Below the pieces are notes generated by a model that saw only the letters and a list, made by a program, of their open reading frames with translations, had not been told where the DNA came from and ran no database searches. Position numbers and translations under genes: made by a program. DNA of 64,000 bases, taken from the NCBI GenBank assembly GCA_016206155.1, contig JACQSC010000004.1:7450-71449 (forward strand), in the 5' to 3' direction. How positions within the stretch are numbered: the stretch's first letter is position 1; every line of letters begins with the position of its first letter. This document shows positions 1 through 64,000 of this stretch, piece by piece. This DNA comes from Candidatus Uhrbacteria bacterium (GTDB taxonomy: Bacteria; Patescibacteriota; Patescibacteriia; JACQRZ01).

Positions 1-211
1 GACGCCAGACACATCGCATTAGGCGCGGACGTTATACGCAATTCAAAAAATATTTTTGTAAAAATTGAATTTTTGATAGGCTTTTTAAAAAAGGGGAATT
101 AAGATTTTTTTGCTCGGCTACGAAAACCATTAATAGATAGATAAATTTGACCGTATTCCTTAATATGGTATACTGTAAATAATCAGCTAAACCATATTAA
201 GCATTACTCTT

Positions 212-634
212 ATGTATCTGTCCTCGATCATAAAAATACGCCTGGAAGAAAAGCTGATCAAGCTCAACAAACTTCGCCCGCATCCAAAATCAGCGGTACA
301 AAAATTGCGGGAAAAGTTTCAGATTGAAATGACCTACAACTCAAATGCCATTGAAGGCAACTCTTTGACGTTACGGGAGACTTTTTTGGTTATTAACGAA
401 GGTATTACAATCAAGGGTAAACCTCTTAAAGATCATTTGGAAGCAAAAGATCATCATGCTGCGCTCGAATATCTATATGACTTGATCGATAAAGATAAAA
501 AACACACTGTTTCTGAAATGCTCATAAAAAATTTGCATCAAATTATTTTACAAGAAACCGATAGAGAGTGGGCGGGGAGATATCGGAATGCCAATGTCAT
601 TATTGGCGGAGCCAAACATACGCCACCAGACTAA
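212..634 (+). pseudogene. Fic/DOC family protein, N-terminal fragment (stops before the HxFx(D/E)GNGR catalytic motif)
   Basis: Translation has the Fic N-terminal helices (SNAIEGNSLTL...), but the ORF stops at 140 aa and no Fic motif follows. Confidence 0.4.
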
Positions 635-673
635 CAGCAGAAAATCTGCTAGTCTAGAGCCTAAATAATCTGT

Positions 674-937
674 ATGGTCAAAGCAATCGTGAGCGATTTT
701 TCAAGAGTAGTATTGCTTCCCCTGAACCACCAGTATACCGGGGGATTGAATGCGCTCTATCGAGATCTCAAGAGCCAGGATCAGCTTGATTTTTGGAAGT
801 ATTTTCAGCTGAACAGGGCTTTGCTTGAATGGTATAAAAAGATCGGCGAGCAGGTTGATATCTATCTCTTTACTGCCGAATATATTCAAGAGGATCTGGC
901 GGTACGGTACGAACTCACTGAGCTATACGAGACATGA
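674..937 (+). CDS. hypothetical protein (possible gene remnant after the Fic fragment)
   Basis: 87-aa ORF only; weak HAD-like N-terminus (KAIVSDFSRV), no complete motif. Confidence 0.2.
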   Translation: MVKAIVSDFSRVVLLPLNHQYTGGLNALYRDLKSQDQLDFWKYFQLNRALLEWYKKIGEQVDIYLFTAEYIQEDLAVRYELTELYET

Positions 938-980
938 ATAAAGTTTTAGAATAGGCGAGAATTGACGCCGGTGCAGCCTA

Positions 981-1484
981 TCAAAGCTTCGGAACATGAT
1001 AGAGCTTTTTGGTGCGGTCTACAAAAAGAATACCGTCGAGGTGGTCAATCTCGTGCTGAAGGCAGCGTGCAAGCAGTCCTGACGCTTGAACCGTTTTCTT
1101 CGCACCTTCGCGGTCACTGTACGCAACTGTGACGGACTTCCACCGGCGCACCACGCCAAAGATTTCTGGCACAGAAAGACAGCCCTCCTCTCCATCTTCC
1201 TTGAAGAGGGAGTGACGGACGATAACGGGGTTGATAATAACAAGCGCATCATTTTTTTTCTCTCGATACTCCTCAAAACGCTCAGGGTATGGACAGAGCA
1301 CTGAAATGCGATATGAGCGATTGACCTGCGGCGCGGCAAGGCCAATCCCGTCTTTCTCATACATCGTCACAATCATGTCGTCGATAAGTTTTTGAACCGC
1401 GGGATCATCCGCCCTGGCAGCCTCTGCCGTGCGTGTGCGTAGAACGGAGTTTTTGTCGCGAAGGGTAACAATAGGGAGCATCAT
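981..1484 (-). CDS. def: peptide deformylase
   Basis: PDF motifs GIGLAAPQV, EGCLSVP and QHEIDHLDG in the translation. Confidence 0.9.
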   Translation of the reverse strand: MMLPIVTLRDKNSVLRTRTAEAARADDPAVQKLIDDMIVTMYEKDGIGLAAPQVNRSYRISVLCPYPERFEEYREKKNDALVIINPVIVRHSLFKEDGEEGCLSVPEIFGVVRRWKSVTVAYSDREGAKKTVQASGLLARCLQHEIDHLDGILFVDRTKKLYHVPKL

Positions 1485-1513
1485 ATATGAAAAGTGATAA
1501 CCGGTGATGTATG

Positions 1514-3382
1514 TTACAAGATCACTGGGTCAATGTCAACGAGCCACCCATAGGGAAGCGATCTGAGATAGCTCTGGAGTTCTTCGGGGAGCTCTGCGTT
1601 GAGAATCGTTTTTTGAGGAATTGAGAATACAATCATGGAATCGGTTTTGGAGCGTATGGTTGCGCCGAGTGTGACACAGCGGTCAGCAATGACAATGGAT
1701 GAGATCGGATCTCCTGAAATAAGTGCATGCGGCGATAATGAAACGATATGACGTCCTGGATATGGGGGGAGATCCGACCTTTGAAGACGGAGGCGAAAGA
1801 GGCGGGTTGAAGGAGGCCACTGGTGGGCGGCACGCTCAGTAAGCGCTCCTCGCGCATAGTCATCATAGTTGCCCGAATGAAGCGCCTTCATATACCTCGC
1901 ATCGGGAGAAAAAGTTTGAACAAGAAATTTTGCATTGCATAATTTCGCAAGACGCATAAACTCGAACAACAACTGTACATGCCGCTCCTCTGATCGAAAG
2001 TCAGAAAGGGTCAGAGTCGGATCACCGGAAAGCACGCCAATGCACCCGATAGAACGAAAGGCCTCCGGACATGCGCGCAGGAGATACGACGTGCCGACAA
2101 TAATAGCGTTATGAAGTTCTGGCACGCCAGTACCGCTATGGAGCCGTTTGAGGATGTCTTGCGGATGCTTCTGCTGCGTGAACTCAAGAACGCGGGAGTC
2201 AGGAAACTCCTTCTTGACCAATTCGGCGATTTTTTCCGTTCCCAGTGCAATAAAATGAAAGCGCACCGATTGGCATGCGGGACAGCGCGACGGCAGTATT
2301 TCATCGGCGTTGCACTGGGTGCAGATAAGACGCGATTGAGCGGCGCGCGCAGGCGCATCGCATTGCGCGCATGAGAAGACATGCCCGCAGTCACGGCAGG
2401 TGATCATCCTGCTCGCGCCCGTTCGATTCACAAAAAGAAACGCGCCACGTTTCTGTGCGAGGCTCTCGCGCACTGAATCAATTAATTGTTCGCTGATGTA
2501 CCCGCGTCCCGTTGCGCGAATTTCATCGCGCATATTGATAATGGTCGCAGTACATTCGCATGGTTTCCGTTTTGAAAGAAAAAATTCCTCAAGACGGGGC
2601 GTATCACTTGCATAGACCAATGGGCATCCTGTCCGTGTATGGATGTCAAGCGCAACAGCACGCACGTCAAAGCGTGGATTGAGGTCGTACTGATTGTGTT
2701 CATTTCGCTCGGCAGAATCGACAATCAGCGCACCAAGATTATGGAGAGGGACGCAGGCGCCGGCGCGTGTCGCGATGATACAATGCGGCGTTCTGTCAAA
2801 GAGCGATGACCATCGCGAGAATAGCAAACCTGCGGAAAGGTCGCTATGCATGACTGTCACAGCATCACCAGCCGCAGCGCGCGCATGCGGCTCAAGAAGC
2901 GCGGCCTCGTGAATTGTTGGAACACATATCAGAATGTTCTTTTTTTTCTTGAGCGTTTTTTTTATGAGTGCGCAGTGGTCGCGGTACCGCTCTCCTAAAA
3001 AAGATTCATGAAGCACGGAAGGAAGTGTTCGTTGCTTGCGCAGAACACCTGTTGAGAGATAGGAACGAGGAAAATCCGGAAGCAAAGCCTTGAGGGCCGT
3101 GGCACGCGAGATGCAATAGTGGCGTGCGAACCACTCGAAATGTGCGCGTTGCATATTCCACGCCATATAGCGCAATGGCAACGTGCGTGTGATCGGTTTA
3201 AGCGTCTCTGCGCGCGCTTCATCTACGCTCCAAACAAGACCTGCGATTGTTTTCTTGCGAAATGGTATTGTAACAAACGTCCCCGGAAGGCACGCGTCGC
3301 GCATATCGTCTGGAATCGAGTAGTCAAAAAGAGCGAGATTACGCGGAAGGCGTGTGATTGGAACAATGCGCGCGCTTTTCAT
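1514..3382 (-). CDS. priA: primosomal protein N' (PriA) homolog, helicase motif I apparently missing
   Basis: N-terminal 3' DNA-binding region, Cys4-Cys4 zinc-finger insertion (CRDCG...CAQC...CTQC...CPAC), and PriA-like motif Ia/II region (ILICVPTI...IVDSAERNEH); no GxGKT. Confidence 0.75.
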   Translation of the reverse strand: MKSARIVPITRLPRNLALFDYSIPDDMRDACLPGTFVTIPFRKKTIAGLVWSVDEARAETLKPITRTLPLRYMAWNMQRAHFEWFARHYCISRATALKALLPDFPRSYLSTGVLRKQRTLPSVLHESFLGERYRDHCALIKKTLKKKKNILICVPTIHEAALLEPHARAAAGDAVTVMHSDLSAGLLFSRWSSLFDRTPHCIIATRAGACVPLHNLGALIVDSAERNEHNQYDLNPRFDVRAVALDIHTRTGCPLVYASDTPRLEEFFLSKRKPCECTATIINMRDEIRATGRGYISEQLIDSVRESLAQKRGAFLFVNRTGASRMITCRDCGHVFSCAQCDAPARAAQSRLICTQCNADEILPSRCPACQSVRFHFIALGTEKIAELVKKEFPDSRVLEFTQQKHPQDILKRLHSGTGVPELHNAIIVGTSYLLRACPEAFRSIGCIGVLSGDPTLTLSDFRSEERHVQLLFEFMRLAKLCNAKFLVQTFSPDARYMKALHSGNYDDYARGALTERAAHQWPPSTRLFRLRLQRSDLPPYPGRHIVSLSPHALISGDPISSIVIADRCVTLGATIRSKTDSMIVFSIPQKTILNAELPEELQSYLRSLPYGWLVDIDPVIL

Positions 3383-4170
3383 ACCCGATACTCAAGCACC
3401 GTATAACCGACTCCAAACGGAGCTTCATATGAGAGAAGGTGCGTGTTCCATGAAAGAGAATCAAGGATTCCGCGTAGAACAATGCTGGGCTGCACTGCAC
3501 AGGCGTTCAGCCTCCGAACATCCTCTCTTTTTATCGAAAGCAGCGCGTCGGGAGCTTTTTTTCGCAATGCATCGATAAACATGTAGTCGAAAGGAAGACA
3601 TATTTTTTCATGTTCCTCTTTCTTTCCCTTTTTAACGCAATGCGCGCAGTCACCGGCCGCTAGACAGATGATGCGCTTTGCCGACCTCTGAAGCGTGCTC
3701 GTGAGCGCGCACCCGAAGGCAAATAAAGCGCGTGTATCAGTATCAGGGGGTTGAACAATGACGACCTTTATTGGAAGCCCCTCAAAAAGCGTGAGTAACG
3801 GGATGCCTGCAGTGTATTCCGGATAGTCGTTGCTGATAAGAGCAAGGGAGATATGCGCGTCACGTATATTGCCCTTGATTTCGGTGCCGAGCACCGTATC
3901 ACAGGCGAATGAACCCTTTGTTACGAGATCGCCGAACTTGCTTACATCGACACAATACTGCTGCGCCAGCTGGAGCTCGAAAACGGTTCGCCGGCGTCGC
4001 CCTTGTTCAGGCGTTTTAATTAACACGACGGTATCAACACCAAGATTGGCGCATGACGCTTTGAGCGTGGCCAATCCTTCAAGCGTCTTTACAAGCATGT
4101 CGTGAGCATCTTTTCCAATTGATGGGAGAAGGAGTGGAGAGTGCGGAATGAGGGCAGCAGAGACAATCAT
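3379..4170 (-). CDS. LigB/MEMO1-superfamily (class III extradiol dioxygenase subunit B-like) protein
   Basis: N-terminus MIVSAALIPHSPLL resembles the LigB-family HxP start; length about 260 aa. Confidence 0.45.
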   Translation of the reverse strand: MIVSAALIPHSPLLLPSIGKDAHDMLVKTLEGLATLKASCANLGVDTVVLIKTPEQGRRRRTVFELQLAQQYCVDVSKFGDLVTKGSFACDTVLGTEIKGNIRDAHISLALISNDYPEYTAGIPLLTLFEGLPIKVVIVQPPDTDTRALFAFGCALTSTLQRSAKRIICLAAGDCAHCVKKGKKEEHEKICLPFDYMFIDALRKKAPDALLSIKREDVRRLNACAVQPSIVLRGILDSLSWNTHLLSYEAPFGVGYTVLEYRV

Positions 4171-4177
4171 AATGGCA

Positions 4178-4210
4178 GGGTACAGGGTTTAGGGTACAGG
4201 GTTTAGGGTT
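4178..4210. repeat. heptanucleotide tandem repeat GGGTACA/GGGTTTA (about 4.7 units); opposite strand CCCTAAA encodes the C-terminus and TAA stop of the 4189..5613 gene
   Basis: Direct reading: gggtacagggtttagggtacagggtttagggtt. Confidence 0.85.
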
Positions 4211-5613
4211 CCTGTTTGAGCAATGCCTGTCGTTGGATCTGTATACTCTTGCTCGATAATGCGGCCAATATCGACCGGCGCGCCGAGTGGGTGCAGTGCA
4301 AGCGTTGCGCCAGTCGTTGACATGACTTGATTCCACGAAAAACCCAAAGCGGTAAACGCCTCCTCTGATACGAACTGGCGCTTCTGGCCGTGTGAGATGA
4401 TGTAGACGGTCGGATCGCCATCTGATTTTATAAGCGAGCCGTCGGAAAAAAGCATTGGCGCACCGAGCGGAACCGCATCAAGCGCTCCCTTGCGATCGGG
4501 GCGTATCGGCATGCGCGCAAAGTTTGCCTGGAGGAGTGCGCGTTCAAGCAAGGGGCGCTTGATCCCGCCGGAGAGCGCAAACACTCCGCCGGTACGGACA
4601 TCCTGGACAAGCTCCTCCATTGGTGACTGTTTTTTTGACAGGATTCCTTTTGTTGGAATCTCGTCAAGATCGTGGTCGTTGACCCGAACTATCTCGTCGG
4701 GATTGAATCCGATGCTTCGAAAGACATCTCGCGACGGGATAATATACTTTCCATCATCCGCGATCAAAAACACACCGCCGCTTGGCACCTGCAGAAGAGA
4801 GTATTGCATAAAACGGAGTGGCATTCCTTCGGTATATGTGTCCAGACTCCCGCGGGTAACCGTGACAAGATTTTTTTCAGAAAAGCGAGAGCGAAGCACG
4901 CTCATGGATGTAATTTTTCGTTTTTTTCCATCCTGAATGAGCCAGATATCCGAGGATTCATTTTCTTTTACCAGCATGCCGTCAGGAAATACTTTGCCGA
5001 AATAACTCTGCCAGAGCTTCCAGAAGCTGAAGTTGCCGCGCAGGTGGGGAGTGTAGTTATAGAGTGCGGCGGTCGCGTTGTTGCGGGGAATGAGGGACAC
5101 ACCGTCAACGATCGCTTGAGCGCCGGCGCGATAATTAAACTCGTTCGCGTTCGTAATGTAATACTTGCTGCGCCATGCCGCTTTTTCCACCTGAGTCGCA
5201 AATCCTTTATATGCGGCGATGGCAGGATCGGTCGGAGCGCAGCTGTCACAGCGCGCAAAGCCCGTCGCCCAATCATAGTTGTATGGTGTCGGATGTTGAT
5301 TTTCTATAAGGCTCTGTTCTTTTTGCAGCAAGACAAGAAGCACCTTCGGGTTCAGGCCATTGGTTGTCGCCGATTCCCAGATGACATCAGACGCTCTCTT
5401 GTTCTCGCCGCGGTGTGTCACAACCGTATACGTTGCAAGAGTTGATTGCTTTCGCTCAAGGAATGACTGCACCTCTGCGCGGCTCATATCCTCGTGATGA
5501 AAAAAATCCGCATCGGGAATAATGTCCTCGGGGTTAAACGAAAGACTCCACGCGTTTGGCACAGCACTTGCAAAAACGGTGGCACTAATGAGCAACAAGA
5601 GTATGGTACGCAT
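4189..5613 (-). CDS. secreted protein, possible cell-wall-associated hydrolase (unassigned family)
   Basis: Signal peptide MRTILLLLISATVFASA; C-terminal triple repeat of about 45 aa; C-terminus NPVP* supplied by the heptamer repeat. Confidence 0.55.
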   Translation of the reverse strand: MRTILLLLISATVFASAVPNAWSLSFNPEDIIPDADFFHHEDMSRAEVQSFLERKQSTLATYTVVTHRGENKRASDVIWESATTNGLNPKVLLVLLQKEQSLIENQHPTPYNYDWATGFARCDSCAPTDPAIAAYKGFATQVEKAAWRSKYYITNANEFNYRAGAQAIVDGVSLIPRNNATAALYNYTPHLRGNFSFWKLWQSYFGKVFPDGMLVKENESSDIWLIQDGKKRKITSMSVLRSRFSEKNLVTVTRGSLDTYTEGMPLRFMQYSLLQVPSGGVFLIADDGKYIIPSRDVFRSIGFNPDEIVRVNDHDLDEIPTKGILSKKQSPMEELVQDVRTGGVFALSGGIKRPLLERALLQANFARMPIRPDRKGALDAVPLGAPMLFSDGSLIKSDGDPTVYIISHGQKRQFVSEEAFTALGFSWNQVMSTTGATLALHPLGAPVDIGRIIEQEYTDPTTGIAQTGTLNPVP

Positions 5614-5623
5614 TCAATAATGG

Positions 5624-8275
5624 TTATGTCGCAGCGGTCGCGGCGGCAAGTTCTTTTGCGTTTGCAATGATGATCGTTTCATCCTTGGCATCGATTTGGA
5701 CGGTGTCGCCCTCCTTTACGCTGCCATCGACGATCTTGAGCGCAAGTTCATTGAGGATACAGTTTTGGACCGCGCGCTTAAGCGGGCGGGCGCCATAGAG
5801 CGGATCGTAGCCGCGTTTTGCCAGAAAATTGACAAGCGCTTCGGTAAATTCAACGGTGATATCCTGCTTTGTCAGGCGTTCGCGCACCTCTTCAAGCTGA
5901 AGCGCAACGATATGCTGTATCTGTTTTTCCGAGAGGGGATGAAAGATGATGATTTCTGTAATGCGATTGAGAAACTCCGGCTTGAAGTGTTTATGGAGCA
6001 CATCCATGATCTTGTCTCGCATTTCATCTTCATCGATGATCTTTGATGCGCGCTCCCCGGAAGAAAAGCCCAATGACGCCTGGCGTAAAAGATCTCCGCC
6101 AAGATTCGACGTCATGATGATAATGGTGTTCTTAAAGTTCACTTTTCGTCCTTTCGCGTCGGTAATATGTCCGTCGTCAAGAATTTGCAGAAGCACGTTA
6201 AATATCTCGGGATGCGCTTTTTCAATTTCATCAAAGAGGATTACGCTGTAGGGCTTGCGGCGGATTTTTTCCGTAAGCTGTCCGCCTTCATCATAGCCGA
6301 CATAGCCAGGGGGGGAACCGATCAGGCGAGAGACGGAATGCTTCTCGCCAAACTCGCTCATGTCGACGCGAATCAATGCTTGTTCGTCGTTGAACATAAA
6401 CTCCGCAAGACTCTTTGCCAGTTTTGTTTTTCCAACGCCGGTCGGACCGATGAAGAGGAATGAGCCGATGGGCTGCTGCTCTTCGGAAAGTCCTGCGCGC
6501 GATCGGCGCAATGCGTTGGCAACCGCCAGGATTGCTTCCTGTTGTCCGACAACTCGCTGTGAAAGAATGTCCTCTGCAGTTTTGAGCTTTTCAGCCTCGC
6601 TTTGAAGAATTTTCATAGCCGGAATGCCTGTCCATCGCGCAATGACCGCAGCGATCTCTTCCTCGGTAACTTCTTCTTTAAGGAAGCGGTGCTTTCGCTG
6701 AAGCGCGGTGAGGCGCTGCATCGTCTTTTTTAAGTCCTTCTCCATCTGGGGAATGATGACGTGGCGGATCTCCGCGACGCGTTGAATATCGACGCGCCTC
6801 TCGGCAATATCTTCTTCTTGTTTGAGTTTATCTATTTTTTTTCTGATGTCGCGGATTTCGGTAATCAACTCTTTTTCGTTTTTCCAGTCGATCTCGAGCT
6901 TCTGCGCCTGCTCTTTGGTCTCGGCAAGTTCTTTTTCAAGCTCCTTCAGGCGCGCCTTTGCATGTTTATCCGATTCTTTGGAAAGCGCCTGTTTTTCAAT
7001 CTCCAGCTTCAGGATCGTTCGTTTGAGCCGGTCGAGTTCGACGGGTTGGCTGTCGATTTGAAGCCGGATTGCCGATGTCGCTTCATCAATGCAATCAATT
7101 GCCTTATCCGGCAGAAAGCGGTCAGCAATATATCGATGAGAGAGGTGAGTGGCAGCAACAATAGCCGCATCGGTAATACGGACTCCGTGATGAATTTCGT
7201 ATTTTTCCTTGATACCGCGCAGAATGGCGACGGTATCGTCAACCGTCGGCTCGACAACGAGTACGGGCTGGAAGCGGCGCTCAAACGCGGCATCCCGTTC
7301 AATATATTTCTGATATTCCTTCAGCGTCGTCGCGCCGATGGTCCGCAGCTCACCGCGCGCCAGGGCGGGTTTAAGCATATTTGATGCGTCAATTGCGCCT
7401 TCAGCGCCTCCCGCTCCCACTACGGTATGCAGCTCATCGACAAACAGGATCACCTGGCCGTTCTTGCTTGTGATTTCTTTGAGCACCGCTTTAAGGCGAT
7501 CCTCAAAGTCTCCACGGAATTTTGTTCCCGCAACAAGCGACCCCATGTCAAGCGCAAGAATCTCTTTCTCCTTCAGCGATTCGGGGACGTCGCCGGAAAC
7601 AATGCGCTGGGCAAGCCCCTCAACAATGGCGGTTTTTCCAACACCCGCCTCACCGATAAGAACGGGATTATTTTTCGTCCTGCGCGAAAGCACCTGAATG
7701 ACGCGGCGGATTTCCTCATCGCGTCCGATCACGGGATCAAGTTTTTCGTGGCGCGCTTGATCCGTAAGATTCACTGCATATTTACTGAGCGCCTGGTATT
7801 TGCTCTCCGGATCAGGGTCGGTGACTTTTTGCGTTCCGCGTAACTGGGCAAGAATACGCAGGACAGCATCGTAGTCGATTTTATAAAGTTTAAGAATTTT
7901 TTCCGCCGGAGAGGGGGTTTGAATAAGCGCGAGAAAAAGGTGCTCGGTACTGATATACTCATCGCGAATATTTTTCGCCTCTTTCTCTGCTTGATTGAGA
8001 ATTTGCGCGATCTCCTTTGAGATATAGATCTGGGCGGTGCCCCCTCCTGAGACGTAGGGGATAAAGCGAAGCTCTTCCTCGAGCTCCTGTTCAAGGGTTG
8101 TAACAGGTATCTCGAGTTTTTGCAGAAGACCCGAAACAATGCCTTCTTGTTGGCGGACGAGAGAGAGAAGAAGATGGAGCGAGGTGATTTCTTGATGGTT
8201 GCGTTCGGCGGTTAGCTTGTGCGCATGTTGAAGCGCTTCCTGCGCCCGGGTCGTAAAGTTATTATTTTCCGGCAT
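5624..8275 (-). CDS. clpB: ATP-dependent chaperone ClpB
   Basis: Two AAA+ modules ([16 protein letters not shown]), long coiled-coil middle domain, Clp N-domain. Confidence 0.95.
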
Positions 8276-8295
8276 GGCTCTCTAATACTATGGAA

Positions 8296-8322
8296 TTAGC
8301 AGTCCTATAATTTGAGTGCTAA
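8296..8322. promoter_or_regulatory. CIRCE-like HrcA operator (TTAGCAGTC-N9-GAGTGCTAA) upstream of clpB
   Basis: One mismatch to the CIRCE consensus TTAGCACTC-N9-GAGTGCTAA, about 20 nt upstream of the clpB start. Confidence 0.6.
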
Positions 8323-8462
8323 TAGTATAGCCTTGGCGGCTATGATGTCAAGTGCTTGCATATAGTATATCATATATCGTGTCCATTGAGAAGAAGGGTA
8401 CAACGACTTACGCATTCGGCGCATTTCTTCGTCGTGGGGATGGTTGAGTATTTGGTGATACA

Positions 8463-9242
8463 TTGGTAGACTGGAGCAATATGAGTGTTGAAATTATAGG
8501 GGTACGAATTGACCGTCTGCGGAGCGCGGATATAAGGGAACGATGTGCGGAGTGGCTTTTACAGAAAGAGCGGCGCCGCCTCCATCAGGTGGTTACGGTG
8601 AATCCCGAATTTATCATGGAGGCACAGAGGAATAGCGAATTTCGCAAGGCGCTCAATGCCGCCGCACTTTCCCTTGCTGACGGGATAGGCCTTTTTTTTG
8701 CCTCGTGGATATTGTACGGATGGCGTAGTCGCCTTTTTCGCGTTACTGGGGTTGATTTTACCTGGATGCTTGCCGAGCTGTGCGCGCAGAACGGATCTCG
8801 GGTCTATCTTCTTGGCGCGGGCGATGGGTTAGCGCATGCTGCGGCTGCAGTGCTTCAAAGGCGCTATCCGACCCTTGTGATCGCCGGTGCGGAAATGGGC
8901 ATTCCAAAAGTTGTTGCAAAAACAAGCGATTTGCTTGATAAAGAGCTCTGTGAGAAAATTTGCTCTGCGCGTCCCGACGTTCTCTTGGTTGCCTTTGGGG
9001 CGCCGCGGCAGGATCTTTGGATCGCGCACAACGCTTCGCGCATGGACGGGATAGCGATCGCCGTTGGCGTTGGCGGAACATTTGATTACCTTGCGGGTGC
9101 GGTTCCGTATGCGCCCAAGTGGGTAAGAAGTATTGGATTCGAATGGACGTATCGTCTTATGACCCAGCCCTACCGTTGGCGGCGCATCATTACGGCGGTC
9201 ATTCGTTTCCCCATTGCCGTTCTTCGCTCAAAGTTTTTTTGA
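8463..9242 (+). CDS. WecB/TagA/CpsF family glycosyltransferase
   Basis: Family-typical length and motifs (GVRID..., GxGxG region, LVAFGAPRQD). Confidence 0.8.
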   Translation: MVDWSNMSVEIIGVRIDRLRSADIRERCAEWLLQKERRRLHQVVTVNPEFIMEAQRNSEFRKALNAAALSLADGIGLFFASWILYGWRSRLFRVTGVDFTWMLAELCAQNGSRVYLLGAGDGLAHAAAAVLQRRYPTLVIAGAEMGIPKVVAKTSDLLDKELCEKICSARPDVLLVAFGAPRQDLWIAHNASRMDGIAIAVGVGGTFDYLAGAVPYAPKWVRSIGFEWTYRLMTQPYRWRRIITAVIRFPIAVLRSKFF

Positions 9243-9275
9243 CAAAAAGCAGAAAATGTGATACACTAGCAGTGT

Positions 9276-9515
9276 ATGAAGGAAATTTCACCAAATATTG
9301 TTATTGATCCACTGGTACGATTCGGAAAGCCGATCATCAAAGGAACAAGAATAACCGTTGAAGAAGCGCTTGGTTTTCTTCGGAGCGGGATGACGTACGA
9401 CGAAATATATCAAGAGTATGAACTGACCCCAGAACAACTGCGGTGTGTCATTGATTATGCAGCTGCGTTTGTTGCTGGCGAAAACGTTCAGCAATTCAGA
9501 ACCATGGAAGCATGA
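9276..9515 (+). CDS. DUF433 domain protein (putative antitoxin)
   Basis: GKPIIKGTRITVEEALGFLRSGMTYDEI matches the DUF433 core. Confidence 0.7.
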   Translation: MKEISPNIVIDPLVRFGKPIIKGTRITVEEALGFLRSGMTYDEIYQEYELTPEQLRCVIDYAAAFVAGENVQQFRTMEA

Positions 9516-9871
9516 TGTTTTTTATTGACAGCAACCTTCCTTACTCTGCAAAACAGGCGTTCCTTCAATACGGAAAAGCATTACACACACGAGATGTCGG
9601 CTTGAAAGATGCCCCAGATATAGTTGTGCACGCATATGCTGTTTCACAAAATGCGATTTTAGTAACGCAAGATTTAGAGTTTAGTAACCTAACCCTTTTT
9701 TCTTATCCAAGGGGAACAGGACTCATTATTTTGCGTATTCCTTCATTTTATCGGAAGCAGTACATTGAAAAGTTTATAGATACATTTCTTTCCGAACATG
9801 GCCGTAATGATTTTACGAACGCTGTTACTGTTGTGCAGCCGGGGTGGATTCGAAGACGGCCGATTGAATAA
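9512..9871 (+). CDS. DUF5615 (PIN-like) domain protein, partner of DUF433
   Basis: FFIDSNLP...ILVTQDLEF pattern; 4-nt overlap with the upstream gene. Confidence 0.65.
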   Translation: MMFFIDSNLPYSAKQAFLQYGKALHTRDVGLKDAPDIVVHAYAVSQNAILVTQDLEFSNLTLFSYPRGTGLIILRIPSFYRKQYIEKFIDTFLSEHGRNDFTNAVTVVQPGWIRRRPIE

Positions 9872-9876
9872 TTTTT

Positions 9877-10434
9877 ATGTACCTCTTCATTCATGCAGCA
9901 GAACGAGAGTATGCGTATCTCCTGCTCGTTGGCAAAAGCATGCCCCGCACCACGATGCGGGGTAAGGAATTGTTAGAATTCCTTACTTTTGGTGACCTCG
10001 TTGTTTATACAAAGTACCTTGTGTATCGGGGAAAGAAATCCCCCGATGTGTTGCGCGGCATCGATGATCTACTGAATCAATTTGGTCTCGCAGCAAAAAG
10101 TCTGAAGGGCATCTGCGTGCTTTCCGGTCCGGGGCAATTTTCGTTTTTGCGAACATCGGTGGTAACTGCCAACACTTTTGGGTGGGCGTTGAACATTCCG
10201 GTTGTTGGTATTTGCGACAAGAAAATGGTGTCTGGTTCCAAGAAAATGGTGTCAGGTACAATTTCCGAAGAAATTGAACCAGACACCATTTTCTCAGACA
10301 CCATTTTCTCGCATAACACCATTTTGTTCATCACGCGCGGTCTCAAAAAGCTCTCGCGCACAAAACGTTTTCGTCCGGTTGTCCCGGAGTACGGCAGAGA
10401 GCCCAACATCACGACGCCGAAGAAAAGAATATAA
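9877..10434 (+). CDS. tsaB: TsaB (YeaZ)-like N-terminal domain protein carrying an in-frame palindromic repeat insertion
   Basis: LSGPGQFSFLRTSVVTANTFGWALNIPVVGI matches the TsaB GPGSFTGLRIG...A..LP..G motif; the C-terminal part is atypical. Confidence 0.5.
   Translation: MYLFIHAAEREYAYLLLVGKSMPRTTMRGKELLEFLTFGDLVVYTKYLVYRGKKSPDVLRGIDDLLNQFGLAAKSLKGICVLSGPGQFSFLRTSVVTANTFGWALNIPVVGICDKKMVSGSKKMVSGTISEEIEPDTIFSDTIFSHNTILFITRGLKKLSRTKRFRPVVPEYGREPNITTPKKRI
10221..10325. repeat. 105-bp nested palindromic element: 2x GAAAATGGTGTC(A/T)GG, central palindrome, then 2.5x inverted copies
   Basis: Direct reading; the same 15-nt termini recur at 14769..14822. Confidence 0.85.
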
Positions 10435-10545
10435 GTATGACAGATGAAAGCCATGTCAAGAAGCGAAGTGTCAGTCCGATCGTCTTGACAGCATTTTTAA
10501 TATGTCTATAATTCTTTATAGTAAAGAAATAAAGAATTTTTATAT

Positions 10546-10821
10546 ATGCAACTCGCGCGTATAAGCTCGCAGAAACAAATAACCATTCCCTCAAAGCTTT
10601 TTCGAAAACTTAAGCTTGATATCGGAGACCATATTGGCATTTCTGAAGAGAATGGCACGCTCGTTTTGCGCCCCTATAAACTCATTCCAAAGGATCAGCT
10701 CTGGTACTGGACAGAGGAGTGGCAAAAGATGGAACGAGAGGCGGACGAGGACATCGCCGCAGGCCGTGTGTCGGGACCCTTTACAACGGTTGAGGAGTTT
10801 ATGAAGGATCTCAAAGCGTAA
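10546..10821 (+). CDS. AbrB/MazE/SpoVT-family antitoxin
   Basis: QKQITIPSKLFRKLKLDIGDHI swapped-hairpin motif; immediately upstream of a RelE-like ORF. Confidence 0.7.
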   Translation: MQLARISSQKQITIPSKLFRKLKLDIGDHIGISEENGTLVLRPYKLIPKDQLWYWTEEWQKMEREADEDIAAGRVSGPFTTVEEFMKDLKA

Positions 10822-10828
10822 GGAGTGT

Positions 10829-11086
10829 ATGCAGATTCTTCGTACCCGTTCTTTTGAGCGCGAGTTTGTGAAGTTGCCGAACGATGTTCGGGAGCGATTT
10901 GTGCAAAAGCTCGATTTTTTTCTTTCAGACCCATTTCATCCTTCTCTCCGCTCCAAGAAAATGCAAGGAAGAATAGATATTTGGGAAGTGAGTATAACCA
11001 TGAACTATCGCTTTACATTTGATAGAGATGGTGGCGTGATCCATCTCCGTCGAATTGGGACGCACGATATCCTTAACAACCCCTAA
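10829..11086 (+). CDS. type II toxin RelE/ParE family
   Basis: 85-aa ORF with a RelE/ParE-like pattern (FVKLPNDVRERF...GRIDIWEV...RFTF...IHL). Confidence 0.75.
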   Translation: MQILRTRSFEREFVKLPNDVRERFVQKLDFFLSDPFHPSLRSKKMQGRIDIWEVSITMNYRFTFDRDGGVIHLRRIGTHDILNNP

Positions 11087-11087
11087 T

Positions 11088-12332
11088 GTGGATCTTTTTG
11101 ATTCCCACTTACAGTCCAAAAACCATGCGCCGCTTGCCGATAGGATGCGGCCTACTACGATCGATGAGATTGTGGGGCAGGATCATATCTTGGGGCAAGG
11201 AAAAGTATTGCGTACGCTGATTGAAAAAGATCAACTTCGCTCGATTATCTTCTGGGGTCAGCCCGGGACCGGAAAAACGACTATTGCATCAGTCATTGCG
11301 CGGTCGACCGGTGCGGATTTTGTCGCACTCTCTGCCGTGAACACCGGTGTAAAAGAGGCGCGCGTGGTTATTGAGAAAGCAAAGGATTCATTAAAATTTC
11401 ACCACAAGCGGACCATTCTTTTTATCGACGAGATTCATCGCTTTAGCAAATCACAGCAAGACGCGTTTTTGCCCGCTGTAGAGGACGGCACAATTATTTT
11501 GATAGGCGCGACAACGGAGAATCCTTCGTTTGAGGTGAACTCTGCCTTGCTTTCGCGTTCGCGGGTCTTTGTGCTTAATGCGCTCAACGACGAAGCGCTT
11601 TCTCATATTCTTGATCGGGGACTGAATATGGTGTCTGAAATGGAGTCAGGCGCAGATCCCATTTCACTTGACGAGACAGCGCGCCGCGCACTTATTGATG
11701 CATCTAATGGCGATGCACGCACACTTCTTAACATGCTTGAATATGCTTTACTCTTGATTGGTGATAAAAAAGTAATTGGCTTGCCTGTGGTGCAAGAGGC
11801 AATTCAACAGAGCATGCTGAGATACGATAAAAATGGAGAAGAACATTACAATGTCATATCCGCGTTTATCAAAAGCATGCGCAACTCGGATGCCAATGCG
11901 GCGCTGTATTGGATGGCGCGTATGATTATGGCGGGGGAGGATCCGCTTTTCATTGCGCGGCGCATGGTCGTGTTCGCATCAGAAGATGTGGGACTTGCCG
12001 ATCCCAAGGCAATCATGGTCGCCACTTCTGTTTTTCAGGCAGTGCACGCAATCGGTATGCCGGAGGCGCGTATTCCGCTTGCGCACTGCGCGGTGTATTT
12101 GTCAAAGGCGCCACGAAATAACTCCGCATACATGGGTATTGAAGCGGCGCTCTCTGACGCGAAGGAGCACGGCAATCTTCCGGTCCCGCTCCATTTGCGC
12201 AACGCCCCGACAAAGCTGATGAAAGACTTGGACTATGGCAAAGGGTATCAGTATGCGCACGACTTCAAGGAAAAAATAGCAGATATGCAGTGCATGCCCG
12301 ACGAGTTGAAGGACAGGCGATACCTTTTTTGA
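11088..12332 (+). CDS. rarA: replication-associated recombination protein A (MgsA/RarA)
   Basis: AAA+ Walker A GQPGTGKTT, sensor motifs, MgsA C-terminal domain; GTG at 11088 follows the relE stop (the track ORF starts at TTG 11055). Confidence 0.9.
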   Translation: MDLFDSHLQSKNHAPLADRMRPTTIDEIVGQDHILGQGKVLRTLIEKDQLRSIIFWGQPGTGKTTIASVIARSTGADFVALSAVNTGVKEARVVIEKAKDSLKFHHKRTILFIDEIHRFSKSQQDAFLPAVEDGTIILIGATTENPSFEVNSALLSRSRVFVLNALNDEALSHILDRGLNMVSEMESGADPISLDETARRALIDASNGDARTLLNMLEYALLLIGDKKVIGLPVVQEAIQQSMLRYDKNGEEHYNVISAFIKSMRNSDANAALYWMARMIMAGEDPLFIARRMVVFASEDVGLADPKAIMVATSVFQAVHAIGMPEARIPLAHCAVYLSKAPRNNSAYMGIEAALSDAKEHGNLPVPLHLRNAPTKLMKDLDYGKGYQYAHDFKEKIADMQCMPDELKDRRYLF

Positions 12333-12368
12333 TGAACTCAAAAAATAGCGAAAGGGTAAAATCAACGG

Positions 12369-12408
12369 CTAAACCGGTTTAGCCGTTGATTTTTTGTTAT
12401 AACAGCAA
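12369..12408. terminator. rho-independent terminator after rarA (18-bp perfect stem followed by a T-run)
   Basis: aaaatcaacggctaaacc / ggtttagccgttgatttt followed by ttgtt. Confidence 0.75.
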
Positions 12409-12937
12409 TGTTTTTATAGCACATTCTCATGTTATGCACAGTTGCGTGGTTGAAGGGGGTATGTTTGTGGTGTATAATAGGCATTACATGGTGAAATGTG
12501 GGGAAAAGTGGTGGATAAGTAGGGGACAAATGTGGACAAATAAATGGTTCACAACCCGAAATGCTTATAACTGTAAGCAATAAGTCAAAATGACAAAGCC
12601 CAAATACCAAATCAAATCAAAAGTTCAAATACTAACAAATGGCCCTGTATTTTTGCCATTAGGATTTTTTCATTAGGATTTTTCAAACTATGCTTGTCGT
12701 GTCTTATTTACTAGCAAACAGGAAGTTTTTATACGGGTATCTGCGAAGCGCCATTGCCACCGCGCATCCCCATGCCGCGCGGTGGCGAAGGCCGAAAATC
12801 TAATGGTTTCATTGTTAAATTGCAGAAAAGTTTTATTCCCATAGAGGTTTCTCTAACACGTTTGGACACAGATTAAAGAGATTAAAACAACAATGTGCGG
12901 TAGCAATGTAACAATTTGACAATAGAGCAATGCAACT

Positions 12938-13369
12938 ATGTTCATAGGCGAATACAATCATTCAATCGATGAAAAAGGCCGACTGGCGGTACCGGCGAAG
13001 TTTCGTGCTGAGCTGGAAGATGGCGCAGTTGTCACGCGAGGGCTTGATAACTGCCTTTTTTTGTATACTCAGCAGGAATGGAACATCCTTGCCCCACGCA
13101 TAGCCCAGCTTCCGATTCATCAGGCGAACAGTCGTGCATTCTCGCGACTGATGTTATCCGGCGCCATGGATGTACAAGTCGATAAGCAGGGAAGAATTAT
13201 TGTACCCGACTATCTTCGCTCATACGCCAAACTCAAGAAAAAGGTGGTTATTGCCGGTCTCTACAATCGTCTTGAAGTGTGGGATGAAGCTATCTGGGCA
13301 GATTACAAGATGCACACAGAAGAGGAGAGTGGGGATATTGCGGAGCAGTTGGGGGAGCTGGGAGTCTAA
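12938..13369 (+). CDS. mraZ: transcriptional regulator MraZ
   Basis: Duplicated MraZ domains (DEKGRLAVPAKFR / DKQGRIIVPDYLR). Confidence 0.95.
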   Translation: MFIGEYNHSIDEKGRLAVPAKFRAELEDGAVVTRGLDNCLFLYTQQEWNILAPRIAQLPIHQANSRAFSRLMLSGAMDVQVDKQGRIIVPDYLRSYAKLKKKVVIAGLYNRLEVWDEAIWADYKMHTEEESGDIAEQLGELGV

Positions 13370-13370
13370 A

Positions 13371-13449
13371 TACATTGTTACATTGTTACATTGCTGGCGT
13401 TTAACAATGTAACATAAGTGAGCGAAGCGAGCGATAACAATGTAACAGT
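13371..13449. repeat. cluster of ACAATGTAAC / GTTACATTGT motifs between mraZ and rsmH (tacattgt x3 tandem, then 2 inverted copies)
   Basis: Direct reading; another copy at 12903..12915 upstream of mraZ. Confidence 0.8.
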
Positions 13450-13469
13450 TGATTGTTTGAGTAAGTGAA

Positions 13470-14366
13470 ATGATGATACAGCATAAAACGGTTTTACGAG
13501 AGGAGGCGATTCGTTACTTAGGTGTTCTTTCAAATCATCATTACGTTGACTGCACATTGGGCGGCGGCGGCCACACAGAAGCCATACTGGATCGTAACGG
13601 GACAAAAGGACGCGTCATAGCGTTTGAGCTTGATGCTGATACGATTGTACGGACGAAGAGGCGTCTCAAGCGTTTTGGCGCACGATTGATTGTTGTTGAG
13701 GATAATTTTAGAAGTATTGGGAGAGTAACAGAATATGGTATGCCGATCTCCGGAATACTCTACGACCTTGGTACGTCGATGGACCTTTTGAAAAGCAGCG
13801 GTCGCGGATTTTCCTTCCTTGTCGATGAACCGCTTGATATGCGATTCTCTCTTTCAACAGAGAGAACAGCCGCAGATCTTATCAGAACAACACGGGAATC
13901 TGAGCTTGCCGATCTCATTTTTCGATACGGAGAGGAGCGATTGAGCCGCCGCATCGCCCATGCAATAATGCAGACACGTACGCACACTTCTATCACGACC
14001 ACGCGCGAGCTTGTTTCGGTCATTGAGCGGGCGGTGCCGCCATCATATTGTCGAGGTCGTATCCATCCAGCAACACGAACCTTTCAGGCGTTGCGCATCG
14101 CAGTCAATGATGAATTGGAGTGCCTTTCAGAGTCCCTTGAGCAGGCAATGGCGCTTATTGAAAGGGGTGGACGCATCGTCGTCATTTCGTTCCACTCGCT
14201 TGAAGATAGGATTGTGAAACAGTTCTTTCGAATACAAAAATTAAAAAAAACAGGCATCATTTTAACGAAAAAGCCGATTACTCCTTCGCGCGAAGAGATT
14301 GAGAAAAATCCAAACTGCCGCAGTGCAAAACTTCGCGCGCTGGAAATACTAACCCCTAGACCCTAA
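13470..14366 (+). CDS. rsmH: 16S rRNA (cytosine1402-N4)-methyltransferase RsmH
   Basis: DCTLGGGGH SAM-binding motif, mraW family layout, dcw position. Confidence 0.95.
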   Translation: MMIQHKTVLREEAIRYLGVLSNHHYVDCTLGGGGHTEAILDRNGTKGRVIAFELDADTIVRTKRRLKRFGARLIVVEDNFRSIGRVTEYGMPISGILYDLGTSMDLLKSSGRGFSFLVDEPLDMRFSLSTERTAADLIRTTRESELADLIFRYGEERLSRRIAHAIMQTRTHTSITTTRELVSVIERAVPPSYCRGRIHPATRTFQALRIAVNDELECLSESLEQAMALIERGGRIVVISFHSLEDRIVKQFFRIQKLKKTGIILTKKPITPSREEIEKNPNCRSAKLRALEILTPRP

Positions 14367-14385
14367 ACCCTAAACCCTAAACCCT
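14353..14385. repeat. CCCTAGA/CCCTAAA heptamer tandem repeat (4.5 units) overlapping the rsmH stop codon
   Basis: cccctagaccctaaaccctaaaccctaaaccc; rsmH ends ...LTPRP* with its TAA inside the repeat. Confidence 0.85.
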
Positions 14386-14390
14386 TCTTT

Positions 14391-14768
14391 GTGTCGATCA
14401 GTTTCAAAAGAATAAAAAGCAAGTGGACATCAACCGAAGCTATTCGTAGCCAAAAAATTGCTCTCTCTTGCCATAAGCTGTCACGGGCGCACATTGGTGT
14501 TCTCTTGACAATCGCCGTTTTTTCACTAGTCTATCTCGTACAAGTGAATACGCTTGCGACAAAGGGATATGCAATTCGAGAGCTCGAGCGGGATATTGCG
14601 ATTCAAAAGAAGGAATACGAACGGCTTCAGCTTGATATCATAGAAAGACAGAGCATGGGCGCACTGCAGGAGCGTATTGCTCAATTGGGCTTTGTTCCGG
14701 CTGATCGCATTGATTACCTTTCACCGACCGCTGCGGTTGCGACGGCTGTTGCAAAACCATCACGCTGA
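14391..14768 (+). CDS. ftsL: FtsL/DivIC-like cell division protein
   Basis: Single TM helix plus coiled coil; located between rsmH and ftsI. Confidence 0.55.
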   Translation: MSISFKRIKSKWTSTEAIRSQKIALSCHKLSRAHIGVLLTIAVFSLVYLVQVNTLATKGYAIRELERDIAIQKKEYERLQLDIIERQSMGALQERIAQLGFVPADRIDYLSPTAAVATAVAKPSR

Positions 14769-14822
14769 GGTGAAAATGGTGTCAGGAATAGTTTCTGCAA
14801 AAACTATTCCTGACACCATTTT
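14769..14822. repeat. 54-bp perfect palindrome with GTGAAAATGGTGTCAGG termini (second copy of the 10221 element family); likely intergenic hairpin or terminator
   Basis: 25-bp arms, 4-nt loop, directly after the ftsL stop. Confidence 0.85.
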
Positions 14823-14913
14823 CACTAGGAGAGAAGTGTAATCCGCATGGGGCGCGACACGTCTCGCGAGAACAACCAGCGACTTTTCTGCGCGCTGGTT
14901 GTTTTTGATTTGA

Positions 14914-16857
14914 GTGGATTTTGATACAATAGATACTATGATGACATTTCGTTCACGTACGAAACGAAGATCTGTGCGCGCTCATCAATTGGGCGGTTTC
15001 CATGCAATCCAGTCGCTTAAAGCTCTTGTTCGCATTGACCGCATCAGCTTCCTGAGGGGGTGCTTGTTTTTCTTCGTGCTCATATTGTTCCTGCGCCTCT
15101 TTAACCTCCAAGTTTTAAGTTACGAGGACTATCGGACGGCAGCGGAGGGCGAACATCAATTATTGAGAAAAATTCATCCCGACAGAGGAAGTATCTTCCT
15201 GCGAGAACGTTCTGCCAACGGGAGCGCAAACCAGTATCTGATGGAAGTTGAGGGGGAAAAGCTTTTTCCCGCGGTAACGAATCGTGAGTATATGCTCGTC
15301 TATGCGGTGCCAAAATCAATCAGTGACCCAGAAAAGGTCGCCGATCAACTTATGCCGCTCTTTGACATTCCAAAAGAGGAGCCAAAGAGCGATGATGACA
15401 ACAACGGTGACAAGGATGGCATTGATCCGCGCGAAGAGCGGCGTGCGTGGCTCGTTCAAAGACTGTCAAAGAAGAACGATTCGTACGAAGTGATCAAGAG
15501 GAAGGTGCCGGCGGCAAGCTGGGATATAATCAAAAAGCTGTACATTGGCGGAATCAACGCAAGCCCGGAAAGCTATCGGTTTTATCCCGAAAAGGGATTG
15601 GGCGGGCATCTTTTTGGGTTCGTGGGGTATAGCGGCGAGAGCGTCAAGGGGCTGTATGGGCTCGAGGGTTATTTTGACGATATTCTGAAAGGTAAGGAAG
15701 GATCTTTGCGATTCGAGTCAGATGCCCTTGGCGCGCTGATTCCCATCGGGGAAAAGCGCGTTGTTGAGGCGGTTCAGGGAAGCAACCTTGTATTAACGAT
15801 TGACCGAACAATTCAGCTCATGGCGTGCGATCGCCTTTCAAAATGGGTTCTCAAACACGGCGCCGATGGAGGGACCGTTGTTATTATGAATCCCAATACC
15901 GGAGCCCTCTATGCCATGTGCAGCGTACCCGACTTTGATCCTGAAAACTATTTTGATGCAGATGTGAAGCAGTATCCGAATCCCTCAATTTTTACTCCCT
16001 ATGAACCTGGTTCAATATTTAAGCCGTTTACCATGGCAATGGGCATTGACAGTGAAAAGGTTGCCCCGGCAACGACCTATGTTGATACCGGCGAGGTAAA
16101 AATTGGATCGTTCACCATCAAAAATTCTGACAGCAAAGCGCACGGCAAACAAACCATGATGGATGTTCTCGATCAATCACTCAATACGGGCGTGATCTTC
16201 GTCGCGCGCAAAGTCGGTATCGACGCGTTTCGTGATTACGTAAAGAATTTTGGTTTTGGGAAGCCGACAGGCATAGAGCTTGACCGGGAAGTATCCGGTA
16301 CGATCGCGGGACTGAACGAGAAGCAGGAGATTTATATGGCAACCGCATCATTCGGTCAGGGTTTGAGCGTAACGCCGCTCCAAATTACCACTGCCTACGC
16401 CGCTCTTGCCAACGGGGGCAATCTTGTGCAACCCTATGTTGTAGATGAGATTATCAAGTCTGACGGCAGCCGCCATCGCACCAATCCAAAAGTAGTCCGA
16501 CGGGTCATATCGGAAAAAACTTCAACACTCATCAGCAGTATGTTGGTGAACGTTGTGCGCAAAGGACACGGGAAGCGCGCTGGTGTTGACGGCTATTACG
16601 TCGCGGGCAAAACCGGCACCGCGCAAGTTGCACGCAGTGACGGCAGGGGGTATGAGCGCGACATCACAATCGGCTCATTTGCGGGTTTTGCGCCCGTTGA
16701 TAACCCTCGGTTTGTCATGCTTGTCAAAGTAGACCATCCACGGGATGTTCAGTGGGCGGAAAGTTCCGCGGCGCCACTTTTTGGCGAATTGGCAAAATTT
16801 TTATTACAGTATTTTGAGGTGCCGCCTGATGAAACAGAATCAAGAAGCAAGAATTAA
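14914..16857 (+). CDS. ftsI: peptidoglycan D,D-transpeptidase FtsI / PBP2-type penicillin-binding protein
   Basis: SIFK (SxxK), KTGTA motif, PBP dimerisation domain; acidic low-complexity insertion. Confidence 0.9.
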   Translation: MDFDTIDTMMTFRSRTKRRSVRAHQLGGFHAIQSLKALVRIDRISFLRGCLFFFVLILFLRLFNLQVLSYEDYRTAAEGEHQLLRKIHPDRGSIFLRERSANGSANQYLMEVEGEKLFPAVTNREYMLVYAVPKSISDPEKVADQLMPLFDIPKEEPKSDDDNNGDKDGIDPREERRAWLVQRLSKKNDSYEVIKRKVPAASWDIIKKLYIGGINASPESYRFYPEKGLGGHLFGFVGYSGESVKGLYGLEGYFDDILKGKEGSLRFESDALGALIPIGEKRVVEAVQGSNLVLTIDRTIQLMACDRLSKWVLKHGADGGTVVIMNPNTGALYAMCSVPDFDPENYFDADVKQYPNPSIFTPYEPGSIFKPFTMAMGIDSEKVAPATTYVDTGEVKIGSFTIKNSDSKAHGKQTMMDVLDQSLNTGVIFVARKVGIDAFRDYVKNFGFGKPTGIELDREVSGTIAGLNEKQEIYMATASFGQGLSVTPLQITTAYAALANGGNLVQPYVVDEIIKSDGSRHRTNPKVVRRVISEKTSTLISSMLVNVVRKGHGKRAGVDGYYVAGKTGTAQVARSDGRGYERDITIGSFAGFAPVDNPRFVMLVKVDHPRDVQWAESSAAPLFGELAKFLLQYFEVPPDETESRSKN

Positions 16858-16916
16858 GAATTATGCGTGGACGTCACACCCTTGACTCTTAATTCGTAAT
16901 TCGCAATTCTTCAAGG
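16843..16916. repeat. AAGAATT-type repeat plus imperfect inverted copy (hairpin) spanning the ftsI stop
   Basis: aagaagcaagaattaagaatt ... aattcgtaattcgcaattctt. Confidence 0.7.
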
Positions 16917-16919
16917 TGT

Positions 16920-18215
16920 ATGAAAAGATTACTTCAAAAAATACTTGCCCATCTTGCGCGCACGATAGTTCAAAAATACCGCCCGGATGTGATTGCCATC
17001 ACCGGCAGCGTTGGCAAGACCACGGCAAAAGAGGCGGTTGTTCGAGTGCTGTCCGAGACATTCAATGTCCGGGGAAGTGAAAAGTCCTACAATAATGAGC
17101 TTGGCGTTCCGCTGACAATAATCGGTGCACACGCTCCTGCGCGCTCGCTCGCGGGCTGGCTGCATATCTTTTTTCGGGCGTGCAGACTCCTTTGTTTCAA
17201 TGATCCGACCTATCCGGCAATTCTTGTACTTGAGATGGGCTCAGATGCGCCAGGCGATATAGAGCGTCTGGTCGCTATCGCCCCGCCAAAAATAGGGGTG
17301 ATTACAGCGATTAGCCCCGCACATTTGGAGAAGCTTGGAACCATGGATAATCTCATTGCAGAAAAGAAGAGTATTTTTTGCAAACATATAAGCGCAGATC
17401 AGTGGATGATACTCAACGCCGACGATTCCGCACTCTATCCAGTGTCACAACAAACACCGGCATGTCTCATGACCTTCGGAGAGCATCCAGAGTCGGTGTT
17501 GCGCATATCCGACGTTACAGAACGATATGTATTCCATCCTGACCAGAGCGAATATGTGACCGGGATTGCGTGCACGCTTACCTACGAAGGCCGATCGGTC
17601 CGTGCAGAATTTCCCCACCTGATCGGTCGCCATGTATTACCATCTATCATTGCCGGTGTGACAGTTGGCTGTATCTATCACATACCCCTCACAGAGATTG
17701 TGCGACGACTTCATGGTATTGAACCGGCACGGGGACGTCTGCGTCCGCTTCTGGGCATTAAGCATACGTTGATTATCGATGACACCTATAACTCATCGCC
17801 CAAAGCAGCGCGCGGGGCAATAGATACCTTGATGTCGTTTGAGATTGATGGTGGTGCGCGCCGCATTGCGCTGCTCGGCGACATGCGGGAACTTGGAAGC
17901 CATACGGAGAAAGAGCACCGTGCACTGGGTACGTATGCAGCGCAGCAGGGCATAGACTATCTTTTTGCCATTGGAAATGCGGCTCATTTTCTTGCCGAGG
18001 GTGCGCTTGAGTCTATTGACCAGAGCCGCGTTTTCGTGTTTAATGATTCGGTATCTGCGGGACGAGCGCTTCAAGAGTTGATGAGAAAAGGCGATGTTAT
18101 CTTGATAAAAGGATCTCAGAATATGATTCGCCTTGAGCGGGTTGTCAAAGAAGTGATGGCAGAGCCGCATCGCGCGAATGAGTTGTTGGTGCGCCAAGAC
18201 CGAGAATGGATGTAA
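16920..18215 (+). CDS. murF: UDP-N-acetylmuramoyl-tripeptide--D-alanyl-D-alanine ligase MurF
   Basis: ITGSVGKTT P-loop, Mur ligase middle and C-terminal domains. Confidence 0.9.
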   Translation: MKRLLQKILAHLARTIVQKYRPDVIAITGSVGKTTAKEAVVRVLSETFNVRGSEKSYNNELGVPLTIIGAHAPARSLAGWLHIFFRACRLLCFNDPTYPAILVLEMGSDAPGDIERLVAIAPPKIGVITAISPAHLEKLGTMDNLIAEKKSIFCKHISADQWMILNADDSALYPVSQQTPACLMTFGEHPESVLRISDVTERYVFHPDQSEYVTGIACTLTYEGRSVRAEFPHLIGRHVLPSIIAGVTVGCIYHIPLTEIVRRLHGIEPARGRLRPLLGIKHTLIIDDTYNSSPKAARGAIDTLMSFEIDGGARRIALLGDMRELGSHTEKEHRALGTYAAQQGIDYLFAIGNAAHFLAEGALESIDQSRVFVFNDSVSAGRALQELMRKGDVILIKGSQNMIRLERVVKEVMAEPHRANELLVRQDREWM

Positions 18216-18220
18216 GTAGC

Positions 18221-18324
18221 GGCCCTATCCTGGCCTTTGGCCAGGCAAGCTGTCTAGTGGTTAGCAAGCGAAGTCTGGCAGAGCTTGGCGAGCGCAGTCA
18301 GGCCTTCAGGCCGGAGACGACAGG
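18221..18324 (+). other. interrupted pseudo-copy of tRNA-Glu positions 1-31 (three exact blocks separated by 22-nt and 51-nt GC-rich hairpin inserts)
   Basis: GGCCCTATC, GTCTAGTGGTTAG, GACGACAGG identical and collinear with the intact tRNA-Glu at 18574. Confidence 0.7.
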
Positions 18325-18333
18325 AGACACCCT

Positions 18334-18588
18334 ATGTATTATGTGTACATAATCCAAAGTATCAGTACTGGCGGATGGTATATAGGCAGTTCAGGTGATC
18401 CCGCACGAAGACTCTATGAGCATAATAGAGGAACAACGCGTTCGACAAAACCATTCATTCCATATAAACTCATATACACTGAAAAATATTCTACGAAAGA
18501 CGAGGCGTTGAAGCGTGAATTTTTGATAAAAAAATCAGGCAGAATCCGTAAGGAATTAAAAACGAAAATATCCGGCCCTATCGTCTAG
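18334..18588 (+). CDS. GIY-YIG nuclease family protein (UPF0213/YhbQ-like)
   Basis: YYVYIIQS...GWYIGSS...RLYEHN GIY-YIG motif; the 3' end overlaps tRNA-Glu by 15 nt. Confidence 0.8.
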   Translation: MYYVYIIQSISTGGWYIGSSGDPARRLYEHNRGTTRSTKPFIPYKLIYTEKYSTKDEALKREFLIKKSGRIRKELKTKISGPIV

Positions 18589-18648
18589 TGGTTAGGACGA
18601 CAGGTTCTCATCCTGTAAACCGGAGTTCGATTCTCCGTGGGGCTACCA
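18574..18648 (+). tRNA. tRNA-Glu (anticodon CUC)
   Basis: Manual fold: 7-bp acceptor stem (2 G-U pairs), D-loop AGTGGTTAGG, anticodon loop TTCTCAT, T-loop TTCGATT, encoded CCA. Confidence 0.9.
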
Positions 18649-18704
18649 GCACAAAACAATACTTGATAGTAAGATCCCCTGAAAAATCTCTCCCGTAAAA
18701 AGTT

Positions 18705-19235
18705 ATGCAAAAAATGTATTTTATCAGTGGCGTTTCCGGTGTAGGCAAAACCGTTGTTATGGAGCATCTCAAATCGCTCTTATCGGATGGCTATGAAGTT
18801 CACGACTTTGATGAACGTGGTGTTCCTGATAACGCAGACCATACATGGCGATTAGATGAAACACGAAACTGGATAGCTCTTGGGCACAAGAAAGCTGAAG
18901 AAAATATTAAGCTCGTCATTTGCGGATTTTCAAATCCTGACGAAATAGATGAGATAGTGAAGGAATTTCCCAACCTAAAAGTACAGACAATCTTACTGGA
19001 TGGAGAGGATTCTATCATTGAACAACGTCTGCGAAAACGCAACGAGGACACCGCCGCAAGAGTAGACCTGGAGCGTGCGGTAGGACGATCTGCGGATGCA
19101 TTCATAGAGAGCAATACGAAATTCGTTCCCATCTTGCGAGAAATATGTCATCGCCACAATTGTCCCACAATCGACACATCTCATCTGGATCCGGAGATGG
19201 TTGCAGAGAGAGTTGCGGGGCTCATAGAGCAATGA
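18705..19235 (+). CDS. P-loop NTPase, small-molecule/nucleotide kinase-like (CPT/zeta-like fold)
   Basis: Walker A GVSGVGKT near the N-terminus, about 176 aa, Walker B-like LVICGF. Confidence 0.55.
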   Translation: MQKMYFISGVSGVGKTVVMEHLKSLLSDGYEVHDFDERGVPDNADHTWRLDETRNWIALGHKKAEENIKLVICGFSNPDEIDEIVKEFPNLKVQTILLDGEDSIIEQRLRKRNEDTAARVDLERAVGRSADAFIESNTKFVPILREICHRHNCPTIDTSHLDPEMVAERVAGLIEQ

Positions 19236-19279
19236 TGCGGTAGATAACAAAACGTGTCCGTTGAATCTGGAACCATGAT

Positions 19280-19489
19280 GTGATAGAATATAAAAATATG
19301 AATCAGACGAAGGAAAAAAAACTTACCCAAGCTCAAAACCGTTTTGTAAAACGTTTTATTGATATTGCCTATGAGAACATGGCAATTGAAAGAGAGGCGC
19401 CATTTTCGCGCAGGGAAGCGTATCAACGCTACCATAGAGACGCCCTTGATCTTATCGAGGATGGAACATATAAAACCATACGGTTTTAG
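19280..19489 (+). CDS. hypothetical small protein
   Basis: ORF only. Confidence 0.3.
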   Translation: MIEYKNMNQTKEKKLTQAQNRFVKRFIDIAYENMAIEREAPFSRREAYQRYHRDALDLIEDGTYKTIRF

Positions 19490-19564
19490 CTATGACAAAA
19501 ACCCCTGTCACCTATAAAGAAACATTGCAGGGTATTCTTACGGTGCGAGAGATTGAGAGTATTG

Positions 19565-20008
19565 TCATTGCCGCACGCCCTGTTGTACCACTGCGCCAGA
19601 TGAATGGATATATTTTTTACTCGCGATATAAAACGCAATAACTGCCAAAACAAAACTAGCGTGTTCCACGGTGAATTCTGATCCGGCGATCATTTGAAAA
19701 ATACGATACCCCCCTCCAACCACTACAAGGTAAAGCGTCGCAAGTTTTGCGACCTCGCCACTATCTGTGATGATATATTTTTTATTCACATAGCGAGCGG
19801 AATACATCGCTCCGAGCCAATACACCAGGGGCATAAGAAGTAAATAGACAAAAGCGAGTAAGTCAACACCACGTTCAATGTTTTCGCCAAAACCTAATCT
19901 CAAGACTGCAACCATAATAAAATAGAGGATGAATGACGGGACGACACCGCCTGTCAACCAATGAGTAGCGGCGACATACCAACGCGCGGATTGTTTTTCT
20001 TCGCTCAT
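19565..20008 (-). CDS. hypothetical integral membrane protein (4 predicted TM helices)
   Basis: Hydrophobic segments in the translation. Confidence 0.5.
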   Translation of the reverse strand: MSEEKQSARWYVAATHWLTGGVVPSFILYFIMVAVLRLGFGENIERGVDLLAFVYLLLMPLVYWLGAMYSARYVNKKYIITDSGEVAKLATLYLVVVGGGYRIFQMIAGSEFTVEHASFVLAVIAFYIASKKYIHSSGAVVQQGVRQ

Positions 20009-20013
20009 AGAAT

Positions 20014-20496
20014 TTAGAATGATTCACCTTTACAATTTGTTTGTGACTTAAAAACTTCTTCTGACAGAGCGGGAGTTTGGTATACTGTTTTCGATGAATC
20101 GATACAATAAAATTTATTCGAATGAGAGGATGTAATCCTAACCACATACATATCTTTTGTTGAAGCTACGGCGTAATCAAGCTGAATGTTTTTTTTCTTT
20201 TCCAGCGTGTCAATTATTTTTTGGATGGCATCATTATTATCTTGGTCCGCGGTAAAATTGGCGTAGCTTTGATTGTTTTTGTCATACCAATCATTAAACA
20301 TGAAGGGCATCCCCGACATTGCTACTTCTATTTCCGCATCAATGAGTTTTGCGCTGGCTTCTTGAGCAAAGGTATTCATCTCGGCCTCTTTATTTTCAAT
20401 AAAGGCCGTTTTATTTTCGACAAAGCGCGCTCCAAAAACAAGTACGAACAGAATAACAACGCCTATGCACAATACGATAATAACTTCCTTTTTCAT
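20014..20496 (-). CDS. hypothetical membrane-anchored extracytoplasmic protein
   Basis: N-terminal TM anchor VIIVLCIGVVILFVLVFG; 6-nt gap to the downstream membrane protein gene. Confidence 0.5.
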   Translation of the reverse strand: MKKEVIIVLCIGVVILFVLVFGARFVENKTAFIENKEAEMNTFAQEASAKLIDAEIEVAMSGMPFMFNDWYDKNNQSYANFTADQDNNDAIQKIIDTLEKKKNIQLDYAVASTKDMYVVRITSSHSNKFYCIDSSKTVYQTPALSEEVFKSQTNCKGESF

Positions 20497-20603
20497 AAAT
20501 GAGGTAAATCGAGTTAGTAGAATGATAGCGCTCTTTGAAATGACTGTTTTCCCCTGTTTCCCCTGGCCCTGTTTTCCGTTTTGCCCGATCCATGATATAA
20601 ATT

Positions 20604-20885
20604 TTATTCCCTATCAATAACTCTGTCCCTTCTCATACCATCAGCAATATACCTCTTCATAAGCGCTTGGTATGGCATATCGAGCACGTTCGCCCGCTCC
20701 TTTACGCCCGAAAGAATGTATTCGGGCAGTCTCAGTGAGATAGATCGCGTTGAGTGCCGAAGATTCGGGAATGATACGGGAATAAAATCGTTTTTCTCAA
20801 AATATTCAGAGAGATCGAGGTTAGAGAAAAACTCAAATTCTTTCTTCTTATTCTTCAGTTTTGGAACCGTAAATTTTTTCTTCAT
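20604..20885 (-). CDS. brnA: BrnA-type antitoxin (CopG/RHH-like)
   Basis: SISLRLPEYILSGVKERANVLDMPYQALMKRYI matches the BrnA_antitoxin pattern; overlaps brnT. Confidence 0.75.
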   Translation of the reverse strand: MKKKFTVPKLKNKKKEFEFFSNLDLSEYFEKNDFIPVSFPNLRHSTRSISLRLPEYILSGVKERANVLDMPYQALMKRYIADGMRRDRVIDRE

Positions 20886-21168
20886 AGAGATATCGTTCCT
20901 TTCGATTCAAGTCCCGCGCGGAAATAACTCGAATCCGCTTATTTCTTATTGTGAATGCCACGTAGAGCGCGCGCGTCCTGGCAGTGCTGCCGATTAAAAT
21001 AAATCGCTCCTCCTTATTCGTGGAATGGCTCCGATTGTTGAAGATACGCTTCTGTGGGTCTGAAAAGATTTGCTCGCACTCAACAACGGTTACCCGATGC
21101 TTTTCCTGATTCTTTTGTATATTCCACTCGTCCCACTCAAATTCTTGATAGATGCTAAAATCAATCAT
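20848..21168 (-). CDS. brnT: BrnT-type ribonuclease toxin (DUF497)
   Basis: FEWDEWNIQKNQEKHRV...FSDP DUF497 signature. Confidence 0.8.
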   Translation of the reverse strand: MIDFSIYQEFEWDEWNIQKNQEKHRVTVVECEQIFSDPQKRIFNNRSHSTNKEERFILIGSTARTRALYVAFTIRNKRIRVISARDLNRKERYLYEEKIYGSKTEE

Positions 21169-21264
21169 ACACTAAGTGTATATCGCGTAGATATACTTGT
21201 CAAGGACGGTATTTAAAAAGAGGCAATACCGTCTTTGTCTGGTACGTACCGTTTCGGGTACTTT

Positions 21265-22080
21265 TCAGCTTCGCCGAGTTGAGGTAAGTCCCTGCATTGC
21301 CGCGATCAGTAAGAACGCACCGGCGCCGACAAGCACAATTGTTGCGCCAGAAGGCCAATCAAGCATATATGAAAGAGCAAGACCAAGTATGACGAAGCAT
21401 TCTGCCCCAACGATACTCCAGACAACCATCTTACGAAAGGACCGTGCGATCATCTTTGCAATGGACGGCGGTACAATGAGAAGCGCGCTGACAAGAATGA
21501 CTCCAAGCAATTTTACGCCCAATACTATTGCAACGGAGACAAGGATATAAAAAAGAAGGTCGAGAGGGCTCGTATTCACCCGATAGAGCCCTGCCGTTTC
21601 TCGATCAAGCGCAAGCAGCGCAAACTGCCGGAAGTAGGTAATAAGCACGCCGATAATACCTGCGGAGAGTGGAAGGATCACCCAAAGATCTTGAGCGCGT
21701 ATTGAAAGAATATTGCCAAACAGAAAGCTCAATAATTCCGGCTGATACCCTCGCTGCATGCTCATGAGGATCAGGCCGAATGAAAGCGCGCCGGTAAAAA
21801 GCACACCGACCAGTGCATCTGAAGAAATGGATGTCTTGCGCTCCAAAATATAGACCAGGATGCCGGTACTGACGCCGACCGCCAACGCGACCGGAAAAGG
21901 ATTCACGGCCGCAACAATACCGATAGCGATACCGGCAAGTGATGCGTGCGCAATGCCATCGCCCAAGAATGATAATTTTCTCAAGGTTACAAAGGTGCCT
22001 AGGAACGGCAAAACTGCGCCGAGCGCGAGTCCGGCGACAAGAGCTTTTTGCATGAATGGAAAAGTAAAGATGTCGAACAT
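21265..22080 (-). CDS. znuB: metal (Zn/Mn) ABC transporter permease, ABC-3 family
   Basis: ABC-3 permease TM pattern; start moved to MFDIF because the track N-terminus MSSRRRPGS is the translated REP hairpin. Confidence 0.85.
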   Translation of the reverse strand: MFDIFTFPFMQKALVAGLALGAVLPFLGTFVTLRKLSFLGDGIAHASLAGIAIGIVAAVNPFPVALAVGVSTGILVYILERKTSISSDALVGVLFTGALSFGLILMSMQRGYQPELLSFLFGNILSIRAQDLWVILPLSAGIIGVLITYFRQFALLALDRETAGLYRVNTSPLDLLFYILVSVAIVLGVKLLGVILVSALLIVPPSIAKMIARSFRKMVVWSIVGAECFVILGLALSYMLDWPSGATIVLVGAGAFLLIAAMQGLTSTRRS

Positions 22081-22087
22081 TTTTAGT

Positions 22088-22115
22088 CTGGATCCCGGCC
22101 TTCGCCGGGATGACA
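22088..22115. repeat. REP-like hairpin CTGGATCCCGGCCTTCGCCGGGATGACA (copy 1 of 3)
   Basis: Near-identical copies at 29567..29594 (+) and 42701..42728 (reverse complement). Confidence 0.85.
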
Positions 22116-22116
22116 A

Positions 22117-22833
22117 TTACTCTTTGTGATGATAGTGGGCGGCTTCTTTTCCATACAGTTCCGTAAGCGTTTCTGCGGTGAACACATGTTCAGGCTTTCC
22201 ATCGCAGACAAGTTTTTTATTAACGCACAGAACAAGATCGGCAAAATTCGCAACAACATCCAATTCATGAGAAACCATTACGATTGTTGTGTTGTACTCA
22301 CGGTGGAGATACGCGATCAGTTCGTAAAATGTCTGCTCTCCTCCGACATCAACGCCTGAGACCGGCTCGTCAAGAAAAAGCACCGCCGGATCCGAGAGCA
22401 TCGCGCGACAGATAAGCACGCGTTGGAGCTGACCACCCGACAGTGTGCCCAAATGAATATCGGCGCGCCCATCCATATTGAGGCGATGAAGATATTCCAT
22501 AATCTCTGTGCGGCTTCGGCCCGGATGCGACATGTGCAAGATTTCAAAAACAGTGATGGGAAATGTTTTATCAAAGGAAAATCGCTGCGGTACATAACCA
22601 ATCAGCGTCCTGCTCTCCTTTGGCGGTTTGCCTAAGATCAGAACGTTTCCACCAGCCGGTGCGAGCAAACCAATCATTATTTTCAAAAGCGTTGTTTTTC
22701 CCGATCCGTTTGGCCCCACCAGCGCACAGATGCTTCCGTGGGGAATATCAAACGACACTCCTTCAAGCGTCTTCTCGGCGGAGGTATAGGAAAAGGATAG
22801 ATTGTGAACTTCGATGGCGTTGAGCGTCTTCAT
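22117..22833 (-). CDS. znuC: metal ABC transporter ATP-binding protein
   Basis: VGPNGSGKTT, LSGGQLQRV, LFLDEP; start set at MKTLNAIEV. Confidence 0.9.
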   Translation of the reverse strand: MKTLNAIEVHNLSFSYTSAEKTLEGVSFDIPHGSICALVGPNGSGKTTLLKIMIGLLAPAGGNVLILGKPPKESRTLIGYVPQRFSFDKTFPITVFEILHMSHPGRSRTEIMEYLHRLNMDGRADIHLGTLSGGQLQRVLICRAMLSDPAVLFLDEPVSGVDVGGEQTFYELIAYLHREYNTTIVMVSHELDVVANFADLVLCVNKKLVCDGKPEHVFTAETLTELYGKEAAHYHHKE

Positions 22834-22837
22834 TGGA

Positions 22838-23755
22838 TTACTTTCTGCTCGCACGCACGGCACCAAGCACCTGTTCTGCATTATACCTCATGAGTTCTCC
22901 ATACGTAAGCCGTCCGGGTACACCACCCAATGGATCAAGTGTTGCGATGCCGAGATTGTTCTCTTCGGCAAAACTCTTGACAGCAGATGATGAGAGCTGC
23001 GGTTCGATAAAAAATGTTGCAATCTTTTTTTCCTTAACGACGTTTGCCAATTGGGCGAGATGGCGCGGGGTTGGCTCCTCTGCCACAAAGGGCTCGAACG
23101 CGCCGGCTATTGTCAGTCCGAGATTTTCGGCAAAGTAAAACCACGCGTCGTGGAACACTAAAATCGGCGCTCCGCGATAGGGTTCCATCTGTGCTTGCAG
23201 CTCTTGTTCCGCGCGCGCTAAATCGTTCTTGAGCTTCTCTGCATTCTCGCGATACATTGATGCATTCTCTTGATCAAGAATACTCAAATACTCTGCGATG
23301 GTGTCGGTGATGATGCGCGCGTTTCCAAAATGTAACCAGTAGTGCGGGTCACTCGGCCCTTCATCCTTCTCAATACTCTCACGAATCTGAACGCCTCGAT
23401 CAACGATGGCAATAGAACTCCCCGGGATGGCATTGGTAACCTGAAGCGCCCACGCATCAAGACCGTGCCCAACAGCAAAAATCGTCTTTACACCGGAAAG
23501 ATCGGAAAGAATTTTTGGCGTCAGTTCAAAGTTGTGTTCCAGTGCGCCTGGCGGGACAATCAGTGCGACATCCGCATTGGAACCGGCAACCGTTCGAACC
23601 AGATCATAGAGCGGATAGATGGTTGCCGCAACGCGCAATCTCAGCGATTGAGGCGCCATCTGTTCACGAGGATTTTTTTGAAAAACAAGAACGCCTGCGC
23701 CCATAAGCACAAGAATTCCCAAAACGACGAGAGTAAAACGATAACCGTGCACCAT
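22838..23755 (-). CDS. znuA: metal ABC transporter substrate-binding protein (TroA/ZnuA-like)
   Basis: Cluster 9 SBP layout, signal/TM N-terminus, His-rich metal-site region. Confidence 0.8.
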   Translation of the reverse strand: MVHGYRFTLVVLGILVLMGAGVLVFQKNPREQMAPQSLRLRVAATIYPLYDLVRTVAGSNADVALIVPPGALEHNFELTPKILSDLSGVKTIFAVGHGLDAWALQVTNAIPGSSIAIVDRGVQIRESIEKDEGPSDPHYWLHFGNARIITDTIAEYLSILDQENASMYRENAEKLKNDLARAEQELQAQMEPYRGAPILVFHDAWFYFAENLGLTIAGAFEPFVAEEPTPRHLAQLANVVKEKKIATFFIEPQLSSSAVKSFAEENNLGIATLDPLGGVPGRLTYGELMRYNAEQVLGAVRASRK

Positions 23756-23788
23756 ACAATAATTGAATCATTATGATACAATTATTCT

Positions 23789-23808
23789 AATGCAAATTAG
23801 TTGCATTT
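23789..23808. promoter_or_regulatory. 7-6-7 inverted repeat AATGCAA-N6-TTGCATT about 35 nt upstream of znuA (candidate Zur/metalloregulator operator)
   Basis: Direct reading; position relative to the znuACB operon start. Confidence 0.35.
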
Positions 23809-24061
23809 GTCAAATGTCGCGTTACTGCAGAGAACACCCCGCTGGCTTGCTGCAGGCGTGAGTTTACTCAAAAATCTGAGATTTCAATTTTTTTGCTTCC
23901 TCGACAAAAAAGTTTTTCCACTCCTGGTGATCGATTGGCTTGAGCATGCGCGGATAGTCGACCATCTCCGATGCTTCAATCAATCGAGCGCCAAGATCAA
24001 TGGCGGATAGATGCCAATCAAATTTTGCTTTTGCCTGGAGAAAAAGATGCTCAAACGTATA

Positions 24062-24535
24062 TCACTTCTTTCGGATGATAAAAAAGAGGTCGATATAATC
24101 GCGCGCGCGCGCTTTGAGGACAATGGTATGAACCTTATCAACCGCAATGTCATAGATGCTCTCTATTTCAAGATTTCCAAACAAAACACCCTTCTCAATT
24201 CTTTGAAAGGGATAGTAGTTAAAGTCAACTTTTAACACTTCCCCGTCGTTGAAATGTAAAAAAAATGAATGGAGACCAAGAAAACGCTTTGTTTCAATCG
24301 AGGCGATTGAAAGCTTGGAGGCAGTCCTGCCAAAAAACTCTGAAACGCGTAATGGATTCACCTCACTCTTTTCGGTAAAGAGATTGAGGTCTTCCGAGTC
24401 GCGATGGTGGAGATAAAATTCGGAAAGCGCCGTACCACCTGCGAGATAATACCGCGCGGTAAAATACGGTTCATTGGCAATGTGTTCGAGAACTTCTTTC
24501 TGATGTGGCGTTAGGATCGATGGTGGTTTGGCCAT
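24062..24535 (-). CDS. AbiEii/DUF1814-family nucleotidyltransferase toxin, N-terminal domain only (truncated)
   Basis: YLAGGTALSEFYLHHRDSEDLNLF matches the GGTAL...R.S.DlDl nucleotidyltransferase motif; 157 aa against about 300 expected. Confidence 0.55.
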   Translation of the reverse strand: MAKPPSILTPHQKEVLEHIANEPYFTARYYLAGGTALSEFYLHHRDSEDLNLFTEKSEVNPLRVSEFFGRTASKLSIASIETKRFLGLHSFFLHFNDGEVLKVDFNYYPFQRIEKGVLFGNLEIESIYDIAVDKVHTIVLKARARDYIDLFFIIRKK

Positions 24536-24729
24536 AGCAATAGTTCAAGATATCTCCGATAAGCAGGATCAATCCGGTCAGAAATGATCGGCCAATACTT
24601 TTTTAGTTCCCGCTCGTTTAGCTTATCTCCCTCTTCACCATAATGAATCATCTGCTCTAGGCGCCAAATTTTGTACTTCTCGGGATCGGCTTTTTTCATT
24701 GCCTCCTCATCAACTGACCAATTATACAT
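24511..24729 (-). CDS. hypothetical small protein upstream of the AbiEii-like gene (possible antitoxin remnant)
   Basis: ORF overlaps the AbiEii-like start by 25 nt. Confidence 0.3.
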   Translation of the reverse strand: MYNWSVDEEAMKKADPEKYKIWRLEQMIHYGEEGDKLNERELKKYWPIISDRIDPAYRRYLELLLWPNHHRS

Positions 24730-24964
24730 AGATCGTTCATTATGAATACTTTAAGTATAGCATAGATCAACAGGAAAATCAAAGCAGTCAACGGCAGTAA
24801 AAAATGCTCAGCCCTCCTTCTCGACGACCGGTAGTAAAATAACATCTGTCAGAGTCGGCAAATGGGTGCTCCCATCACTACTCAATCGTCCTCATTACAA
24901 TAAAATCGTATTGCAAATAGCTCAATTTGTCGATAGGATACATGCAGAACTAATTTTTTACTGG

Positions 24965-25282
24965 ATGAAAAAAATATCTGTGTGCCATGGAAAAAAATGC
25001 GGGTACGCTGGCGCCGTACAGCTCATGCAAACACTCAAAAATGAATATGAGAGCGGGGGTGTTCCAGTTGAAGAGCGCGGATGTTGCGGCCGCTGCGAGC
25101 GGCATAACACGATTGTCGTGCTGGACGACAACAATACTGAGATTATCGTCAGCGACTTAAACCCCTCAACCATTCAAGAGCAATTTATCGATAACCCCGC
25201 AATCGCAATTGCGCGCGAGAGAGAGGAAAACGCTACCGCGACCGCAAAACTGGACGCGGCGCTTAACGATGATATACTATAA
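24965..25282 (+). CDS. thioredoxin-like [2Fe-2S] ferredoxin family protein
   Basis: CHGKKCGYAG ... GCCGRC cysteine pattern; start placed at MKKISVC. Confidence 0.5.
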   Translation: MKKISVCHGKKCGYAGAVQLMQTLKNEYESGGVPVEERGCCGRCERHNTIVVLDDNNTEIIVSDLNPSTIQEQFIDNPAIAIAREREENATATAKLDAALNDDIL

Positions 25283-25287
25283 ATAGT

Positions 25288-25713
25288 ATGGGCTTGTTTT
25301 CAAAAAAATCATCCTCCGCAAAAAATGTTCCGGCGATGCCGCCGTTGTTTACTGATGCGCGACAGGAGGGTCGCCACTGGAGTCTGTTTGACGAGGGACA
25401 GCTGCTTGTCGACATGTATGAGACTGACGACATGATTGTCATCCGCTCATTTGTTGCCGGGGTTGATCCGGATCATATAGAGATTTCGATGCATAACGAT
25501 ATGCTCACCATCCGCGGTACTCGACAGGATATGGAGGAAATTCACGATGATCGATTCTACCACCGCGAATGCCATTGGGGAACTTTTTCCCGCTCGGTCA
25601 TTATTCCAAAAACAATCGATCCGGACCGCATTCGCGCCCTCTTCAAAAATGGTGTTGTTACAATTCTTTTGCCAAAAGCACATCCGAATGAACCATCCGT
25701 CTCCTCATCGTAA
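25288..25713 (+). CDS. Hsp20/alpha-crystallin family small heat shock protein
   Basis: ACD domain pattern (VDMYETDDMIVIRSFVAGV...GVVTILLPK). Confidence 0.9.
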   Translation: MGLFSKKSSSAKNVPAMPPLFTDARQEGRHWSLFDEGQLLVDMYETDDMIVIRSFVAGVDPDHIEISMHNDMLTIRGTRQDMEEIHDDRFYHRECHWGTFSRSVIIPKTIDPDRIRALFKNGVVTILLPKAHPNEPSVSSS

Positions 25714-27619
25714 TAGAAGGGGCGCGCTCATTGCCGCGGCGATGCTCACTCTTGTCTTTATCGGAGGGATTGTTTTTCTTTGGTCATACGATGTGTGGTA
25801 TCAAGGGAAAATCATGCCCGGTGTTATGATGGGCAAGCGAATAGTTGGTTCATATAGCCCAGAATACACCGACGATATGCTCGAAGCGTATAGAGAGCGC
25901 CTCCGCCTCCAGGGCGCAGTATTCTCATTTAAAGGAAAAAACGTAACACTTTATTCAGTTCCCACCACACTCAATGCAGATATTCCAATCCAGACAACGG
26001 ATTACCTTTTTGACATTAACAGCGACGCAACCATTGCATCGCTGATGGCGGTTGGGCGCACCGGCTCGCTCCAACGGCAACACGTTGATCGCATGCGCAG
26101 CGCAATCGCAAAGACCTCAATTGCACCCGTCATCACAATCGACCGACAGCGCGTCATTGATCAACTAAAAAAAGAATTCTCCTTTTTCCATACACCGGCC
26201 ACAAACGCGCGCTTCGCCACTGATGAGAAAGGCGCCATCACAATAACGCCTGAGACTCGCGGCATTGAGTTTGATTACGATAAAGCGCTTGCCTCCCTTG
26301 CCGTTCAACTTTCCTCGCTGGAGCAGCCAACCATTCATCTTGACGAAGGCGCAACACTCCCCGACATCACAACACGGGACCTCGAGAGCGTGCGGAGCGG
26401 TGTCGAGCAGTTGATTGCCGAACCGCTCGAGATTACGTTTGAGAATAAAGAATCCGACCCACCACAAAAGCGCGCGTGGACACTTTCCGGGACACTTTTG
26501 TTGTCATGGGTAAAACCACAGCGGTCATCTGGTGGGCAGGCCGAAATTCAATTTGATCGGGGAGCGATAAGCGACTATCTCAAAGAGAAGATTGCTCCCG
26601 ATGTGCGCGTTGACGTCGTGCATCCTCGATTTGAGATGAAGAATGGCCGTGTTGTCGCATTTGATATTCCGCGTGACGGACGAGAGCTCGACAGCGAGAA
26701 AACAGCTGATGTGATTAGTGCATCGCTGACCGATCGACGTATTTCCGCTCAGATTGTTGTTCGCACAATCCAGTCCCCGTTTCGCCAGAGTGCGGACTCC
26801 GAGCCGGTCATTAAGGAGCTCCTCTCCCGCGCGGAAACAGACTTTTCAGGAAGTTCTAAAAATAGAGTGGCTAACATTGCGCGCGGCGCCGAGCTTATCA
26901 ATGGAATTCTTCTCGCGCCCGGCGAAGAATTCTCAACGAACAAAGCCTTGGGGGATGTTGATGCCGCGCACGGATTTTTTCCCGGATTGGTCATTAAGGG
27001 AACGGAGACCGTGCCGGAATACGGAGGCGGCTTGTGCCAGGTTTCAACAACACTTTTCCGCGCCGTGGCATTTGCCGGACTCGAGGTGCGTGAACGCAGG
27101 AATCACTCATACCGCGTATCATTCTATGAGCCACCCGTAGGGTTTGACGCAACGATTTATGGCACGTCGCCTGACTTTCGATTCAAGAATGATACCCCTT
27201 CGCATCTTCTCATCCAAGCACGAACCGTGGGCAACAAAATGATCGTTGAGTTCTGGGGGAGCAAAGATGGCAGAACGGTTGAAGTGGATACTCCGCGTGT
27301 CTTTAACATAAAAAAAGCCGGCCCGCCGAAACTCATTGAAACCGACGAGCTTGCGCCCGGTGAAAAAAATTGCACAGAAAAAGCACATAACGGCGCCGAT
27401 GCGGTGTTTGAGCGCCGCATTACGTACGCCGACGGAACCACAAAAAAAGAAACCTATAAAAGCCACTATGTTGTGTGGCCGGCGGTCTGCCTGATTGGAA
27501 AAGCAAAGGAAGATCCACCTCCACCTGATTCGAGTGCGCAAGAGAATACATCATCATCCGCTCAAGCTATTTTTTCGGACAGCCAAAAACAAGAATCGGC
27601 GCCAACGCAAGCACCGTGA
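25688..27619 (+). CDS. VanW family protein (membrane-anchored, with N-terminal peptidoglycan-binding-like region)
   Basis: GGGLCQVSTTLFRAVAFAGL...RNHSYRVSFYEPPVGFDATIY VanW core; TM after MNHPSPHRNRRG. Confidence 0.8.
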   Translation: MNHPSPHRNRRGALIAAAMLTLVFIGGIVFLWSYDVWYQGKIMPGVMMGKRIVGSYSPEYTDDMLEAYRERLRLQGAVFSFKGKNVTLYSVPTTLNADIPIQTTDYLFDINSDATIASLMAVGRTGSLQRQHVDRMRSAIAKTSIAPVITIDRQRVIDQLKKEFSFFHTPATNARFATDEKGAITITPETRGIEFDYDKALASLAVQLSSLEQPTIHLDEGATLPDITTRDLESVRSGVEQLIAEPLEITFENKESDPPQKRAWTLSGTLLLSWVKPQRSSGGQAEIQFDRGAISDYLKEKIAPDVRVDVVHPRFEMKNGRVVAFDIPRDGRELDSEKTADVISASLTDRRISAQIVVRTIQSPFRQSADSEPVIKELLSRAETDFSGSSKNRVANIARGAELINGILLAPGEEFSTNKALGDVDAAHGFFPGLVIKGTETVPEYGGGLCQVSTTLFRAVAFAGLEVRERRNHSYRVSFYEPPVGFDATIYGTSPDFRFKNDTPSHLLIQARTVGNKMIVEFWGSKDGRTVEVDTPRVFNIKKAGPPKLIETDELAPGEKNCTEKAHNGADAVFERRITYADGTTKKETYKSHYVVWPAVCLIGKAKEDPPPPDSSAQENTSSSAQAIFSDSQKQESAPTQAP

Positions 27620-27623
27620 AATT

Positions 27624-27656
27624 AAAAAAACGGCTTTGTGGCCGTTTCTTTAATTT
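27624..27656. terminator. putative terminator after the vanW-like gene
   Basis: aaaaacggc-tttgtg-gccgttt stem followed by a T-rich run. Confidence 0.5.
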
Positions 27657-28075
27657 CAGACAGAAACCTGCAGACAAGAAAATGTACTATTCGCATATTC
27701 GAGCCAAAGGCCCAAATGACGGATACCACATCCCCATGCTTGTCGTGTCTGCAGAGTTCTGTCTGAAACTGTCTGTAAAGAACGCACATGTAACGTGTAG
27801 CCGACAGTCTACCACAGCCACGGATCTTGTCAAGAGTGGTAGGTGTCCCATTTTAGTGTTCACGTCAATTTTCCTTATGGTTAAAGAAAAATGCCTCTTT
27901 CTATTCATCAGTTCAATAAGCAAGTGCACCACTTAGGGGTTCGATGTTTCCGCGGTACACTCCGTGGATATGGCATACACACACCATTCCCAAGACGAGC
28001 GCGAGAACGCTCAATCGCGTCAGCGCTTCCGGAACCCATCGCTCCGTATAACGCACCGAAGGAAAAACCAAAAAT

Positions 28076-28378
28076 TCAAGTGTTTGAAGGTGAGGATGGA
28101 ATGAAGCTCTTGTACAAGGAGCTCTGTGAATCACTGAACAATATTGAAAGTGAAGAAATCATCAAAACATACCACGCGCTTTTTGGCAATACGGAAATTG
28201 TTGCACCCGAATCAATAATAAAACGGAGAATAATAGGTTCGCCCTCTTTTGTGATCATGGTGACTTTAACCGCCGGGAATAGTGAAGCGTGTCCGGAATC
28301 AAAGAACGATATTCCGTAGGGGAAAACGATTGGCATAGTATAGTACCGACAACGAACGTGGAACGATAAGAAATTCAA
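28076..28378 (-). CDS. retropepsin-like (clan AA) aspartyl protease domain protein
   Basis: FIIDSGATISVLPKS D-S-G-A active-site motif with hydrophobic context. Confidence 0.5.
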   Translation of the reverse strand: MNFLSFHVRCRYYTMPIVFPYGISFFDSGHASLFPAVKVTMITKEGEPIILRFIIDSGATISVLPKSAWYVLMISSLSILFSDSQSSLYKSFIPSSPSNT

Positions 28379-28577
28379 CGTCGTGCAATGATCGCTCGGG
28401 GCGCGTTTGCCTCACCTTGAATATTACCTCCTCAAGGTTTTCTCCCTGAGCGACGACTTCGCCGTCTAGAAGAGCGACCTGTTTGCCACCGTATTTTTCA
28501 ATATCGATTGCGGGAATAGATGCCTTGGTCATAGTTCCTAAAGTATACGGCATCATCAAGGCAATGTTAAAAATCAC
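28299..28577 (-). CDS. small protein, DUF5678-like, partner of the aspartyl protease
   Basis: IEKYGGKQVALLDGEVVAQGENLEEV pattern recalled from DUF5678-type proteins; overlaps the protease ORF. Confidence 0.45.
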   Translation of the reverse strand: MIFNIALMMPYTLGTMTKASIPAIDIEKYGGKQVALLDGEVVAQGENLEEVIFKVRQTRPERSLHDVEFLIVPRSLSVLYYANRFPLRNIVL

Positions 28578-29557
28578 TTCGCAATGTGCGCGGGGGTTTT
28601 GCCGGAAAGGACGTCGAGGATGTTTTGTGCTGCGAGTCGCGCCATCGCATCACGACTGCGGCGGGTTGCCGATGCGATGTGCGGCGTCATGATCACTGAA
28701 TCAAGCTTTTTGAGTTCATACTGATCGGTCGGATCACAGTCAATCTCCGGCTCGCACTCAAAAACATCAAGTGCGTACCCACCGAGTTTTTTTGCGTAGA
28801 GCGCTTTCAGCACAGCCTTCTCATCAACAATCGGCCCGCGAGCGGTGTTGATAAGAAGCGCTGTTTTTTTCATCAGACGAAGGGCCTTTGTTGAAATTAA
28901 GTGGCGGGTTGAAGGAAGAAGTGGTACATGAAGGCTGACAATATCGGATTGCTTCAAGAGCTTTTCTTGCGTCGCGTATTTCACGCCGGACTCACTCTCA
29001 AACGCGAGATCACGGTGAAGATCATAATAGAGCACAGTCGCACCAAACCCAAGGCGCGCGCGCTTAACGACTTCTTTGCCAATACGGCCCATACCAAGAA
29101 GACCGACTGTCTTGTCGTAGAAATCCTGCCCGATAAGAAGGTCGGGGTCCCACCCCATATATTTTCCTGCGCGCGCAAAGCGGTCGGCTTCAACAATACG
29201 GCGCGAAAGCGCAAGCATCAGGGTAAAGGTATGTTCGGCAACCGAGATACTTATTTCTTCCGACGGCGTATTGGTCACGGCGATCTTCTTTTTTTTTGCC
29301 CCTTCAAGGTCAATATTATCAAAGCCAACGGCATAGTTTGAAAGCACCTTCAATTGCGGCCCTGCCGCATCCATAACATCGGCGTCTATTTTATTCGTAA
29401 GGAGACAAAGAATCGCATCATACTTCTTGTCTTTCACTTTTGCAATCATCTCCTTTTTAGAAAGATTCCTGCGCTCCTGCTGAAGCGTCACCGTATGCTT
29501 TTTTTTCAGCATATCAATGCCAATTTTTGGGATGGGACGGGTGATGAAAATTTTCAT
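28574..29557 (-). CDS. D-isomer-specific 2-hydroxyacid dehydrogenase (glyoxylate/hydroxypyruvate reductase-like)
   Basis: GLLGMGRIGKEV NAD-binding motif and catalytic R/E/H context; start set at MKIFITRP. Confidence 0.85.
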   Translation of the reverse strand: MKIFITRPIPKIGIDMLKKKHTVTLQQERRNLSKKEMIAKVKDKKYDAILCLLTNKIDADVMDAAGPQLKVLSNYAVGFDNIDLEGAKKKKIAVTNTPSEEISISVAEHTFTLMLALSRRIVEADRFARAGKYMGWDPDLLIGQDFYDKTVGLLGMGRIGKEVVKRARLGFGATVLYYDLHRDLAFESESGVKYATQEKLLKQSDIVSLHVPLLPSTRHLISTKALRLMKKTALLINTARGPIVDEKAVLKALYAKKLGGYALDVFECEPEIDCDPTDQYELKKLDSVIMTPHIASATRRSRDAMARLAAQNILDVLSGKTPAHIAK

Positions 29558-29566
29558 ATAGGTACA

Positions 29567-29594
29567 TTTTTTATGACTGGATCCCGGCCTTCGC
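29567..29594. repeat. REP-like hairpin CTGGATCCCGGCCTTCGCCGGGATGACA (copy 2)
   Basis: Identical to 22088..22115 except the flanks. Confidence 0.85.
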
Positions 29595-29608
29595 CGGGAT
29601 GACATTCA

Positions 29609-30529
29609 CTATTGATTCCTAAAAAGTTTAATTTTTTGCAACGCTACTTCTTTCACGAGATCATACGCTTCGGCGAGAATTTTTCGCTCGTCGGTATAGC
29701 GGGTATGCTCAAGAAGTGCACGGCGCATACCGGCAACAAACGCAAGGCGCAGGTCGGTGCCGACATTGACCTTATTGATGCCAAGACGAATGGCCTTTCG
29801 CACCGCAGCATCGGATACACCGCGTGCACCGTCGGTTCGAACGCAGTCGTGCACAATGTCGCATTGATTGTGCGCGATACGCAGGAGCTTTGACGGGATC
29901 CCGCTTGCGCCATGGAGCACCAGGGGCATGCGCGTTCGCTCTTTTATCTCCGCCAACCGTTTGAAATCAAGACGAACTCCGTCTTTTGCCTTGAAGGGGC
30001 CATGCGCCGTTCCAATGGATATCGCAAGCGAATCAATGCCGGTGCGCTTCACAAAATCAACGGCTTTGTCCGGGTCGGTAAAATGTACACTCCCTTCTTT
30101 GGTCAAATCTTCGTCTACTCCTAATGCCCCTAACTCTGCTTCAACAGAAATACCGCGTTTCTTTGCCCACCCGACAATCATTTTTGTTTTTTTAACATTC
30201 TCTTCGTACGGCAAATCAGAACCATCAAACATCACAGAGGTCCATCCCCCGTCAATACACCGCTTAATAAGATCAAGGTCCTTCCCATGATCCAGATGGA
30301 GTGCTAATGGCGCCTTTCCTTCCGCGGCAAGATATATCAGTGCGCGGAGATTGCGAAACCCCGCATACTCAAGCGAGCTTTCGCTCGTTGCGATAATAAT
30401 TGGCGAGCGTGTACTTTCCGCCGCGGACACCACTGCCTGCAGCATCTCAAGATTGTCGACATTAAACGCAGGCACCGCATAGTGCCCGCGATGAGCTTTT
30501 TGCAAAAGTTCTTTTGACGTTACAAGCAT
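29609..30529 (-). CDS. fba: class II fructose-bisphosphate aldolase
   Basis: AVPAFNV, HLDHG, metal-binding His pattern. Confidence 0.9.
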   Translation of the reverse strand: MLVTSKELLQKAHRGHYAVPAFNVDNLEMLQAVVSAAESTRSPIIIATSESSLEYAGFRNLRALIYLAAEGKAPLALHLDHGKDLDLIKRCIDGGWTSVMFDGSDLPYEENVKKTKMIVGWAKKRGISVEAELGALGVDEDLTKEGSVHFTDPDKAVDFVKRTGIDSLAISIGTAHGPFKAKDGVRLDFKRLAEIKERTRMPLVLHGASGIPSKLLRIAHNQCDIVHDCVRTDGARGVSDAAVRKAIRLGINKVNVGTDLRLAFVAGMRRALLEHTRYTDERKILAEAYDLVKEVALQKIKLFRNQ

Positions 30530-30530
30530 A

Positions 30531-31523
30531 TTAAATCTTTCGCGACTTTTTCCCACACGTTTTGCATCGCTTCATCATCTGCTCTTTTGTCAGGAGTCCT
30601 GCCTGAGGACCGATCTTTTCAATGACTGAGGCGGCATTTGCCGCACCCCACATCAATGCCTCGGAAAGCGGCAAATTATATGCAAGCGCGCTAATAAGGC
30701 CGGTGGAAAACGCATCACCCGCACCAGTGCGCTCAACAACCTTGGCGGGCACGGGAGGCATGCGATATGAATTGCGTCCATCAAAGCCAAAAGCGCCTTT
30801 GTTTCCGTCTGTCACAACCACCAATTCCGGCCCAAGACTCCTGAGGTCTCGCATGATTTCCTGAATTGGCGTCATGGGATGGGCGCCAACAAGCGAGATC
30901 GCCTCCTCTTTGTTTAAGATCAACACATTCGTAATGCGCAATATGGGCTCTAGAACTTTCTTTCCGGCGAGCAGTTGATGGGTGCCCGGGTTGAACGCAA
31001 GCTTCGTTCCGTTGCTATTTAGATACTTCACAAGGGCCTTGAACACTTTTTCAAAGCCCTTCCCCATAGAGGTGAAGTAAATCCACTTCGCTACTTGCAG
31101 CGCCGGAAGTTTATACGGCCGAAGATCGTGATAGACAAGAATTGTTCTCTCTGTTTTGTAGCTTAAAACGGTTGAGTAATTGGTCGGATTGTTTTTTTCA
31201 ACCTGGAGATAATCGTGTGCGACACCCTCTTCCTTAATACGATCCATAATCCTGCGCCCGGAATCGTCGTCGCCAAGGACGGTATACAGTGCGGTTTTCA
31301 GTCCCAATCGAGCTGAGCCGACTGCGTTGTTGCATGCATTGCCGCCGAGTGAAAAATGAAGCTCTTGCACGGGAATTTTTTCTGCATAGTTCAAACAAAA
31401 CCAACACGTTGTCTTATCAAGACTGCACAGCAGTGATGCGCGATCAATCATAAGGAATGCATCAAGGGATGTGTCGCCAATTGAAATGATGTCAAAGGCG
31501 GGAGTGGCGTGTTTCTTTGTCAT
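30531..31523 (-). CDS. PfkB-family carbohydrate kinase (putative phosphofructokinase or sugar kinase) with a Cys-rich C-terminal tail
   Basis: GAGDAFSTGL anion-hole motif, GG N-terminal motif; adjacent to fba. Confidence 0.85.
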   Translation of the reverse strand: MTKKHATPAFDIISIGDTSLDAFLMIDRASLLCSLDKTTCWFCLNYAEKIPVQELHFSLGGNACNNAVGSARLGLKTALYTVLGDDDSGRRIMDRIKEEGVAHDYLQVEKNNPTNYSTVLSYKTERTILVYHDLRPYKLPALQVAKWIYFTSMGKGFEKVFKALVKYLNSNGTKLAFNPGTHQLLAGKKVLEPILRITNVLILNKEEAISLVGAHPMTPIQEIMRDLRSLGPELVVVTDGNKGAFGFDGRNSYRMPPVPAKVVERTGAGDAFSTGLISALAYNLPLSEALMWGAANAASVIEKIGPQAGLLTKEQMMKRCKTCGKKSRKI

Positions 31524-31532
31524 ACAATGAGA

Positions 31533-31883
31533 CTATGTATCGTTATTCTTTTTTAGAAGCGCGATCTCGCGCACAAGCGTTGTAATCTCTCCGTCAATTT
31601 TCTCAAGTTTTGCAACCATGCGGAAGAGAAGATAGAAAATTACGACGATTGAGAGGTAGAACACCGCATCAGCCCCGCGCGTCACTTGCAGGAATGCCGC
31701 CAAGTAATCCGTCAAGTTCGGTTGCCAAATAAGGAAGATGACAGCGATCCAAAACAGCGACCACACTAAAATGGTTTTACCGTGCACTTCCTTCTTCTGA
31801 AACTTTGAAAGGGCCTTCCCGATGACGAGGACGCTAAAGAGCGTGACGAGAATCTGAATGGTCATGTGAGCAATTTTTTCCAA
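31533..31883 (-). CDS. DUF2304 family membrane protein
   Basis: Two TM helices followed by a C-terminal coiled coil; typical partner of GT2 DPM1-like enzymes. Confidence 0.65.
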   Translation of the reverse strand: MEKIAHMTIQILVTLFSVLVIGKALSKFQKKEVHGKTILVWSLFWIAVIFLIWQPNLTDYLAAFLQVTRGADAVFYLSIVVIFYLLFRMVAKLEKIDGEITTLVREIALLKKNNDT

Positions 31884-32536
31884 ATCATTTTTAAGCCGAT
31901 TGCGATGGCATTTACAGATCGTTGCCCCTTTTGCCGCGAGTAATCGGTATAGGTAATTGTAACAGGAACTTCAACGTATCGCAATTTCAAACGGCGGATT
32001 TCATCAATCAATTCTGATGCGTAGGCAAATCGATCTTCCGTGAGTACGATTCGCTCCGTAGCGACGCGAGAAAACGCCCGCATGCCATTATGCGCATCGG
32101 TCAGGCGGATACCGCTCATCCACCAGGTAAAAAATGTTCCAAGCTTGAGGAGTACTTTGCGCGTATTTGAAATATTGGTAATTGAATCTTGAAGAAAGCG
32201 GGATCCGAGCACCACATCGGCCTCTCCGCGCTCAATCGGCGCAATGAGCGCGGGTATATCTTTCGCGTGATGTTGTCCGTCAGCGTCAAAGTGAACAATG
32301 ACATCACCGCCGTGCGCGAGCGCATACTCGGTGCCAGTTCGTATAGCGGCGCCCTTGCCGCGGTTAATAATGTGCCGAAGAACGACCGCGCCATGAGCGC
32401 GTGCGATCTCACCGGTATGATCACGCGAACAATCGTCTACAACGACGATAGTGGAGGTTACCGTTTTTACATCATTAATCACAGCGCCAATTGTCTGCTC
32501 CTCATTATATGCTGCAATAAATACCCAGATATTCAT
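31862..32536 (-). CDS. family 2 glycosyltransferase (DPM1-like polyprenol-phosphate glycosyltransferase)
   Basis: VFIAAYNEE...VVVDDCSRD...FDADGQH motifs. Confidence 0.85.
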   Translation of the reverse strand: MNIWVFIAAYNEEQTIGAVINDVKTVTSTIVVVDDCSRDHTGEIARAHGAVVLRHIINRGKGAAIRTGTEYALAHGGDVIVHFDADGQHHAKDIPALIAPIERGEADVVLGSRFLQDSITNISNTRKVLLKLGTFFTWWMSGIRLTDAHNGMRAFSRVATERIVLTEDRFAYASELIDEIRRLKLRYVEVPVTITYTDYSRQKGQRSVNAIAIGLKMIWKKLLT

Positions 32537-32618
32537 CCCGTTAGAAGTAGATCGCTTTTATGGCTTAACCCCCTCCCTCCCCTCTTATCCCGCCGAAGTG
32601 ATCGCAACTTCTAACGGG
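32537..32618. promoter_or_regulatory. 12-bp inverted repeat (CCCGTTAGAAGT / ACTTCTAACGGG) enclosing a 58-nt C-rich loop, abutting the GT2 start codon
   Basis: Direct reading; in the minus-strand mRNA the loop is purine-rich (GGAGG-like). Confidence 0.5.
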
Positions 32619-32656
32619 ATTCATAGTACCACAAGCATATCACCTATTTCCAAAAC

Positions 32657-32684
32657 AAAAAAGAGGCCCTGGCCTCTTTTTTTA
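32657..32684. terminator. bidirectional rho-independent terminator (AAGAGGCC-CT-GGCCTCTT flanked by A/T runs)
   Basis: Directly downstream of tRNA-Gly on the minus strand. Confidence 0.75.
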
Positions 32685-32692
32685 AAATCATC

Positions 32693-32766
32693 TGGAGCGG
32701 GTAAGGGGAGTCGGACCCCTCGCTTCTCGTTGGCAACGAGATATATTACCGCTATACGATACCCGC
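32693..32766 (-). tRNA. tRNA-Gly (anticodon GCC)
   Basis: Manual fold of the reverse complement: acceptor GCGGGTA/TACCCGC, anticodon loop TTGCCAA, T-stem AGGGG/CCCCT with unusual T-loop TCCGACT, encoded CCA. Confidence 0.85.
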
Positions 32767-32785
32767 AGAAAGTATCACTATGCTA

Positions 32786-35350
32786 TCATTTCTTTTTTCT
32801 GCGGTCAAGATAAAATTGTGCGCCAAGGCCGGCGGCGATGATGAGTGTAGCAATGAACGTAACGATAAAGTACTTTAAAAGATTGGCTCGAGGGTCTTTC
32901 CGCTCTGGCAAAGTGAGTACGCGCGACTCTGATACTTTCTCGCCAAGAATCGCGCCTTCCGGTGTCGCGATGGCGATGTCGTTTTCGTCGCGGGGGAGAA
33001 TGCGGTATCCGGCGCTTGTTTCACTCACAATACCGGTAACGGCCATGACTGATTCTTTTGGCATGCTCTCCTTCGCGATACCGGTGTTCTTTGTTACATA
33101 CACCCGAACGCGCGCGTCACCCTCTTCAAGATACACATTGGGCCAGCGCGTATCGGCAACAGTGCCAGTTACACGCACAAGCTCTCCTTCAAGCGCTTCC
33201 CCTATTTCACCCAACGAGGTCTCAAGCGCGAGCGGATCCTCTTCGCGCCCGATAATGGCAATATTATTCGCCTGCTCAATGCGTATCGCTGTTTCTTTTC
33301 CGTTTTTGCGCACGGCGCCTGATATCGCGATTTTATCGCCGCGTGCAAGCGGCGGAAATTCTTTCCTCAGATTCCATATTTGAATGCCGGAACCGGCAAT
33401 GTAAAAATAATTTTCACTCACGATACCGGGTGGCATGGATACAACACCTTCAACAACAACACGCGTTCCTGACTTGAGGGAACGGACGCGACCAAGCGAT
33501 GTGCTGATTGATTTGGTCTGGATGGGGGGTGTGGTCACGGATGAGGGTGGCTGAACTACGGAGTGACGAGCGGGCGATGAGGAATTGGCGTGAGCAGAGA
33601 ATGACGGTGGCGTAACCGTTGCCGCAGAAATACGATCCTCAATAACGATATGATGAAACTGCGCCATGCTCACGTGTCCGTCGCTCACGGTGAGCAGGAT
33701 AGGAAACGCATCTTCATCGTCAAAACGATGATGAACAACCGGACCTGCGCCAGTTGTTCCATCGCCAAAATTCCAGTGAAAAATAAGCGGATCGCCATCA
33801 CGATCATACGTGTCTGATGCGTCGAAAGTCAGCGGATCACCGGGAGACGCACTATACGGTCCAGCAATCACAATGGTTGGCGGCGTGTTGTCCCGCTTAA
33901 TCACATTAGTATCATTCGGCGTGCTTGTCTGTGTCCATTCAAACATGCCCGTCGCGTTCCGCGCGTAACTCAAATCAAGCGGCGCGTTCTCGGTATATCG
34001 CACCTCATCTGTTGCGCGAAGAGCATTGGGGGCAAAGAGCCGTACGCGCTCACCGCCGGTATTGCGGAGCGGAAGGCCGGTCATACTTCGCGGGTAGGCG
34101 CGATACTCCTGTGGTTTCAATGGCTTTCCATCTGAAAATACATACCGTATATCGTTCAGAAGAGTCAGTTCCCATCCGGTCAGATTTACCGGCACATCGT
34201 TGGGATTATACAGTTCGATAAATTCGTCCTCCGGCGAACGTGAAGACGGATTGGGAACGAGTTCGGAGATAACGAGTGGCGGCGCTTCCGGCACGCGCGC
34301 CGTTTCCCTCTCGACGATGGTGTTTGCCGCGCCCTTTGTAGGCGCCCCGGTCATACGAAAATCATCACGGTTGTTTAAGGTGTTTCCGATACGCGCAAGC
34401 GAGAAAGGATCAACTGCCGCAACTGCGTTGTCGCGCAGATCCCCGTCATCCCAATTTCCGTAGGTGAGCCGGTCAATCATCACGCGCTCTGCGCTATACA
34501 ATATAATCATATCGCCGGCATTGTCGAGAAATCCGGATCCAACGGAAAAAACCGCGTACTGTTTTCCGCTTTTTACATCAAGTTTCCCCGACAACGTGAC
34601 CACACCGCCGCTTCCATCTTCAAGCGTCCATCCCACGAAATCGATTATTTGCCGTGTCGTGTTGTACAGTTCCACCCACTCTTCCTCGCGATCAATAGGA
34701 TCGGAAACGATCTCGTTGATGAGTACGGCTCCGCGCCCGGGACGCCACACCGCGGGAGGCGCCTGTTCATTTTTTTTCTCCGATTCCTTCGCTTGTTGTT
34801 CCGATTCTTTTTTTTGTTCTTGTCCGCCAGTGGTGGCATTGCTGTTCTGCGCGCCGATGGTATGGCTGTCAGGATGGCTCTGCCAATTTGCCGCCGTATA
34901 ATCGGCGGTGTTCACGTTTTTTCGTTCGAGCGATGTTTTTTTTGCTTCAATGTACGTAAACAATTCAACGATGTCGCCACTTGCGTTTTTAAGCCCAACC
35001 TCCTCTCCTTTTTCCGCAAGAGTACCCCATGAACTGTCAATGAGCGTGCCGGTTAAGCTCGGATGTTTTACTTCAACGTTATCCGCCTTATTCGCAATCA
35101 CCGCGTACTCTCTCGGCTCGATAATAAAATCGCCGCGATACGCGGTGAGCTTGTGATTGACACCAGCCTCATAAAACTTCCATCCCGTGATGTCAACTGG
35201 TTCGTTTCCTCTGTTGTAAATTTCAATCCACTCATAATCACTCGATTCGTGCGCGGCAATCTCATTGATAACAATATCCTGGTCGACGGCAAAAAGCGGC
35301 GACGGTGCGAAGAATATAAAAAATATCACGATGAAAAATCGAGAGGCCAT
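32786..35350 (-). CDS. large surface protein with lamin-tail (LTD) domains, a PKD domain and a C-terminal TM anchor
   Basis: LTD-like repeats (INEI...EWIELYN...DITGW), PKD core FHWNFGDGTTG, N-terminal signal peptide (start set at MASRFFIVIFF), C-terminal TM plus RRKKK. Confidence 0.75.
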   Translation of the reverse strand: MASRFFIVIFFIFFAPSPLFAVDQDIVINEIAAHESSDYEWIEIYNRGNEPVDITGWKFYEAGVNHKLTAYRGDFIIEPREYAVIANKADNVEVKHPSLTGTLIDSSWGTLAEKGEEVGLKNASGDIVELFTYIEAKKTSLERKNVNTADYTAANWQSHPDSHTIGAQNSNATTGGQEQKKESEQQAKESEKKNEQAPPAVWRPGRGAVLINEIVSDPIDREEEWVELYNTTRQIIDFVGWTLEDGSGGVVTLSGKLDVKSGKQYAVFSVGSGFLDNAGDMIILYSAERVMIDRLTYGNWDDGDLRDNAVAAVDPFSLARIGNTLNNRDDFRMTGAPTKGAANTIVERETARVPEAPPLVISELVPNPSSRSPEDEFIELYNPNDVPVNLTGWELTLLNDIRYVFSDGKPLKPQEYRAYPRSMTGLPLRNTGGERVRLFAPNALRATDEVRYTENAPLDLSYARNATGMFEWTQTSTPNDTNVIKRDNTPPTIVIAGPYSASPGDPLTFDASDTYDRDGDPLIFHWNFGDGTTGAGPVVHHRFDDEDAFPILLTVSDGHVSMAQFHHIVIEDRISAATVTPPSFSAHANSSSPARHSVVQPPSSVTTPPIQTKSISTSLGRVRSLKSGTRVVVEGVVSMPPGIVSENYFYIAGSGIQIWNLRKEFPPLARGDKIAISGAVRKNGKETAIRIEQANNIAIIGREEDPLALETSLGEIGEALEGELVRVTGTVADTRWPNVYLEEGDARVRVYVTKNTGIAKESMPKESVMAVTGIVSETSAGYRILPRDENDIAIATPEGAILGEKVSESRVLTLPERKDPRANLLKYFIVTFIATLIIAAGLGAQFYLDRRKKK

Positions 35351-35435
35351 ATCCACCAAGTATACCAAATTTTTAGACGGTAGTGCGCCTCCACTCTTGA
35401 CCAGTGAATGCCTTGCGTGATTTAATAAAAGCACT

Positions 35436-36794
35436 ATGGCATCAATAGGATTTTATGGTGGCGCAGGAGGGGTCACCGGCGCAAACTATCTTCTCGACAC
35501 CGGATCGTGCCGCATCATGGTTGATTGTGGCCTGTTCCAGGGATGGCGGTTTGCCGAGGAAGAAAATCACAAACCGTTTCCTTATGATCCGGCATCTATT
35601 GACGCTGTCTGCGTAACGCACGCGCACGCCGACCACATTGGACGTCTTCCCAAGTTAGTGCGGGAAGGATTTCGAGGAACCATCTACGCAACCGAACCAA
35701 CTGCCGCACTTATGCGGGTCATGCTTGAGGATGCGGTCAAGATCATTCAACACGAATGCGAATGGCATAGTGATACGCCGCTGTATGAAAAAACCGATCT
35801 TGAGAAGACCCTCTCATTGATCAAACCTGTGCGCTACGATGAAAAAATCACGCTTCCGAATTGCGAACTCACCCTTCATGACACCGCGCACATTCTTGGA
35901 TCGGCGATGGTTGAAATGCATGTAAACGAAAAGATTATCGTTTTCACCGGCGATATTGGCAATACTCCTTCCCCGCTTTTGAAAACATTGTATCCACTCA
36001 CGTATTGCGACTACCTTGTGATGGAGTCGGTGTATGGGGATCGATTCCATGAGCCGGCGCAAGAGCGCGTGCTCAAGCTTGAGCGCACTATTGAGGACAC
36101 GGTCACGCGCAAAGGAACGTTGATTATTCCGGCATTTGCGCTGGAGCGCACGCAAGAACTTCTTGCCCAACTCGATGAACTCGTCGAGCACAATCGCATT
36201 CCGCGCGTGCCTGTCTATCTGGACAGTCCCCTCGCGATAGGAGCCACAGAAATTTATCGGCAGTACGCGCACTACTTTAACGACTCAATTCAACAAGAAC
36301 GCAAACACGGCCACGATGGCGATATCTTTCATTTCCCCGGATTGGTCATGACACAATCACGAGAGGAATCCCAAAGAATCAACGCCATACCCTCGCCAAA
36401 AATCATAATGGCGGGAAATCCGCACGGCTATGGCAGCCGCATTATGCACCATTTTGTACGCACGCTCCCCGACCCTGACAGTACCGTACTCTTTGTCGGG
36501 TACGCGCGCGTCAGCAGTTTGGGCCGTAAGCTTATTGACGGCGCAAAAGAGGTCAAACTTTTTAAACAAGTTGTTTCGGTACGATGCCATATTGAGCACA
36601 TCTCAGGATATTCCGCGCACGCCGACCAGGCTCAGCTCACCGCCTTTGTTTCCCGCATCAACAAACCCATCAAGCAAGTTTTTGTGGCTATGGGCGACCC
36701 CGAAGCGGCAAAAACACTTGCGACGATTTTGCAGGATACCGTTGGTGTGCATGCGACTGTACCCAATCTCGGCGATGTGGTAGAATTAGAGTAG
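35436..36794 (+). CDS. MBL-fold metallo-hydrolase with beta-CASP/RNA-metabolising domain
   Basis: HAHADHIGRLP metallo-beta-lactamase motif and beta-CASP layout. Confidence 0.8.
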   Translation: MASIGFYGGAGGVTGANYLLDTGSCRIMVDCGLFQGWRFAEEENHKPFPYDPASIDAVCVTHAHADHIGRLPKLVREGFRGTIYATEPTAALMRVMLEDAVKIIQHECEWHSDTPLYEKTDLEKTLSLIKPVRYDEKITLPNCELTLHDTAHILGSAMVEMHVNEKIIVFTGDIGNTPSPLLKTLYPLTYCDYLVMESVYGDRFHEPAQERVLKLERTIEDTVTRKGTLIIPAFALERTQELLAQLDELVEHNRIPRVPVYLDSPLAIGATEIYRQYAHYFNDSIQQERKHGHDGDIFHFPGLVMTQSREESQRINAIPSPKIIMAGNPHGYGSRIMHHFVRTLPDPDSTVLFVGYARVSSLGRKLIDGAKEVKLFKQVVSVRCHIEHISGYSAHADQAQLTAFVSRINKPIKQVFVAMGDPEAAKTLATILQDTVGVHATVPNLGDVVELE

Positions 36795-36800
36795 CAAGCT

Positions 36801-37439
36801 ATGGCAACAAACAACAAACAGCTTCTTGAACAATCATACCTGAAATACAAAATCTGTGTCTCCGGTTCTGCCGACACTTTCCATTGCCTTCCTGGGGCAT
36901 TGGAAAAAGCAAAAGAATTGGGTCGACAAATCGTCCTTCATAACGGCGTGCTCGTCACCGGCGCAACAACGGGCATCCCCTATTGGGCGGCGATCGGCGC
37001 GAAAGAAGCGGGCGGCATTAGTATTGGTATCTCGCCGGCCGCATCGGAATTGGAGCATGTAAAAAAATATCGTCTTCCTGTCGATTACTTTGATCTTATC
37101 ATGTACACCGGCTTTGAATATTCGGGCCGCAACCTGCTTCTCGTTCGCACGACCGATGCCGTAATTGAAGTGTGCGGACGCATCGGAACGCTCAATGAAT
37201 TCACCATCGCATTTGAAGACAAGAAGCCTGTCGGCGTTCTCGAGGATACCGGCGGGACAACGGCGATGATTCGTGACATCTTAGAAACTGCGCATCGCGG
37301 TGAGGGAAAAATCGCCTACAGCCCAGATCCAAAAGAGTTGATCGACAAAGTCATCGCACTGATTGACAAGGAAAAGGTTGTTCCGATTCCAAAATATGAA
37401 TACGCGAAAGGACGGCCTAATGGAAAGCGCCGCGGATAG
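36801..37439 (+). CDS. TIGR00725/LOG-like (SLOG) Rossmann-fold nucleotide-binding protein
   Basis: KICVSGSA...LVTGATTGIPYWAAIGAKEAGGISIGISP pattern. Confidence 0.6.
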   Translation: MATNNKQLLEQSYLKYKICVSGSADTFHCLPGALEKAKELGRQIVLHNGVLVTGATTGIPYWAAIGAKEAGGISIGISPAASELEHVKKYRLPVDYFDLIMYTGFEYSGRNLLLVRTTDAVIEVCGRIGTLNEFTIAFEDKKPVGVLEDTGGTTAMIRDILETAHRGEGKIAYSPDPKELIDKVIALIDKEKVVPIPKYEYAKGRPNGKRRG

Positions 37440-37444
37440 ATATG

Positions 37445-37579
37445 CCCCGCACTTAAGAACGATTGTTGCCCATTATTCATCCGTACGTTTATGATGCACA
37501 CCACCATTATTATTGATCAAACGATTTTCTCAGTGTACATACGACGAAACACGGGGATGAATCGTTCTTAAGTGCGGGG
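37445..37579. promoter_or_regulatory. perfect 20-bp inverted repeat (CCCCGCACTTAAGAACGATT / AATCGTTCTTAAGTGCGGGG) enclosing 95 nt, ending 1 nt before the rpiB ATG
   Basis: Direct reading; 20/20 complementarity. Confidence 0.8.
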
Positions 37580-38033
37580 TATGCTGTATATTGCCTCTGA
37601 TCATGCAGGATTTGCATTAAAGGAATACCTCAAACGATTTTTGAAAAAACACTCAATTGCCGTTGAGGATATTGGCGCACATAGATACGATAAGGCGGAT
37701 GATTTTCCTCGCTATGCGTTTTCCCTTTCAAAAAAAGTCGCCTCGGATTCCTCACATCGCGGAATTCTTCTTTGTGGAAGCGGGCAAGGCATGTGCATTG
37801 CGGCAAACAAAGTAAGGGGCATACGCGCAGCATCTGTGTGGAACAAAAAAAGCGCTATTGCTTCGCGACACGACGATGACACAAACATTCTTTGCCTTTC
37901 CGGCCGCATGCTCACGAGAAAAGAGACTGAAGAAATTCTTTCATCGTGGCTCTTTACCGGATTCTCCGGTTTGGCACGCTATAAGCGCCGGCTAAACCAA
38001 ATTGCCGCCTACGAAAAAAACTCCCGCGCATAA
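37572..38033 (+). CDS. rpiB: ribose-5-phosphate isomerase B
   Basis: MLYIASDHAGF...LLCGSGQGMCIAANK RpiB/LacAB motifs; the likely start is ATG 37581. Confidence 0.9.
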   Translation: MRGMLYIASDHAGFALKEYLKRFLKKHSIAVEDIGAHRYDKADDFPRYAFSLSKKVASDSSHRGILLCGSGQGMCIAANKVRGIRAASVWNKKSAIASRHDDDTNILCLSGRMLTRKETEEILSSWLFTGFSGLARYKRRLNQIAAYEKNSRA

Positions 38034-38051
38034 CGGGAGTTTTTTCTTTTG

Positions 38052-38234
38052 CTAGACTTCCCACTGATCATCGAGTTTTTGATACTCTTCTGTATTGGAT
38101 TCCATCCCGTGTCGGTCATCCTCGCACTCGCACGACTGAAGAGGCTGGTTATAGTTTGAGCAGCTAGAATCCTGACAAAGTTTTTGTTCGTCCGACACTG
38201 CGCCGCAGGTACCCGGACAGATATAATGCTCCAT
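38052..38234 (-). CDS. hypothetical small Cys-rich acidic protein
   Basis: 60-aa ORF with 7 Cys, convergent with rpiB; weak. Confidence 0.3.
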   Translation of the reverse strand: MEHYICPGTCGAVSDEQKLCQDSSCSNYNQPLQSCECEDDRHGMESNTEEYQKLDDQWEV

Positions 38235-38343
38235 ATACCCATTATTTATTATTTAATACCTATTAGTATAGCACATTTAAAAAAATTAACTCCCTTGCTA
38301 TACTATACTAAACCCTAGACCCTAGCCACTAGACCCTATTTTT

Positions 38344-38976
38344 ATGATCCCCGCAAACCTAAAAAAATACTTCGCGCCATCGGTGCTCGTCTATTCAAAG
38401 AAAGAGGCACAAAAAAAGCTTTCTTTTATCAATGAACATTTCCCTCACAACCATCTTCATGTTGACGCCGCGGACGGGAAATTCGTACCTTCTACATTTT
38501 GGTGTAAACCCCATGATTTCAAAAATCTTCGCATCAAACAATCGTTTGAGGCACACCTCATGACGCTGAACCCCGAACGGCGTGTTGCGGCATGGAAGCG
38601 CGCCGGCGCCGCACGCATCATCTTTCACTATGAAGCAACAAACAATCCTCTGCGTGTCATAGAAACCATTCAAAAACATCATCTTGAGGTCGGGATCGGC
38701 CTGAACCTTGAAACGCCAACAAAACAGATTGAATTGCTTCTTGATCGCCTTGATGCTATACTCTTTATGAGTATTGTTCCGGGATGGAGCGGACAGCCAT
38801 TTCATCCGGAAGTTATTGGAAAAATACGGAATTTTCATAAAAAATACCCTAAAAAATTCATCATCGTAGATGGCGGCGTAAGCACCGGCAATGCGCAAAA
38901 ACTTATTGCCGCCGGCGCTCGACAGTTGGTGTCCACGTCAGCCGTCTACGGATCAGGAAATTATGCCAGAGAATAA
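38344..38976 (+). CDS. rpe: ribulose-phosphate 3-epimerase (divergent)
   Basis: HVDAADGKFVP and SIVPGWSGQPF...VDGGV resemble Rpe H.D.MDG.FVP / M.V.PGFGGQ.F / DGG motifs; adjacent to rpiB and tkt. Confidence 0.75.
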   Translation: MIPANLKKYFAPSVLVYSKKEAQKKLSFINEHFPHNHLHVDAADGKFVPSTFWCKPHDFKNLRIKQSFEAHLMTLNPERRVAAWKRAGAARIIFHYEATNNPLRVIETIQKHHLEVGIGLNLETPTKQIELLLDRLDAILFMSIVPGWSGQPFHPEVIGKIRNFHKKYPKKFIIVDGGVSTGNAQKLIAAGARQLVSTSAVYGSGNYARE

Positions 38977-39838
38977 AAAAACAACCATTCCTCAGTGGCT
39001 CACCGACATCGGCGAATATCTCAATAAACCGCTTCCGCCGCTTCTCGATATTGATCTGTCCCTTCTTTCGAAGCGGGCACCCGCCCTTGTGATTCCTGAC
39101 GGCATCGCAATCTCGGTTATTATTCCGGCGTGGAATGAAGAGGCATACATTGCGCGAACGCTCGATGCGCTCCACCGCCAAACATTTCCGCGCGACCGGT
39201 ATGAGATCGTAGTTGTCGATAATGTCTGCACCGACCGCACCGCCGATCTTGCGCGCGCATATGGCGCTGACAAAGTTGTCTCTGAGCCATGCAAGGGAAC
39301 AAACTTCGCACGCCAGCGCGGTATCGAAGAAAGCACCGCCGACATCATTGCATTTCTGGACGCCGACTGCGTACCGCCTCCTGAATGGCTTGAGAAAATA
39401 TATACAAAGCTGACCGAAAAAAATCATCGCTGTGCGGCGATTGCAGGATCGTATATCTTCCATGTCAATCCGACTGAATCCCTCTTCCTTGCGCAAGAAA
39501 TCTATCGCTGGATTGTTATGCCCACGATGTCCACGCTCTTTGGTCGACTCTTGGGGCGGGGCGGGGTGATTATTGGCGGCAACTTCGCATCGTTCCGCGA
39601 AAACTTCAATAAAATAAACGGCCTTGACACCTCGTTCACTTTTTTTGGCGACGACGCAAGCATTGCACGCAAATTTGGAGAGATCGGCTTTGTTGAGTTT
39701 GATCCCCTCCTCTACGTCCTGACCTCGACGAGACGCTTTGAGCGTGATGGTCTCCTGAAAACAAACTGGGAGTACGCGCGCAATTATTTTAAAGTCATGT
39801 TCGATGATCATTCACGACCAAAAAGTAAGGCGTCTTGA
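38963..39838 (+). CDS. family 2 glycosyltransferase
   Basis: ISVIIPAWNEE...VVVDNVCTDRT...FLDADC motifs; start set at MPENKK. Confidence 0.8.
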   Translation: MPENKKTTIPQWLTDIGEYLNKPLPPLLDIDLSLLSKRAPALVIPDGIAISVIIPAWNEEAYIARTLDALHRQTFPRDRYEIVVVDNVCTDRTADLARAYGADKVVSEPCKGTNFARQRGIEESTADIIAFLDADCVPPPEWLEKIYTKLTEKNHRCAAIAGSYIFHVNPTESLFLAQEIYRWIVMPTMSTLFGRLLGRGGVIIGGNFASFRENFNKINGLDTSFTFFGDDASIARKFGEIGFVEFDPLLYVLTSTRRFERDGLLKTNWEYARNYFKVMFDDHSRPKSKAS

Positions 39839-40661
39839 GAAGCTTGCAAACTCCATTCGCCGAGACATCATAGCCATGCTCGTAAAGGCTGGATCAGGGC
39901 ACTCGGCCGGCCCCCTGGATATGGCGGATGTCTTTACAGCGCTGTATTTTCATATTCTCCATCACCGACCAAAACAACCTCAGTTGGAGGGACGTGACCG
40001 TCTCGTTCTTTCATGTGGCCACATCTGTCCGGTTCGCTATGCCGCAATGGCACGCGCAGGATATTTCCCGCTCAAAACACTTTCGACCCTCCGCAAGCTC
40101 GGATCACCTCTGCAGGGACACCCAGAGCTTCATAAACTGCGTGCAGTAGAAAATACTAGCGGCCCCCTTGCGCAGGGAACATCGGTGGCGGTCGGCATGG
40201 CGCTTGCCGGAAAAATGGATAACAAAAAATGGCGCGTCTATGGTGTGTTGTCAGACGGCGAACATCAGGAGGGGCAAACATGGGAGGCCGTCATGTTTGC
40301 GGGGAACAAGGGACTCAACAACCTTACCTTCCTTGTCGATCGTAATAATATCCAGATTGACGGCATGACCGAGGAGGTGATGCCCCTAGAGCCGTTTGCC
40401 GACAAGTACCGTGCGTTCAATTGGCATGTCATCGAAATTGACGGCCATAACATTCGAGAGATTGTTGATGCATGTGAACAGGCAAAGCGCATTTACGAAA
40501 AACCAACGGTCATTATCTGTCATACCATTCCCGGCCGCGGCGTTGAATTTATGGAAAAAAAATACGAATGGCACGGCATCCCTCCCAATGAGGAACAAGC
40601 ACAAGAAGCGTTGCGCGATCTCCGCACGTTACGCGGAAAAATTATTTCGGAGCACGAATAA
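39804..40661 (+). CDS. tktA: transketolase, N-terminal (TPP-binding) subunit
   Basis: SGHSAGPL...GHP...GPLAQG..GMA...DGE TPP-binding motifs; 285 aa means a split transketolase. Confidence 0.9.
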   Translation: MIIHDQKVRRLEKLANSIRRDIIAMLVKAGSGHSAGPLDMADVFTALYFHILHHRPKQPQLEGRDRLVLSCGHICPVRYAAMARAGYFPLKTLSTLRKLGSPLQGHPELHKLRAVENTSGPLAQGTSVAVGMALAGKMDNKKWRVYGVLSDGEHQEGQTWEAVMFAGNKGLNNLTFLVDRNNIQIDGMTEEVMPLEPFADKYRAFNWHVIEIDGHNIREIVDACEQAKRIYEKPTVIICHTIPGRGVEFMEKKYEWHGIPPNEEQAQEALRDLRTLRGKIISEHE

Positions 40662-40663
40662 GC

Positions 40664-41014
40664 TTGAACGCTACCATGAAAACGTCAATCCATGCGCCGA
40701 TTGTCATAAATCCGAACGATATCCCGTGGAAAAAAATAGCACCGGGCGTGACAATGAAAGATCTAGCATTCGACAAGCCAAAAAATCAAAGACTCACACT
40801 TTTTAAATTTAATAAGGGAGCGCGACTCAAAACCCACAAGCACTCCGCCCTTGAATGGATGTATGTCCTTGATGGCATCTACCAGGATGAATTTTGCACT
40901 ATACCAAAGGGCAGATTGAAAATCAACAAAAAGGGTTCAATCCACACATCACAACCAAAACGAGGGTGCACCCTCCTTGTGGTATGGAGTGGGAAACATA
41001 TTACTGTGCGATAG
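40664..41014 (+). CDS. cupin domain protein
   Basis: Cupin-like beta-barrel length and His-containing motif (HKHSALEWMYVLDG). Confidence 0.45.
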   Translation: MNATMKTSIHAPIVINPNDIPWKKIAPGVTMKDLAFDKPKNQRLTLFKFNKGARLKTHKHSALEWMYVLDGIYQDEFCTIPKGRLKINKKGSIHTSQPKRGCTLLVVWSGKHITVR

Positions 41015-41025
41015 CGTTAGTGTAT

Positions 41026-42693
41026 ATGAAATTAAAAAAATCAGAGCAGAAAAAAAATGGGGCCGAGCTCCTCGTCGACTGCCTCAAGACGCAGAACGTC
41101 AAATATATCTTTGGCATTCCTGGCGCTGCTGTCATGCCCATCATGGAATCATTACGTGTCAATGAACAGCAGGGCGGCCCCAAGTTTATTATCACGCGCC
41201 ATGAACAAAATGCGGCCTTTATGGCGCAAGCCTGGGGCCGCATCACAGAAACACCGGGAGTCTGTCTGGCAACGGCCGGGCCAGGCGCGACAAATCTTGT
41301 TACGGGTGTTGCAACTGCAACGGCCGATCGCGATCCAATGGTTGCAATTACCGGCGAGACACCCCGAGTAGAACATTTTCAAAAAACTCATCAAACGATC
41401 CGCACCGCTACATTATTTCGCCCAATAGCGAAGTGGAGCGAAGAAATTCAAGACGCCGCGGCAATCCCCGAAGCGGTCTCGCTGGCATTTAGAGCTGCAA
41501 AGCTTCCTCATGAGGGGGCCGTCAATATGACGTTTCCCTTGGACGTGCAGACCTCCCGTGCAAAAGGGATACCCCTTACATCTGAGTCGCCATTGTTCGG
41601 AAAAGCTTCAGCAGAAGAATTACAAACAGCGGCCGAGATTCTTGCTCGCGCGAAACATCCTTGTCTCCTTCTTGGATGCGGTGCAACACGCGCCAAAACC
41701 ACCGGAGCGCTCCGTAGATTTCTTACCAATCATGCGGTGCCGGTCGTTGGTACCTTCGAAGCAGCTGGTGCAATCTCGCGGGATCTTGTCCATCTTTTTG
41801 TTGGACGCGTGGGCCTCAAAGTTGAAGAACCGGGAGATATTGCATTACGCAATGCCGATTGCATCATCACCGTTGGCTTTGATCCGATTGAGTATCACCC
41901 CTCCTTCTGGCACAGCAAGGCAGTACCGATTGTTCATATTGACGAACTTCCCTCAGAGCCCCATACGCTCTACCAACCTGCCGCAGAACTCATGGGTGAT
42001 ACCGCAAAGAACCTTGATTCGCTCTCGGAGCGCGTTACGCGATCGTACCCATTTCACCCTGCGGCAAAAAAAGCTCAGGCCACTATGTTCAAACACATGC
42101 ATCAAGCGGCACCAGGAACAACGGTACACCCGCTAACCTTTATCAATATCCTCCGTGAAAGCATCGACGATACCGTGACGGTATGCTCTGATGTTGGCGC
42201 GCATCAAATCTGGCTTGCAAAACATTTTCTCTCGTACGAACCACGTCATCTTCTTTTTAGCATGGGGTTCCAAACAATGGGCGTGAGCTTACCGTGGGCA
42301 ATTGCGGCAAGTCTGGCTCGCCCCAAAACGCACATCGTCTCACTAAGCGGTGATGGATCGTTTATGATGAGTGCGATGGAGCTGGAAACAGCGGTCCGCC
42401 TTAAACTCCAAATCACGCATATCATTTGGCGCGACGGAAGCTATAACCTCGTAAAAATCCAGCAACAGGAGACGTATAAAAAGACGTATGGTATCTCATT
42501 TGGCAATCCTGATTTTGTTAAGCTTGCTCAAAGCTTCGGCGCACAAGGATTTCGAATAACAAAGCCATCGCAAATACAACGAACACTCAAAAAAGCACTT
42601 TCAATAAAAACACCAGCCGTCATTGATGTTGCGATTGATTATCGGAAAAACCTTTCCCTTCTCCGGCCTTCTGAACTAGCCTCACTTTCATAA
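41026..42693 (+). CDS. thiamine-pyrophosphate enzyme of the acetolactate synthase family
   Basis: N-terminal PYR domain (GIPGAAV...), central domain, GDGSF TPP-binding motif; start set at MKLKKSEQ. Confidence 0.8.
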   Translation: MKLKKSEQKKNGAELLVDCLKTQNVKYIFGIPGAAVMPIMESLRVNEQQGGPKFIITRHEQNAAFMAQAWGRITETPGVCLATAGPGATNLVTGVATATADRDPMVAITGETPRVEHFQKTHQTIRTATLFRPIAKWSEEIQDAAAIPEAVSLAFRAAKLPHEGAVNMTFPLDVQTSRAKGIPLTSESPLFGKASAEELQTAAEILARAKHPCLLLGCGATRAKTTGALRRFLTNHAVPVVGTFEAAGAISRDLVHLFVGRVGLKVEEPGDIALRNADCIITVGFDPIEYHPSFWHSKAVPIVHIDELPSEPHTLYQPAAELMGDTAKNLDSLSERVTRSYPFHPAAKKAQATMFKHMHQAAPGTTVHPLTFINILRESIDDTVTVCSDVGAHQIWLAKHFLSYEPRHLLFSMGFQTMGVSLPWAIAASLARPKTHIVSLSGDGSFMMSAMELETAVRLKLQITHIIWRDGSYNLVKIQQQETYKKTYGISFGNPDFVKLAQSFGAQGFRITKPSQIQRTLKKALSIKTPAVIDVAIDYRKNLSLLRPSELASLS

Positions 42694-42700
42694 TACTGTT

Positions 42701-42728
42701 TGTCATCCCGGCGGAGGCCGGGATCCAG
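42701..42728. repeat. REP-like hairpin (copy 3, reverse-complement orientation)
   Basis: tgtcatcccggcggaggccgggatccag. Confidence 0.85.
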
Positions 42729-42737
42729 CCCAAATAT

Positions 42738-43721
42738 ATGCCCTCTCATTCCACACACCTCAACCCCCACTTGTTTTCTTCAGATGTTGAACAGATTCCG
42801 ACGCGGAATGGCTATGGCGATGGGTTACTTATGCTCGGCGAATCAAATCCGGATGTTGTCGTGTTAACCGGAGACCTTGCAGAATCAACGCGTGTTCTTG
42901 AATTTGGGAAAAAATACCCCGAACGATTCGTTGAATGCGGTGTTGCGGAACAAAATATGGCGGGCATCGCTGCGGGGCTTGCGCTTGCCGGTAAGATTCC
43001 TTTTATTTCAAGCTACGCTGTGTTTTCTCCCGGAAGGAACTGGGATCAGATTCGAGTCAGTACGTGCTTGAATAACGCGAATGTAAAAATCGTCGGTGCG
43101 CATGCGGGCATTTCCGTCGGTCCTGATGGCGCGACCCACCAAGCGCTTGAAGATATTGCCATCATGCGCGTACTCCCTCACATGGTCGTTGTTGTACCAT
43201 GCGATTATCAAGAAACAATGAAAGCAACGTTTGAAGCAGCGGCATGTATTGGACCCTTTTATTTCCGATTTGCTCGAGAGAAAACACCGTGCATCACAAC
43301 GTTAAAAACACCGTTCAAAGTGGGGCGCGCGGAAATCTTTAGAAAGGGAAAAAACGTCAGTATCATTGCGTGCGGTCCACTTGTGTACCAATCTCTTGTC
43401 GCGGCAGAGGAACTTGCCAAGAGTGGCATCGACTGCGAGGTCATCAACAACCACACAATCAAACCACTTGACGAGAAAACGCTACTCGCATCGGTGCGAA
43501 AAACAAAAGCGGTTGTCACCGTTGAAGAACATCAAATCATGGCCGGTGCGGGAAGTGCGGTATGTGAGCTTCTTTGTAAAAAATATCCCGTGCCAGTTGA
43601 AATGGTCGGCATGAACGATTCCTATGGCGAAAGCGGAAAGCCATCCGAACTTCTTGAAAAATACGGTATGTCAGTCAAAGCAATCAAAACCGCTGTTAAA
43701 AAAGTACTGAGAAGAGCATAG
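42738..43721 (+). CDS. tktB: transketolase, C-terminal (pyrimidine-binding plus C-terminal domain) subunit
   Basis: Tkt PYR-domain motifs (ESNPDVVVLTGDL, GVAEQNMAGIAAG) and C-terminal domain. Confidence 0.9.
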   Translation: MPSHSTHLNPHLFSSDVEQIPTRNGYGDGLLMLGESNPDVVVLTGDLAESTRVLEFGKKYPERFVECGVAEQNMAGIAAGLALAGKIPFISSYAVFSPGRNWDQIRVSTCLNNANVKIVGAHAGISVGPDGATHQALEDIAIMRVLPHMVVVVPCDYQETMKATFEAAACIGPFYFRFAREKTPCITTLKTPFKVGRAEIFRKGKNVSIIACGPLVYQSLVAAEELAKSGIDCEVINNHTIKPLDEKTLLASVRKTKAVVTVEEHQIMAGAGSAVCELLCKKYPVPVEMVGMNDSYGESGKPSELLEKYGMSVKAIKTAVKKVLRRA

Positions 43722-43783
43722 CGCCGACTTGACGATTTGGCTGTACATGTATATACTTATGTATATACATTCATCTATCTCAT

Positions 43784-44026
43784 ATGATTCAAAAAATCGA
43801 CCGATGGGGCAATAGCTTAGGTATTCGCCTGCCAAAGCAGCTTGCTGATCAGCTCTTCCTTAATGAAGGAAGTACTGTTGTTGTTACCCTGGAAAAAAAC
43901 GCCCTTATGCTGCGCCCACAAAAGAGAAGCACTCAGACATTAAAACAGCTTCTTGAACACATCACTCCAAACAATCTTCATAAGACCGTGGACTGGGGGG
44001 AGCCGCAGGGAAAGGAGGTATGGTAG
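43784..44026 (+). CDS. mazE: MazE/PemI-like antitoxin (AbrB-type)
   Basis: MIQKIDRWGNSLGIRLPKQL swapped-hairpin motif. Confidence 0.75.
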   Translation: MIQKIDRWGNSLGIRLPKQLADQLFLNEGSTVVVTLEKNALMLRPQKRSTQTLKQLLEHITPNNLHKTVDWGEPQGKEVW

Positions 44027-44361
44027 AGACAACATATACTCCAAGCCGCGGCGACGTTGTTTGGATTAATTTCAATCCAACAAAAGGACGTGAGCAGGGC
44101 GGTTCACGTCCAGCACTCGTTGTTTCTCCTCAATCGTATAACGAACGGGTTGGCTTAATGCTTGCGTGTCCCATAACATCAAAGATAAAAGGATACCCCT
44201 TTGAAGTTGTCATTAGCATCCATGACATCGAGGGCGTGGTACTGGTGGATCACATACGAAGCATTGACTGGGTCTGTCGAAGCGTTAATCTTGTAGGGCG
44301 GTGTGATGAAGAAACACTTGAAGAGGTGAGGCATAAATTAACCGTCCTGATCAATGAATAA
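44020..44361 (+). CDS. mazF: MazF/PemK family endoribonuclease toxin
   Basis: RGDVVWINFNPTKGREQGGSRPALVVS signature. Confidence 0.85.
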   Translation: MVETTYTPSRGDVVWINFNPTKGREQGGSRPALVVSPQSYNERVGLMLACPITSKIKGYPFEVVISIHDIEGVVLVDHIRSIDWVCRSVNLVGRCDEETLEEVRHKLTVLINE

Positions 44362-44443
44362 GCCCGGGTGGTGTAACTGGCAGCCACGTTCGACTTAAGA
44401 TCGAATGCCGTAAGGCGTGCGGGTTCGAGTCCCGCCCCGGGCA
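44362..44443 (+). tRNA. tRNA-Leu (anticodon UAA), type II with long variable arm, no encoded CCA
   Basis: Manual fold: acceptor GCCCGGG/CCCGGGC, 3-bp D-stem, anticodon loop CTTAAGA, variable hairpin GCCG-TAA-GGC, T-loop TTCGAGT. Confidence 0.9.
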
Positions 44444-44593
44444 AATTTGAACGAAGTGAAAAATTGAATGGGGAGCAACAGAACTGCTTCTGTTGCGTCG
44501 GGACGAGAACGCCGGAGCGATGTTCGGCCAGCAGGCCGAACCGCGAGGCGGTGGCTAGACCGAGGTGAGCGACGGCGAGCCGAGAGTCAAAGC

Positions 44594-44614
44594 CGAGTCC
44601 CGCCCCGGGCAAAT
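44594..44614. repeat. 21-bp exact direct repeat of the tRNA-Leu 3' end (att-like)
   Basis: cgagtcccgccccgggcaaat identical to 44426..44446. Confidence 0.85.
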
Positions 44615-44647
44615 GAGAAAGTTTTACTAGACACAATAAGCAAGAAT

Positions 44648-45316
44648 ATGAACAAGATCGTTTTCGCCATTGTTTTATTTACTTTGCTTATCATCCCGTC
44701 CTCGACGACATATGCACAGATAACTGGCGGTGGTTTTGCCACCGATGACCATACTGCCCAAGAAGAAGCGGATGGCAAAGCACTGTGGCGGAAATTGCAA
44801 AATAAAGAAACTGATTGTGCGAGTTTATCGGATGATGATTTCGGTGCCGTGGGGGAATATTTTATGGGACAGATGATGGGTAATGCTCATCCGGCAATGA
44901 ACCGGATGATGGTAGCTATGGTTGGCGAAGATGGGGAAGAGCAAATACATATCGTTATGGGCGAACGTTTGAGCTGCTGCGATACATCGGCGATAGTTCC
45001 ATCGCAAGCAATAGGATTTATGCCGATGATGTCTATGATGATGGGGGGATGGTCGTCTCCTTTTAATAATAATTCAACAAGCAATATGATGAACTTTGGG
45101 TTTGGGTCTTTTGGTTCTTTTGGATTTATTTTTATGATTCTCTGGTGGGTTCTGATCATCGTCGGTATTGTCGCGCTTATCAAATGGCTCACGAATCAGT
45201 CGCGCTCCACTCGCGATCAGAAAAAATCAGCGCTTGACATTCTGAAAGAACGATATGCTCGCGGCGAGATAGATAAAAAGGAATTTGAACAAAAGAAAAA
45301 GGATTTGAGTTTATAA
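44648..45316 (+). CDS. Met-rich membrane protein with C-terminal SHOCT domain (putative metal/copper-binding)
   Basis: Signal peptide MNKIVFAIVLFTLLIIPSS, Met-rich motifs (MGQMMGNAHPAMNRMMVAM, MPMMSMMMGGW), TM helix, SHOCT-like ALDILKERYARGEIDKKEFEQKKKDL. Confidence 0.6.
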   Translation: MNKIVFAIVLFTLLIIPSSTTYAQITGGGFATDDHTAQEEADGKALWRKLQNKETDCASLSDDDFGAVGEYFMGQMMGNAHPAMNRMMVAMVGEDGEEQIHIVMGERLSCCDTSAIVPSQAIGFMPMMSMMMGGWSSPFNNNSTSNMMNFGFGSFGSFGFIFMILWWVLIIVGIVALIKWLTNQSRSTRDQKKSALDILKERYARGEIDKKEFEQKKKDLSL

Positions 45317-45435
45317 AAAAGAAACAGCGGTATGCCCAATTTCAACAATGGCAGATTTGCTCAAAATGGTTGAGGAGAGCGATAAGGTGTTGGTTTTTTG
45401 ATTGGCGTTGCCCGCCGATTGCCCATGAGTGAAAA

Positions 45436-45476
45436 AGGGTTCGAGTTCCGCCCTGGCAAATTTGAACAAAGTGAAA
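45436..45476. repeat. degenerate copy (about 38 of 42 nt) of the tRNA-Leu 3' end plus its 20-nt native downstream flank
   Basis: gggttcgagttccgccctggcaaatttgaacaaagtgaaaa compared with 44421..44462. Confidence 0.75.
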
Positions 45477-45487
45477 ACGGAATAAAC

Positions 45488-46525
45488 ATGAACTACATAA
45501 AACCACAACGATTAAAAGAAGGCGATACGGTTGCGATCGTGTCGCCATCGTGGGGAGGACCAAGCGTTTTTCCGGCTGTATACGAACATGGTCTCAAGGT
45601 TTTACTGGCATGGGGATTGAATATTAAGGAGTTCCCTACTGCAAGAATGGATGCCGCCTTTCTGCGGAATAATCCGCGCATTCGCGCACAGGATATAAAC
45701 GACGCTTTTGCCGACACCGAAGTTAAAGCAATTTTCGCCTCCATCGGCGGTGATGATTCCGTTCGGATTTTGCCCTTTTTAGATAAAAAAATTATCGCGA
45801 GTAATCCTAAAATACTGATGGGCTATTCCGACACCTCAACGCTTCATGTTTTTGCAAACCTCCAAGGATTGGCGAGTTTCTACGGTCCCTCAATCATGGC
45901 TGGTTTCTCACAAATGAATAATTTGCCAGTAAGCTTTAAGAACCACGTGAGGGAAATGCTCTTTGAGCCAAAAGAATACTATGAGTATAAGCCGTATCAA
46001 ACATATTGCGATGGCTATCCCGATTGGGCGAATAAAGAAAATCTTGGAAAAGTTAATCCGATGAAGGCAGATGACGGTTGGCACTGGCTCCAAGGAAAAG
46101 CAACGGTTCAAGGAGAGTTATTTGGTGGCTGTATTGAAGTTTTTGAGATGATGAAAGCAACCGAGTTTTGGCCAGCACAGGAATTTTGGAAGGATAAAAT
46201 ATTTTTTCTCGAAACGTCTGAAGAAAAACCGTCAATCCATTATATTGATCACGTGCTGAGAAATTACGGAATGTTGGGTGTGTATGATACCATTAGCGGT
46301 TTCATTTTCTCGCGCGCTAGAGATTATTCGGATGAAGAAAAGAAAGAACTGGAAGAAAAAATAGCTTCAATAATCGCGAATGAGTTTGGAAAACCGGATC
46401 TATCGATTATCGCAAACTTTGATGTCGGGCATACCGACCCTCAAGTGGTATTGCCGCTTGGAGTGAAGGCGGAAATTGATTGTGAGACAAAAAAAATACG
46501 CCTCGTAGAATCCTGGCTGCAGTGA
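45488..46525 (+). CDS. LD-carboxypeptidase (peptidase S66, LdcA/MccF-like)
   Basis: GYSDTSTLH nucleophile motif, S66 length and C-terminal His/Glu region. Confidence 0.85.
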   Translation: MNYIKPQRLKEGDTVAIVSPSWGGPSVFPAVYEHGLKVLLAWGLNIKEFPTARMDAAFLRNNPRIRAQDINDAFADTEVKAIFASIGGDDSVRILPFLDKKIIASNPKILMGYSDTSTLHVFANLQGLASFYGPSIMAGFSQMNNLPVSFKNHVREMLFEPKEYYEYKPYQTYCDGYPDWANKENLGKVNPMKADDGWHWLQGKATVQGELFGGCIEVFEMMKATEFWPAQEFWKDKIFFLETSEEKPSIHYIDHVLRNYGMLGVYDTISGFIFSRARDYSDEEKKELEEKIASIIANEFGKPDLSIIANFDVGHTDPQVVLPLGVKAEIDCETKKIRLVESWLQ

Positions 46526-46600
46526 ATAAAGTGACTATGTCAAAGTCGTTCTGTTTGACATCGATGGCGTGCTCCTTGAGCAATAGCATTAAAGCGCCCT

Positions 46601-47290
46601 ATGCGAAAAATATATTTTCAATACTGCGTTGTTTTTCTTTGTGGCGCGATTGTTGGCAGTGTCCTCATCACGCGATTGCCAAACAGAGCGGCGCCAGCAC
46701 CCGCGCCGAAACCGTCAATTGAAAAAATAACTTTGCCCATTCAAGCATCCGCAAAACGCATTCCTCAAAAAGATAACGTTTCGACATCGCATCAAGATAT
46801 CAAAAAAAGTACAGTCGCAGCTGCAATAGAATCGACTAAGCCCTTCACGCAAGCCTCCCAATACTTCCATGTAACGAAAGTGATCGATGGCGACACCTTC
46901 GATGTTCTCATTAATGGAACCACCGAACGCATTCGACCAATCGGCATAGACTCTCCCGAAACGGTCGATACAAGAAAAACAGTTGAATGTTTTGGCAAAG
47001 AGGCATCAAAAAAAACAACCGAACTTCTCCTCTATAAAAATGTGCGCCTTGAAAAAGATCCAGCGCAAGAAGACCGAGATATCTATGGGCGGCTCCTTCG
47101 CTATGTCTATCGTGATGACGGCCTTTTTTTCAACCAATGGATGATTGAAAATGGCTATGCGCATGAATATACCTACAAAACGCCTTACGCATTTCAAAAA
47201 AAATTCAAAGATGCGCAAACATCTGCGCGAGAACAGGAAAAAGGACTGTGGACGCCCAATGCATGCGCTCCTTCCGGCGACTTGCCGTAA
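46601..47290 (+). CDS. thermonuclease (staphylococcal nuclease homolog), membrane-anchored
   Basis: VIDGDTFDV...RPIGIDSPE...YGRLLRYVY SNase motifs; N-terminal TM. Confidence 0.85.
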   Translation: MRKIYFQYCVVFLCGAIVGSVLITRLPNRAAPAPAPKPSIEKITLPIQASAKRIPQKDNVSTSHQDIKKSTVAAAIESTKPFTQASQYFHVTKVIDGDTFDVLINGTTERIRPIGIDSPETVDTRKTVECFGKEASKKTTELLLYKNVRLEKDPAQEDRDIYGRLLRYVYRDDGLFFNQWMIENGYAHEYTYKTPYAFQKKFKDAQTSAREQEKGLWTPNACAPSGDLP

Positions 47291-47346
47291 ATGGCGAAAT
47301 CAGATAAAATGCCAGCAGTAATTTCATTTTACGTATAGCTTGTTGT

Positions 47347-48777
47347 ATGGCATTCCTAAAAAAAGACCTTCCAAAAAAATCAGAAAATCTCTCCGACTGG
47401 TATAACAATATTGTTCTGCGCGCAGAGCTTGCCGACTATGGTCCGGCAAAGGGAACGATGATCTATCGTCCTTACGGCTTTGCCATCTGGGAGCTGATTC
47501 AAAAGGAAATGGATGCGATGATTAAGGAGAGGGGCGTATCAAACGCCTACTTCCCCCTCTTCATTCCAGAATCGCTACTCAAGAAGGAAGAAGCGCACGT
47601 TGAAGGATTCTCCCCAGAATTGGCTGTTGTCACCATCGGTGGCGGAGAAGAACTCAAAGAAAAACTTATCGTCCGCCCCACCAGCGAAACAATTATGTAC
47701 GATGCATACAGCCGCTGGATTCACTCATGGCGCGACCTTCCATTGATGATCAATCAGTGGAACAACGTGGTTCGCTGGGAAAAAAGAAGCTATCTCTTCT
47801 TGCGCACAACGGAATTTCTCTGGCAAGAAGGCCATACCGCACACGCAACCCATGAAGAAGCATGGGAGATGGTCGAATGGGCGATGAAAATGTACGAGAA
47901 GGTGTATCGCGACCTCTTTGCAATGCCCGGATATATTGGCAGAAAATCCGAGTCGGAAAAATTTGCCGGCGCGGATGTCACACTCACATACGAAGCGCTG
48001 ATGCCGGAGGGCAAAGCATTGCAGTCATGCACGTCGCACGATCTTGGACAAAATTTTTCAAAGCCGTTTGAAATTACCTACCAAAGCGACAAAGGAGTAA
48101 ATGAATATGCGTGGCAAACAAGTTGGGGGCTCTCTACCCGCTCAATCGGCGGCATGATTATGGCCCATGGCGATGATGGCGGTTTGCGACTACCACCACG
48201 GCTTGCGCCAATTCAGGTTATCATTCTTCCGATCAAAGTAAGTGAGGAGTTAATCGCCACCGCAAAAGATATTGGCGACGATTTGAAAAAAGCAGGCATC
48301 AGAACGTTGGTTGATGCGGCGGACAATGAGACCATCGGTTTTCGCATCAATAAATGGGAATTGAAGGGCGTGCCGCTCCGTCTTGAAATTGGCCCAAAAG
48401 AACTCGAGAAGCGCGTCATCACCGTCGTGCGCCGCGATACTGGCGAGAAGACGCAATTACCAATTAAGGGTCTTGAAAAAAGTATTGCCGAAATGCTCGA
48501 TGCAATACAGGCAAATATTTTTGCTGAGGCAGAGCGGTTTCTTAAAGAGAATACGCATGCCACAACAGACTACAAAACATTCAAAGAGGTCATGAAAAAA
48601 TCGCGTGGCTTTATCTCCGCCCCGTGGTGTGAAAACGCGGTGTGTGAGGCGAAAATAAAAGAAGAGACAAAGGCATCAACACGCTGTGTCCCGCTTGACG
48701 GGAGGGAAGAGGACGGCTCGTGCATTGCATGCAACAACCCCGCAAAACTCCGCTGGTACTTTGCGCAAAGCTACTAA
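47347..48777 (+). CDS. proS: proline--tRNA ligase, archaeal/eukaryotic type
   Basis: Class II motifs, about 476 aa, characteristic C-terminal zinc-binding domain ending ...WYFAQSY. Confidence 0.9.
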   Translation: MAFLKKDLPKKSENLSDWYNNIVLRAELADYGPAKGTMIYRPYGFAIWELIQKEMDAMIKERGVSNAYFPLFIPESLLKKEEAHVEGFSPELAVVTIGGGEELKEKLIVRPTSETIMYDAYSRWIHSWRDLPLMINQWNNVVRWEKRSYLFLRTTEFLWQEGHTAHATHEEAWEMVEWAMKMYEKVYRDLFAMPGYIGRKSESEKFAGADVTLTYEALMPEGKALQSCTSHDLGQNFSKPFEITYQSDKGVNEYAWQTSWGLSTRSIGGMIMAHGDDGGLRLPPRLAPIQVIILPIKVSEELIATAKDIGDDLKKAGIRTLVDAADNETIGFRINKWELKGVPLRLEIGPKELEKRVITVVRRDTGEKTQLPIKGLEKSIAEMLDAIQANIFAEAERFLKENTHATTDYKTFKEVMKKSRGFISAPWCENAVCEAKIKEETKASTRCVPLDGREEDGSCIACNNPAKLRWYFAQSY

Positions 48778-48786
48778 CGCAACCAT

Positions 48787-49326
48787 ATGATATACAGTGA
48801 CGATTCGGAGTGGTGGGAAAGTCATATTCTGGCTGTCAACGAAAAAGACACCTACTGGGAAACAACAGACACCTCTGGTCTTGTTTTTTTTATTTTAAAA
48901 AAACATGGCGTCAAGCCGTCTATTGGTGAGACGATCCGTTACTATGGCTCTGGAGCTCCAAATGCAATTCGTGGCGTAGAGATAAACGGAAAACGCTGTT
49001 TCTATGAAACGCCAGAACAATTTGCAGAGCGAATAAAGCCTTCTGTGACCGAAGCGATTCCGCCGCCGACAAGAGAGAATGACACGAATTTCCGAGATTG
49101 TACAATCAAAATTGTACACGATATTGGCTCATATTGGCAGATCAAAGACAATAAAAATTTAACCTATAATCTGCAAAAGGAATTCGGGGTGCAGCCTTTT
49201 CCGGGCGACATCATTCGGTATTACGGCGGATCTGCCATTTATGGCATAGACATCAATGGAAAAAAGATATTTTACGAACCGCTTGGAGATGAAAACGATG
49301 AACCGCGCGAATGGAATTCGCGCTAA
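48787..49326 (+). CDS. hypothetical protein with internal tandem duplication
   Basis: Two copies of the IRYYG(S)GA...GVEINGK..FYE motif. Confidence 0.45.
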   Translation: MIYSDDSEWWESHILAVNEKDTYWETTDTSGLVFFILKKHGVKPSIGETIRYYGSGAPNAIRGVEINGKRCFYETPEQFAERIKPSVTEAIPPPTRENDTNFRDCTIKIVHDIGSYWQIKDNKNLTYNLQKEFGVQPFPGDIIRYYGGSAIYGIDINGKKIFYEPLGDENDEPREWNSR

Positions 49327-49409
49327 TGAATAGTTGCCAATTTTTAATCGCGATATTGATTCCATGGGACATTGTGATAGAATAGATCCATAAACAATAA
49401 CATGATTCT

Positions 49410-49706
49410 ATGCGCGAAGAATCAATGAATGAAGATCAAGGCGAACGCCAGCTTGAAAAAAATCTCGCTGAGACAGAAAACAGATATCGAAACTTATTTA
49501 GTGAATTAATCCTTCCTCAAATCCTCGCACAGCCAACCACTGCTCAGACAACGCATGACATCGCTCTTGTTTTTGAACAAGCGCTTCCCGCAGATCCAGA
49601 GCTGCGAAATCAGCTTCTCGATGCGCTTGAACAAAGAACCAATCTTGTTGAACACTCAATACTTTTGGCGGCGTACGAATCGTGGAGTACGGGGTGGAAA
49701 AAATAG
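49410..49706 (+). CDS. hypothetical protein
   Basis: ORF only. Confidence 0.3.
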   Translation: MREESMNEDQGERQLEKNLAETENRYRNLFSELILPQILAQPTTAQTTHDIALVFEQALPADPELRNQLLDALEQRTNLVEHSILLAAYESWSTGWKK

Positions 49707-49763
49707 AACAACCTATCTTGAGACGCGAACATACAGAAAAAATGATTCGTTAATGCTGAAACT

Positions 49764-50090
49764 ATGTTCAACACAAAGCGGCTTTATGAAGAAAATCCTC
49801 ATCTTCTGACGTGCACCGCAAGTGCGCTGGATGTGATGAATGAAAATGGGGAAACAGTCGTTATTCTTGACCAAACGGTTTTTCAACCGCAGAAAGCCGG
49901 AACAGAGACTGGCGTCGGACTTATTGAATCGGAAACAAAACGCTTTCACGTGAACCGTGTTGAACGGCTCGAGGATTATATTCGCCATCTTGGAGTGTTT
50001 GAGTCTGAACCGTTTGAAGTTGATGAGGTTGTCACATGCATTATCAATGAAGAATTCCGCAAAGAAATTGACGAGAACAGGGTTGATTAA
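49764..50090 (+). CDS. hypothetical protein
   Basis: ORF only. Confidence 0.3.
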   Translation: MFNTKRLYEENPHLLTCTASALDVMNENGETVVILDQTVFQPQKAGTETGVGLIESETKRFHVNRVERLEDYIRHLGVFESEPFEVDEVVTCIINEEFRKEIDENRVD

Positions 50091-50308
50091 TAGATATCAG
50101 AGTCGTTTCAACGGCTAAGTCGATTTTAGCCATTGAAGCAGTGTGCCATTTTAACATTTTGAACTTTCATTTTGATTTATACTTTCAAGAACTCACAAAA
50201 TTGTCTGAAGAATCGTTTCTTTAAGTTATCCACTTCCATTTGTTATACACCAGTGTAATCTTCTACTCGATGAAGTAAGTATGTTTCCCCATGCGCATAC
50301 TTGCAATG

Positions 50309-50338
50309 AAAAAAGCTCCGCGCAAGCGGAGTTTTTAT
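50309..50338. terminator. bidirectional rho-independent terminator downstream of pilB
   Basis: gctccgc-gcaa-gcggagt stem flanked by A-run and T-run. Confidence 0.7.
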
Positions 50339-50351
50339 TATCTTTCATGCT

Positions 50352-52034
50352 TTAATCGGCGACAGAAAACACTTCATCAACGGACGTAATTCCCTCCAAC
50401 GCGCGCAGGAGACCATCCTGAATCATGGTGACCATGCCATTCTTAACCGCGATATCCTGAATCTGATATTCAGAAGATGATTTTGCCAGTATGAGTTGCT
50501 CAATATCAGGGCTCATGACCATGATCTCATAGATACCGATGCGCCCCTTATACCCAAGGCCATGGCAGGTATCACAGCCTTCTGCCTCAAAAAAAATAAG
50601 ATGTTCCATATCAACCTTTACACCGCTTTTTGGCGAAATGGCGAACAACTCTTTTCTGATACGATCGATTGTTTCCCGCTTTGGTACCGCAGATTTTTTA
50701 CAGCTCTGGCACAGACGCCGCACCAAACGCTGTCCGATAATGGCGTTGAGTGATGGCGCAAGCAAGAACTCTCGAACCCCCATGGCAAGGAATCGCGGAA
50801 CCGCGCCCGCGGCGCTGTTCGTGTGAATCGTTGAGAGTACGAGATGCCCGGTGAGCGCCGCGTTGATCGCGGTGTCAGCCGTTTCCAAATCTCTAATTTC
50901 GCCAACCATAATAATATCGGGATCTTGGCGCAGAATCGATCGGAGGCCTGTTGCAAAAGTGTAGCTTTTTGAGGTATCAATTTGACTTTGATTAATTCCT
51001 CCGAGCTTATATTCAATAGGATCCTCAAGGGTGATAATCTTAATCTCGGGCGTATTGAGATAGTTTAAAATCGCATACAGCGTTGTGGTTTTACCAGATC
51101 CGGTCGGTCCGGTCGTAATAACCATGCCGTTTGGCTTATCAACCTGACTCTTGAGAAGCGCGTTGGCATACGGAGACAGCCCCAAGTCCTCAAAGCTTAA
51201 CCCCGCTGCCGTTGAACGCAGGAGACGCATGACAACGCTTTCCCCATACCCTGTAGGAAGCGTTGATACGCGAACCTCCACCTTGTCATTTTTAAAATGA
51301 ATCGTAAACCGTCCGTCCTGAGGCCGATCAATAATATTAATTTTTAGCCCTGCGGTAAGCTTGACGCGCGAAATGAGCTGCTTCCACAAATCAGGAGAAA
51401 GCTCGGCAACGTCATGAAGAATTCCGTCAATGCGCAGGCGCGCTTTAATATCCTTCTCTTCTGCTTCGATGTGAATATCGGACGAACGCGTCGCAAGCGC
51501 AACGGCAACGAGAATGGTGATAATATCTGTAACATTTTTGTCGGCAAGCCTCTCCTTAAGCGTCCGAATGTCGGCATATTCATCACCGTAAAGCTCAAGG
51601 TCTTTTTCTGAAATTTCTACACCGCTTGTCTCTTCCTTTATATGCGGTATTTGCGCATAGAGCTTCAAGGCGGAATCAAGGCTTTCCTTCGTGATAACGT
51701 ATACCGAAATGGTGCTGTGTGTTTTTTTTTGAAGGTTTTCAAAAAATGCCTTGAGGTCTTCGTTGTACGGATCAAGAACGGCGACGCGCTTCTCCTCAAT
51801 TTCTGAAGAAAAGCACACAACACCCAGAGCGCGCGCGTCCTCCTCAGAAATGAGCTCGAGCGCGTTTGAGGGAATCGGCATACCCACAAGGGAAATGTAT
51901 GGCAAACCGGAAGAATAGGCGAGCATCTGCGCTTCTTGCGCTTTTTGCTTAAGAGCAAGGTGCGCCATCTTCTGCTGGAGCCTCTCCTCGGCGCTAGAAA
52001 ACCCTTGCGCTGACGTGATCGTATCATCAGGCAT
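50352..52034 (-). CDS. pilB: type II/IV secretion system ATPase (GspE/PilB family)
   Basis: T2SSE_N domain, Walker A GPTGSGKTTTLYA, Asp box, His box, Cys4 motif. Confidence 0.9.
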   Translation of the reverse strand: MPDDTITSAQGFSSAEERLQQKMAHLALKQKAQEAQMLAYSSGLPYISLVGMPIPSNALELISEEDARALGVVCFSSEIEEKRVAVLDPYNEDLKAFFENLQKKTHSTISVYVITKESLDSALKLYAQIPHIKEETSGVEISEKDLELYGDEYADIRTLKERLADKNVTDIITILVAVALATRSSDIHIEAEEKDIKARLRIDGILHDVAELSPDLWKQLISRVKLTAGLKINIIDRPQDGRFTIHFKNDKVEVRVSTLPTGYGESVVMRLLRSTAAGLSFEDLGLSPYANALLKSQVDKPNGMVITTGPTGSGKTTTLYAILNYLNTPEIKIITLEDPIEYKLGGINQSQIDTSKSYTFATGLRSILRQDPDIIMVGEIRDLETADTAINAALTGHLVLSTIHTNSAAGAVPRFLAMGVREFLLAPSLNAIIGQRLVRRLCQSCKKSAVPKRETIDRIRKELFAISPKSGVKVDMEHLIFFEAEGCDTCHGLGYKGRIGIYEIMVMSPDIEQLILAKSSSEYQIQDIAVKNGMVTMIQDGLLRALEGITSVDEVFSVAD

Positions 52035-52045
52035 ACCAATACCAA

Positions 52046-52165
52046 AAAGAATGAAGAATCAAGAATTAAGAATTAAGAATTAAGAATTAAGAATTAAGAA
52101 TTAAGAATTAAGAGGACCCATGATATGCCTTGCTTCGTAATTCTTACTTCTTAATTCTTCATGAT
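52046..52165. repeat. (AAGAATT)x7 tandem repeat followed by an inverted partial copy (hairpin-forming), between ftsH and pilB
   Basis: Direct reading. Confidence 0.9.
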
Positions 52166-52198
52166 TGCAATGAATACAAACCATGAGAACAGAGCTTG

Positions 52199-54031
52199 TT
52201 ATTCAGATGATTCGTTCGCCTCTTTTGCAAAGAGTGCATCAAACTCCTCCTTTTCAAGCATTTCCTTCTCTAAGAGTAATTGTACCAGAGATTCAAGCTT
52301 TTCTCTATGGGTATTCAAAATATCTTGAGCTGTGCGCGCCGCCTCTTCTATAAATGCGTTCATCTCCTCATCAATGCGTTCGGCGGTCTTCTCGCTGTAA
52401 TCTCTCTGTTCGGTAATCTCTCGTCCCAAAAATATCATCTCTTCCTTCTCGCCAAACGTGCGCTGTCCAAGCGCGCTCATACCATACTGTGTCACCAGCT
52501 TGCGGGCAATGCGGGTTGCTTTCTTAAGATCATCGCTCGCACCAGTTGTCACGTCGCCAAAAATTGTTTTTTCTGCGGTATATCCGCCAAGAAGCACCGC
52601 GAGTTCCGCCTTAAATTCAGAACGATTCTTGAATATCCTGTCTTCTGTCGGAAGGTTCAACGTGTACCCTGCCGCATGGCCGCGAGAGATGATGGAAATT
52701 TTCTGCACAGGCGGTGCGGCAGGAAGAATATGTGAAACAAGCGCATGGCCACCCTCGTGGTAGGCGGTAATTTTTTTCTCTGCATCAGACATGAGTCGTC
52801 CCTTCCTCTCCGGACCCAAGATAACTTTCTCAATGCTTGAAAGTATGTCGGGCATCGTAATGATGGCGCCATTCTTGCGCGCAACAAGAATCGCCGCCTC
52901 GTTCAAAAGATTGGCAAGATCGGCGCCGGAAAATCCAGGGGTGCGGCTTGCGATACGATTAAAATCTACATCTTGTGCCAGCGGCTTGTTGCGCGCGTGC
53001 ACCTTAAGAATCTCTTCGCGATCCAGAATCATTGGAAGATCAATAATCACCCTGCGATCAAATCTTCCGGGACGCAGAAGCGCGGGATCAAGCACGTCAG
53101 GACGGTTGGTCCCGGCAAGCACAACGACATTATCGGTTGGATCAAACCCATCCATCTCCACAAGAATCTGGTTGAGTGTCTGTTCGCGTTCGTCGTGCGA
53201 TCCGCCAAGACCCGCCCCGCGCTGGCGGCCAATAGCGTCAAGCTCGTCGACAAAAATAATGCACGGAGCATTTTTCTTTGCCTGCGTAAAAAGATCACGA
53301 ACACGCGCGCTCCCGACGCCGACAAACATTTCGATAAATTCAGAACCGGACACGTGAAAGAACGGTACCTCGGCTTCTCCGGCAACAGCTTTTGCGAGCA
53401 GTGTTTTCCCGACTCCCGGCGCACCCATCAACAACACTCCCTTCGGAATCTTTGCGCCAAGATCGTGAAACTTTTTCGGCTGCTTTAAGAACTCAATAAC
53501 CTCTGCAAGCTCCTGCTTTGCCTCTGCCGCACCAGCAACATCGGCAAACGTAATCTTGTTCTTGGTTTCTTTGGGGTCAAATTTTCGCGCGCGGCTTGCG
53601 CCAAATGAGAGAGCGCGCGTATTGGCGCCCTGTACCTGGCGAATCATCAGGAAGACAAAAAAGGCAAGGAGGAGAAAGGGAACAAGGAAAGAAAGAATCG
53701 TGTTAATCCAAAAGTTCTTTGTCTGATCCTCGATCGCCAGCTCTATTTTCCCGGTCTTTTCCGGACTGACATCAAAGTTTTTCAAAAGCGTGCTCAGGGA
53801 TTCGCCGGGCTCCTTGTGGGCAATCTCTTTTTTTCCGTCGGACAGCTCAATTTCCAGCGTCTCGCCTTTGACATCAATTTTTTTCACCTTCTCATCCTTA
53901 ATCTGCGCAATGAGAATCTCAATCCCGACGGTTTCCGGTTTTTGCGGTCCTGCGGTGTAGAGGCTGAAGAACGCTCCGACAGCGATCATCGCGACGAGAA
54001 AAACAATGACGTTTTTTATGATGGGGTTCAC
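52199..54031 (-). CDS. ftsH: ATP-dependent zinc metalloprotease FtsH
   Basis: AAA Walker A/B, SRH, HEGGHAL zinc motif, two N-terminal TM helices. Confidence 0.95.
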
Positions 54032-54059
54032 GAAAGTTTCAGATTTACGATTTATGATT

Positions 54060-55289
54060 TCAAATTTCCTGGTCGTTTGCCGCCGTTGGTTGTTCGGGAG
54101 CCGGCTCAGCAGTTTCCGTGGGAGTTTTTTCTTCCACTGATTCCTGCGTGTCCGCCGTGGCGGGATTACTGATTCCTGATTCCTCTTTAAACGCTTTGAG
54201 GCTCAATCCAAGACGATGTTCCTCCGGCTCAATGGACACGATACGAAATTCGACCATGTCGCCCTGTGACGCAATGGTTGTGGGATCAACATTCGTTTTC
54301 GTTGAAAGTTCTGACACGTGCGCAAGCCCGTGAATTTCCGGATCCAGCTCGACAAACAAACCGAATGGATTAACTTTTAATACCTTGCCTTTTACGAGCT
54401 GACCGACAGCATAGCGATCCTTCACGTTCTTCCAGGGATCGGGAATAAGATTTTTCATCGAAAGAAATATCTTTGACCCCTCTATTTTAATAATTTGTGC
54501 CTTGATCTTCTGTCCCGAGCGCAGAAACTCTTTTGGATCATCGATGCGTTGCCACGCAATCTCGGAAATATGGACAAGCCCTTCAAGGCCTTGACCGAAC
54601 TCAACAAAGGCGCCGAAATCTGTGATAACAGTTACAACCCCTTCAATATTATCGCTCACCTTGTAGCTAGAGATAACATCTTTCTGGCGCACTTCCCATG
54701 CCGCCTTTTCCGAGACGATGAGCTTCTCTTCTTGCTCATCTGCGTCGATAATTTTTACTTCAAAACTTTCGCCCGTATAAGACTTCAATTTTTCGAGAAT
54801 CTTATTTTTGTCACCACCCTGAATACGCGGATAATGTTCGGGACAGAGTTGAGAAACCGGCATAAAACCGCTTACATTTCCGCACACGACCATGAGGCCA
54901 CCCTTGTTTGCGTCGACGGACTTCACAGTGACAATCTCACCCGATTGGCACAGTTGCCGCAGATGATCCCAGGCCTTTTTATGCCCGGCGCTTCGAAATG
55001 AAAGCTCAAAAAGCCCTCGCTCGTTCTCAAGCTCCAGAACCGTTGCGCTGACTTCATCGCCGAGTTTGAGATTGGAATATTCACCGGATTCATCGACCAG
55101 CTCCATTCCCCGAACAACGCCGGTCGCGACACCGTTGATATCAATCTGCACATCTCCTTTGGAAACTGATAATACCGTTCCGGTAATAATATCGCCGACT
55201 TTCGGAAGCGCGGCGCTGTACTGATCAAGAAGCTCTCTGAACTCTTTTTTACTCTGTTCGTCAGCAAGCTGTTGTGTTGTCGTAGTCAT
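54060..55289 (-). CDS. rpsA: 30S ribosomal protein S1 (four S1 domains)
   Basis: Repeated S1 OB-fold motifs; acidic C-terminus. Confidence 0.9.
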   Translation of the reverse strand: MTTTTQQLADEQSKKEFRELLDQYSAALPKVGDIITGTVLSVSKGDVQIDINGVATGVVRGMELVDESGEYSNLKLGDEVSATVLELENERGLFELSFRSAGHKKAWDHLRQLCQSGEIVTVKSVDANKGGLMVVCGNVSGFMPVSQLCPEHYPRIQGGDKNKILEKLKSYTGESFEVKIIDADEQEEKLIVSEKAAWEVRQKDVISSYKVSDNIEGVVTVITDFGAFVEFGQGLEGLVHISEIAWQRIDDPKEFLRSGQKIKAQIIKIEGSKIFLSMKNLIPDPWKNVKDRYAVGQLVKGKVLKVNPFGLFVELDPEIHGLAHVSELSTKTNVDPTTIASQGDMVEFRIVSIEPEEHRLGLSLKAFKEESGISNPATADTQESVEEKTPTETAEPAPEQPTAANDQEI

Positions 55290-55317
55290 ATCTTATGAAT
55301 TAATTTATGAATAATGA

Positions 55318-55497
55318 TATTGACCTTCGCCTATTGCGTTAACATGAAAAATGTATGATTTTGAGACAGATCCGCTGCTCTGGAACCGCAAAAAACCACA
55401 GTCGTACTATCAGTACGATGAGGATTTTTTGTGGCGAAGAGCAAGGAGCTGGTCAAAATCATAGGCTTTTCGTTAAGGTAATAGGCGAAGGTCAATA
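55318..55497. promoter_or_regulatory. 180-bp element bounded by perfect 18-bp inverted repeats (TATTGACCTTCGCCTATT / AATAGGCGAAGGTCAATA), filling the hppA-rpsA intergenic region (rpsA leader)
   Basis: Direct reading; internal hairpin cgtact-atc-agtacg. Confidence 0.8.
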
Positions 55498-55498
55498 G

Positions 55499-57487
55499 TT
55501 AGCGTACCACGGTAAGCGCTATCAAGAGCGCTACAATGTTAAGAATTTTAATCATAGGATTGATCGCCGGTCCAGCCGTATCCTTGTATGGATCGCCGAC
55601 CGTATCACCGGTCACCGCCGCTTGATGCGCGAGTGATCCTTTTCCGCCAAAGTTTCCTTCTTCAATATATTTTTTTGCATTATCCCAAGCGCCGCCACCA
55701 GATGTCATCGATACGGCAACAAAAATTCCCGTCACGATAGAACCGACAAGAACACCGCCCAGCGCCTCAAACCCAAGGAGCGCCCATATCACCAATGGTG
55801 TTGCGACAGGAATAAGCGCTGGAACGATCATCTTCTGAATTGCGGCGCGCGTCACAATATCAACCGTTCGCCCGTAATCTGGCTTTGCTGCTCCCTCCAT
55901 AATGCCTTTAATTTCTCTAAATTGGCGTCGTACCTCCTCAACAACCTTCCCCGCTGTTGCGCCCACTGCTTCCATTGAAAGCGCACCAAAGTAATAGGGG
56001 AGAAGCCCGCCGATAAAAAGGCCGATGAGAACTTTTGGTTGGTCTATGAGAAATTGAGTTTTTCCGCCAAGCGCGTGCGTGTAGTCGGCAAACAGAACGA
56101 GTGCGGCAAGTGCGGCGGAACCGATCGCATATCCTTTTGTCACTGCTTTTGTGGTGTTGCCAACGGCATCAAGCGGATCGGTAACGTCGCGCACCTCTTT
56201 GGGCAATCCCGCCATCTCGGCAATACCTCCTGCGTTATCGGTAATCGGACCGTATGAATCGATAGCAACAATCATTCCGGCCATCGAGAGCATAGCCATT
56301 GCCGCAACCGCAATACCGTAGAGGCCGCCAAGAGAGAACGCGGCGAGGATACCCGCGCAAATCACGATCACGGGCCATGCTGTTGACTTCATTGAGATTG
56401 CCAGTCCGGTAATAATGTTGGTGGCGTGTCCGGTTTGCGATGCGACAGCGATAGCGCGAACAGGAGAATGCTTTGTCGATGTATAGTATTCGGTAATGGC
56501 AACAAACAATCCCGTCACGGCAATGCCAACGAGCGCGGCAAAGTATACATTGATGGCAGAGACCGACTCAAGCCCTCCCATCATTTTCATCGTAACGGGA
56601 TAGAGAACCAACGCGGAAAGCGCGCCAGAAACGATCAGCCCCTTGTATAACGCCCCCATGATATTGTTTCGCGATCCAAGCCTGATAAAAAAAGCTCCGA
56701 TAATTGAGGTAACGATAGAAAGCGCTCCGATAACCAACGGATACAGCACGGCGGCATCGCGACCGGCGAACGTGTAATACCCCAAAACCATTGTCGCCAC
56801 AGCCGTCACGGCGTATGTTTCAAAAAGATCGGCAGCCATTCCTGCGCAATCGCCAACATTATCGCCAACATTATCGGCAATCACAGCCGGATTGCGCGGA
56901 TCGTCTTCAGGAATTCCCGCTTCCACCTTTCCTACCAGGTCGGCTCCAACATCGGCCGCCTTGGTAAAAATACCGCCGCCAAGCCGCGCAAACACCGAGA
57001 TAAGGCTTCCGCCAAAACCAAGACCGATCAGAGCCTTAATGTCGTGCGTTAGTGCATAGAATCCCGCGACCCCCAACAATCCAAGTCCGACGACAAGCAA
57101 GCCGGTTACCAGCCCCCCTTTTACGGCCATCTCAAGGGCTGGCGCGAATCCGCGTTTTGCCGCCTCTGCGGTGCGGACATTCGCGCGTACCGATACGTTC
57201 ATACCAATATATCCTGCCGCACCCGAGAACGCCGCGCCAATGAGAAAGGCGGCTGCCGTCTTGATGCCAAGAAATAAGGCGATAAGTATTGCAACAATAA
57301 CTGCAACAATGACAATTGTTCGATATTGGCGATTTAAATATGCGGAAGCTCCCGCCTGTATTGCCTGCGCGATAGATTTCATGGTTTCATCACCGGATGG
57401 TTGACGGACAATCCAACGGATCAAAAACGCGCCATAGATAATCGCGGCAATGCTTACAATGATTGAAAAAAGAAGTTCTGGAGACAT
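55499..57487 (-). CDS. hppA: membrane-bound proton/sodium-translocating pyrophosphatase
   Basis: GDNVGDCAG and other H+-PPase signature motifs, multi-TM. Confidence 0.95.
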
Positions 57488-57496
57488 ACAAGAAAA

Positions 57497-57530
57497 GGGG
57501 TTAGGGGTTAGGGGTTAGGGGTTAGGGGTT
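57497..57530. repeat. (GGGGTTA)x5 tandem repeat; the opposite strand supplies the last codons (TPNP) and TAA stop of nusA
   Basis: Direct reading. Confidence 0.9.
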
Positions 57531-58764
57531 CTTCTTCGTCAGATACAGTTGCGCGAAGGTCTATCTCTTCCCCGGCATCCTCAGACTGTTCACTGCCCTC
57601 TAGATACTCCCTGACAGCTCCGTCTGGATGAATCTCTATATTCCATTCCGTAAGCTGCGACGCAAGGCGAACGTTCTGTCCGCCCTTTCCAATCGCAAGC
57701 GAGAGCTGATCCTCGGGAACAAGAACACGCGCTGTTTTCATCTCGGGAAACAATTCGATAGAAGAAATCTTTGCCGGGGAAATCGCGTTGGCAATAAACA
57801 CTTCAGGGTCGTCATCATACATGATGACGTCGATCTTTTCACCGCCGAGTTCTGCTATGATCATCTGGATGCGTCCGCCACGCTGGCCAATGCACGAACC
57901 AATGGGATCGATGTTGTCCTGATGAGACAAGACAGCGACCTTTGAACGATTGCCACCGTCACGGCTGATTTTTTTTATCTCAATTGCGCCAGATGCAACC
58001 TCTGGAATTTCTGATTCGAAAATGCGCTGAACCATTAATGGTGTTGCGCGGGATACGATAATTTCGGGTCCGCGGCCGCTCTCATGGACTGAAAGCACGA
58101 ATACCTTTATGCGATCGCCGGGATTGTAGCGTTCGCGAGAAATCTGTTCCGACATCGGGAGCATGGCAGAGATCTTTCCCAGATCTATCAAGACGCGGCT
58201 GTCCTCTCGCCGCTGAACCGTTCCTGTGATAATGGCTCCCTCTTTATCCTTGAACATACTGTACAAAAGATTGCGCTCCGCTTCTCGAATTTTTTGAATG
58301 ATTACCTGTTTGGCTGTTTGCGCCGCCATGCGTCCGTATTCTGCCGGCACGGATAACTCGGTGCGCATTTCCTCGCCGAGGCCGACGTCCTCCTTTAGGA
58401 TTCGCGCATCAGACAATTGAATGTCTGTTTTCGGATTAAAACGCCTTTTTTCCTCATCTTCTTCGGCACTTACCTCAACAGCTTCTTCAAGATCGCTCTT
58501 TCTCTTCTCTTCCTTACCCTGCTCTTTTTCTTCCTCTCCTTCACTAAAATCTTCTGGAAGGTCTTCAACGACAGTCTTCACATCAAAAACACGAGACTCA
58601 CCCGTTTTGATGTCAAACTCAACTTTGATATTTTGATTTTTCTCGCCAAAATCTTTGCGATAAGCGGCAGCCAATGCTGCCTCAAGCGCCTCAATAACCT
58701 GCTCCTGAGGGATGCCACGATCGTCGCAAATTTGCTTGATAGCCGATGCTATTGGATTGTTCAT
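57508..58764 (-). CDS. nusA: transcription termination/antitermination factor NusA (with an acidic insertion in the N-terminal domain)
   Basis: NusA NTD, S1 and two KH domains (GxxG motifs IGKGGQNV); about 70-aa Glu-rich insert. Confidence 0.9.
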
Positions 58765-58772
58765 ACTAAATA

Positions 58773-58806
58773 GGGTTTAGGGTAGAGGGTTTAGGGTAGA
58801 GGGTAT
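58773..58806. repeat. GGGTTTA/GGGTAGA heptamer tandem repeat (about 4.7 units) between the CAP-domain gene and nusA
   Basis: Direct reading. Confidence 0.85.
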
Positions 58807-58883
58807 AGTAAAAAAGGATAGTGTAACCACTATCCTAATGTTTCATATACTACTACAAGCACCCTGTTTAGTCAAGGGGACGC

Positions 58884-59762
58884 CTACACCTTCAGCAAGA
58901 ATGCAAACAGACCGATGAGCGCGAGGGTCTGTGCAATGACGTGTGGGTGCTGTTTTTTCATCTCGATCACAATGGTGAGCGCAAGCGCAACGCCAAAGAG
59001 GGCTATGAGTCCGATATAGATCCAACGGGAGGCGGCAAAGGCTTGTGAAATAGTGGATCCTAAGCTCTTTGCGTAGGTATATTTTTCGATCGGTGTTGGC
59101 TGAATAGGCTCTGCCCGTGCAACAGCAATCCCGTCTCCACGGGACTCCTTGTTTGGGCGCACATCGCCAAATGAGCCTTGCGCGCCGCTGTTTCGCGGCG
59201 CCGCAAAATGCTGTGCGACAAATATCGTTTGCGCGCCATTGTATTCACCGCTGATGGCTCCTACGCCGATGTCTTTAAAATCCTTGTCGATCAAATTTGC
59301 ATAATGGGTGCCGCTCTTTCTCCACGCGTCAACAACCTGTTCTGCCGAGAAGAATCCCATGGCAAGATTCTCTCCGACTACTTCATAATCATAGCCCTCA
59401 CGCCGTATCCAGGAGGCAAGCGTTTTGCCATCGGGACCAGTGTGGCTAAAGTACTGACTTCCAGCCATGTCGTGAGCTTTTTCGCGAGACGAAGAGGAAA
59501 GAGCCCGAGAAACCGAAAGCGGAGGCGCTCCATTTTGAGCGCGCAGGTCATTCGTAAGAGAGGCAATCTGTATGGCTTGCGCCTCGAGCGCATCTTCTGC
59601 CATAAATGCTCCCAGCGGAACTGCAAACACCACAAGCATAACAATGCCCTTTACCAACAAACCAACGCCCCCATAAAGCACTATCCGTTTTGCATGAAGA
59701 ATATGGGGATGATAATTGTTTTCCTCATGCGGAATAAAATACTTCTTTGCCGTTGCGCGCAT
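58884..59762 (-). CDS. CAP (SCP/PR-1-like) domain membrane protein
   Basis: CAP motifs (HYANLIDKDFKDIGVG, GENLA) between N- and C-terminal TM helices. Confidence 0.7.
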   Translation of the reverse strand: MRATAKKYFIPHEENNYHPHILHAKRIVLYGGVGLLVKGIVMLVVFAVPLGAFMAEDALEAQAIQIASLTNDLRAQNGAPPLSVSRALSSSSREKAHDMAGSQYFSHTGPDGKTLASWIRREGYDYEVVGENLAMGFFSAEQVVDAWRKSGTHYANLIDKDFKDIGVGAISGEYNGAQTIFVAQHFAAPRNSGAQGSFGDVRPNKESRGDGIAVARAEPIQPTPIEKYTYAKSLGSTISQAFAASRWIYIGLIALFGVALALTIVIEMKKQHPHVIAQTLALIGLFAFLLKV

Positions 59763-59767
59763 AGTGA

Positions 59768-62700
59768 CTATTGTCCTCCTCCTCTTGCGATATCGGCAAG
59801 ATCAACATTGCTAATGCCAAGACCAAGGCTCCTCATAACCCGAAACGCATCTGCGGGGCGGCCAAGGTAATATCGCTTTAAGTCAGTCGGATTCACATAC
59901 CATGCTTCACCGTGCGATTGAACCTGAAGAAAAATAAATCCCGCATATCGCCGCGCAAATGAAGAGTCGAGGTTCATTGACGCGGCGCCACCCTTCCGTG
60001 GGTCGTAACTCGCAAATAGTTCCGTGTAATCGCTATATCCATCACCGTCGCTGTCTCTCTTCTGCGGATCGGTTCCAAGCGACTGCTCTACTGCGTCTGA
60101 TAAACCGTCTTCGTCCTGGTCCGGCTTGCCGTCAACATTCAAATTCGCCATTGGAATGCGTTGAATATCGCCGTTCGTGATGCCAACCCCCAGGGATCGC
60201 ATGATGGCAAACGCATCTGCAGGACGGCCAAGATAATGCCGCTGTTTTGTCTTGGGATAGACATACCACGCTTCACCCTTTTCTTGCACCTGAAGAAGTA
60301 TCTTTCCGGAAAGGCGCACCGCGCGTGCCGAAGGAGGGGGTGTAGCCTGCTCAGTGACTGGTAAAGATATAATTTCTTTCGTTGCCGTTTGAACGGTATC
60401 ATTTAACTGAAGATAGAGAATTGAGTCAGAGACTGCTTTTGACGCGCTCCCGTTGCTATGGAGAAACTTTACGTATACTGTTTTTGTCCCGAACCCATCG
60501 GAAAAAGTCCATGGTTTTGTCTTTGCGAGCGATTCTTTTTTTGCCCCTTCAAACTGTTCGTTGTTTGCGATCAATACAAAAGCGGTGTCGGGCCCTGCGT
60601 TAAGCGTCAGAGTTACCTCGCGCGACGATGTCATTGCGTCATCGTTGTTAATCACAACCGTAAAACCTCCTTTCGGCGCTGTTGGTTTGAGAGATGACGA
60701 TTCGGTGGTTGAACTGCTTGACGATCCACCCCCACCACCCCCGGAGGAACCACCGCCTCCGCCAGACGATCCGCCGCCACTGCTTTGCGCCACTGTCTCA
60801 GAATATGCGGCAAACGTTGTAAAATGTTTTGTCCATATCACAAGATCTGACCCTGCATCAATCTTACATGTTCCAACATCGGGCAGCGCATCTCCGACTG
60901 CCTGGCTATTCGAAGAACAGGATGAGGTTATTTCGGTAAACTCGCCTCCGGGTCGAATATATCCGGCTCTTTTTCCCGCCTCCCCTGTCAGCGTAATCGC
61001 AACCCCCTTGCTCAATGAAAAATTTATTGTTGCGGATCCCACTTCAACAGCTGCGCTCAACGTTCTTGTTTTGCCACTAGCGGTGGGAAGCGTAACATTT
61101 GTTGTGGGCGTTGGCATCTTCAGCACGCCGTCCCACGAACTGCTTGAACTCGTAAGGGTTGTACTGTCCGGTATGGAAACAGTGGCGCGCGCATGATTCA
61201 TGGTTATTCTTGGGAATATGCCCGAACCGTTTGAAACAAGCGTCGCAGCGTCAAGACCTGAATCGGTGAGACCTTCGTCAATGCTCACGGTCACCGCTTC
61301 CTCCAAAGAACGCACAACAATACGTGGATACTCGCGCGTGGCTGTTGCTCTTCCGTTTGTATCGGGGAGTCGATCGATTGTGGTGAGCACTTTTGGCATA
61401 ACGGTGTATTGTTGTGTTGTCCCGTCTTCTGCCGTCACCGTGTATACCACAGGATTTGTAAAATTTTGCGCGGAGCCGGATGCCGGGGAGATCGAAGCGC
61501 CCGTATGAGTAATCGTTGGCGTTAATGTCGTGATTGTTGCATTAACCGGGATCGGAATAACAATCACGCGTCGGTTCTCGTGAATAATCCCTTGCACTAC
61601 CGGATTTTGAAATGAAAACGCGGTAATGCGCTTTGCAGGATTGAGTGCAACGCTCATGTTCAGCGTATAACTCCGTTGCGATCGATCCTGCGACGTCACC
61701 GTATAGGTTTGCTGCGCCTGAAACGTAAGCGCTCCGGCCGCCGGACTTATGGAGGAGCCGGCAAATTGGATGGCGGAGGTCAAATTGGAAATGGGCGTCC
61801 CAAACGGAAAAACAATTGTGATGGTGCGGGCAGTCTGATCAATGGTTCCTTGCGCGGTGGCCGAACTCGATCCGGGATTTGTCGCTGTCACCGCAAATGC
61901 TGTAATCCTTGGCTCTTGGGCAATCGTCACAGTCACCGTATATGATGCGCGAGTGCCATCTTGCGCGGTAACCATGTACACCACAGGATTGGTGAAATTT
62001 TGCGCGGAACCGGATGCCGGGGAGATCGAAGCGCCCGTATGAGTAATTGTTGGCGCCAATGCCGTGACGGTTGTGTCGTATGGAACAACAGCACTTATTG
62101 TTTTTTGCTCCTCATCAATCGTGCCAACGTATTCGTTCGTATCCCGCGTAATAGTAAAAAGTGTTATTCGTTTCACGCTACTTGGCGCAACCGTCACGGT
62201 CACAATGTAAGTCTGCGTGGTTGAATCCGGTGCTGTAACCGTATATACCACGGGAGTGGTAAAATTTTGCACAACGCCGGATGCCGGAGAAACGGAGCTG
62301 CCAAGGATTTCGATCGTGGGTGATAGTGCGGTCACATCGGTGCCAAATGGAACCATTAATGCAATACCCCTGCTTTGATCATTGATGGTGCCCGCTACCG
62401 GTCCGCTCAATACGGTAAACCCGACTATTTTTTTTGCGGTTTGATGGGGTGCGCTTTGCACCTGTATCGCGGAATCCGAAAGAGCGTTATTGTTTACGTC
62501 TCGTACGGTTGTCGCAAGTCCTGCGGGAACTGAAAATTGTTTGTTGCCCGAGAGCAAACCGCTGCCGCCTGTTCGGGCGGTAAGCGTAATGGTCAGTACC
62601 GTTGCGGAGGAATCAAGAGAAAGCGTTCCGTCATACGTTGTATCGGCGGGAGTATCTCCCGCATCAACGTCAACGGTTGCAATATTTTTTATCGTAACGA

Positions 62701-63973
62701 CACCCGTTGTTCTTGCCAGGGAAACATCTCCTGTCGCGCCGTCGGCAATGGTGAGCGCCGATCCTCCCGGTATGAGCGTTTGCGCAATTGAGGTGGCATC
62801 GATTGGTTCGATAAACGTGAGCGTCAGAATATCTCCCGCATCAAGTCGATTGCGCGCCGCTGTGTCGGTAAAGACAAGCGACGTAACGCTTGGACGGGTC
62901 GTATCAACGCTTCCCGAGGATCCGACCGCTGCCAACGCTCCGCCGTTTATGGTTCGTTGTGTTTGATAGATATCGGCGTATTGCGTTGTGCCGTCACTCC
63001 ATACCACGTCGGTTGTTGCAACGCTGAAACTCACCGATCCCACTGCAGAAAAACCAATGTCCGCCCGCACAACGAAATTTTGCGGGTTCCCATCGGAAAC
63101 GTTTTGGCTGCTATTGTACGTATTGATAGCGCACCGCCATTTTGTTTGTGAGTGCGGATTGCACGATGTTTTATACAAATTATTGAGATCAAATTGCTCG
63201 GGATAGATGACAAGATTGTTAACAGTTGCAAAACTCTTGGAAACAGTTACATCCATGCGAGTAATGCTCGCGGTGTTTACCGTTGCATCGTTTGTATCAC
63301 CTTGCGCTTGCGCGGTCATCCTAAGAACCATCACTCCTTGCGCTCCGGTTATAGCGCCGCTCGGTGTGTTTCCCGCTGGCGCAAGGGCAAGGAGGGCGTG
63401 TGCAAGTGTAATGCTATTCCCTTGCACGCCGGCAAGTGCGGTACCACTCAACGAAAGAACAGCTGACGAAACAGCTCCAACCCCATGCACACCCGAAAGC
63501 GCAAATGAGACAGACAGCCCTGAGACCGGACCGGATTGAAATCCCGCATACTGCGGACGAACCAAGAGATAGGTCGACTGAGAAGCAACTACCTGAATTC
63601 GGTTGTCTCCGGCAAGTTGCCACGTCACTGTTCCCGGGTTTGTTCCGTTCGCCGAGAGATTCACGGAGCCCCCTTTTTGGGTCCATGGCCCGCTTGCGGC
63701 AAGTGCGGTCCACAGCGTTGCCGATGTAAGCGCCGCGTCTTGAGCGTCGGCTTGTGTTTTGATAATTACTTGATCAACAAGAATATCTTCTGTGGCGGAA
63801 GCGGTTAGCTGCGCAAGCAACGCGCCTTGATCGGGAGCCGTACCGGCAACTGCATAATAAGCCGCGGGGGTTGAAGAGTGCAGGGAGGCAGAAAGTGTTG
63901 GGGCCGGAGCAACTGTTACCGTTACCGTGTATATCTTTGTTGACCCGTCAAGGGCGGTAACCGTATACTGCAC
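59768..63973 (-). CDS. giant surface repeat protein (Ig-like/SbsA-type repeats, Gly/Ser linker, C-terminal duplicated domain with Asp-rich calcium-binding-like motif); N-terminus probably beyond the window edge
   Basis: Repeats of ...SISPASGSAQNFTNPVVYTVTA.DGT...YTVTVT..., (SSGGG)n linker, twice-repeated ~50-aa C-terminal domain (...QVQ..GEAWYV.P......YLGRPADAF..MRSLG.GI.N.D...I...) around DSDGDGYSD. Confidence 0.7.
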   Translation of the reverse strand: MQYTVTALDGSTKIYTVTVTVAPAPTLSASLHSSTPAAYYAVAGTAPDQGALLAQLTASATEDILVDQVIIKTQADAQDAALTSATLWTALAASGPWTQKGGSVNLSANGTNPGTVTWQLAGDNRIQVVASQSTYLLVRPQYAGFQSGPVSGLSVSFALSGVHGVGAVSSAVLSLSGTALAGVQGNSITLAHALLALAPAGNTPSGAITGAQGVMVLRMTAQAQGDTNDATVNTASITRMDVTVSKSFATVNNLVIYPEQFDLNNLYKTSCNPHSQTKWRCAINTYNSSQNVSDGNPQNFVVRADIGFSAVGSVSFSVATTDVVWSDGTTQYADIYQTQRTINGGALAAVGSSGSVDTTRPSVTSLVFTDTAARNRLDAGDILTLTFIEPIDATSIAQTLIPGGSALTIADGATGDVSLARTTGVVTIKNIATVDVDAGDTPADTTYDGTLSLDSSATVLTITLTARTGGSGLLSGNKQFSVPAGLATTVRDVNNNALSDSAIQVQSAPHQTAKKIVGFTVLSGPVAGTINDQSRGIALMVPFGTDVTALSPTIEILGSSVSPASGVVQNFTTPVVYTVTAPDSTTQTYIVTVTVAPSSVKRITLFTITRDTNEYVGTIDEEQKTISAVVPYDTTVTALAPTITHTGASISPASGSAQNFTNPVVYMVTAQDGTRASYTVTVTIAQEPRITAFAVTATNPGSSSATAQGTIDQTARTITIVFPFGTPISNLTSAIQFAGSSISPAAGALTFQAQQTYTVTSQDRSQRSYTLNMSVALNPAKRITAFSFQNPVVQGIIHENRRVIVIPIPVNATITTLTPTITHTGASISPASGSAQNFTNPVVYTVTAEDGTTQQYTVMPKVLTTIDRLPDTNGRATATREYPRIVVRSLEEAVTVSIDEGLTDSGLDAATLVSNGSGIFPRITMNHARATVSIPDSTTLTSSSSSWDGVLKMPTPTTNVTLPTASGKTRTLSAAVEVGSATINFSLSKGVAITLTGEAGKRAGYIRPGGEFTEITSSCSSNSQAVGDALPDVGTCKIDAGSDLVIWTKHFTTFAAYSETVAQSSGGGSSGGGGGSSGGGGGGSSSSSTTESSSLKPTAPKGGFTVVINNDDAMTSSREVTLTLNAGPDTAFVLIANNEQFEGAKKESLAKTKPWTFSDGFGTKTVYVKFLHSNGSASKAVSDSILYLQLNDTVQTATKEIISLPVTEQATPPPSARAVRLSGKILLQVQEKGEAWYVYPKTKQRHYLGRPADAFAIMRSLGVGITNGDIQRIPMANLNVDGKPDQDEDGLSDAVEQSLGTDPQKRDSDGDGYSDYTELFASYDPRKGGAASMNLDSSFARRYAGFIFLQVQSHGEAWYVNPTDLKRYYLGRPADAFRVMRSLGLGISNVDLADIARGGGQ

Positions 63974-64000
63974 GGGTTGAGTAAAATTTTGCGCGCTTCC

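Follow-up and report, generated by a model that had tools for sequence, protein, structure and literature searches.

A lineage-specific 180-bp foldback insertion, probably MITE-like, between hppA and an rpsA-like gene in Candidatus Uhrbacteria

The spacer between hppA and the rpsA-like gene of one Candidatus Uhrbacteria lineage carries a 180-bp foldback element, and on balance we favour reading it as a lineage-specific insertion of ~178–180 bp, probably a copy or relic of a non-autonomous, MITE-like transposon with a terminator-like apex. The element is an insertion, its perfect termini enclose diverged interior arms, it has no coding capacity and it matches no known RNA family. Under the reading we favour, a MITE-like copy would have inserted one nucleotide past the stop codon of hppA, upstream of a short conserved rpsA leader, its target being an otherwise tightly packed nusA-hppA-rpsA-ftsH-pilB cluster in this one lineage. 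The most fitting description is an orphan MITE-like foldback insertion, an unplaced case of a known type of element. Confirmed mobility would make it a record of MITE-like elements in ultra-small CPR genomes, generally regarded as poor in mobile DNA, and a clean natural case of an insertion that sets a terminator-like hairpin, and possibly a hybrid promoter, before an essential ribosomal gene. Should mobility not be confirmed, it would be an ordinary orphan intergenic palindrome. All positions below refer to the window, which is the whole 64-kb stretch of DNA that was analysed.

Genomic context of the element

The gene order at the locus is nusA-hppA-rpsA-ftsH-pilB (T2SSE), with the whole set on the minus strand. 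As hppA and rpsA share this strand, the spacer between them separates co-directional genes. The identity of hppA is solid (NCBIfam NF001951, 1063 bits against a cutoff of 859). The product referred to here as rpsA has four S1 domains, and its best matches are all S1, yet they fall below the equivalog cutoffs. Its N-terminus, MTTTTQQ, aligns with the start of the protein in relatives, and an identical S1 protein is also present in Logan assemblies of the groundwater series. The spacer measures 209 nt (55290-55498), and the element takes up all of it except a single nucleotide next to the hppA stop and 28 nt ahead of the rpsA ATG (Table 1). The earlier note had the element filling the entire rpsA leader region; in fact, these 28 nt, which hold a conserved motif, remain in front of the start codon.

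Elsewhere in the window, gene orientation changes at ~35.4 kb (divergent) and ~50.2 kb (convergent). The 59 window ORFs of at least 90 aa include several toxin–antitoxin modules, namely MazE (10546-10821, with DUF5615 at 9512-9871 upstream of it), CopG/BrnT (20604-21168), AbiEii (24062-24535) and PemK (44020-44361).

Table 1. Coordinates of the foldback element, its parts and the flanking genes in the window
Feature	Position	Strand	Remarks
Foldback (palindromic) insertion, 180 bp	55318-55497		whole length forms one imperfect hairpin of ~74–75 base pairs
rpsA-proximal TIR, TATTGACCTTCGCCTATT	55318-55335	+	18/18; starts with TA
hppA-proximal TIR, exact reverse complement of TATTGACCTTCGCCTATT	55480-55497	-	ends 1 nt from the hppA stop
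Apex: A6 (55390-95), stem-loop (55396-55423, loop ATC at 55409-11), T6 (55425-30)	55386-55434		terminator-like on both strands
Promoter-like site, TTAACG-17-TATCAT	55314-55342	-	points to rpsA; consensus scan 9/12
rpsA leader motif, TCATTATTCATAAATTAATTCATAAGAT (tandem ATTCATAA)	55290-55317	-	outside the element; conserved in 9/9 relatives
S1-domain protein gene, rpsA-like, 409 aa	54060-55289	-	downstream gene
hppA (membrane pyrophosphatase)	55499-57487	-	upstream gene; stop codon 55499-55501

The element is one long imperfect palindrome with perfect termini

The perfect 18-bp inverted repeats described in the earlier note are present at both ends and are exact reverse complements of each other. 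Their pairing extends to 26 nt at 92% (55318-43 with 55472-97). Since two further inverted repeats are nested inside the element (55346-64 with 55453-71, and 55386-408 with 55412-34), the full 180 bp amounts to one long imperfect palindrome. The interior hairpin CGTACT-ATC-AGTACG, which had likewise been pointed out together with A/T-rich tracts, sits at 55403-55417 and is flanked by A6 and T6. For 64 kb of sequence, the chance that a perfect inverted repeat of 18 bp turns up somewhere within 400 nt is estimated at ~4e-4. Folding of the 211-nt region gave −85 kcal/mol on the minus strand (z −11.1) and −97.9 kcal/mol on the plus strand (z −14.6), and on neither strand did any shuffle fold as well.

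The two arms agree at 18/18 positions at the termini versus 54/74 in the interior (73%, with indels), and at the interior-arm rate a perfect run of 18 bases has a probability of ~0.003. Perfect termini over a diverged interior are the pattern that would be expected for TIRs bound by a transposase. At 41.7%, the GC content of the element is below that of the window (48.3%) and matches that of intergenic DNA (41.2%).

The longest ORFs in the element (54, 47 and 37 aa) are not credible, and the 54-aa and 37-aa ORFs, the latter padded to 43 residues, shared no words with any of 5.8 billion predicted proteins, Logan included. Rfam covariance models gave zero matches over 54800-56000 at E ≤ 10, and at the gathering threshold the whole window yielded only three tRNAs. 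Two candidate identities were tried and rejected. 6S RNA was ruled out, as there was no Rfam match at E ≤ 10 and no large central bubble in the folds. An integron attC site was rejected by eye, as CGTTAAC and GTTAAGG each miss the core consensus (RYYYAAC ... GTTRRRY), and the window holds no integrase.

A structure this stable, with a terminator-like hairpin and U6 on both strands, would also suit an independent sRNA gene acquired by the lineage and transcribed from either strand, in which the apex terminator would end an sRNA of ~90–110 nt. MITE-derived sRNAs are known, e.g. the Coxiella QMITEs (PMC10969869), and provide a precedent. However, no Rfam family was found at E ≤ 10, neither arm has a convincing promoter upstream, the searches returned no homologues in which covariation could be seen, and the strands differ little in G–U pairs (4 versus 3), giving no strand asymmetry that would signal a selected RNA. 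We consider an sRNA gene improbable.

Empty sites in relatives identify the element as an insertion

Nine Uhrbacteria loci with the nusA-hppA-rpsA-ftsH-pilB order (L014, L015, L018, L021 and L033-L037) were compared with the window. The S1 proteins of these relatives are 73–88% identical to the window S1 over aligned columns. Their hppA-rpsA spacers are 29–40 nt long, except for the 87 nt of L015, against 209 nt in the window. None of the nine syntenic relatives, the sister lineage included, has the 180-bp element. In the neighbour-joining S1 tree, the window groups with L036 as its sister, within a set of empty-site genomes. The simplest history is therefore one lineage-specific gain, and such a gain on the window branch excludes a conserved, dedicated S1 leader. 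Across the compared loci, these alignments indicate that the element is a DNA insertion particular to one Uhrbacteria lineage.

Removing the element while keeping one TA yields CTATCATTATTCATAAATTAATTCATAAGAT, which aligns almost base for base with the L036 sequence CTATTGATTATTCATAAGTTAATTCATAAGAT, and also with L033 and L037. A TA target-site duplication (TSD) would account for this reconstructed site, but a border after TATTGA would do so equally well, as the hppA-side arm opens with six bases (TATTGA, minus strand) that are also the empty-site sequence in L036 and L037. With TA a palindrome in its own right and TATTGA already standing at the empty sites, both the exact border and the TSD are ambiguous.

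The long spacer of L015 (3414-3500) has an insertion of its own, ~45 nt long, with two tandem GC-rich hairpins (TCCGGCaaaGCCGGA and TCCGGCtccGCCGGA); it lies inside the rpsA leader motif of that genome, between its two halves. Taken with the window element, it indicates that the hppA-rpsA spacer has been struck independently more than once.

A palindrome of this kind could also be a fold-back chimera introduced by assembly. Logan contigs from five runs all end inside the element, and the hppA-side arm is known from the window assembly only, in line with an artefact. The arms, however, are imperfect (73% in the interior, with indels), unlike those of fold-back artefacts, the five independent Logan assemblies agree exactly over the 111–114 nt from the rpsA-side arm through the apex to the bases just past it, and both flanks are collinear with relatives. 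The imperfect arms and the identical rpsA-side sequence in five assemblies argue that the element is not a fold-back assembly artefact, which we regard as extremely improbable. The Logan contigs in question (L009-L013, with the identical S1 gene) stop at window positions 55366-55431, four of the five at the T6 tract (55428-55431). Possible causes of these breaks are a drop in coverage at the hairpin or homopolymer, heterogeneity in tract length, a repeat or variant on the hppA-side arm, or an empty allele that exists alongside. An exact look-up of the window hppA protein in other assemblies returned no record.

A short motif outside the element is probably the conserved rpsA leader

Operators of the E. 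coli rpsA type are AU-rich leaders without a Shine–Dalgarno sequence. Directly 5′ of the S1 ATG, the window and all nine relatives carry the bipartite motif TTATTCATAA-N3-4-TTAATTCATAA(G), at which no Shine–Dalgarno sequence is visible. Two of the four occurrences of ATTCATAA in the 64-kb window fall in this leader. The 28 nt between the hairpin and the ATG are unstructured, with a fold of −2.6 kcal/mol (z +0.5). The 28-nt AU-rich tandem AUUCAUAA motif is probably the genuine translational leader or operator of rpsA in this clade.

The earlier note had proposed that the 180 bp might themselves be a structured leader through which S1 regulates its own synthesis. A dedicated 5′ leader to which S1 binds to control its own translation would agree with the position of the element, which, like the E. 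coli rpsA operator, lies upstream of an S1-family gene, and which would fall within the 5′ UTR if rpsA transcription starts upstream. Yet the element is missing at all nine orthologous loci, the sister lineage among them, so that the comparison of structure across related genomes suggested in that note, when run on the nine syntenic loci, found the hairpin in none. What is conserved in front of the ATG is the short tandem motif, outside the element, and the hairpin excludes the start-codon region, itself unstructured. The window counterpart of the E. coli operator would be the tandem ATTCATAA motif at 55290-55317 and not the 180-bp hairpin, and a role of the element as a dedicated S1 leader is very hard to maintain. 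This corrects the annotation of the locus: the structured 180 bp are not a conserved rpsA regulatory leader, and the conserved leader is more likely the 28-nt motif.

Search for further copies and a parent transposon

The search for the 18-mer that the earlier note had called for was run on the window and on the GTDB, JGI and IMG/VR collections, and turned up no second two-arm copy. With up to 3 mismatches, the 18-mer TIR does not occur elsewhere in the 64-kb window, and none of 100 shuffles gave 2 matches to it. Neither blastn-short nor nhmmer found a second copy in the window or in any of the fetched loci. The exact 18-mer occurs at 8 loci in GTDB species representatives, all as a single arm, where ~17 would be expected by chance (estimated from the size of the collection). 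In JGI metagenomes it gave 10 single-arm chance matches and in IMG/VR 1 single-arm match, with unrelated flanks in all three collections. Several of the GTDB matches fall within coding sequence for IGEGQY. Paired matches in Psychromonas and one Woesearchaeota MAG were rejected as the same coding sequence (…IGEGQY…) shared by descent.

A parent element was not found either. Distant blastn against plasmids and phages returned nothing related to the element, and no two-arm match at the spacing of an IS was found in GTDB representatives or JGI metagenomes that would point to an IS with the same TIR. The 59 window ORFs of 90 aa or more include no match to a family of transposases or integrases, and a literature search on MITEs or inverted repeats in CPR/Patescibacteria found nothing relevant.

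Two of the single-arm matches have features of their own. In a related Uhrbacteria that co-occurs in the sample series, and whose assembly also supplied the rpsA locus L018, the exact 18-mer lies at a gene junction (L008, 785-802; JACQWH010000013.1, GCA_016209345.1). It falls in the last codons of a membrane-protein ORF and adjoins a hairpin with a 14-bp stem at 745-781; no second arm was found there within 6 mismatches. With a rough chance estimate of ~1%, this is possibly a solo TIR relic. Separately, two unrelated GC-rich metagenome contigs (L029, 2342-2359, and L031, 1223-1240) have in common the 18-mer and ~60 nt downstream of it (…CAAAGTAACAsCCCCACAATGACATTCGTGCG…), while their upstream sequences differ. 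The shared stretch looks like the edge of a different repeated element or of an RNA gene, and beyond the 18-mer it is unrelated to the window element.

The apex resembles a bidirectional terminator and one end a promoter

A consensus scan flagged the apex as terminator-like in both orientations. Its stem has 11 bp with one mismatch and one bulge, and U6 follows directly on each strand. Folded alone, the 55-nt apex reaches −20.8 kcal/mol on the minus strand (z −5.2) and −22.5 kcal/mol on the plus strand (z −6.3). In sequence terms, an intrinsic terminator is a G+C-containing stem-loop with a U tract right behind it, downstream of a gene. The apex has this form ~80 nt past the end of hppA and, at the level of consensus prediction, resembles an intrinsic terminator in both directions. 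The window has canonical A-tract/hairpin/T-tract terminators at other sites too, e.g. at 12358-12393, so the organism appears to use this signal.

The promoter-like site in Table 1 has its −35 box inside the element, whereas its −10 box spans the end of the element (TA) and the flank (TCAT). The promoter-consensus scan found 3 sites versus 1.3 expected in shuffles.

These consensus matches suggest how the element might act. A polymerase arriving from hppA on the minus strand would reach the apex hairpin and U6, where hppA transcription may be attenuated or brought to an end by intrinsic termination. Any RNA that runs on past this point would pair into a duplex of ~75 bp, which could stabilise the 3′ end and block exonucleases or, alternatively, be a substrate for RNase III, effects known from Correia and ERIC elements. 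Expression of rpsA may be kept up by read-through, or by a hybrid promoter made of the −35 box TTAACG in the element and the −10 box TATCAT at the junction. The terminator, the duplex and the hybrid promoter are thus all predicted steps, for which there is precedent in MITEs that act through RNA hairpins, promoters at their ends, RNase III cleavage and terminator-like structure (PMC10969869, PMC2649163, PMC3049150).

A MITE-like origin and its relation to known elements

The size of 180 bp, the TIRs, the TA ends, the below-average GC content and the lack of an ORF homologue fit a MITE. By the marks that define MITEs, the element is below ~500 bp, has no transposase or coding capacity, carries TIRs, and shows filled versus empty orthologous sites; as to a TSD, TA stands at both ends, but it is part of the palindrome. 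The alternative that the earlier note had set beside its leader, a MITE between hppA and rpsA, therefore gains from the nine empty sites and the TIR-like termini, while a second copy and an unambiguous TSD are missing.

Correia repeat-enclosed elements (CREE) of Neisseria insert at TA with TA duplication. Like the window element, a CREE is a palindrome (~100–160 bp) with TIRs, and the window element shares with it TA at both ends, a promoter-like site across one end and a duplex long enough for RNase III. CREE can create a promoter at either or both ends, and RNase III can bind them, with cleavage or protection as the outcome (PMC2649163), the cleavage being placed at the TIRs (PMC10969869). 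The two differ in that there is no sequence relationship, in that CREE number tens to hundreds of copies per genome versus the one known here, and in that CREE have an IHF site, whereas an A6-hairpin-T6 terminator apex has not been described for them.

The SPRITE is a small interspersed repeat near gene 3′ ends, whose predicted RNA forms a long duplex followed by a U-rich tract and is terminator-like; it has no known matching IS TIR and no defined TSD (PMC3049150). The window element resembles it in its long, terminator-like RNA duplex and in that no matching IS TIR was found. In contrast to the SPRITE, whose TIRs are only AAAA/TTTT and which is present in ~30 copies per genome with enrichment between convergent genes, the window element has 18-bp TIRs, is single-copy and lies between co-directional genes upstream of an essential gene.

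The ERIC, RUP and RPE MITEs are imperfect full-length palindromes of 100–200 bp, intergenic and co-transcribed with adjacent genes, and show presence/absence polymorphism among related genomes (PMC10969869). The window element is similar in size, in being a full-length palindrome, in its intergenic site and in its presence or absence among relatives. These families, however, are defined by many dispersed copies, and RUP by its similarity to the TIRs of IS630-Spn1.

A bolder extension of the MITE-like reading, which we put forward tentatively and think unlikely as a whole, is that the element would be the first recognised member of a Patescibacteria family of MITE-like 'portable terminators', bringing a bidirectional terminator and a −35 box. 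Its arrival would have divided the conserved nusA-hppA-rpsA-ftsH operon and supplied the essential S1 gene with a new hybrid promoter. On a wider view, the genome would be one in which unrelated palindromes have repeatedly grown in operon spacers, two of them in this operon and several at other places in the window, through an uncharacterised process that generates or inserts hairpins in a reduced CPR genome.

Other palindromes in the operon and the window

The element is single-copy in every collection searched, which is what one would see if a non-mobile hairpin had arisen in situ, by inverted duplication or template-switching, or if a terminator had been imported by recombination, and had then been kept as an extended hppA terminator. 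Since TATTGA stands at this site in L036 and L037 even without the element, it could have served as the template for one end of the palindrome. A second, unrelated, lineage-specific palindromic expansion lies in the same operon: the ftsH-pilB spacer (52035-52198) measures 164 nt versus 9–41 nt in six relatives, and consists of approximately nine tandem AATTCTT heptamers and an inverted partial copy, which form a hairpin of ~34 bp. Several more long inverted repeats, each of them unique, occur in the window, and the L015 spacer has its own small hairpin insertion; together, the palindromes of the operon, the window and L015 suggest that spacers are generally prone to grow hairpins. What speaks against an origin in situ is that the arms match flanking or ancestral sequence over 6 nt at most, which leaves ~170 nt without a local template, and that perfect termini with a 73% interior are the TIR pattern, whereas a simple inverted duplication would decay uniformly. 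We consider such an origin a credible but rather unlikely alternative to a MITE-like insertion.

Unique intergenic elements of 100–220 bp, with inverted-repeat ends of 19–40 nt and non-palindromic interiors, are found at 37442-37582, 27654-27768, 32530-32625 and 8294-8510; one element of this kind has a near-perfect stem of 24 bp and lies between a SLOG-cluster4 gene and rpiB. The palindromic 15-mer GAAAATGGTGTCAGG is present at 10220-10309 and 14770-14825, with six copies in inverted pairs. Its hairpins are very stable (region folds of −56 and −80 kcal/mol), and it is a REP-like dispersed repeat.

Follow-up and report, generated by a model that had tools for sequence, protein, structure and literature searches.

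The window analyzed here, a stretch of 64,000 nucleotides from a groundwater Candidatus Uhrbacteria bacterium (CPR) with a small genome of about 48% GC, contains five CCCTAAA-like heptamer arrays of 31 to 39 nt, all of them located between co-directional genes (Table 1). Tandem Repeats Finder reported a period of 7 or 14 at all five. Arrays A to D comprise five C3 or C4 tracts each at 7-nt spacing, array C being recovered as five perfect AGGGGTT units; array E is degenerate. A preliminary description of this DNA had listed four loci with tandem heptamers and a weaker stretch, and both the repeat search and sequence shuffling bore this out, the weaker stretch (38308–38338) representing a degenerate fifth array. 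The units on the G-rich strand are GGGTTTA, GGGTACA, GGGTAGA, GGGTCTA, and GGGGTTA. In oligonucleotide form, these strands are written d(GGGTTTA)4GGG, d(GGGTACAGGGTTTA)2GGG, and d(GGGGTTA)4GGGG. As the earlier description had also stated, the G-rich strand serves as template at five of five loci and the transcripts are thus C-rich, with zero to two G per array on the sense strand. Every array has stop codons in two or three of its reading frames, and three genes do end within the repeat, where they find their TAA. Among the genes adjoining the arrays, the identities of NusA and RsmH were confirmed; the relatives of both proteins are all from Patescibacteria, and RsmH corresponds to MBI4252958.1 of Candidatus Uhrbacteria. 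A cyanobacterial source, suggested at first by the resemblance of the heptamers to STRRs, was rejected on these grounds. An Rfam search over the window returned only three tRNAs at the gathering score.

Table 1. Heptamer arrays and adjoining regulatory features in the window. Sequences of the arrays are those of the sense strand.
Feature	Position	Strand	Sequence	Relation to genes
Array A	4177–4210	−	(CCCTAAA/CCCTGTA)x2 + CCCT, five C tracts	Provides the C-terminal NPVP and the TAA stop (4189–4191) of a 474-aa ORF; ends 6 nt upstream of the ATG (4170) of a LigB-family gene
MraZ-type boxes	12489–12526		10-bp period, GTGG core	
14-nt-period (2x7) array	12649–12684	+	ATTTTTCCATTAGG x2.5	Ends 5 nt upstream of the start (ATG) of a 37-aa ORF (12690–12803), which is conserved
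Array B	14349–14385	+	CCCTAGA + CCCTAAA x3 + CCCT, five C tracts	Provides the C-terminal LTPRP and the TAA stop of RsmH (end 14366); ends 5 nt upstream of the ftsL GTG start (14391)
AAGAATT/AATTCTT inverted pair (second family)	16836–16915	+		Junction of the PBP and Mur-ligase genes; contains the PBP stop TAA (16855–16857); pyrimidine arm ends about 8 nt before ATG 16920
Terminator-like hairpin of the gene upstream of rpe	38015–38045			
Promoter-like site, rpe	38276–38304	+	TTTAAA-17-TG-n-TATACT	Ends 3 nt before array E
Array E, degenerate	38308–38338	+	CCCTAGA CCCTAGC CACTAGA CCCT, three intact C tracts	5′ leader of rpe (predicted); ends 6 nt upstream of ATG 38344
AATTCTT array (second family)	52047–52159	−	Purine-rich AAGAATT-like arm (52159–52129), loop, (AATTCTT)x9.6 (52113–52047)	Ends 12 nt before the pilB ATG (52034)
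AAATCNN array (third family)	54032–54059	−	Three units	Fills the 28-nt junction of an S1-domain gene and ftsH
Array C	57496–57530	−	(CCCCTAA)x4 + CCCCT, perfect repeat	Provides the C-terminal LTPNP and the TAA stop (57508–57510) of NusA; ends 8 nt upstream of the membrane pyrophosphatase ATG (57487)
Array D	58770–58808	−	(CCCTCTA/CCCTAAA)x2 + CCCT	5′ leader of nusA (predicted), downstream of the leader hairpin; ends 7 nt upstream of the ATG (58764)
nusA leader hairpin	58836–58810	−	GGATAGTG/CACTATCC + T6 run	
nusA leader upstream of array D	58815–58875	−	Promoter-like TTGACT-17-TAGTAT (58875–58847)	

The pattern CCCTAAACCCTAAA, with at most two mismatches, was matched 13 times, where 0.28 matches were expected, and none of 100 shuffled sequences reached 13. 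When CCCTNNA chains were counted in the window, singletons occurred at the expected level (77 vs. 75), and three chains had exactly five tracts, to which array C adds five C4 tracts. One degenerate chain of two tracts (38313–38322) was present, and chains of three or four tracts were absent from the window. In a scan of periods 4 to 12, near-perfect arrays of at least three units were found for period 7 only. Arrays B, C, and D are base-for-base the same in Logan assemblies of independent sequencing runs (4, 2, and 3 sample assemblies, respectively), and the arrays are therefore not assembly artefacts, a concern raised in the preliminary description. Because the flanks are also 99.9%–100% identical in these assemblies, this identity says nothing about mutability and has little power as a test of copy number. 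Some short-read contigs end inside arrays, which matters for the finishing of CPR genomes.

In all 13 arrays of the CCCT family, which cover seven distinct gene junctions in five related genomes, the last CCCT is located 5 to 9 nt before the start codon and the C-rich strand is the sense strand. The arrays had been taken for elements of gene 3′ ends; they are anchored to the downstream start instead. In long spacers, the array hugs the start and lies far from the upstream stop (75 nt for array D, about 275 nt for array E), and array E is situated beyond a predicted terminator and promoter of the same spacer. The genes were called by the longest-ORF rule, which biases start calls toward the arrays; the start codons downstream of the arrays are confirmed by orthologue alignment, in which, for instance, the ftsL GTG aligns with the ATG of the orthologues. 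Since the spacers in this genome are very short, some nearness of the arrays to start codons is unavoidable. For arrays D and E, a location in the 5′ leader is predicted (of nusA and of rpe, respectively), downstream of putative promoters. The rpe promoter-like site ends just upstream of array E, which would place this array inside the rpe transcript leader, and the nusA leader, consisting of a promoter-like site and a hairpin, is conserved in relatives with or without the array.

Neither a hairpin nor a T-run is present at the arrays, so that the solitary CCCT arrays are not intrinsic terminators, a role that had been proposed for them. The site scan lists no terminator at the arrays, their predicted folding energy without quadruplexes is close to 0 kcal/mol, and the terminator-like hairpins of arrays D and E adjoin these arrays rather than lying inside them. 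An origin as a mobile element or MITE was rejected as well, since the arrays lack terminal inverted repeats as well as flanking duplications. The MraZ operator was also considered; the MraZ-type boxes lie upstream, and the heptamers are separate from them, as shown by the 10-bp period and the GTGG core of the boxes.

Shine–Dalgarno 4-mers precede 12 of 67 genes, compared with 13% of random 17-mers, which amounts to almost no enrichment, and no Shine–Dalgarno motif adjoins any array of the window. The array-bearing initiation regions are predicted to be more open, with a mean unpaired probability of 0.71 versus 0.47 and a 90-nt folding energy of −6.9 versus −16.3 kcal/mol (p = 3 ∙ 10−4), although this low predicted structure is not independent evidence because it follows from the arrays having no G. 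Pairing of ACCCU with an altered anti-Shine–Dalgarno sequence is unlikely: the 16S rRNA 3′ end at locus L031 is canonical (GGATCACCTCCTTT), this being the sole 16S 3′ end among the loci and L031 lying outside the CCCT lineage.

The comparison with relatives revealed a constant core within a variable unit. Not one of 40 units deviates from CCCT, and positions 5 to 7 vary. Tract numbers are 5, 5, 5, and 5 in arrays A to D and 4, 4, 4, 4, 4, 4, 5, and 3 in the relatives, and array E has three intact tracts; 12 of the 13 arrays have four or five. At locus L172, the array at the rsmH–ftsL junction is kept with only three tracts. Genomes that are only 67%–80% identical in RsmH or NusA have retained the CCCT family at several junctions that are not linked. 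Turnover is also evident: at L003, L085, and L168, the same junctions have no arrays or carry other units, with no obvious compensation, and orthologous sites show substitution of the unit, not its loss. The array-encoded C-terminal tails of RsmH and NusA are lineage-specific add-ons. No relative closer than 74% in NusA was found in the genome and metagenome scans.

The window also contains four heptamer arrays of other sequence, which the preliminary description had overlooked (Table 1). The AATTCTT, AAATCNN, and 14-mer units occupy the same position before start codons as the CCCT arrays, and in the relative L170, the place orthologous to the 14-nt-period array is taken by a CCCT array. The arms of the array upstream of pilB are inverted, so that a hairpin is possible. 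Strong lag-7 periodicity was detected at −45 to −1 in 8 of 66 window genes. In 126 loci from Patescibacteria, period 7 is the dominant one among short tandem repeats; a stringent count over 1.79 Mb of DNA from this phylum gave 35 arrays of period 7, compared with 8, 8, 3, and 2 for periods 5, 6, 8, and 9, respectively. Among 72 arrays of the phylum, 28 lie at most 13 nt from the next start (7.8 expected), and arrays next to stop codons are enriched, too (19 of 72, 7.8 expected). A universal strand rule was not found in Patescibacteria, where C exceeds G in 43 arrays and G exceeds C in 37.

Gene-adjacent heptamer arrays have been known since 1990 in the form of the cyanobacterial STRRs and have been described more closely from 2015 onward; the roles put forward for them are hypothetical. 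The literature searched on this point held no report of such arrays in CPR/Patescibacteria. The earlier view that they are unusual in bacterial chromosomes has to be abandoned, as no other class of long simple-sequence repeat is so strongly over-represented in prokaryotes as heptamers, and G-rich heptamer arrays very much like these, with matching position and orientation, are on record from Xanthomonas and Nostoc (PMC4692102; PMC4679880). According to the survey of Mrazek (2007), as cited in PMC4679880 and PMC4692102, heptanucleotides are the most over-represented among repeats of 5 to 11 nt, which was explained by polymerase slippage. The excess of period 7 in Patescibacteria resembles the pattern reported there. 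As far as the survey is described in these sources, it predates CPR genomes and ties long-unit repeats to large, high-GC genomes of non-pathogens, in contrast to the small genomes of moderate to low GC content considered here.

The heptamers GGGAATC of Xanthomonas and GGGGA(C/T)T of Nostoc PCC 7120, the latter of the cyanobacterial STRR type, form G-quadruplexes and are found 0 to 50 bp upstream of ORFs, in about four units and with the G-rich strand non-coding (Rehm, 2015; PMC4692102). The Uhrbacteria arrays share with them the head-to-tail 7-nt units with one G3–4 tract each, the dispersal over many loci mostly between co-directional ORFs, and the preference for about four units within 0 to 50 bp of an ORF or overlapping a stop codon. 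Both kinds recur at corresponding junctions of related species, varying in length and sequence, and neither is tied to surface genes or mobile elements. The unit is different (GGGTNNA or GGGGTTA, sense CCCTNNA, rather than GGGNATC or GGGGA(C/T)T), as is the host, a CPR bacterium with a small genome instead of a proteobacterium or cyanobacterium with a large one; moreover, all 13 solitary arrays are C-rich in the mRNA and keep a much tighter distance to the start. Quadruplex formation was demonstrated biophysically for the heptamers of Rehm (2015), whereas for the Uhrbacteria arrays it is indicated by in silico scores only.

The second relevant precedent is the TAACTGA direct repeat of marine Beggiatoaceae, some cyanobacteria, and Bacteroidetes, which is located a few nucleotides before start codons, with Shine–Dalgarno motifs being rare (MacGregor, 2015; PMC4679880). 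In both cases, two to six tandem heptamers in one orientation end at the place of a ribosome-binding site, also before essential genes and inside operons, the genome uses few Shine–Dalgarno motifs, and the unit contains stop codons; the translational role put forward for TAACTGA by MacGregor (2015) is likewise a proposal. Unlike the unit described here, TAACTGA has no G tract and no quadruplex potential. In Beggiatoa, one unit prevails over the whole genome; the Uhrbacteria window has three or more families side by side, and the Uhrbacteria arrays additionally give the upstream gene its stop codon.

The unit CCCTAAA/TTTAGGG is the same as that of the plant telomere (TTTAGGG)n and hence provides the same G-quadruplex motif. 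This resemblance, which had been pointed out before, is coincidental. The arrays are short and are located inside operons between housekeeping genes (dcw and nusA operon genes), not at replicon ends, and the CCCTAAA units are interspersed with CCCTGTA, CCCTCTA, CCCTAGA, and CCCCTAA. There is no sign of telomerase, and a telomeric repeat array was rejected, as the arrays are neither terminal nor long.

The arrays persist in one position and one orientation only, namely as a short transcribed spacer before the start codon that reads as G-free (CCCUNNN)3–5 in the mRNA. They belong with the heptanucleotide simple-sequence repeats described in Xanthomonas, Nostoc, and Beggiatoaceae, and as the most likely reading we give an even chance to the view that they were born by slippage and form a G-free, unstructured spacer before the start codon. 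Replication slippage would create and homogenize the arrays, prokaryotes favoring 7-nt units. Judged by position and predicted structure, they may provide an unstructured landing region from which the ribosome reaches the downstream cistron in a genome without Shine–Dalgarno enrichment. As a 7-nt unit with UAA or UAG cycles through all three frames, the array would end any incoming upstream frame, always with Pro-stop and about 20 to 30 nt before the next start, and a stop just ahead of the next start would favor translational coupling. The supply of stop codons would be a by-effect and not the purpose of the array: three genes take their stop from the repeat because the array grew into C-terminal tails that are not conserved, within an operon of tightly spaced genes. 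Likewise, the sequence of the unit by itself gives the template strand its quadruplex potential, which the cell may or may not exploit. The role as an unstructured spacer does not explain why CCCT is invariant and why the arrays are kept at four to five tracts. Orientation and position support the spacer reading at the level of the lineage; the missing strand bias in the phylum and the enrichment at stop codons count against it.

The tract number argues for a DNA-level role, in which the template strand (GGGTNNA)4–5 would fold into a G-quadruplex, or its complement into an i-motif, in the opened duplex and modulate transcription by pausing, as a roadblock, or by holding the DNA of the leader open, as has been suggested for the heptamers of Xanthomonas and Nostoc. 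The preliminary description had assigned a quadruplex motif to each array; this holds for four arrays with exactly five G3+ tracts (G4Hunter 1.4 to 2.56) and not for the weak array at 38308, which has only three. Quadruplex-aware folding yields −8 to −32 kcal/mol for these arrays versus about 0 without quadruplexes. The absence of three- and four-tract chains from the window, the four or five tracts in most arrays of the five genomes, and the invariant G tract are consistent with this role, as are the preference for about four units and the circular dichroism proof for related heptamers (Rehm, 2015; PMC4692102). We nevertheless regard it as a minor possibility, since the rsmH–ftsL array of L172 and array E have only three tracts, AT-rich heptamer arrays without quadruplex potential occupy the same positions in the window and in the phylum, the core CCCT/AGGG extends one base beyond what a quadruplex needs, and the intercistronic arrays A to C are anchored to start codons and not to promoters. 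The invariant core and the Shine–Dalgarno-like placement of its last copy would fit tandem ACCCU motifs at 7-nt spacing that bind one RNA-binding protein, for example with a KH or S1 domain, and bring nusA, the pyrophosphatase gene, dcw genes, and rpe under joint translational control. NusA has two KH domains, an S1-domain gene is located in the same operon, and both genes adjoin arrays; the persistence of the family at unlinked junctions of diverged genomes points in the same direction, and binding of S1, Csp, or CsrA was proposed for the TAACTGA repeats (MacGregor, 2015; PMC4679880). Such a regulon appears improbable, however: the candidate binder is only hypothetical, the close relatives L003, L085, and L168 do without these units at the same junctions, each other unit family in the genome would need a reader of its own, and slippage-driven concerted evolution could make CCCT invariant. 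A tblastn search with approximate queries gave no CspA gene, either in the window or across 2.2 Mb of related loci, which cover small parts of the genomes and cannot show absence. Similarly doubtful is the wider proposal that (CCCUNNN)4–5 arrays 5 to 9 nt before starts are a sequence-specific, Shine–Dalgarno-independent signal for ribosome recruitment or translational control, read by a KH- or S1-type ribosome-associated RNA-binding protein, with nusA, the membrane pyrophosphatase gene, the dcw operon (small ORF, mraZ, ftsL), and rpe as regulon and with 7-nt-periodic pre-start arrays as a general intercistronic design of Patescibacteria.

The fast gain, loss, and unit turnover between close relatives, the lack of a consistent strand rule in the phylum, the general slippage preference of prokaryotes for 7 nt, and neighboring genes without a common functional theme would all be expected of neutral slippage by-products without function, whose orientation and position reflect where they are tolerated, that is, outside coding sequence and not as G-rich mRNA by the start. 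This is rather improbable in view of the same junctions and the same core being kept at 67%–80% protein identity, the narrow ranges of tract number (3–5) and start distance, and the strong enrichment of arrays at spacer ends. An element of the upstream gene's 3′ end, be it a terminator, an RNA-stability element, or a rut-like Rho-loading site, is very unlikely. Three arrays overlap the upstream stop codon, the C-rich and G-poor transcript strand is rut-like, arrays are enriched at stop codons in the phylum, and some arrays elsewhere are inverted pairs that could form 3′ hairpins; yet arrays D and E lie past a terminator-like hairpin and promoter in the next gene's 5′ leader, and the solitary CCCT arrays have neither self-complementarity nor a T-run. 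The arrays are also short compared with the about 60 to 80 nt of a rut site, termination would harm the operons that hold arrays A to C (dcw; nusA to the pyrophosphatase gene), and tblastn with approximate queries found no Rho homologue in the window or the 2.2 Mb of related loci, small parts of the respective genomes from which absence cannot be concluded. Tandem repeats between promoter and start serve in Haemophilus and Moraxella as phase-variable contingency loci, in which a change in copy number switches the downstream gene, and the CCCT arrays vary from three to five tracts across related species. This mechanism is extremely unlikely here: the neighbors are housekeeping genes (nusA, rsmH/ftsL, rpe, and the pyrophosphatase gene), adding or removing 7 nt in a spacer that is not translated leaves the reading frame unchanged, and copy number was constant in the independent assemblies of arrays B, C, and D, a comparison of little power given their near-identical flanks.

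The case adds a new phylum, CPR/Patescibacteria, to the known class of heptamer arrays. The comparison is unusually clean, with an invariant CCCT, three to five units, a constant short distance to the start, one orientation, and no Shine–Dalgarno enrichment, and the translational hypothesis is therefore directly testable with simple reporters. For genome annotation, it is relevant that the arrays append short lineage-specific Pro-stop tails to conserved proteins. If true, the translational hypothesis would bear on how ribosomes find starts in reduced genomes.

In the sense direction, all five CCCT arrays of the window (A to E) finish just ahead of the start codon of the next gene (see table), and these start codons are regarded as real because they align with the starts of orthologues. 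In long spacers, too, the array stays beside the downstream start. The upstream stop codon is located 75 nt from array D, which lies 3′ of a promoter-like TTGACT-17-TAGTAT sequence and of a hairpin that carries a T6 run, and approximately 275 nt from array E, which is preceded by a terminator-like hairpin and by a promoter-like site ending 3 nt before the array. Being situated beyond these predicted promoters, arrays D and E are therefore assigned to 5′ leaders; arrays A to C are intercistronic. Neither a hairpin nor a T run was found in any of the five arrays. The CCCT arrays are thus anchored to start codons rather than to gene ends, and their description as 3′-end elements is not upheld, D and E being far from the upstream stop.

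Repeat arrays and associated elements. Arrays A to E were identified with Tandem Repeats Finder (TRF; period 7 or 14); coordinates refer to the window unless another locus is named.
Feature	Coordinates (strand)	Unit or sequence	Position or remark
Array A	4176–4210	GGGTACA alternating with GGGTTTA	last CCCT 6 nt before LigB-family gene start
Array B	14349–14385	CCCTAGA, then CCCTAAA x3	last CCCT 5 nt before ftsL start
Array E	38308–38338	degenerate, 79% matches	last CCCT 6 nt before rpe start
Array C	57496–57530	AGGGGTT x5, perfect	last CCCT 8 nt before pyrophosphatase start
Array D	58770–58808	GGGTTTA alternating with GGGTAGA	last CCCT 7 nt before nusA start
Terminator-like hairpin	38015–38045		precedes array E
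AATTCTT array	within 52047–52159	AATTCTT x9.6	ends 12 nt before pilB; inverted AAGAATT arm upstream
Inverted pair	16836–16915	AAGAATT/AATTCTT	PBP to Mur-ligase junction; PBP TAA stop (16855–16857) in repeat
Junction array		AAATCNN x3	fills 28-nt junction, S1-domain gene to ftsH
14-nt-period array			before small ORF; CCCT array at same place in L170
Small ORF	12690–12803 (+); L170 379–498	MLVVSYLLANRKFLYGYLRSAIATAHPHAARWRRPKI	37 aa; 39 aa in L170
S1-domain gene	54060–55289 (−)		409 aa
nusA leader	58810–58880 (−); L083 9890–9960; L085 9895–9950; L003 9890–9950; L004 9925–9960	promoter-like site, hairpin GGATAGTG/CACTATCC, T run	conserved
GTGG(G/T) boxes	12448–12530 (TRF 12489–12526); L170 140–260	direct, 10-bp period	head of mraZ-rsmH-ftsL cluster
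Words ahead of mraZ	12880–12930	ACAATGT-like, repeated	opposite orientation
Repeat after mraZ	13371–13393	TACATTGT x2.9	directly after mraZ
21- and 15-nt repeats	10218–10325	CAAGAAAATGGTGTCAGGTTC x1.9, then CAGACACCATTTTCT x2.1–2.7	in or beside ORF 9877–10434
L066 pair	19526–19640 (OY970181.1)	TAGGGTA x5.4, 8-nt gap, CCCTAAA-type x9.7	directly after stop codon
L031 16S rRNA end	993–1095	GGATCACCTCCTTT	TTTTCAA array in spacer

The preliminary description proved correct in its observations and only in part in its interpretation. The G-rich strand is the template of both flanking genes at all five arrays, and the TAA stop codons of a 474-aa ORF (...NPVP), RsmH (...LTPRP), and NusA (...LTPNP) lie within the repeats. 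Four arrays have five G3+ runs each (G4Hunter 1.4–2.56), and the weak array E has three. The likeness to telomeres is coincidental. The array family is far above chance in the window (13 matches to CCCTAAACCCTAAA with up to two mismatches, 0.28 expected); lone CCCTNNA words occur at chance level (77, 75 expected). Three CCCTNNA chains have exactly five tracts, i.e., C3/C4 runs, and array C adds five C4 tracts; chains of three or four tracts are absent from the window, and a single degenerate two-tract chain was found (38313–38322). Among periods 4 to 12, only period 7 forms near-perfect arrays in the window.

An assembly artefact, considered earlier, is contradicted by independent Logan assemblies (99.9–100% identity to the window): array B was recovered from four sequencing runs and arrays C and D from two, and D was read through in three further runs. 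Some contigs terminate inside C and D. CCCTAAA-type arrays are also present in the relative L066, whose 1.19-Mb chromosome was assembled completely. The window RsmH is identical to the NCBI protein MBI4252958.1 of Candidatus Uhrbacteria bacterium, encoded on a 288-kb contig, and all relatives of its NusA and RsmH belong to Patescibacteria.

The arrays were compared between 64 kb of the window genome and fragments of four relatives. In the organism represented by loci L083 and L170 (NusA 72%, RsmH 67% identity), five CCCTNNA arrays were found. One is in the nusA leader, two occupy the junctions of nusA with the pyrophosphatase gene and of rsmH with ftsL, one precedes mraZ, and one precedes a conserved small ORF that takes its stop codon from the array following it. 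Arrays were also found at rsmH-ftsL in L167 (RsmH 80%) and L172 (RsmH 76%) and in the nusA leader of L004 (NusA 67%). In these 13 arrays, including those of the window, CCCT is constant in 40 of 40 units with positions 5 to 7 variable, the tracts number three to five (four or five in 12 arrays), the last CCCT is 5–9 nt from the start, and the C-rich strand is always the sense strand. Other, equally close relatives have no array or other units at these junctions: an AAGGA motif before and CTAATTC x3 after nusA in L003, AT-rich CATTTnn units in L085, and no array at the compared junction in L168. The RsmH proteins of relatives end naturally (...EIL, ...ELI) or in array-encoded ILNPKP, ILNPEP, or ILTPNP, and the L083 NusA has a longer acidic tail with its stop ahead of the array. 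Because of these differences, the array-encoded C-termini are considered lineage-specific additions; judged from the sequences, the arrays have expanded into dispensable tails. Five other Uhrbacteria RsmH proteins (P0007, P0008, P0010, P0011, P0015) share a different, non-homologous tail, CQSVS(G/E)K, which may derive from another short repeat at this junction.

Heptamer arrays are a general habit, wider than the CCCT family. Strong lag-7 periodicity at −45 to −1 was detected in 8 of 66 window genes, and across 1.79 Mb of Patescibacteria DNA (126 non-redundant loci) period 7 accounts for 35 stringent arrays, compared with 8, 8, 3, and 2 for periods 5, 6, 8, and 9. The units are genome-specific, and several arrays are inverted pairs. 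With genes called by a longest-ORF rule, the arrays keep to the edges of spacers: of 72, 28 are no more than 13 nt from the next start and 19 no more than 13 nt from the previous stop (7.8 expected each). No uniform strand rule was found across these loci. In the AAGAATT family, the mRNA order is a purine-rich AAGAATT arm, a loop, and a pyrimidine-rich AATTCTT arm 8–12 nt before the start; such pairs may be processing or stability hairpins. The telomere-like heptamers of the L066 pair are predicted to form a long hairpin with a perfect stem, and they show that the G-rich orientation does occur in the mRNA sense when its complement pairs with it.

The promoter-like site and hairpin of the nusA leader are present in all close relatives, with or without an array; the element looks attenuator-like, and by means of it NusA could control its own operon. 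Just 3′ of a promoter-like TTGAAG...TATAAT site, the GTGG(G/T) boxes, which are conserved in L170, resemble an MraZ operator. The conserved small ORF lies in the long leader 5′ of mraZ and could instead be an RNA element, its GC-rich GCCACCGCG...CGCGGTGGC being a perfect inverted repeat. The words flanking mraZ may be a long-range inverted pair around the gene. Elsewhere, the 15-nt repeats include the reverse complement of the 21-nt repeat.

G-rich heptamers of Xanthomonas and Nostoc lie between aligned ORFs, preferably as four units, and related species have them at the same junctions in versions that differ in sequence and length; they form quadruplexes in vitro, and their function is not known (Rehm et al., 2015; PMC4692102). 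TAACTGA heptamers lie a few nt ahead of starts in spacers without Shine–Dalgarno motifs, and a translational role via S1, Csp, or CsrA was proposed (MacGregor, 2015; PMC4679880). In position and structure, the window arrays have the traits that define both kinds, quadruplex formation being represented here by a sequence score, and differ from both in unit sequence and host phylum. Our literature search returned no account of such arrays in Patescibacteria/CPR.

Shine–Dalgarno motifs are not enriched in the window (12 of 67 genes; 13% of random 17-mers). An altered anti-Shine–Dalgarno is unlikely, as the sole 16S 3′ end available from the phylum (L031, a Patescibacteria MAG) is canonical; its heptamer array begins within about 20 nt after that end. 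Many window starts are T-rich at −5 to −1, with (T/G)TGT-ATG frequent, and no more than about 10–40 nt separate several promoter-like −10 boxes from the start codon, which suggests short leaders. Initiation regions with arrays have a higher predicted unpaired probability (0.71 compared with 0.47, p = 3e-4); the arrays contain 0–2 G each, and two or all three of their reading frames hold stop codons. Reading the arrays as unstructured spacers leaves the invariant CCCT core and the narrow tract number unaccounted for. A G-quadruplex on the template strand, an idea put forward for the heptamers of Xanthomonas and Nostoc, may be involved, but certain arrays carry only three tracts and AT-rich arrays occupy the same positions, which argues against a strict quadruplex role. 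Alternatively, a sequence-specific RNA-binding protein may read the arrays. A candidate reader of G-poor leaders is the ribosomal protein S1-like protein with multiple S1 RNA-binding domains, encoded in one gene string with nusA, pyrophosphatase, ftsH, and pilB.

The arrays probably originated by slippage, a process that favours 7-nt units according to passages in both heptamer studies (PMC4679880, PMC4692102), and would survive only as G-free transcribed spacers just ahead of starts. There, a reading frame coming from upstream would end as Pro-stop a short distance ahead of the following gene, and the array may offer the ribosome an unstructured landing region at the downstream start codon.
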